Source: a virus (taxonomy: Duplodnaviria > Heunggongvirae > Uroviricota > Caudoviricetes). From it: a stretch of 5,814 nucleotides of DNA. This document shows positions 1-5,814 of the stretch, piece after piece; positions within the stretch are counted from its first letter, which is position 1; every line of letters begins with the position of its first letter. Below the pieces are notes generated by a model. That model was given only the letters and a program-made list of their open reading frames with translations. It was not told where the DNA came from and ran no database searches. The translations under genes and the position numbers were made by a program. The stretch is from IMG/VR virus record IMGVR_UViG_3300011888_000053. One strand, given 5' to 3'.

Positions 1-192
1 ATGCACAAAGCATCTCCTGTTGAGTTAAGAACGAGTATTGAGATGGCACATAGCCTTGCTCAAATTGGAGTCAGGTTTGTGCCAATACCAGTAGAAACAG
101 ACGAAGAATTTCATACGTTAGCCACATCCCTTTCACAAAAGCTGGAAATGATGGTGGCGAAAGCAGAAGCAGATGAGAGAGACCAGGTATGA
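1..192 (+). CDS. Hypothetical prophage protein (63 aa)
   Basis: ORF starting with ATG at position 1; stop TGA overlaps the ATG at 189 (ATGA). No family recognised. Confidence 0.45.
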   Translation: MHKASPVELRTSIEMAHSLAQIGVRFVPIPVETDEEFHTLATSLSQKLEMMVAKAEADERDQV

Positions 193-272
193 CAACCACT
201 GAATGCATTTTTCTGGCCGCGGGCTTCATATTCTGTGTGCTTATGCTTGTCGACATGGGGCTTGTTCAGTGA
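189..272 (+). CDS. Possible small hydrophobic membrane peptide (27 aa, MTTTECIFLAAGFIFCVLMLVDMGLVQ)
   Basis: ATG at 189 overlaps the stop of the upstream ORF (ATGA); purine-rich stretch GAGAGAGA upstream; single predicted transmembrane-like hydrophobic core; its stop overlaps a GTG at 269 (GTGA). Below the ORF-track size cutoff, so hand-translated. Confidence 0.25.
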   Translation: MTTTECIFLAAGFIFCVLMLVDMGLVQ

Positions 273-616
273 CACCTCAGCAGGAAAACGCCCTTCGCAG
301 TATTGCCCGTCAGGCTAATTCTGAAATCAAAAAAGCCAGACAGCAGTTTCCGGATAAAAACGTCGATGACATTTGCCGTAGCGTACTGAAGAAGCACCGC
401 GAAACGGTAACGCTGATGGGATTCACACCGACTCATTTAAGCCTGGCGATCGGCATGTTAAACAGCGTCTTTAAGTTATGGAGCTACAGGCTCCTTTTTT
501 ATTATTCGCATTTACCCTCAAGCGTATTAACCAACAATTCAGGGATTAATGAAAGATGGCAGACATCATTGATTCAGCATCAGAAATTGAAGAATTACAG
601 CGCAACACAGCAATAA
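269..616 (+). CDS. Hypothetical protein (start uncertain: GTG 269 or ATG 203)
   Basis: Open frame 203..616 in the ORF track. ATG 203 has no obvious Shine-Dalgarno, whereas GTG 269 has GGGG 8 nt upstream and overlaps the stop of the small ORF. The C-terminal about 45 aa overlap the TraR-like gene and look low-complexity, so the true 3' end is doubtful. Confidence 0.35.
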   Translation: MTPQQENALRSIARQANSEIKKARQQFPDKNVDDICRSVLKKHRETVTLMGFTPTHLSLAIGMLNSVFKLWSYRLLFYYSHLPSSVLTNNSGINERWQTSLIQHQKLKNYSATQQ

Positions 617-777
617 AAATGCGCCGCCTGAACCACCAGACTATATCTGCCACTCATTGTTGTGAGTGTGGCGATCCCATAGATGAGCGAAGACGCCTGG
701 CCGTTCAGGGTTGTCGGACTTGTGCAAGTTGCCAGGAAGTTCTGGAGCTTATCAGTAAACAGAGAGGTTCGAAGTGA
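556..777 (+). CDS. TraR/DksA-family C4 zinc-finger protein (phage-type, 73 aa)
   Basis: 73-aa protein with a four-Cys motif (CCEC...CRTCASC) and a GDPIDERRR segment, matching the size and pattern of phage/plasmid TraR-like zinc-finger proteins. Confidence 0.8.
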   Translation: MADIIDSASEIEELQRNTAIKMRRLNHQTISATHCCECGDPIDERRRLAVQGCRTCASCQEVLELISKQRGSK

Positions 778-1249
778 GCGAAATTAACTCTCAGGCACTG
801 CGTGAAGCGGCAGAGCAGGCAATGCATGACAACTGGGGATTTGACGCGGACCTTTTCCATGAGCTGGTAACACCATCGATTGTGCTGACACTGNNNNNNN
901 NNNGAACAACGCTCGTTATATCGCAGCTTTCAACCCTGAAGTAGTACAGGCACTACTGGACGAACGGGAAAGAAACCAGCAATACATCAAACGCCGCGAC
1001 CAGGAGAACGAGGATATTGCGCTAGCGGTGGGGAAACTGCGTGTTGAGCTGGAGACAGCAAAAATCAAAACTCAACGAGCAGCGTGAGTAGAAGGTGTTA
1101 TCTCGCATGGAAGTAAGCGTATTGCTGAACTGGAGGCCTGGGTTGAATACACAAGAGCTGCATACGTAAGAGCAAAAGACAAGGGAGATTTGATCAGAGT
1201 TATTACCAGCCAACCAACGGGATTTTACGCTTACGTACCATGTAATTAG
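774..1249 (+). pseudogene. Ea22-like coiled-coil protein gene, interrupted by an assembly gap and an in-frame TGA
   Basis: GTG 774 overlaps the TraR-like stop and encodes VSEINSQALREAAEQAMHDNWGFDADLFHELVTPSIVLTL. After the N-run, frame 2 reads ...LLDERERNQQYIKRRDQENEDIALAVGKLRVELETAKIKTQRAA, then TGA at 1085..1087, then continues in the same frame as VEGVISHGSKRIAELEAWVEYTRAAYVRAKDKGDLIRVITSQPTGFYAYVPCN to TAG 1247..1249 with no new start codon. Resembles the N-terminal region of ead/Ea22-like prophage proteins (from memory). Confidence 0.45.
894..903. other. Assembly gap (10 N)
   Basis: Run of 10 n characters; true length and sequence unknown, so reading frame across it is unreliable. Confidence 0.95.
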
Positions 1250-1385
1250 GAATCCTTGAAGTGGCAGCCTAACTGCGGATACACTGAAATGGCGATTTGG
1301 TAACATGTTTCGCACAAGGCTGTTACTACGCTTAGAGATAATCAGCCATGATTAAACGCTTTGTAAAAAGTAAAAGGAAATTACA

Positions 1386-2000
1386 ATGAAAAAATCAATA
1401 CTAATTTTAGGGCTTACGTTAATTGTCTCATCTCAAATACCATCGGCAATGGCAAAAAATGAATCAAAACTATGGGTTGTTGTTGATCGAACGGAAAGAC
1501 ATACCTGCCCTTCAAGTAAATGTGGAGTGGCTGGGAAACTATTTTTCAGGGAAGGCGTAGATTTTCTAGAAAAAAAAGGTGAATGGGTTCGTATAACTGA
1601 GCCATATTCAGCCTCATGTGTTGGAGGGGAAAGCGAATATATTAAAGAAGGTAATAAATCCTGCACAAGAAAAAATGGAATCGTTAATGGCAAGTTTTCA
1701 GAATGGGTTAAACTTAGTGATCTTAGCAGTGAAAGGCCATCAGATCCTGCTGAAAATGCGAGCGGAGATGATACTTTAATCAAAGGATCTGATGACTACC
1801 GTATATACAAAAAAGAGTTTTCTTCGGCAGCTAGGAAGTTAATAAATGAAGGGGTCTGCACGGAAAGCGATTTTAAGGAAATCGGAGGGTGGATGGCATC
1901 AAGCAATAAGGGTGAAAACATCTATTTCACATATTGCGGAGGAATGACGTTGTCGAACAGAATATACCTAGATGTTAAAAGTGGAAAGACTTTTAGATAA
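1386..2000 (+). CDS. Secreted Cys-containing protein of unknown function (204 aa), possible SH3b-like N-terminal domain; AT-rich cargo gene
   Basis: RBS AAGGAAA 6 nt upstream of ATG. N-terminus MKKSILILGLTLIVSSQIPSAMA is a typical Sec signal peptide with an A-x-A cleavage motif. Mature region has 6 Cys and a W-V..R..P...G-W-V-R-I pattern reminiscent of bacterial SH3 domains. Clearly AT-rich by eye compared with the flanks. Confidence 0.75.
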   Translation: MKKSILILGLTLIVSSQIPSAMAKNESKLWVVVDRTERHTCPSSKCGVAGKLFFREGVDFLEKKGEWVRITEPYSASCVGGESEYIKEGNKSCTRKNGIVNGKFSEWVKLSDLSSERPSDPAENASGDDTLIKGSDDYRIYKKEFSSAARKLINEGVCTESDFKEIGGWMASSNKGENIYFTYCGGMTLSNRIYLDVKSGKTFR

Positions 2001-2070
2001 TATGATATTACCAATAACAGTATTGATTTAATGCCTCCATAGAATTATCTCTAGGAAGTAGGTATAAGAA

Positions 2071-2106
2071 AAGCCCGCACAATGAGCTGCTGCGGGCTTT
2101 GTGTTA
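2071..2106 (+). terminator. Stem-loop terminator downstream of the secreted-protein gene
   Basis: Perfect 9-bp stem AAGCCCGCA (2071..2079) / TGCGGGCTT (2091..2099) with an 11-nt loop, followed by a T-rich tract (TGTGTTATT). Confidence 0.5.
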
Positions 2107-2150
2107 TTCGCCATATTTTATGAAGCAAATACGACACTATAGATAATTAA

Positions 2151-2293
2151 GCGTTGCTGGTTGTCGATTCCTCAATCACTCCTGTGGATGGCTCTCTTCT
2201 TGTATGTGCCATTGAAGGGGAATATCGCGTAAAAAGATACCGGAAGTATCCGCGCCGCCATGATTGTCTTTCTCCTGATGCAGGAAAAGCAGA
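2151..2293 (+). pseudogene. 5'-truncated S24 peptidase (cI/LexA/UmuD-like) C-terminal fragment
   Basis: Immediately after a TAA at 2148..2150 the frame reads ALLVVDSSITPVDGSLLVCAIEGEYRVKRYRKYPRRHDCLSPDAG, which aligns by eye with the UmuD/LexA C-terminal block (DLLIVDSAIT..GDIVIAAVDGEFTVKKL..L.P.N). The upstream catalytic Ser region (GDSM) is absent. The 2154..2471 ORF in the track is this fragment reading through into unrelated sequence. Confidence 0.45.
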
Positions 2294-2632
2294 ATGGATA
2301 AATCAGCAACAGAGCACAAAGCCGATCAGAGAGCCAAGCAAGCATCATCCGGTATGCGTAAGCTGGAGCTTGTACTTGATGCTCAGGAAATTGAAATGCT
2401 GGAGCGTAACTGTGCCACGCGTCGCTTCAGGCGTGCGCCTTGCGAGTTTGGTGAGTACATCGCGTTACTGAGCCGCCAGGATGATGCACGTGTGCGCTGG
2501 CGTATAAAATCGATCAGCAGAAAACGTTGCGGTAAGTGCGGCGAGAGAGTTCCTGTTAATTCATGCCCGTGTAATGGTGACTCACAATGCTGGGTGACCA
2601 AAGGCTGGCACGAAACAAAATTAATGATATAA
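2294..2632 (+). CDS. Hypothetical protein with putative ribbon-helix-helix-like N-region and C-terminal Cys-rich (CxxC-x9-CxC) zinc-ribbon-like motif (112 aa)
   Basis: AGGA 8 nt upstream of ATG. The segment RKLELVLDAQEIEMLERN...EFGEYIALLSRQ fits a strand-helix-helix pattern, and RCGKCGERVPVNSCPCNG is a four-Cys cluster. Backbone-like GC. Family not recognised. Confidence 0.55.
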   Translation: MDKSATEHKADQRAKQASSGMRKLELVLDAQEIEMLERNCATRRFRRAPCEFGEYIALLSRQDDARVRWRIKSISRKRCGKCGERVPVNSCPCNGDSQCWVTKGWHETKLMI

Positions 2633-2638
2633 ATCTCT

Positions 2639-2650
2639 GTGACATGTCAC
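2639..2650. promoter_or_regulatory. Perfect 12-bp palindrome GTGACATGTCAC immediately upstream of the RBS of the 2661 gene (candidate operator)
   Basis: GTGACATGTCAC is its own reverse complement. It lies 7 nt after the upstream stop codon and directly abuts the GGAGG Shine-Dalgarno at 2651..2655. Confidence 0.3.
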
Positions 2651-2660
2651 GGAGGCGGCA

Positions 2661-3089
2661 ATGAAATTAGACCAGCAATATCTAAAAGATCTACTTATCG
2701 CATTCGAAAAAACTCGTGGCCCTGACACGATGCTTAGTGAACTAGAGGATAATGGCTTTAATAGATATGACCAAGATTTTATTTTCCATATGCGATTATT
2801 ATGTGACTACGAATTAATAGTCAGGGTTGATGGAAAACCTGGGTTCGGTCATATAATGTCCAAAGCGTTAGGGGAAGGTGTTGGATATAGTTGGATCGAA
2901 GTACCACTGAGGTTGACAGCAAGAGGGCATGATTTTATTGCTGACTTACGTCAAAAGGATGTCTGGCAAGCTATAAAAACAAACTTTAAGGATGAGGGAA
3001 TTAGTACACTTATGAGTGTTTCAAAATCACTAGCAAAAGGCTTTGCAAGGAAAAAGATAAAAGATATTACAGGAATAGATATTGAATAA
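2661..3089 (+). CDS. DUF2513-like small protein (142 aa); AT-rich cargo gene
   Basis: Strong RBS GGAGG 5 nt upstream of ATG. The N-terminus (MKLDQQYLKDLLIAFEK...) and the motif LTARGHDFIADLRQKDVWQAIK match my recollection of the DUF2513 pattern (LTxEGHxFLDxIR...W). Markedly AT-rich by eye versus the upstream gene. Confidence 0.65.
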   Translation: MKLDQQYLKDLLIAFEKTRGPDTMLSELEDNGFNRYDQDFIFHMRLLCDYELIVRVDGKPGFGHIMSKALGEGVGYSWIEVPLRLTARGHDFIADLRQKDVWQAIKTNFKDEGISTLMSVSKSLAKGFARKKIKDITGIDIE

Positions 3090-3135
3090 TTCTTAGCATC
3101 AAGCAACTACTGCCTTTGGTGGAAATTATATCTGA

Positions 3136-3160
3136 ACTCGCTACGGCGAGTTTTGTTTTA
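3136..3160 (+). terminator. Rho-independent terminator after the DUF2513-like gene
   Basis: 6-bp stem ACTCGC / GCGAGT with TACG loop, followed by TTTGTTTTA. Confidence 0.6.
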
Positions 3161-3172
3161 TGGAGATGATAA

Positions 3173-3340
3173 ATGCACTTCCGAGTCACAGGTGAATGGA
3201 ATGGAGAGCCATTCAACAAAGTTATCGAAGCAGAGAACATCAACGACTGCTATGACCACTGGATGCTGTGGGCGCAGATAGCACATGCAGACGTAACCAA
3301 TATTCGAATTGAAGAACTGAAAGAACACCAAGCCGCCTGA
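3173..3340 (+). CDS. Small prophage protein (55 aa, MHFRVTGEWNGEPFNKVIEAENINDCYDHWMLWAQIAHADVTNIRIEELKEHQAA)
   Basis: GGAG 7 nt upstream of ATG 3173; stop TGA 3338..3340. Below the ORF-track size cutoff, so hand-translated. Feels like a conserved small prophage protein but I cannot name it with confidence. Confidence 0.55.
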   Translation: MHFRVTGEWNGEPFNKVIEAENINDCYDHWMLWAQIAHADVTNIRIEELKEHQAA

Positions 3341-3355
3341 TGGCGGTTTTTTATT
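3333..3355 (+). terminator. GC-rich hairpin plus T6 tract overlapping the stop codon of the 55-aa gene (terminator/attenuator)
   Basis: CCGCC (3333..3337), loop TGAT containing the TGA stop, GGCGG (3342..3346), then TTTTTT (3347..3352). Only 14 nt separate the T-tract from the next ATG. Confidence 0.45.
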
Positions 3356-3366
3356 GGAGACAAGAA

Positions 3367-3711
3367 ATGTCAGATTTGGCTATGAAGGTTTTGAAATGGC
3401 AATCGACTGGCGATGTTGGCATCAGTAGCGCAACTCTTGCCTCAATCGCATGTGGACTGAAAAAGAATATCTATGGTCATAGCTTCGGTGCTCCACATGA
3501 CGCAGCCGATTTCCGACGATGCGTTGCACTGGTTGAGCAGATCCCAGAAATCAGAGATTCATTCGACAAGGTTGCAAAGCGCGTTCCGGCATTCAAAGGC
3601 ATCCTCACCGAATGGGATTCCCTCGTTGCTCTGTTGAAGTCTGAAATGAAGATACACGGAAACAAAGCACCAGAGACTTACAGAAGAATTAGCGAGTTAC
3701 GCAAGGACTAA
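3367..3711 (+). CDS. Hypothetical prophage protein (114 aa; alternative start ATG 3340 gives 123 aa)
   Basis: GGAG at 3356..3359, 7 nt upstream of ATG 3367. The ORF track extends it to ATG 3340, which overlaps the upstream stop (TGATG) and would place the hairpin inside the coding region. No family recognised. Confidence 0.6.
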   Translation: MSDLAMKVLKWQSTGDVGISSATLASIACGLKKNIYGHSFGAPHDAADFRRCVALVEQIPEIRDSFDKVAKRVPAFKGILTEWDSLVALLKSEMKIHGNKAPETYRRISELRKD

Positions 3712-3770
3712 CCACAGCCTCACACTCGATGAGGCATTTTCATTTATCAAGATATCCAGACCTACCATCG

Positions 3771-3791
3771 CCGCATCAATGCGGTTTTTTT
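3771..3791 (+). terminator. Rho-independent terminator after the 114-aa gene
   Basis: CCGCA / TGCGG 5-bp stem with TCAA loop, followed by seven T. Confidence 0.6.
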
Positions 3792-3800
3792 ATTGCCTGA

Positions 3801-3818
3801 TTTGCAGGTTCGATTCCC
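3801..3818 (+). other. tRNA T-arm-like fragment (TTTGCAGGTTCGATTCCC) upstream of the excisionase gene
   Basis: Contains GCAGG-TTCGATT-CC, which matches the T-stem/T-loop of tRNA-Arg(CCU) (argW) as I recall it, then diverges. No D-arm or anticodon arm upstream, so not a tRNA gene. Confidence 0.4.
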
Positions 3819-3836
3819 TATTCGGAGATAGCACTC

Positions 3837-4037
3837 ATGCAACACGAACTACAGCCTGATTCACTGGTTGATTTGAAATTCATCATGGCCGATACTGGCT
3901 TCGGTAAAACCTTCATCTATGACCGGATTAAGTCCGGGGACCTGCCTAAAGCCAAAGTTATCCACGGGCGAGCAAGATGGTTATATCGTGACCATTGTGA
4001 ATTCAAAAATAAGCTCTTAAGCCGCGCCAATGGGTAA
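3837..4037 (+). CDS. torI: TorI-like recombination directionality factor / excisionase (AlpA/Xis-family winged helix), 66 aa
   Basis: MQHELQPDSLVDLKFIMADTGFGKTFIYDRIKSGDLPKAKVIHGRARWLYRDHCEFKNKLLSRANG matches my recollection of the 66-aa TorI protein of the KplE1 prophage. GGAG 9 nt upstream of ATG. Sits next to the att-like tRNA fragment, as expected for an RDF. Confidence 0.8.
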   Translation: MQHELQPDSLVDLKFIMADTGFGKTFIYDRIKSGDLPKAKVIHGRARWLYRDHCEFKNKLLSRANG

Positions 4038-4053
4038 AATAGCGGGTAAAATA
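4032..4053 (+). repeat. Tandem direct repeat GGGTAAAATA-GC-GGGTAAAATA spanning the torI stop codon
   Basis: Exact 10-bp unit at 4032..4041 and 4044..4053. Candidate integrase arm-type or RDF binding sites; function is inference. Confidence 0.35.
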
Positions 4054-4110
4054 TTTCTCACATCTAAAAAACATCATTCCAATCAATCCCCTGCCGCGCC
4101 AAGTAGATGT

Positions 4111-4125
4111 CTGCAGGGGACACCA
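4111..4125 (+). other. attR-like core: 15-nt copy of a tRNA-Arg 3' end (CTGCAGGGGACACCA)
   Basis: Matches the acceptor-stem 3' strand plus discriminator and CCA of argW as recalled (…TTCGATTCCTGCAGGGGACACCA). No complete tRNA upstream, so this is a partial duplicate typical of a prophage right junction. Confidence 0.6.
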
Positions 4126-4513
4126 GATACCCTTCAAACGAAATCTACCTTCACCCCGTAAAAGATGGGTTTGGCAGCACACTTGCCTTATATCTACTCA
4201 TTTTTACTGCAACAGGTTGAAATCTCAGCACTGTCAGAAAGCGCTGATGACTAAACAGCCCTGAGCCGGGCGATGTAACCATCACACAGAATCCTGATAG
4301 CGAAATATGGCGTGACTCGATACTTCACTCCGCAATGCATTCCTTGATGAATTCGCAGGACCGTGATACACGGGACAGGTCACTGAATGACGACAATGTC
4401 CTGGAAATCAGCGAACCGCGCATCTGAAGTACATTTGAGCGACTGTACCAGAACATGAATGAGGCGTTTGGATTAGGCGATTATTAGCAGGGCTAAGCAT
4501 TTTACTATTATTA

Positions 4514-4556
4514 TTTTCCGGTTGAGGGATATAGAGCTATCGACAACAACCGGAAA
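4514..4556. other. Long inverted repeat (TTTTCCGGTTG ... CAACCGGAAAA) 10 nt downstream of the cscB stop
   Basis: 11-bp perfect arms around a 21-nt loop that itself contains ATAG-AG-CTAT. No clean U-tract on the cscB transcript side, so only a possible terminator or protein-binding site. Confidence 0.3.
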
Positions 4557-4566
4557 AAGTTTACGT

Positions 4567-5814
4567 CTATATTGCTGAAGGTACAGGCGTTTCCATAACT
4601 ATTTGCTCGCGTTTTTTACTCAAGAAGAAAATGCCAAATAGCAACATCAGGCAGACAATACCCGAAATTGCGAAGAAAACTGTTTGGTAGCCTGCGTGGT
4701 CAAAGAGTATCCCAGTCGGCGTTGAAAGCAGCACAATCCCAAGCGAACTGGCAATTTGAAAACCAATCAGAAAGATCGTCGACGACAGGCGCTTATCAAA
4801 GTTTGCCACGCTGTATTTGAAGACGGATATGACACAAAGTGGAACCTCAATGGCATGTAACAACTTCACTAATGAAATAATCCAGGGGTTAACGAACAGC
4901 GCGCAGGAAAGGATACGCAACGCCATAATCACAACTCCGATAAGTAATGCATTTTTTGGCCCTACCCGATTCACAAAGAAAGGAATAATCGCCATGCACA
5001 GCGCTTCGAGTACCACCTGGAATGAGTTGAGATAACCATACAGGCGCGTTCCTACATCGTGTGATTCGAATAAACCTGAATAAAAGACAGGAAAAAGTTG
5101 TTGATCAAAAATGTTATAGAAAGACCACGTCCCCACAATAAATATGACGAAAACCCAGAAGTTTCGATCCTTGAAAACTGCGATAAAATCCTCTTTTTTT
5201 ACCCCTCCCGCATCTGCCGCTACGCACTGGTGATCCTTATCTTTAAAACGCATGTTGATCATCATAAATACAGCGCCAAATAGCGAGACCAACCAGAAGT
5301 TGATATGGGGACTGATACTAAAAAATATGCCGGCAAAGAACGCGCCAATAGCATAGCCAAAAGATCCCCAGGCGCGCGCTGTTCCATATTCGAAATGAAA
5401 ATTTCGCGCCATTTTTTCGGTGAAGCTATCAAGCAAACCGCATCCCGCCAGATACCCCAAGCCAAAAAATAGCGCCCCCAGAATTAGACCTACAGAAAAA
5501 TTGCTTTGCAGTAACGGTTCATAAACGTAAATCATAAACGGTCCGGTCAAGACCAGGATGAAACTCATACACCAGATGAGCGGTTTCTTCAGACCGAGTT
5601 TATCCTGAACGATGCCGTAGAACATCATAAATAGAATGCTGGTAAACTGGTTGACCGAATAAAGTGTACCTAATTCCGTCCCTGTCAACCCTAGATGTCC
5701 TTTCAGCCAAATAGCGTATAACGACCACCACAGCGACCAGGAAATAAAAAAGAGAAATGAGTAACTGGATGCAAAACGATAGTACGCATTTCTGAATGGA
5801 ATATTCAGTGCCAT
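4567..5814 (-). CDS. cscB: Sucrose:H+ symporter CscB (LacY-family oligosaccharide permease, MFS), 415 aa, complete
   Basis: 415-aa polytopic membrane protein starting MALNIPFRNAYYRFASSYSFLFFISW... that matches my memory of E. coli CscB and the LacY/RafB/CscB family. Start ATG at 5812..5814 (window end), stop TAG at 4567..4569. Confidence 0.88.
   Translation of the reverse strand: MALNIPFRNAYYRFASSYSFLFFISWSLWWSLYAIWLKGHLGLTGTELGTLYSVNQFTSILFMMFYGIVQDKLGLKKPLIWCMSFILVLTGPFMIYVYEPLLQSNFSVGLILGALFFGLGYLAGCGLLDSFTEKMARNFHFEYGTARAWGSFGYAIGAFFAGIFFSISPHINFWLVSLFGAVFMMINMRFKDKDHQCVAADAGGVKKEDFIAVFKDRNFWVFVIFIVGTWSFYNIFDQQLFPVFYSGLFESHDVGTRLYGYLNSFQVVLEALCMAIIPFFVNRVGPKNALLIGVVIMALRILSCALFVNPWIISLVKLLHAIEVPLCVISVFKYSVANFDKRLSSTIFLIGFQIASSLGIVLLSTPTGILFDHAGYQTVFFAISGIVCLMLLFGIFFLSKKREQIVMETPVPSAI

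Follow-up and report, generated by a model that had tools for sequence, protein, structure and literature searches.

Organization of the locus

The window, namely the whole stretch of 5,814 nucleotides analyzed here, is E. coli DNA and covers the right end of a lambdoid prophage. Its features are as follows.

556-777: gene for a TraR/DksA zinc-finger protein
774..1249, plus strand: ead/Ea22-like gene, degenerate and frameshifted (after RefSeq in the near-identical locus L001)
1240..1372, plus strand: remnant of a ColE1-type replication origin, comprising the RNAI promoter and RNAI stem-loops 1-2 (by homology to pMUT1)
1256-1285: RNAI promoter, with the -35 hexamer TTGAAG at 1256-1261, an 18-nt spacer and the -10 hexamer TACACT at 1280-1285; predicted start at about 1290-1293
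1374..1378, plus strand: ribosome-binding site (RBS) AAGGA, 7 nt before the ATG (read directly)
1386..2000, plus strand: cassette gene, encoding 204 residues
1386-1454: signal peptide (residues 1-23)
1464-1715: SH3b domain with a Cys-rich inserted loop (about residues 27-110)
1731-1997: conserved RPxDP linker and C-terminal domain of alpha3-beta3 type (residues 116-204)
2069..2105, plus strand: terminator-like hairpin with an A-run, a GCCCGCA/UGCGGGC stem and a U-rich tail, 70 nt past the stop codon
2151..2254, plus strand: S24 fragment (humD remnant)
2294-2632: phrog_536 regulator-like gene
2661-3089: DUF2513 gene
3173-3340 and 3340-3711: two phage genes without assigned function
3837-4037: gene for the excisionase TorI
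past the prophage end, opposite strand: CscB-like sugar permease gene

In near-identical loci, including that of the isolated phage Chlobot, the cassette block lies between exo and xis/int. A dead stub stands on either side of it, an ea22-like gene on the left and humD on the right. RefSeq labels the left-flank gene of L001 as “ead/Ea22-like family protein, frameshifted; incomplete”; in the window, this gene has a run of 10 N at 895-904 and the stop codon TAG at 1247-1249.

A preliminary description of this DNA had pointed out that the gene at 1386..2000 is AT-rich, possesses its own RBS and is followed by a hairpin, all of which were confirmed. The GC content is 0.380 for the gene (1386-2000) and 0.359 for its 3′ flank (2001-2153), compared to 0.474 on the left (1-1085) and 0.479 and 0.499 on the right (2154-2293 and 2294-2632, respectively). 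The AT-rich dip is not unique in the window, as the DUF2513 gene has a GC content of 0.364. Homologues of the cassette gene are also GC-poor relative to their surroundings in six of the seven other loci checked. The RBS AAGGA is conserved in the homologues of E. fergusonii, Citrobacter and Aeromonas. The GCCCGCA/UGCGGGC hairpin at 2073-2097 is bordered by the A-run and UUUGUGUU, and the 61-nt hairpin region folds with -22 kcal/mol (z = -3.4), a value reached by only one of 200 shuffled sequences. A consensus scan flags the hairpin on the minus strand only (2088-2072), and it could act on either strand.

The cassette replaced a spacer and the 5′ part of humD

The cassette was found in 133 of 5426 complete E. 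coli genomes (2.5%), compared to 1229 genomes for the right flank and 2416 for the left flank, and its open reading frame is intact in 129 of the 133 (nucleotide identity of at least 95%). Two genomes (H5 and H6) have an IS1 insertion in the cassette, and the isolates that harbor it came from humans, poultry and pigs. Of the 37 E. coli copies in IMG/VR, 36 have the 3′ flank and the humD stub alongside the cassette; in plasmids, the 3′ flank (2003-2150) is always accompanied by the cassette (16/16 records). Related prophages and phage-plasmids hold other DNA between the same two flanks. This distribution, in addition to the other mobile contexts of the gene described below, upholds the earlier view of a horizontally acquired, single-gene cargo cassette.

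Comparison with cassette-free relatives, which the preliminary description had proposed as the way to define the boundaries, placed them at 1217 and 2151. In the two comparators, phage-plasmid L002 and chromosomal prophage L154 at thrW, an ea22-like C-terminal gene is followed by a spacer of 800 bp, and the intact humD comes after a perfect LexA box. In L154, erf, abc and more genes precede the Ea22-like C-terminus gene, and the 800-bp non-coding spacer is followed by the LexA box (CTGTATGTGTATACAG) and then by humD, xis and int. On the left side, the window and these relatives have in common a homology arm at 1139-1217, the last conserved stretch of the ead/Ea22-like gene, of which 1139-1207/1217 matches L002 2846-2914 (88%) and L154 4001-4079 (87%). 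As homology ends at 1217 and resumes at 2151, 933 bp of the window stand in place of about 1070 bp that comprise the non-coding spacer, the LexA box and codons 1-45 of humD. The event is thus a replacement of about 1.07 kb, instead of the simple insertion at a truncated gene that had been suggested.

The cassette itself is chimeric, in which a pMUT1-like fragment of a ColE1 origin abuts the RBS of the 204-residue gene, followed by the hairpin. Altogether, we consider 1218-2150 to be probably a moron, that is, an expression cassette complete in itself and acquired by horizontal transfer, located in the early-left accessory region between exo and xis of a lambdoid E. coli prophage.

The S24 fragment is a remnant of humD

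The S24 fragment at 2151..2254 consists of 104 bp that correspond to codons 46-80 of the 129-codon humD. It matches the HumD model NF051876 at model positions 47-99 with an E-value of 2.3e-14 and 53.5 bits, below the cut-off of 120, and its best PHROG matches are families of “UmuD-like protein”. At the nucleotide level, it is 85.6% identical to the annotated intact humD genes of L002 (3998-4101) and L154 (5150-5253), and RefSeq notes it as “DNA repair protein, incomplete”. The intact homologues are annotated as HumD-family subunits of a translesion polymerase, possess 129 residues and have no helix-turn-helix (HTH) domain. They are encoded on phage-plasmids of roughly 85-115 kb, and the intact arrangement occurs in about 111 E. 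coli genomes. Compared to HumD of phage P1 and UmuD′, the self-cleaving S24 accessory subunit of Pol V, the piece in the window is homologous but retains only codons 46-80.

The preliminary description had seen here an S24 repressor-like gene abruptly truncated at 2151. The start at 2151 stood, but the gene is truncated at both ends and belongs to HumD/UmuD′ rather than to a repressor. The stub has no start codon, promoter or LexA box and lacks both the N-terminal and the C-terminal thirds of humD; by analogy with UmuD, the lost N-terminal third should hold the catalytic serine. Without a start codon, the N-terminal third and the LexA box, the humD piece is a pseudogene stub. A second junction, at about 2254, marks the loss of the 3′ part of humD and the start of a module that lies beside NinX or ASCH genes in other prophages. 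That the cassette had entered and inactivated the gene of a CI/LexA-like S24 phage repressor is a barely credible alternative. Its one sign is a weak match of Pfam Peptidase_S24 at 2154-2258 (E-value of 0.036); the specific matches are to HumD/UmuD′, cI, cro and cII are intact in the immunity region of L001 about 5 kb further left of the same cassette, and the absence of an N-terminal HTH domain from the intact homologues refutes a repressor of this type. More generally, an S24 fragment located between exo and xis in a lambdoid prophage can derive from humD rather than from a repressor gene, which makes such fragments a trap for annotation.

A ColE1 RNAI remnant precedes the cassette gene

The preliminary description had missed the ColE1 RNAI origin of the promoter region of the cassette. 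The link was revealed by a stray match of 1240-1355 to the record of phage TH38, and the same segment is 81% identical over 116-118 nt to plasmid pMUT1 of E. coli Nissle (L100 1501-1615), the identity of the TH38 match being the same. The aligned part of pMUT1 comprises the RNAI promoter and nucleotides 1-62 of RNAI. Where the window aligns, RNAI (RF00106) is found with 80.3 bits in pMUT1 (L100 1554-1655) and in TH38 (L099 3040-3141). A query of the 146-bp RNAI region matched 733 plasmid records, and those among the matches listed are mostly 2.4-5.7 kb in size. The E. coli, E. fergusonii and pMUT1 sequences agree in both promoter hexamers, whereas the 18-nt spacer varies. In stem 1 of RNAI, one compensatory change from G-C to A-U was seen by eye.

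Compared to the RNAI of ColE1-family plasmids (RF00106, pMUT1 of E. coli Nissle 1917), the homologous part (81%) comprises the promoter hexamers with their spacing, the 5′ tail and stem-loops 1-2, whereas stem-loop 3, the terminator, RNAII and ori are missing from the window. Without RNAII and ori, the remnant cannot replicate anything, and it serves at most as an mRNA leader. Rfam does not score it, with no match at E ≤ 1 for the whole window or at E ≤ 10 for 1240-1400. The promoter matches eight of 12 consensus positions and received no call in the consensus scan because the threshold is nine of 12.

The RBS of the gene comes directly after the truncated RNAI, and folding of the leader gave no terminator. 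With the RNAI promoter and stem-loops 1-2 in place and no terminator, the gene is probably read from a constitutive plasmid promoter, and 1240-1372, judging from its sequence, probably provides the cassette gene with both promoter and 5′ leader. The gene would have been fused to the RNAI promoter when the RNAI terminator was deleted. Transcription would then be constitutive in the lysogen and independent of the phage repressor, and during lytic growth it would come from pL.

The same combination of elements was seen on plasmids. The P1-like plasmid NZ_CP099330 of E. fergusonii carries a match to 1244-2002 of the window with 85% identity, just after an intact humD. In addition, a 5.3-kb ColRNAI plasmid of C. 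braakii has RNAI at 2453-2556 (53.7 bits) and a homologue of the cassette gene at 2903-3517 on the same strand, so that RNAI lies about 350 bp upstream of the gene and the order of RNAI then gene is as in the window. Among 72,556 records, it is the only small ColE1 plasmid with a homologue; as that homologue is only 64% identical, this plasmid is ruled out as the donor. From these sequence comparisons, we infer that a small ColE1-type plasmid was the source of the gene, which would have been located there just downstream of RNAI.

The cassette gene encodes a predicted exported protein with an SH3b domain and an orphan C-terminal domain

The protein was described earlier as having a signal peptide cleaved after AMA, six cysteines and an SH3b-like N-terminal pattern, and the present analysis supports each of these features. 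The N-terminus consists of MKK, a 13-residue hydrophobic core (with a 10-residue Kyte-Doolittle maximum of 3.18) and the cleavage motif A-M-A|K, as judged by a hydrophobicity and motif screen. In the same kind of crude screen, a hydrophobic N-terminal export segment is present in 37 of 38 aligned homologues. About 10 homologues have a lipobox-like motif instead (11 motif matches, at least one of which is doubtful), and further homologues combine a zinc ribbon with a transmembrane anchor. The six cysteines are residues 41, 46, 78, 93, 158 and 184. The product would be exported by the Sec system, form three disulfide bonds and reside in the periplasm, bound to peptidoglycan via the SH3b domain.

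In the fold test, the N-terminal domain was found to be an SH3b β-barrel. The cassette protein itself scores 16.2 bits against Pfam SH3_3 (PF08239), below the gathering threshold of 27, and 41 of 56 relatives match this family with E ≤ 0.01, the best at 1.6e-14. The SH3b domain differs from those of endolysins, lysostaphin and NlpC/P60 proteins in an insertion of about 20 residues that bears a disulfide (C78-C93 region), and in being joined to an apparently non-enzymatic orphan domain instead of a hydrolase. The insertion is missing in two distant relatives.

A full-length match (E-value of 1.8e-136, positions 1-204 of 204) identifies the protein as a member of phrog_8310, an uncharacterized family. 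Its 83 close homologues, from E. coli, E. fergusonii, Pseudomonas, Aeromonas and metagenomes, are all annotated as “hypothetical”. A profile of the C-terminal domain (residues 116-204) retrieved 532 clusters at 50% identity, with proteins of 66-514 residues, in which the domain is almost always located at the C-terminus. The most common architecture consists of an export signal or membrane anchor, an SH3b domain and the C-terminal domain. In the 56 longer relatives, the additional parts are limited to membrane anchors, zinc ribbons, ankyrin repeats and unassigned periplasmic modules, and none of these proteins has an enzyme domain fused to the C-terminal domain. The family is conserved across phyla and has 18 invariant residues; C158, C184 and the motifs SDD[YF], GGW..S and YFTYCGG are among the invariant positions. 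The near-invariant polar residues of the C-terminal domain, S135-D136-D137, D162, S172, Y183 and N191, are situated in loops. Compared to the E. fergusonii copy, the gene has a dN/dS of 0.075 at a dS of 0.75, and it is under strong purifying selection.

Scans of the protein against Pfam, NCBIfam and PADLOC gave nothing above threshold, and no structural relative of the C-terminal domain was found. The only matches in a sequence search of the PDB, for the full-length and C-terminal domain profiles alike, were de novo designed TIM barrels, which were rejected as spurious sums of weak repeats. No sequence or fold match was found to the lysozyme and peptidoglycan-hydrolase inhibitors Ivy, MliC/PliC and PliG, nor any match to known anti-phage defense or virulence families, including the PADLOC defense models. 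A cluster look-up of the family returned no names, and a literature search for phrog_8310 and WP_000748282 found nothing on the cassette protein.

Genomic contexts of the family

The gene occurs in phages, plasmids and islands. In Pseudomonas, it directly follows the integrases of small islands; in an Aeromonas prophage, the antiterminator (Q) is on one side of it and the lysis genes are on the other; and in other viral contigs, genes for terminase and head proteins are nearby. Large conjugative plasmids of E. coli and other enterobacteria also carry it, within a captured prophage fragment. The loci of more distant homologues in Vibrio, Rhodobacteraceae and other free-living bacteria appear to be chromosomal. 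Among the neighbors in 77 genome loci and 13 divergent viral loci, no partner gene was conserved beyond lineage-specific synteny, and a toxin-immunity pair was therefore rejected. A Pfam search of the neighbors in the Pseudomonas islands and on the C. braakii plasmid was uninformative.

The one recurring association is with genes of the umuDC type. In two metagenomic contigs (L018 and L019), the homologue is flanked by a UmuD-like (S24) gene on one side and a UmuC-like (IMS) gene on the other, separated from them by 44 and 9 bp. At the start of the L018 operon, there is a GTTC-N7-GTTC motif (4021-4035), a pattern reported as the LexA box of alphaproteobacteria. On the P1-like plasmid of E. fergusonii, the order is hot, humD and the homologue, and umuC/umuD genes or their remnants lie about 0.5-2.2 kb away in three further loci (L063, L085 and L146). 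The association may reflect either a shared carriage by mobile elements or a real link to the SOS response. In the window, a search for LexA boxes found none near the cassette or upstream of the gene.

Possible functions of the cassette protein

Our best guess is that the protein is a peptidoglycan-anchored factor for envelope protection or exclusion. The C-terminal domain would bind and neutralize an incoming wall-attacking agent, thereby conferring exclusion or protection on the lysogen; candidate targets would be the tail lysin or ejection protein of a phage, a peptidoglycan hydrolase delivered as a bacteriocin or by a type VI secretion system (T6SS), or lysozyme. This specific role of the C-terminal domain is speculative, and we put it forward only as a tentative possibility. 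Several observations count against it: the protein matches neither inhibitors of the Ivy, MliC and PliG types, nor the PADLOC models, nor solved inhibitors; SH3b domains usually accompany enzymes rather than inhibitors; and the chromosomal homologues, with neighbor families that recur across Vibrio species, would be explained as well by a housekeeping role in the envelope. An enzyme that remodels peptidoglycan, with the SH3b domain targeting the wall and the C-terminal domain acting as a new catalytic module, either a hydrolase or a modifying enzyme, would agree with the finding that nearly all of the strongest structural neighbors of the SH3b domain are parts of wall hydrolases (endolysins, NlpC/P60, lysostaphin and LytB), and with the clustering of near-invariant polar residues in loops of the C-terminal domain; we nevertheless consider an enzyme unlikely.

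An envelope function linked to SOS, in which DNA damage triggers production of the protein along with the UmuD/UmuC-type genes, and which might serve, for instance, to stabilize or protect the wall during the induction of prophages, tailocins and bacteriocins in the population, would account for the umuD-homologue-umuC order in L018 and L019, the LexA-box-like motif of L018, the hot-humD-homologue order in E. fergusonii and the nearby umuC/umuD genes in three loci. The cassette in the window abutting a humD stub might be a further trace. However, more than 70 of the 77 genome loci have no umuDC genes nearby, and the same mobile elements often carry umuDC-like operons as cargo in their own right, so that the co-location may be hitch-hiking. 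In addition, the LexA box in the window was deleted by the cassette and the gene has none upstream. We consider such a link improbable. A host-directed lysogenic-conversion or virulence factor, either an adhesin or an effector on animal cells, has little credence: although the protein is predicted to be secreted, is Cys-rich and prophage-borne, comes from human, poultry and pig isolates, and has the Listeria invasin InlB with its SH3b/GW domains as a structural neighbor (rank 22), it bears only a Sec signal, and its destination is therefore likely the periplasm. Lipoprotein and inner-membrane-anchored variants also exist, homologues are common among free-living bacteria of the sea and soil (Rhodobacteraceae, Vibrio, Pseudomonas and Acidobacteriota), and no virulence family was matched. 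The three gene remnants around the cassette (ea22-like, RNAI and humD), the IS1 insertions in two genomes and the rarity in E. coli might instead suggest a functionless hitch-hiker, debris of a plasmid-phage cointegrate that is kept by linkage. This is very unlikely in view of the low dN/dS, the intact reading frame in nearly all carriers, the conservation of the family across phyla with its invariant residues, and the retained RBS and promoter hexamers.

Returning to the protective role, a broader reading would assume a peptidoglycan-anchored periplasmic protector of new fold, wired to SOS in some lineages, with a leader that might act as an antisense RNA against plasmids. The protector would neutralize wall-attacking proteins of incoming phages, tailocins and bacteriocins. 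Where it is encoded in operons between umuD and umuC, it would belong to the SOS regulon, and cells would arm their wall when their neighbors are induced. In E. coli, the RNAI-derived leader of the cassette might also act in trans to depress or exclude ColE1 plasmids of the pMUT1 type, such that the cassette would interfere with both phages and plasmids. As a whole, this combination has a poor chance of being correct.

Comparison with known systems

Morons in the sense of Juhala et al. 2000 are reportedly accessory transcription units, such as bor, lom and sodC of lambdoid phages. The cassette resembles them in consisting of one additional gene, whose neighbors on the two sides adjoin each other or are differently arranged in relatives, in its deviant base composition and promoter-like and terminator-like signals of its own, in the predicted envelope location of its product, and in its position in a region that is non-essential in Chlobot. 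It differs from them in that its promoter region is a fossil ColE1 RNAI promoter with the 5′ half of RNAI, that the replacement destroyed an SOS gene, and that the product belongs to no characterized family. As phage extra genes go, it is rather ordinary in kind and unusual in its proposed origin.

The functional class that we regard as most likely for the protein is that of the periplasmic inhibitor and exclusion proteins. The inhibitors of wall hydrolases and the exclusion proteins, such as Ivy, MliC/PliC, PliG and Spackle of phage T4, are small, Sec-exported, disulfide-bonded, stand-alone proteins that exist in soluble and lipoprotein versions, some of which are phage-encoded. The cassette protein is predicted to share the small size, Sec export, disulfide bonds and stand-alone nature, but has no sequence or fold similarity to any of them. 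To our knowledge, no Ivy, MliC/PliC, PliG or Spackle protein uses an SH3b anchor.

The locus is worth recording for its plasmid-derived promoter and leader, and for a widely mobile, uncharacterized family of predicted wall-binding proteins with an orphan domain. If the proposed origin is true, the locus would preserve, as a molecular fossil, the passage of a gene from a small multicopy plasmid to temperate phages and phage-plasmids, with a promoter for plasmid copy control reused to express phage cargo in the lysogen. If the proposed function is true as well, the sizeable, mobile and strongly conserved family of exported wall-binding proteins would be a candidate for a new activity of envelope protection or exclusion.

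Sequences flanking and replaced by the cassette

In the two cassette-free comparators, the phage-plasmid L002 and the chromosomal prophage L154, the intact humD is preceded by an unannotated spacer:

L154, 4214-5014: unannotated spacer of ~800 bp, GC 0.39, upstream of intact humD
L002, 3065-3862: unannotated spacer of ~800 bp, GC 0.39, upstream of intact humD

This spacer is the stretch for which the cassette was substituted. It harbors hairpins and terminates in a perfect LexA box (TACTGTATGTGTATACAGTA), and its length is unusual for phage non-coding DNA.

The degenerate ea22-like gene of the window contains a run of 10 Ns at 895-904. A segment of ~57 bp (window 894-950) is absent from the near-identical loci L001, L012 and L015, and to the left of this segment the identity of the window to these loci falls from 99% to 95%.

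The humD stub is adjoined by a phrog_536 gene annotated as a transcriptional regulator (window 2294-2632), the product of which weakly matches the LexA-regulated protein YbfE (NF008671, E 0.0067). This gene is a second SOS-themed element near the cassette. The 28-bp intergenic gap between the phrog_536 and DUF2513 genes contains a perfect 12-bp palindrome, GTGACATGTCAC, at window 2637-2652, which differs by one mismatch from the LexA box CTGT-N8-ACAG and could serve as an operator. The DUF2513 gene itself (window 2661-3089) has a GC content of 0.364, an AT-richness equal to that of the cassette, and may represent a second acquired unit of the same accessory region.

Homologues of the cassette protein and of its RNAI flank

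In the metagenomic contigs L018 (4019-6411) and L019 (4760-7152), S24 (UmuD-like) and IMS (UmuC-like) genes enclose a homologue of the cassette protein; the intervening gaps measure 44 and 9 bp. A GTTC-N7-GTTC motif, an SOS box of the alphaproteobacterial type, is located at 4021-4035 of L018. Together with this motif, the three genes form a umuD-X-umuC operon.

Recurrent small islands were also observed in Pseudomonas (loci L003, L007-L010 and L020-L021), in which an integrase gene is followed by the gene of a 204-aa homologue of the cassette protein and then by three to five unannotated genes, encoding products of about 208-236, 105, 130 and 333-337 aa. Weak matches to KilA-N occur in two of the island proteins that were scanned, and the island of P. 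monsensis adjoins two pyocin S/immunity gene sets.

The record of the lytic Kuravirus Escherichia virus TH38 (MT446410), which is flagged 'UNVERIFIED', carries a complete RNAI near one end, at about positions 780-934. Its aligned sequence is the same as in the RNAI of pMUT1, a ColE1-type plasmid of E. coli Nissle, and so is its Rfam score of 80.3 bits. Its presence reflects either contamination of the assembly with ColE1 plasmid sequence or a genuine capture.

Split and plasmid-borne copies of the cassette

In two E. coli genomes (NZ_AP027713.1 and NZ_OY754443.1), the cassette match is split into two pieces, beneath which an IS1 transposase is annotated. The whole cassette, with an identity of >99%, resides on a lambdoid fragment in the IncA plasmid pA18-1 of C. 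freundii (L015) and on 15 further large plasmids. These cassette-bearing plasmids, hosted by Klebsiella, Enterobacter, Citrobacter and E. coli, are 118-454 kb in size, and most of them are conjugative by typing. The fragment in pA18-1 adjoins IS5, Tn5403 and arsenic-resistance genes. The cassette today therefore also travels between genera via plasmids.

Follow-up and report, generated by a model that had tools for sequence, protein, structure and literature searches.

Two small genes lie 28 nt apart on the same strand of a lambdoid prophage, with a perfect palindrome between them and a terminator behind them, and the question that this arrangement poses is whether they belong together as one system. 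The window in which they are found is a stretch of 5,814 nucleotides of Caudoviricetes DNA (IMG/VR record IMGVR_UViG_3300011888_000053). A first-pass annotation, made from its letters, had proposed a compact accessory module of the toxin–antitoxin, superinfection-exclusion or defence kind. Both prophage genes are real and their features lie where they had been placed, with small corrections (Table 1). We lean towards reading the locus as the far end of a lambdoid prophage early-left operon that carries two separable accessory genes and no obligate two-gene system. On balance we also favour a regulator-plus-site unit made up of gene 1 and the palindrome, with the DUF2513 gene (gene 2) as one inserted cargo whose translation is probably coupled to that of gene 1.

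Table 1. Features of the locus, in window coordinates
Feature	Position	Strand	Description
HumD/UmuD-type S24 peptidase gene fragment	2154..2293	+	NCBIfam HumD E 2.3e-14, positions 47-82 of 129
Gene 1	2294..2632	+	112 aa; epsilon15 gp49 / phiV10 gp55 family (phrog_536), E 1.2e-47
Mosaic segment	2626..3128	+	Alternative gene-1 tail, palindrome, ribosome-binding site and DUF2513; absent from phiV10-type and lambdoid relatives
Predicted RNA hairpin	2635..2654	+	Palindrome extended by CUCU/GGAG; in MFE fold
12-bp perfect palindrome GTGACATGTCAC	2639-2650		Conserved cis element at gene-1 3′ end
Shine-Dalgarno GGAGG of gene 2	2651..2655	+	Read from sequence
Gene 2	2661..3089	+	142 aa, AT-rich; DUF2513; predicted winged helix-turn-helix plus C-terminal helices
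Intrinsic terminator	3134..3160	+	Stem 3134-3153, T-run to 3160; lambdoid backbone block preceding orf55
orf55-like backbone gene	3173..3340	+	phrog_676 E 7e-40; ~96% DNA identity to phage 434 ORF55
Terminator of the orf55-like gene	3330-3349	+	Terminator scan

The assignment of gene 2 to DUF2513 was borne out, as the protein matches PF10711 above its gathering threshold (E 7.7e-11, 42.7 bits against a cut-off of 29.6) and does so over profile positions 1-100 of 100. The family corresponds to PHROG 585, and PGAP names the gene ‘DUF2513 domain-containing protein’ in RefSeq genomes. Also as first described, gene 2 is much more AT-rich than its neighbour (GC 0.364 versus 0.499, with the backbone at about 0.45-0.47) and has a GGAGG ribosome-binding site 5 nt before its ATG. 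It had been called an effector of foreign composition; the composition is indeed foreign, but the product does not look like an effector or toxin. Its structure model is confident and has a winged-helix DNA-binding fold of the MarR/PadR type, though Foldseek matches to MarR/PadR/HxlR regulators reach E-values of just 0.07-1, and no toxin family was matched in Pfam, NCBIfam or PADLOC. The product is probably a dimeric DNA binder. Against PDB sequences it gave one chance match (E 0.62), and a literature search on DUF2513 located no relevant account.

The segment that carries gene 2 has sharp edges. Megablast matches to phiV10-type sequences end at about 2625, and those to 434, HK022 and Stx phages begin at about 3126-3129. 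More distant DUF2513 genes occupy other moron positions, for example between lysis and terminase genes, and a scan of genome contigs gave 6 DUF2513 loci. By its GC deviation (0.364 versus 0.46-0.50), by the homology breaks at ~2625 and ~3126 between backbone genes and by the other moron positions of its family, gene 2 is an inserted cargo. A promoter and terminator of its own, as morons have, were not found: there is no promoter-like site, and the terminator that had been taken to close the pair, while present, is a shared backbone element, its hairpin being common to 434 and HK022, both of which lack genes 1 and 2. Transcripts of genes 1 and 2 would stop there. Its identification as the annotated tL4 was considered and rejected, as alignment makes it an adjacent conserved hairpin just downstream, and the annotated tL4 hairpin is absent from the window. 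On the other side of gene 1, what had been described as a repressor remnant proved to be a HumD/UmuD-type S24 peptidase fragment and no CI repressor. It also matches Pfam Peptidase_S24 (E 0.007), its open frame continues as far as 2471 in a different frame from that of gene 1, and in strain PK8568 it carries the PGAP name ‘DNA repair protein, incomplete’.

If the two genes were a toxin–antitoxin, superinfection-exclusion or defence module, gene 1 would be the antidote or regulator, the palindrome the operator and DUF2513 the effector. Part of the genomic evidence is of the kind such a module would leave. Co-occurrence elsewhere, which the first-pass annotation had asked about, is found: homologues of gene 1 at 47-61% identity lie directly upstream of DUF2513 genes at 54-73% identity, and across these divergent adjacent pairs the spacing stays constant at ~28 nt. 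Of the 183 E. coli genomes that have gene 2, at least 141 contain the block in full, and gene 1 or its tail is present at most loci of the DUF2513 subclade that lies above about 55% identity. The foreign base composition of gene 2 and the uncharacterised state of both families fit as well. Some functional link between the two genes may exist, to go by these gene orders. A module of this type is nonetheless very improbable in our estimation. Gene 2 is a predicted winged helix without a toxin or enzymatic domain, and PADLOC-DB v2 has no family matching either protein at E up to 1, nor any for five window proteins. Gene 1 usually occurs without gene 2, being present in 639 E. coli genomes as against 183 for gene 2, with most of its copies there lacking the partner. 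Conversely, full-length gene 2 survives deletion of gene 1: at three of the sampled loci (L005, L049 and L050; the locus samples are the best 80 matches by similarity and include many near-duplicates) an intact gene 2 follows the last ~10 codons of gene 1, which argues against gene 1 as an antidote. DUF2513 is also found in unrelated contexts. No promoter precedes the pair, and the palindrome is situated between the genes and not upstream of them, trailing gene 1 whatever comes next.

What, then, is gene 1? It plausibly encodes a small protein that binds nucleic acid and has a conserved Cys4 site, presumably for metal, and its product is probably a small regulator that acts by such binding, on the sequence features that follow. 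The N-terminal helix is rich in Arg and Lys, and the putative ribbon-helix-helix (RHH) region shows as an RHH-like beta-alpha-alpha pattern, with no significant profile match. The cysteine cluster is there with a different spacing from the one first given, CxxC-x8-CxC and not x9, together with C99; the residues concerned (C79, C82, C91/C93 and C99) are conserved across the family. A length of 112 aa is conserved in more than 100 gene-1 clusters, the wider family comprising 178 representative clusters. There was no match in Pfam and nothing significant in profile searches, RHH included; weak matches to RHH_5, RHH_1 or RepB-RCR_reg appeared in 5 of 56 family members (E 0.013-0.07), and one to NCBIfam YbfE (E 0.0067) is far below the family cut-off. 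The best PDB profile matches of the family, TraR and YbiI (E 0.06-0.075), are borderline, as is its similarity to DksA/TraR-type zinc fingers (hhalign probability 72%), and PF01258 (zf-dskA_traR), a match to which would mark membership among these C4 fingers, gave no hit among 50 + 56 members of the family. The window does contain a true TraR-family gene, at a separate position (556-777). The AF2 monomer model of gene 1 is poor (pLDDT 62), with helices at the expected places and no strand, and Foldseek with this low-confidence model returned no usable fold match. Searches of both proteins and of their family profiles against PDB sequences gave nothing significant, gene-1 profile A2 finding only CAP proteins at E ~1. 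The label ‘transcriptional regulator’ of PHROG 536 is annotation only, and a literature search located no tested function for any member of the family.

Every enterobacterial epsilon15-like phage retrieved via terL from the phage collection has gene 1 (the set being defined by terL at ≥78% identity to that of phiV10), and wherever the gene map was read, in phiV10, epsilon15 and several prophage loci, it is the last gene before terS. In other phages it overlaps the preceding gene inside a long operon. This pattern of occurrence places gene 1 among the core genes of the epsilon15-like phages.

The palindrome would not attract attention from the window alone. Dinucleotide shuffles of the window contain on average 1.6 perfect 12-bp palindromes, with at least one in 81% of shuffles, and the window has a second such palindrome at 1562. 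Within the window the element is therefore not beyond chance, and its significance rests solely on conservation elsewhere. In 87 distinct gene-1 3′ contexts, with protein identity of 47-99%, the palindrome is perfect in 70 and has one mismatch in 9, at 1.7-2.0 bits per position compared with about 1 bit for the coding flank and about 0.3 on the downstream side. Across the family it usually overlaps the stop codon of gene 1. It follows gene 1 irrespective of the downstream module, of which many are seen; directly 3′ of GTCAC the sequences diverge into tiny ORFs with terminators, LexA-box promoters, other genes or DUF2513. The palindrome is kept, with the same half-sites, at the gene-1 homologues of Pectobacterium phage ZF40 and Pantoea phage AH07. 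A Yersinia P2-like homologue (37% identity) has no palindrome, and in an Aeromonas homologue there is merely an imperfect resemblance. The idea that distant homologues have a different, co-varying palindrome was rejected on these grounds, there being no evidence of covariation when ZF40 and AH07 share the half-sites, Yersinia has none and Aeromonas is imperfect. On this conservation the palindrome is a real, selected element; it belongs to gene 1 and marks the site where variable cargo genes insert. The first-pass annotation was right that it is perfect, and it is also under selection, but its tie to gene 1, whatever lies downstream, does not support an operator of the pair. A literature search located no description of it.

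Several other readings of the element were tried. Its left half, GTGACA, could be a -35 box, as several terminator-followed classes have -10-like hexamers 17-18 bp further on; this was dropped as a general explanation because the copies at terL and at the structural operon have no -10 and the ‘-10’ of the window falls inside the gene-2 start codon. The ATG within the palindrome was rejected as the start of a mini-ORF or of a gene-2 extension, its frame relative to gene 2 varying between loci. The palindrome as a stable RNA hairpin was likewise rejected, the 12-nt core alone being worth -1.2 kcal/mol, and natural variants are too rare for a covariation test. A search of the whole window against Rfam gave no family.

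For the E. coli version a local RNA structure is nonetheless predicted, in which the palindrome is lengthened by flanking bases to a hairpin of -10.8 kcal/mol in isolation. It starts 3 nt past the gene-1 stop codon, and its 3′ arm covers the GGAG of the gene-2 Shine-Dalgarno. With the ribosome-binding site inside this hairpin, translation of gene 2 is probably coupled to the end of gene-1 translation, which lies 3 nt upstream. The extension over the Shine-Dalgarno is specific to the E. coli version and is unconserved at other loci; at those linked to DUF2513, GGAG or AGGAG comes after the palindrome. No sigma-70-like promoter was found on the + strand between 1900 and 3900, and gene 2, without a promoter of its own, would be co-transcribed with gene 1. 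In the mechanism that we propose, gene 1 is inherited together with a 12-14-bp palindrome at or just past its stop codon, and this palindrome would be its protein's own DNA target, bound as a dimer. Binding there would control RNA polymerase at that point, that is, read-through into the downstream sequence, the DUF2513 gene being one of many alternative cargos inserted right after the palindrome.

Exact copies of the palindrome are present at other stop-codon/terminator junctions in phiV10 (where 0.16 would be expected) and epsilon15, and another copy adjoins a hypervariable cargo slot after terL. Gene 1 could be a site-specific antiterminator or late-gene switch that recognizes the palindrome, as DNA or, via its Arg-rich helix, as nascent RNA, just upstream of intrinsic terminators and so promotes read-through. 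In epsilon15-like phages it would tie the packaging, structural and lysis units to the early operon, and in this prophage it would control whether the DUF2513 cargo is expressed. The position of gene 1 in phiV10 and epsilon15, last in the early-right operon and directly before terS, suits such a role, as does its presence in all of the epsilon15-like phages retrieved via terL. There is no annotated Q homologue in phiV10, and a literature search located no account of late-gene control in epsilon15-like phages. Where the early and structural operons end, exact palindromes stand between stop codon and intrinsic terminator; one adjoins the terL terminator and a degenerate copy is at the Rz stop codon; the N-terminus of gene 1 has been likened by eye to the arginine-rich motifs of N proteins. 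Other features are awkward for this scheme. The palindrome at terL is downstream of the terminator relative to late transcription, the -1.2 kcal/mol core is a very weak RNA hairpin, and the lambdoid hosts of gene 1 already possess an N and a Q of their own, with a single palindrome. In the window itself no terminator occurs within 484 nt after the palindrome. We regard an antiterminator role as unlikely. Quite unlikely too, in our judgement, is the fuller proposal that the epsilon15 gp49 family and the 12-14-bp palindrome TGTGACATGTCAC(A) make up an undescribed regulatory system. That system would be the missing late-gene switch, acting by terminator read-through at sites that lie between stop codons and intrinsic terminators where the early, packaging, structural and lysis units end. 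The site would double as a docking point for cargo, whether DUF2513 or, in Salmonella relatives, LexA-controlled genes.

The palindrome might instead be chiefly a recombination or boundary sequence for cassette exchange, with gene 1 a backbone gene beside a hotspot and binding by its product unneeded. Divergence at the gene-1 site begins exactly at the palindrome edge, and over all copies in the sampled loci 34 downstream classes were counted. On the terL side the first ~25 nt are variable in about 34 context groups, and minus-strand genes that differ from one another have their ends 3-5 nt from the palindrome. In unrelated viral contigs there are many further copies next to terminators. The palindrome also persists upstream of DUF2513 in the lineage that has lost gene 1 (the three loci named above), so it may work without the protein. 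A length of 12 bp is, however, very short for homologous exchange, no recombinase is associated, and perfect conservation of all 12 positions, the centre included, fits a recognition site better than microhomology. Selection for an intact gene 1 and its site would give an equally sharp boundary. We consider a function chiefly as a boundary rather improbable, and prefer the regulator-plus-site unit with exchangeable cargo.

As a search for a defence or toxin–antitoxin pair the outcome is largely negative: gene 2 encodes one more predicted DNA binder, and either gene can occur apart from the other. What has emerged is a 12-bp palindrome kept more strictly than the adjoining coding sequence, tied to a core uncharacterised gene of epsilon15-like phages and found again where operons end and on the borders of variable cargo slots. 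If the gene-1 protein binds it, there would be a testable handle on late-gene control in these phages. Such binding would also help to explain why cargo accumulates at particular junctions and to predict accessory sites in prophages. DUF2513 for its part gains a predicted fold, the winged helix, and a defined genomic niche.

Among known systems the nearest to gene 1 is the family of gp49 of Salmonella phage epsilon15 and gp55 of E. coli phage phiV10 (PHROG 536), with 70-86% identity, equal length, and an identical Cys pattern and 3′ palindrome. In these two phages the final early gene ahead of terS is this one, and its stop codon is inside the palindrome, whereas here gene 1 is in a lambdoid early-left operon and ends 6 nt before the palindrome, with DUF2513 following. 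The DksA/TraR C4 zinc fingers (F-plasmid TraR, YbiI and lambda Orf73) resemble gene 1 in having a helix followed by CxxCGxxLP...C, but their spacing is CxxC-x17-CxxC as opposed to CxxC-x8-CxC-x5-C, and gene 1 has a 50-residue N-terminal extension. Gene 2 is a DUF2513 protein in the full sense, passing the gathering threshold over the whole domain; from the MarR/PadR/HxlR regulators it differs in its C-terminal helices and in having no membership by sequence profile. Type II toxin–antitoxin systems with an RHH antitoxin (ParD/ParE, CcdA/CcdB) share with the pair small co-oriented genes, here 28 nt apart, the first of them maybe RHH-like, and a nearby palindrome. The pair departs from them in having no toxin fold, no strict co-occurrence or co-inheritance and no autoregulated promoter or operator upstream, and in that gene 2 survives alone. 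Mobile regulatory cassettes termed PeSL were reportedly described in T4-type phages by Arbiol, Comeau and Krisch in 2010. Like these cassettes and like morons, the locus has AT-rich cargo between conserved backbone blocks and a short stem-loop-forming sequence that marks cassette edges and recurs at several variable slots. In contrast to both, the DUF2513 cargo has no promoter or terminator of its own, and where a PeSL is a promoter plus stem-loop, the boundary element here is a 12-bp palindrome beside terminators.

The perfect 12-bp palindrome GTGACATGTCAC that the first-pass annotation took for an operator of the gene pair does lie between gene 1 (epsilon15 gp49 / phiV10 gp55 family) and gene 2 (DUF2513) but is not specific to them; our main result, which comes from sequence comparison, is that it belongs to gene 1. 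Its occurrence within the window is not in itself significant, as shuffled windows contain a mean of 1.6 perfect 12-bp palindromes and the window has a second real one at 1562. When gene 1 3′ ends were compared in loci gathered both via DUF2513 and via gene 1 (87 distinct contexts), the perfect 12-mer was present in 70 and a version with one mismatch in nine. Each position carries 1.7-2.0 bits, against ~1 bit in the coding sequence next to it and ~0.3 bit immediately downstream. In most gene 1 homologues the TGA stop codon is inside the palindrome (..GTG TGA CAT GTC AC), and right after GTCAC come many unrelated classes of sequence, among them a tiny ORF with a terminator, other terminators, LexA-box promoters, other genes and DUF2513 (34 downstream classes, counting every 11-mer copy in the loci then collected, terL-site copies included). 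Pectobacterium phage ZF40 (gene 1 62% identity) has TGTGACATGTCACA 3′ of the stop codon, and Pantoea phage AH07 (55% identity) has CGTGACCTGTCACG spanning it. Since the palindrome is kept at such varied 3′ ends, it is permanently attached to gene 1; DUF2513 is one among several things that can come after it.

The phage phiV10 (L238) has exact copies at 2262-2273 and 19493-19504, the expected count with one mismatch allowed being 0.16; one is between the gp21 stop codon and a terminator, and the other separates the terL terminator from the stop codon of minus-strand gp03. In epsilon15 (L360) exact copies lie over the gp49 and gp18 stop codons, each then followed by a terminator, and a third comes after terL; the Rz stop codon is overlapped by a degenerate copy at 26618-26629, which has two mismatches and so may have arisen by chance. 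A second copy is present in 68 prophage loci, nearly always 2.2-2.6 kb 3′ of gene 1, and to its right the sequence is hypervariable: the minus-strand genes that end 3-5 nt from it are many and different. In epsilon15-like phages the palindrome thus recurs at the ends of operons, between stop codons (the TGA often being internal to it) and intrinsic terminators, and also beside the hypervariable slot for cargo that follows terL. The lambdoid carriers, Escherichia phage Chlobot and the window, have a single copy, at gene 1. Viral contigs have at least 134 sites of the 14-mer among the matches listed, of which 40 are at gene 1 ends; many others adjoin terminators, and some are clearly coding-sequence coincidences. 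In four unrelated viral contigs (L257, L276, L305 and L343) the palindrome is embedded in arrays where GTGAC/GTCAC(G) motifs recur, resembling iterons or regions with several protein-binding sites. The 12-mer is in no paper of the literature searched.

In two prophage loci, L184 and L207 (3340-3420 in each), and in similar epsilon15-like prophages of Salmonella and Citrobacter, a sigma-70-like promoter lies no more than ~10 nt past the gene 1 palindrome, is overlapped by a LexA box (TACTGT-N8-ACAGTA) and drives a small gene before terS, which in L207 looks UmuD-like by eye. This gene may correspond to the LexA-controlled antirepressor reported for SPC32H.

Gene 1 matches phrog_536 end to end and no family in a Pfam scan; phiV10 gp55 and epsilon15 gp49 are, by sequence, the same protein. 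The name ‘transcriptional regulator’ in RefSeq and PHROGs is an annotation label for which no experimental basis was found. It is a small family, with 178 representative clusters at E up to 0.001; an alignment of 56 sequences, down to 22% identity, has an N-terminal helix rich in Arg and Lys, a hydrophobic stretch resembling a strand and then two helices, the second with the signature PYxxxEYIxxLIRxD. Of the Cys residues, C79 and C82 never vary and C99 hardly does, and a further one is at 91 or 93; the cluster noticed earlier is thus present, with the spacing CxxC-x8-CxC and not x9. The pattern is compatible with the ribbon-helix-helix (RHH) domain and zinc site guessed at first. Evidence for it is weak: RHH-type Pfam models are touched by five of the 56 members (E 0.013-0.07), gene 1 has a single match to the CopG-like NCBIfam family YbfE (E 0.0067), and its monomer model is poor (pLDDT 62). 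The top PDB profile matches of the family are the DksA-type zinc fingers TraR and YbiI (E 0.06-0.075), with 72% probability for F-plasmid TraR in hhalign. Both fold assignments are to be taken as leads, not results. Encoded in the same operon is what profile matches identify as a bona fide TraR/DksA-family C4 zinc finger, though its 57.3 bits against C4_traR_proteo are slightly below the 59.7-bit cut-off; the gene 1 family has borderline similarity to its fold.

Sequence analysis confirms the two plus-strand genes with a gap of 28 nt, their GC contrast (0.499 and 0.364), the GGAGG RBS and the identity of gene 2, which passes Pfam's own threshold for DUF2513 and is also a phrog_585 member. The DUF2513 homologues found number 99 and are confined to Enterobacterales and a few groups close to it. 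The proposal that the two genes form a toxin-antitoxin or defence module has in its favor that gene 1 homologues (47-61% identity) are directly upstream of DUF2513 homologues (54-73%), and that divergent pairs in Yersinia, Cronobacter-like and other lineages have the same spacing and palindrome. Furthermore, DUF2513-linked copies of gene 1 all have a TAA or TAG stop codon 5-7 nt upstream of the palindrome and not a TGA inside it, which implies that the junction is old. However, 639 E. coli genomes have gene 1 and 183 have gene 2, the phiV10 type without DUF2513 making up most of the gene 1 copies, and distant DUF2513 genes (≤51% identity) occupy unrelated moron positions such as the lysis-terminase interval. 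An Enterobacter lineage retains only the last ~10 codons of gene 1 and the palindrome before a full-length DUF2513, which an antitoxin-toxin relationship would not tolerate. No promoter-like site was found 5′ of the pair, and other phages have gene 1 within a long operon, overlapping the gene before it. The module is therefore not supported; the best description of the pair is a conserved unit of regulator and site to which a cargo gene, the predicted winged-helix DUF2513, is attached.

The window covers the right-hand end of a lambdoid prophage; its features are collected in the table.

Features of the window, with the palindromes of epsilon15
Feature	Coordinates	Strand	Remarks
DUF1382 gene	1-192		
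TraR/DksA-family C4 zinc-finger gene	556-777		Pfam zf-dskA_traR E 1.4e-8; NCBIfam C4_traR_proteo E 1.7e-15
10-N run	894-903		Assembly gap or masked stretch; breaks ead/Ea22-like reading frame
Secreted-protein moron	1386-2000		204-aa ORF, AT-rich (GC 0.38); phrog_8310; weak SH3_3 match
Hairpin terminator of this moron	2072-2100		
HumD/UmuD-type S24 fragment	2154-2293		NCBIfam E 2.3e-14
Gene 1	2294-2632	+	112 aa
Palindrome	2639-2650		Perfect
Gene 2 RBS	2651-2655		GGAGG
Gene 2	2661-3089	+	142 aa
Terminator	3134-3160		Stem 3134-3153 with T-run
orf55-like and ORF114-like genes	after gene 2		Known from phage 434
AlpA/TorI-like small excisionase	3837-4037		66 aa; phrog_66
Chromosomal LacY-type oligosaccharide transporter	4567-5814	-	
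epsilon15 palindromes	2142-2153, 19517-19528, 39612-39623		Exact

Similarity to phiV10-type phages ends at ~2625, within the last gene 1 codons, and similarity to 434, HK022 and Stx phages restarts at ~3126-3129, so that the insert comprises an alternative gene 1 tail, palindrome, RBS and DUF2513. The terminator, earlier assigned to the pair, is present but within the resumed backbone; in the alignment its hairpin is conserved in 434 and HK022, immediately downstream of the hairpin annotated tL4, which is missing from the window, and it is accordingly not the pair's own. Transcription of both genes would come from upstream, most likely as antiterminated early-left transcripts reading through the ~2072-2100 terminator. 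In the window the palindrome is extended by CUCU/GGAG to a predicted 9-bp hairpin (-10.8 kcal/mol) that starts 3 nt past the gene 1 stop codon and masks the GGAG of the gene 2 RBS; a ribosome ending on gene 1 would open it, coupling gene 2 translation to that of gene 1. Other DUF2513-linked loci do not share this extension; it is a local feature and not the cause of palindrome conservation.

The ‘repressor remnant’ upstream of gene 1 is instead the HumD/UmuD-type fragment, whose open frame of 105 codons continues to 2471, overlapping gene 1 out of frame. The Chlobot record names that frame ‘UmuD-like protein’ and cuts gene 1 to a 46-aa ‘transcriptional regulator’, which appears to be an annotation artefact. 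Immediately upstream of the pair region, the ORF whose N-terminus resembles that of a secreted protein (signal peptide) or lipoprotein looks, together with its terminator, like a separate moron. The block 2100-3400 has >99% identity in Chlobot, where it is 3′ of gam, bet and exo and 5′ of xis and int, the far end of the early-left operon; of 5426 complete E. coli genomes 141 carry it, and in strain PK8568 the gene 1-gene 2 block is in a prophage with a different integrase, adjoining torS. Between the excisionase, which we take to be TorI-like, and the transporter are ~530 bp of non-coding sequence, where attR, the prophage end, should lie.

All twelve positions of the palindrome are conserved, centre included, the RNA hairpin of its core is weak (-1.2 kcal/mol), and it keeps close company with a small, basic protein rich in Cys; these features point to a candidate protein-recognition site on DNA, with gene 1 protein the obvious candidate binder. 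It could instead be mainly a cassette-boundary or recombination sequence, a view that its survival in a lineage without gene 1 fits. Of the findings here, how the palindrome is distributed most merits follow-up. Given the placement of sites between stop codon and terminator and the position of gene 1 before terminase, a role in terminator read-through, as a late switch, is an attractive possibility: every member of the epsilon15-like group found through terL has gene 1, and the gene maps of phiV10, epsilon15 and several prophage loci place it last among the early genes, just ahead of those for terminase.

Follow-up and report, generated by a model that had tools for sequence, protein, structure and literature searches.

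The closest described systems are the argW-specific recombination modules of KplE1 (CPS-53), Sf6 and HK620, which employ IntS and TorI. Previous work on this module family concluded that excision is governed by the amount of recombination directionality factor (RDF), the integrase being always present at a low level, and left open how RDF synthesis is controlled (PMC2951348). The DNA analyzed here, 5,814 nucleotides referred to below as the window, contains the right-hand end of a P22-like (Sf6/HK620/KplE1-type) prophage that occupies argW. The module stretch from ~3781 to 4125 was 96–97% identical to Sf6 and HK620, and the RDF, the core and the P-arm repeats were the same as in the KplE1/Sf6/HK620 module. 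The closest complete genome (NZ_CP104613) contains a ~40-kb P22-like prophage with the tRNA-Arg gene and intS at its left end and torI at its right. This is the xis-attP-int order of the KplE1/Sf6/HK620 module, read from that genome since the window holds the right end only, and it therefore places the RDF gene at the right prophage end, with int adjoining argW. The features are as follows.

3717..3745, plus strand: intrinsic-terminator-like hairpin (stem at 3717-3735) and T-rich tail ending at 3745, 5′ to the RDF leader
3770..3795, plus strand: second intrinsic-terminator-like hairpin, with a T-run
3793..3805, plus strand: TTGCCTGATTTGC (TTGC-N5-TTGC), annotated in HK620 as the cII-binding site of a predicted promoter; overlaps the first 4 nt of piece 1
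3802..3817, plus strand: piece 1 (the "T-arm box"), 16 nt identical to argW 46-61; phage DNA in the RDF leader
3808..3818, plus strand: invariant box core GTTCGATTCCC, the last C differing from the tRNA (T there)
3824..3827, plus strand: Shine-Dalgarno (SD) sequence GGAG of torI by sequence reading, 5 nt past the T-arm box
3837..4037, plus strand: torI, recombination directionality factor (excisionase), 66 aa; open reading frame, named after the homologous gene in RefSeq
4032-4040 and 4044-4052, plus strand: two direct GGGTAAAAT repeats of the P arm; the homologous stretch is an attP repeat in the HK620 record
4100..4110, plus strand: CAAGTAGATGT, the presumed C (core-type) half-site on the phage side; adjoins C4111, the first core base
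4111..4125, plus strand: piece 2, the attR core (CTGCAGGGGACACCA); original argW 3′ end, equal to pawZ in K-12
4126..4566, plus strand: native bacterial flank 3′ of argW (B′ side), contiguous with intact argW in other genomes
4567-5814, minus strand: cscB, annotated as an oligosaccharide MFS transporter

The segment at 3717..3745 was homologous to the terminator regions of HK022, HK97 and 434, and the second hairpin (3770..3795) contains the left limit of the conserved recombination module of the Sf6/HK620 type, homology to Sf6 and HK620 starting at ~3770-3781. The 66-aa torI product was 100% identical to HK620 HkaC and Sf6 gp18, which confirmed the proposal of a first-pass annotation that the gene between the two tRNA-like pieces is a torI-type RDF gene. 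The GGGTAAAAT repeats are probably IntS arm-type sites; arm-type P′ sites have a TAAA motif in common (PMC2951348). Comparison of the C half-site with the argW T-arm revealed a mean identity of 6.1/13 in 37 distinct lineages, with TTCGA(T) kept in ~11. Elsewhere in the window, a 12-nt match to argW 18-29 is located on the minus strand at 911-922; it was set aside, being of chance size and not present in the closest genome.

Alignment with argW, which is identical in K-12 (b2348) and NZ_CP104613, revealed that window 3802-3817 (TTGCAGGTTCGATTCC) equals argW 46-61 (16/16 identity) and that window 4111-4125 (CTGCAGGGGACACCA) equals argW 61-75 (15/15 identity). Together the pieces cover argW 46-75 end to end, C61 alone being common to both. 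The coordinates initially proposed for them, 3801-3818 and 4111-4125, were essentially right by this alignment, and the gap between the pieces is 293 bp (3818-4110), containing the SD, torI, the two GGGTAAAAT repeats and the sequence left of the core. Piece 1 runs from the variable-loop TT, through the 5′ strand of the T-stem and the T-loop, as far as the first C of the 3′ strand; it lacks a 3′ T-stem strand. With three or fewer mismatches allowed, shuffled versions of the window would contain this 16-mer 0.06 times; in the window itself it was found once, as an exact copy. A reading of piece 1 as a tRNA or tRNA-like RNA was rejected: ARAGORN detected no tRNA gene in the window, and Rfam gave no tRNA-family match in 3600-4400, even at E<=10. 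No tRNA gene was located upstream of the RDF gene in any of 58 related loci.

Piece 2 is the already known KplE1/Sf6/HK620-type attR core, that is, the true 3′ end of argW followed by native flank. The attP core annotated in the Sf6 and HK620 records is the same 16-mer (CTGCAGGGGACACCAT; CTGCAGGGGACACCA(T)), and the core agrees with the duplication reported for Kapi1 (PMC8787464). Since the flank here is of the csc type, versus dsdC in K-12, the attL/attR repeat is 15 nt and not 16. In 1,471 of 5,426 complete E. coli genomes, an empty argW is joined straight to the sequence from window 4126 onward, the tRNA running directly into the native flank; these sites and the exact argW match bore out the suggestion that 4111..4125 is an att-derived tRNA 3′ end. 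Identity between attL and attR stops at the core CTGCAGGGGACACCA, and attL, attR, attP and attB share the 15-16-nt core only. Piece 2 behaves as an att direct repeat, being contiguous with the crossover and common to attP and attB. Piece 1 does not, as it is separated from the core by 293 bp of phage DNA and is present in phage genomes before integration; left of its core, attP reads AAGTAGATGT, not T-arm. It is very probable that piece 2 is attR and piece 1 a phage-borne conserved leader element rather than an att repeat.

The first-pass annotation had offered other readings of the two pieces: an RDF gene inside an att-duplicated segment, two successive integrations at the same tRNA, or a coincidental generic T-loop. 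That the pieces tile argW 46-75 exactly, that the Serratia and Pantoea matches run 2 nt into the core, and that, in 12/12 lineages, the scores of leader tails against argW 62-75 slightly exceed the shuffle mean would suit an RDF gene within an enlarged att duplication, or a piece 1 left as the scar of a second argW integration here. However, we regard either event as extremely improbable. In the attL/attB comparison, identity was confined to 4111..4125, the 1,471 empty argW sites join window 4126 directly, and the 135-bp attR that is functional in vitro starts inside the torI 3′ end and so excludes piece 1 (PMC3509656). The deposited Sf6 and HK620 phage genomes already carry piece 1 before xis, which speaks against successive integrations, as does the lack of a significant second core after piece 1: the similarity of leader tails to argW 62-75 in the 12 lineages was not significant (P of 0.03-0.4). 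Fusion of argW 1-61 to the torI leader was found in 0/5,426 complete E. coli genomes, and in no lineage was the RDF gene preceded by a tRNA gene. Recombination through piece 1 was rejected for want of any argW-torI leader junction in these 5,426 genomes, and a reading of the whole leader as a degenerate argW 3′ half with a second core was rejected on the non-significant tail alignment. The coincidental T-loop did not hold up either, given the 16/16 match and a core conserved across distant RDF clades.

Comparison of RDF leaders revealed the box in the same place before xis in the Sf6 and HK620 phage genomes and in K-12, and also in phiEt88, Midgardsormr38 and g341c and in Serratia, Citrobacter, Pantoea and Edwardsiella prophages; the box core is located upstream of TorI-family RDF genes in at least six enterobacterial genera. 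GTTCGATTCCC was exact in 55/89 distinct homology-defined leaders, with ~7 point variants in addition, and the core was kept 11/11 across RDF clades just 39–52% identical to TorI. The spacer between box and SD measured 5 nt in 54/59 distinct leaders and comprised 18 different sequences, and 24 different sequence contexts were found upstream of the box. Among the 80 IMG/VR loci examined, the non-tRNA combination of box, SD and ATG always preceded a TorI-family RDF gene. A spacer of constant length and variable sequence between two invariant blocks, with 24 contexts upstream, suggests purifying selection. By sequence comparison, the box, the 5-nt spacer, GGAG and ATG move with the RDF gene as one cassette, with unrelated sequences upstream.

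The match to argW varied with lineage (16/16 here, 15/16 in the L017 type, 17/18 in Serratia and GGTTCGATTCCTG in Pantoea), flanking matches differing so that the combined span was argW 46-63, and the att core was of the argW type in every relative with a readable att site. About 30% of lineages contain no box, in some cases through a clean deletion, and the box is thus dispensable. In the E. coli group, several positions of the box had singleton variants, a C-to-A variant (GGTTAGA) recurred in three backgrounds, and Midgardsormr38 contained a tandem duplication of the box. Covariation of the box with the target tRNA was unsupported as a general rule: no T-arm look-alike was present before the RDF gene of L034, which adjoins tRNA-Arg (UCU), or ahead of alpA of CP4-57, the target of which is ssrA. 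An upstream ORF (VRFPxxR*) has a frame that stops 4-5 nt before the ATG in 74/80 leaders, the stop being conserved as TAA, TGA or TAG; in many lineages this frame contains no ATG, GTG or TTG, and in some just a single codon separates the opening of the frame from the box. A leader peptide was rejected, as no start codon is conserved in frame. Databases label the box stretch as a predicted promoter only. A full-text literature search with the box motif yielded only unrelated tRNA sequences among the matches listed, and the papers covered contained neither a description of the box as a module element nor expression or footprint results for the box region.

As a full account of the locus, we tentatively favor an attR accompanied by a phage-borne, argW-derived box that limits excisionase translation by pairing with the SD. 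Its mechanistic part, in which the box acts in the mRNA, pairs with the SD and limits excisionase translation, is a possibility that we hold with clear reserve. By origin, the box would descend from the argW T-arm; it ends where the core begins, probably because the crossover point of the integrase set the edges of both. In that case the box would be a fossil left by an ancient att-related capture and would not record any event in the present genome; such a capture is a possible source of piece 1. In the leader mRNA, the pyrimidine half of the box (AUUCC) is predicted to pair with the SD, and in most non-E. coli lineages GGUU would additionally pair with AACC just before the AUG. The ribosome-binding site would be partly occluded, excisionase translation would stay low on read-through transcripts, and this would contribute to stable lysogeny.

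By structure prediction, many lineages share this hairpin topology as their MFE fold (dG -11 to -12 kcal/mol and z ~-3 in one clade). In the proposed register 82% of cells pair, versus at most 62% in slid registers, and where the spacer has another length, the pairing partners are adjusted in register (GGAGU in phiEt88 and L021, UUCCUG/CAGGAG in Serratia). Predicted SD pairing was 0.80 in leaders with the box versus 0.41 in homologous leaders without it, in a comparison of related sequences where the tested structure was derived from the same sequences. The sole helix of the RNAalifold consensus was a 4-bp UUCC/GGAG (-1.3 kcal/mol), paired in 38-41 of 43 sequences. Covariation for the hairpin did not exceed that of shuffles, and RNAalifold gave none. 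MFE z-scores had a mean of -0.6, with 14% of leaders below -1.64 and ~+0.6 for the short E. coli-type segment; a longer inverted repeat of the E. coli type, with the SD and AUG inside it, was rejected (z -1.23, not significant). Scrambling of the box left predicted SD pairing almost unchanged (0.80 to 0.74), and pairing therefore fails to explain why the exact sequence is kept, especially GGUUCG. Judged as an SD-sequestering hairpin, the leader exhibits complementarity to the SD, without stability over shuffles or compensatory changes.

Several other readings of the box were weighed against SD pairing. The absence of the box from ~30% of lineages, including clean deletions, the singleton variants within the E. 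coli group, and the fact that neither a structure nor a promoter could be proved are what would be expected of a functionless piece 1, a chance or hitch-hiking T-loop-like relic linked to the ribosome-binding site. However, the exact 16/16 match is far beyond chance, and an 11/11 core kept at 39–52% RDF identity, amid 18 spacers and 24 upstream contexts, makes such a relic highly improbable. Scarcely better placed, and very unlikely in our judgment, is a reading of the region as pI, the "integration" promoter activated by cII that those who deposited HK620 and Sf6 predicted; the tRNA likeness would then be incidental. The HK620 record annotates a promoter ("phage integration") with a cII site on the homologous stretch, the Sf6 annotation reads "pI; possible integrase expression promoter", and the closest complete prophage encodes a CII-family regulator. 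By our own reading of the sequence, 13 nt separate the second TTGC from a TATTCG hexamer, which we take to equal the spacing in lambda pRE. However, these annotations are sequence-based predictions in the records, the spacing is N5 here whereas the pRE site annotated in HK620 itself is of the N6 type, and HK620 contains 6 chance occurrences of the N5 pattern. The TTGC repeats are conserved within one clade only and are absent in most lineages with the box (g341c, phiEt88, Midgardsormr38, Edwardsiella, and the L017 type with TTCC). A sigma-70 promoter was rejected, the scan of 3650-4200 having revealed no acceptable -10 or -35, and a cII-dependent promoter (TTGC-N6-TTGC with a usable -10) was rejected on the N5 spacing, the chance-level frequency and the lack of conservation of the pattern.

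Invariant sequence without compensatory change is typical of protein sites, and the box might instead be DNA bound by the integrase, a copy of the attB "B" core-type half-site on the T-loop side of the crossover; IntS on the box, maybe bridged to the P-arm repeats 230 bp off, would modulate torI transcription or intasome assembly. The box is the attB sequence directly left of the crossover and ends at the core boundary, and, like attB, it is constant across clades, which is not true of the RDF sites or of the C site of the phage; moreover, its GGTTAGA variant mirrors the TTCGAT/TTAGAT alternation among C sites, and its tandem duplication in Midgardsormr38 points the same way. Nevertheless, the integrase site seems unlikely, since the phage half-sites (C, and C′ reversed) converge on GRTGTC, so that GATTCC would be a poor site, and the box never drifts toward the better one. 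The constant 5-nt spacing to the SD despite spacer turnover would also be left unexplained, and we know of no precedent for an isolated half-site without an overlap region or partner. The 135-bp attR works in vitro without the box (PMC3509656). A broader proposal, in which the excisionase leader holds a functional mimic of the tRNA T-arm (the bacterial attB half) sensed by the recombination machinery or by a host T-loop-reading factor, is clearly improbable; in one version, the integrase on the mimic and the P arm would loop out and silence the excisionase gene in lysogens. We consider it quite improbable, too, that the box is an operator for the excisionase (TorI autoregulation) by virtue of a GTTCG core like that of mapped TorI sites. 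In attL, the cores of these sites read GTTCG, GATCG or GTCCG, and TorI bound at such sites is known to repress intS (PMC2951348); K-12 site I4 is TGGTTCGC, compared with AGGTTCGA in the box, and ATTCCC of the box is a 5/6 match to the ATTACC/ATTTCC repeats of the other RDF clade. However, the P′-arm repeats of the "GFTAKYFYSQI" RDF clade (L298, L301, L305, phiEt88) have switched to RTTACC with the box unchanged, and the box thus does not co-vary with RDF specificity. The box is also a single site, in contrast to cooperative arrays phased at 10 bp (PMC2951348, PMC3509656), its 8-mer flanks do not fit the CAGTTCGC consensus, and there is no nearby promoter to repress.

Conserved in phages of at least six enterobacterial genera and located 5 nt before the ribosome-binding site of the RDF gene, the box is a candidate for control of RDF synthesis. 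If the SD-pairing reading is true, with the box as a weak anti-SD strand, this would be an ordinary translational brake with an unusual ancestry. An attB half-site mimic, if true, would be a new coupling of directionality control to target recognition, with the excision switch wired to the very sequence that the integrase must recognize in the chromosome. For genome annotation, callers of att sites and prophage boundaries can go astray where 16 nt close to a prophage end match a tRNA perfectly; the true prophage boundary here is the 15-nt core only.

Phage lambda separates Int from Xis synthesis by placing pI inside xis and by sib retroregulation. The locus described here faces the same problem, keeping the RDF low while Int is made, in the same int-xis-att neighborhood, and the pI annotation of the HK620 depositors follows the lambda analogy; unlike in lambda, attP lies between xis and int, and the locus lacks a canonical cII site or promoter as well as an RNase III-type structure. 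Like leader hairpins that sequester the SD, the leader has a pyrimidine stretch a few nt upstream that pairs with GGAG by prediction, a loop of constant length and variable sequence, and a predicted SD occlusion greater than that of homologous leaders without the box. It differs from them in that, in the E. coli-type clade, the pairing is weak and the helix short, that there is no compensatory change, that the helix has no known trigger for opening, and that the upstream strand is verbatim tRNA T-loop, which pairing alone does not require. Relative to the KplE1/Sf6/HK620 module, the att site itself is no different, and the flank is of the csc type in the window but dsdC in K-12; the T-arm box before the RDF gene belongs to this module as well. 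Among tRNA 3′-end fragments at prophage and island borders, piece 2 is exactly such a fragment and piece 1 repeats the sequence that adjoins it in the same tRNA. Unlike those fragments, piece 1 lies 293 bp inside the phage without having been duplicated by integration, and it is carried by the unintegrated phage genome and conserved at a fixed distance from the start codon. In sum, piece 2 is an ordinary attR of known kind, and piece 1 is a T-arm copy belonging to the phage, conserved before the excisionase gene.

The window covers the right end of a P22-like prophage whose recombination module belongs to the Sf6/HK620/KplE1 family, and then continues into bacterial DNA. The torI product is 100% identical to HkaC of HK620 and gp18 of Sf6 (TorI excisionase, the recombination directionality factor, RDF), and identity to Sf6, HK620 and relatives is 96–97% across 3770/3781–4125. 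Among complete genomes the closest is NZ_CP104613, with 99.1% identity across 3300–4600; it carries a P22-like prophage of ~40 kb with tRNA-Arg and intS at its left end and torI at its right. The genes at this end are:

3837–4037: torI ORF, 66 aa
4030–4161, plus strand: 43-aa ORF, homologue of Sf6 gene 17/HK620 hkaB, overlapping the torI stop and crossing the attR core
4567–5814, minus strand: csc sucrose-type MFS transporter, 415 aa

Since the 43-aa ORF spans the attR core, its C-terminal part in the prophage form comes from host DNA, and integration alters the protein. Directly upstream of the RDF leader, 3700–3795 contains a hairpin pair resembling intrinsic terminators, the first segment being homologous to the 'terminator' regions of HK022/HK97/434; a mosaic joint lies at ~3770–3781, where Sf6/HK620 homology sets in. 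Farther upstream, an assembly gap (10 N, 894–903) lies within ORF 774–944 and is adjoined by an exact 12-nt match of argW 18–29 to 911–922 (minus strand), which is without counterpart in the closest genome and chance-sized (~0.04 expected by our estimate).

Comparison with argW, the tRNA-Arg gene used as integration target, whose sequence is the same in K-12 and NZ_CP104613, bore out the two tRNA-Arg-like 3' pieces reported around torI in the first-pass annotation, with a neater tiling than noted there. argW 46–61 matches 3802–3817 exactly (TTGCAGGTTCGATTCC; piece 1, the T-arm box), argW 61–75 matches 4111–4125 exactly (CTGCAGGGGACACCA; piece 2), and together they tile the argW 3' half with an overlap of one base. 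For the 16-mer of piece 1, 0.06 matches are expected by chance even with three mismatches permitted. ARAGORN detected no tRNA gene in the window, and Rfam no tRNA-like RNA in 3600–4400. The structural conclusions that follow on both pieces are solid.

Piece 2 is nothing other than the previously known attR core; this core, as a 16-mer, is annotated as the attP core in Sf6 and HK620 and, in K-12, as the pseudogene pawZ that closes CPS-53 on the right. Of 5,426 complete E. coli genomes, 1,471 align to at least 80% of an empty-site query (intact argW plus window 4126–4260), the best matches showing 100% identity over all 210 nt; these genomes thus combine a csc-type flank with an unoccupied argW. 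Because intact argW is joined to 4126–4260 in other genomes, the DNA from 4126 on is the native argW downstream flank. This flank (4126–5814) is of the csc (sucrose) type, as opposed to the dsdC type in K-12.

Two relations proposed earlier for piece 1, an RDF gene inside an att-duplicated segment and two successive integrations at argW, both failed on comparison: identity between attL of the closest genome and attR of the window is confined to CTGCAGGGGACACCA, and the deposited Sf6 and HK620 phage genomes already contain piece 1 at the same position, ~20 nt upstream of the xis start, so the phage has it prior to integration. Moreover, the attR substrate used successfully for excisive recombination in vitro spans 135 bp from CTCTTAAGCCGCGCCAATGG, within the torI 3' end (PMC3509656), which places piece 1 outside the functional site; piece 1 was therefore rejected as an att repeat. 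Directly left of the core, attP reads AAGTAGATGTC in the window and (A/G)TTCGATGTA in many other lineages, a weakly T-loop-like stretch (mean 6.1/13 identity to the argW T-arm over 37 distinct sites, best 9/13). Since this stretch adjoins the core, the att region retains a contiguous but decayed T-loop remnant of its own. Piece 1 is accordingly a second copy, separate from this remnant, and does not supply a half lost from a split fragment. No fusion of argW to the torI leader through piece 1 was found in the 5,426 genomes, no significant similarity to the remainder of argW in the leader downstream of piece 1, and no tRNA gene upstream of the RDF gene among related loci.

Nor is piece 1 a coincidental generic T-loop, as had also been considered. 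Among RDF homologues gathered on protein similarity alone from phage records, GTDB genomes and IMG/VR, 55 of 89 distinct leaders share the exact core GTTCGAT(TCCC), and ~7 more carry single-base variants. The box also precedes RDFs just 39–52% identical to TorI (phiEt88, g341c, Emek), occurs in Serratia, Citrobacter, Pantoea and Edwardsiella prophages, and is present as two tandem copies in Erwinia phage Midgardsormr38. When viral contigs were scanned for the box+SD+ATG pattern, with no protein criterion, each of the 80 loci examined was either a genuine tRNA gene or the leader of a TorI-family RDF. Upstream of the box, 24 different contexts occur; downstream, 54 of 59 distinct leaders have a 5-nt spacer before GGAG, and 18 spacer sequences are represented. 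Two invariant blocks enclosing a spacer that kept its length while its sequence turned over speak for purifying selection acting on the box and for its being physically coupled to the start of translation; a box without function is very unlikely. Piece 1 is a real, conserved, phage-borne RDF-leader element with the T-arm sequence of the target tRNA.

Several leaders depart from this arrangement. Five (L020, L303, L310, L311, L315) are without box by apparent clean deletions, CCTGG to C(C/T)GGAG (e.g. ...ttgcctGGAGATAATGAT-ATG), and in these AAAACC no longer follows GGAGAT. In the Salmonella phages g341c and Emek (L009, L010, 2435–2698), 'gene 19' has an annotated GTG start ~60 nt upstream of the TorI-aligned ATG (L009 2495); that ATG has a conserved SD, and the annotated ORF swallows the T-arm box. 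Enterobacterial TorI modules (85–92% protein identity) in MAGs labelled Actinomycetes (L017) and Parachlamydiaceae (L032) are likely contamination or mis-binning.

The extent of the argW match differs by lineage: the window has TTGCAGG on the 5' side (16/16), L017-type leaders cTTcCAGG (15/16), Serratia leaders TTcCAGGTTCGATTCCTG (17/18) and Pantoea leaders, with further argW match, GGTTCGATTCCTG; combined, these span argW 46–63. Such differing edges suggest, at the sequence level, that the box descends from a longer T-arm copy whose edges decayed independently. The box ends where the core starts, presumably because both edges were set by the integrase crossover point, and the box may be the fossil of an ancient att-related capture, an event that present genomes do not document. 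The AlpA gene of CP4-57 (target ssrA) has no look-alike of the ssrA T-arm, and the single relative located beside a different tRNA, a Leclercia sp. locus (L034 2700–3242), has none of its tRNA-Arg(UCU) T-arm; there, a distant RDF homologue lies ~470 nt from the tRNA gene on the opposite strand, with repeats GTTCAGTTGGTTCAGTTGGTTCAA and TGAACCAACA (x3) in the interval, and this is probably a related module on another tRNA, with its RDF end beside the tRNA.

As to function, the box is tied to the translation start by its constant distance of 5 nt and by being conserved together with the SD cassette, and the favoured reading, though short of an even chance, is that it acts through SD pairing as an mRNA-level brake on RDF translation. 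In this model, AUUCC of the box would pair with GGAGAU, occluding the SD, and GGUU with the AACC directly ahead of AUG. Folds of 13 and then 59 diverse leaders revealed this one recurring topology; phiEt88, L021 and Serratia, with other spacer lengths, have register-adjusted partners, and 82% of cells are paired in the proposed register versus at most 62% in slid registers. Predicted SD occlusion is 0.80 in box leaders versus 0.41 in homologous leaders without box, and one clade has a strong hairpin (dG −11 to −12 kcal/mol, z ~−3). However, fold z-scores taken together are unimpressive, with positive values for the short E. coli-type segment, box scrambling barely alters predicted SD pairing, and RNAalifold alone gives just a 4-bp UUCC/GGAG helix (−1.3 kcal/mol). 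The leader hairpin shows no covariation, which is partly expected because the SD partner cannot vary; pairing does not explain the verbatim retention of GGUUCG.

The box might instead be an integrase half-site mimic, since it is identical to the part of attB with which integrase has to make contact on the left of the crossover, varies as little as attB does, and has a recurrent C-to-A variant mirroring variation among C sites, the presumed phage-side half-sites. Nevertheless, GRTGTC is the sequence on which the half-sites of the phage itself converge, so integrase would be poorly served by a tRNA-type GATTCC, and the fixed SD spacing is left unexplained; we regard this as rather unlikely. GTTCG, which the box contains, is also the core type of the mapped TorI sites (PMC2951348); yet the box is unchanged in the RDF clade with the GFTAKYFYSQI recognition region, where the two-block layout of the P' arm is kept but its repeats read RTTACC. 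The box therefore does not track RDF specificity, with the reservation that its ATTCCC agrees at 5/6 positions with this second type of site; an RDF operator is improbable. A cII-dependent 'integration' promoter is predicted here in the HK620 and Sf6 records, the only description of the box that could be found in literature or records. This weak reading is very unlikely: its putative site is TTGC-N5-TTGC, as against the N6-type spacing of HK620's own pRE site, HK620 contains six instances of the N5 pattern, no −35/−10 pair survives a lenient scan, and the TTGC repeats are absent in most box-keeping lineages.

The RDF-binding repeats of the P' arm, right of the core, are GTTCG/GTCCG/GATCG in the TorI and g341c clades (L001, L006, L007, L008, L009) and ATTACC/ATTTCC/GTTACC in the GFTAKYFYSQI clade (L298, L301, L305, L307, L011), with a two-block, 10-bp-phased layout common to both; by sequence, the apparent switch looks like a natural case of RDF/site co-evolution. 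An upstream ORF through the box was rejected, as its start codon is missing in many lineages and none is conserved across leaders. In 74 of 80 leaders the frame (GTT-CGA-TTC-CCN..., 3808–3831) runs into TAA/TGA/TAG 4–5 nt ahead of the RDF start, which may simply reflect purine-rich SD spacing; the recurrent CGA-to-AGA variant would be synonymous in it.

The box is a neat conserved oddity within a well-studied module. Excision control of this module was earlier concluded to rest on RDF expression (PMC2951348), and Rho is reported, in a secondary citation in PMC4632033, to repress CPS-53 excision, which makes an element located where ribosomes bind the RDF message a sensible and easily tested control candidate.
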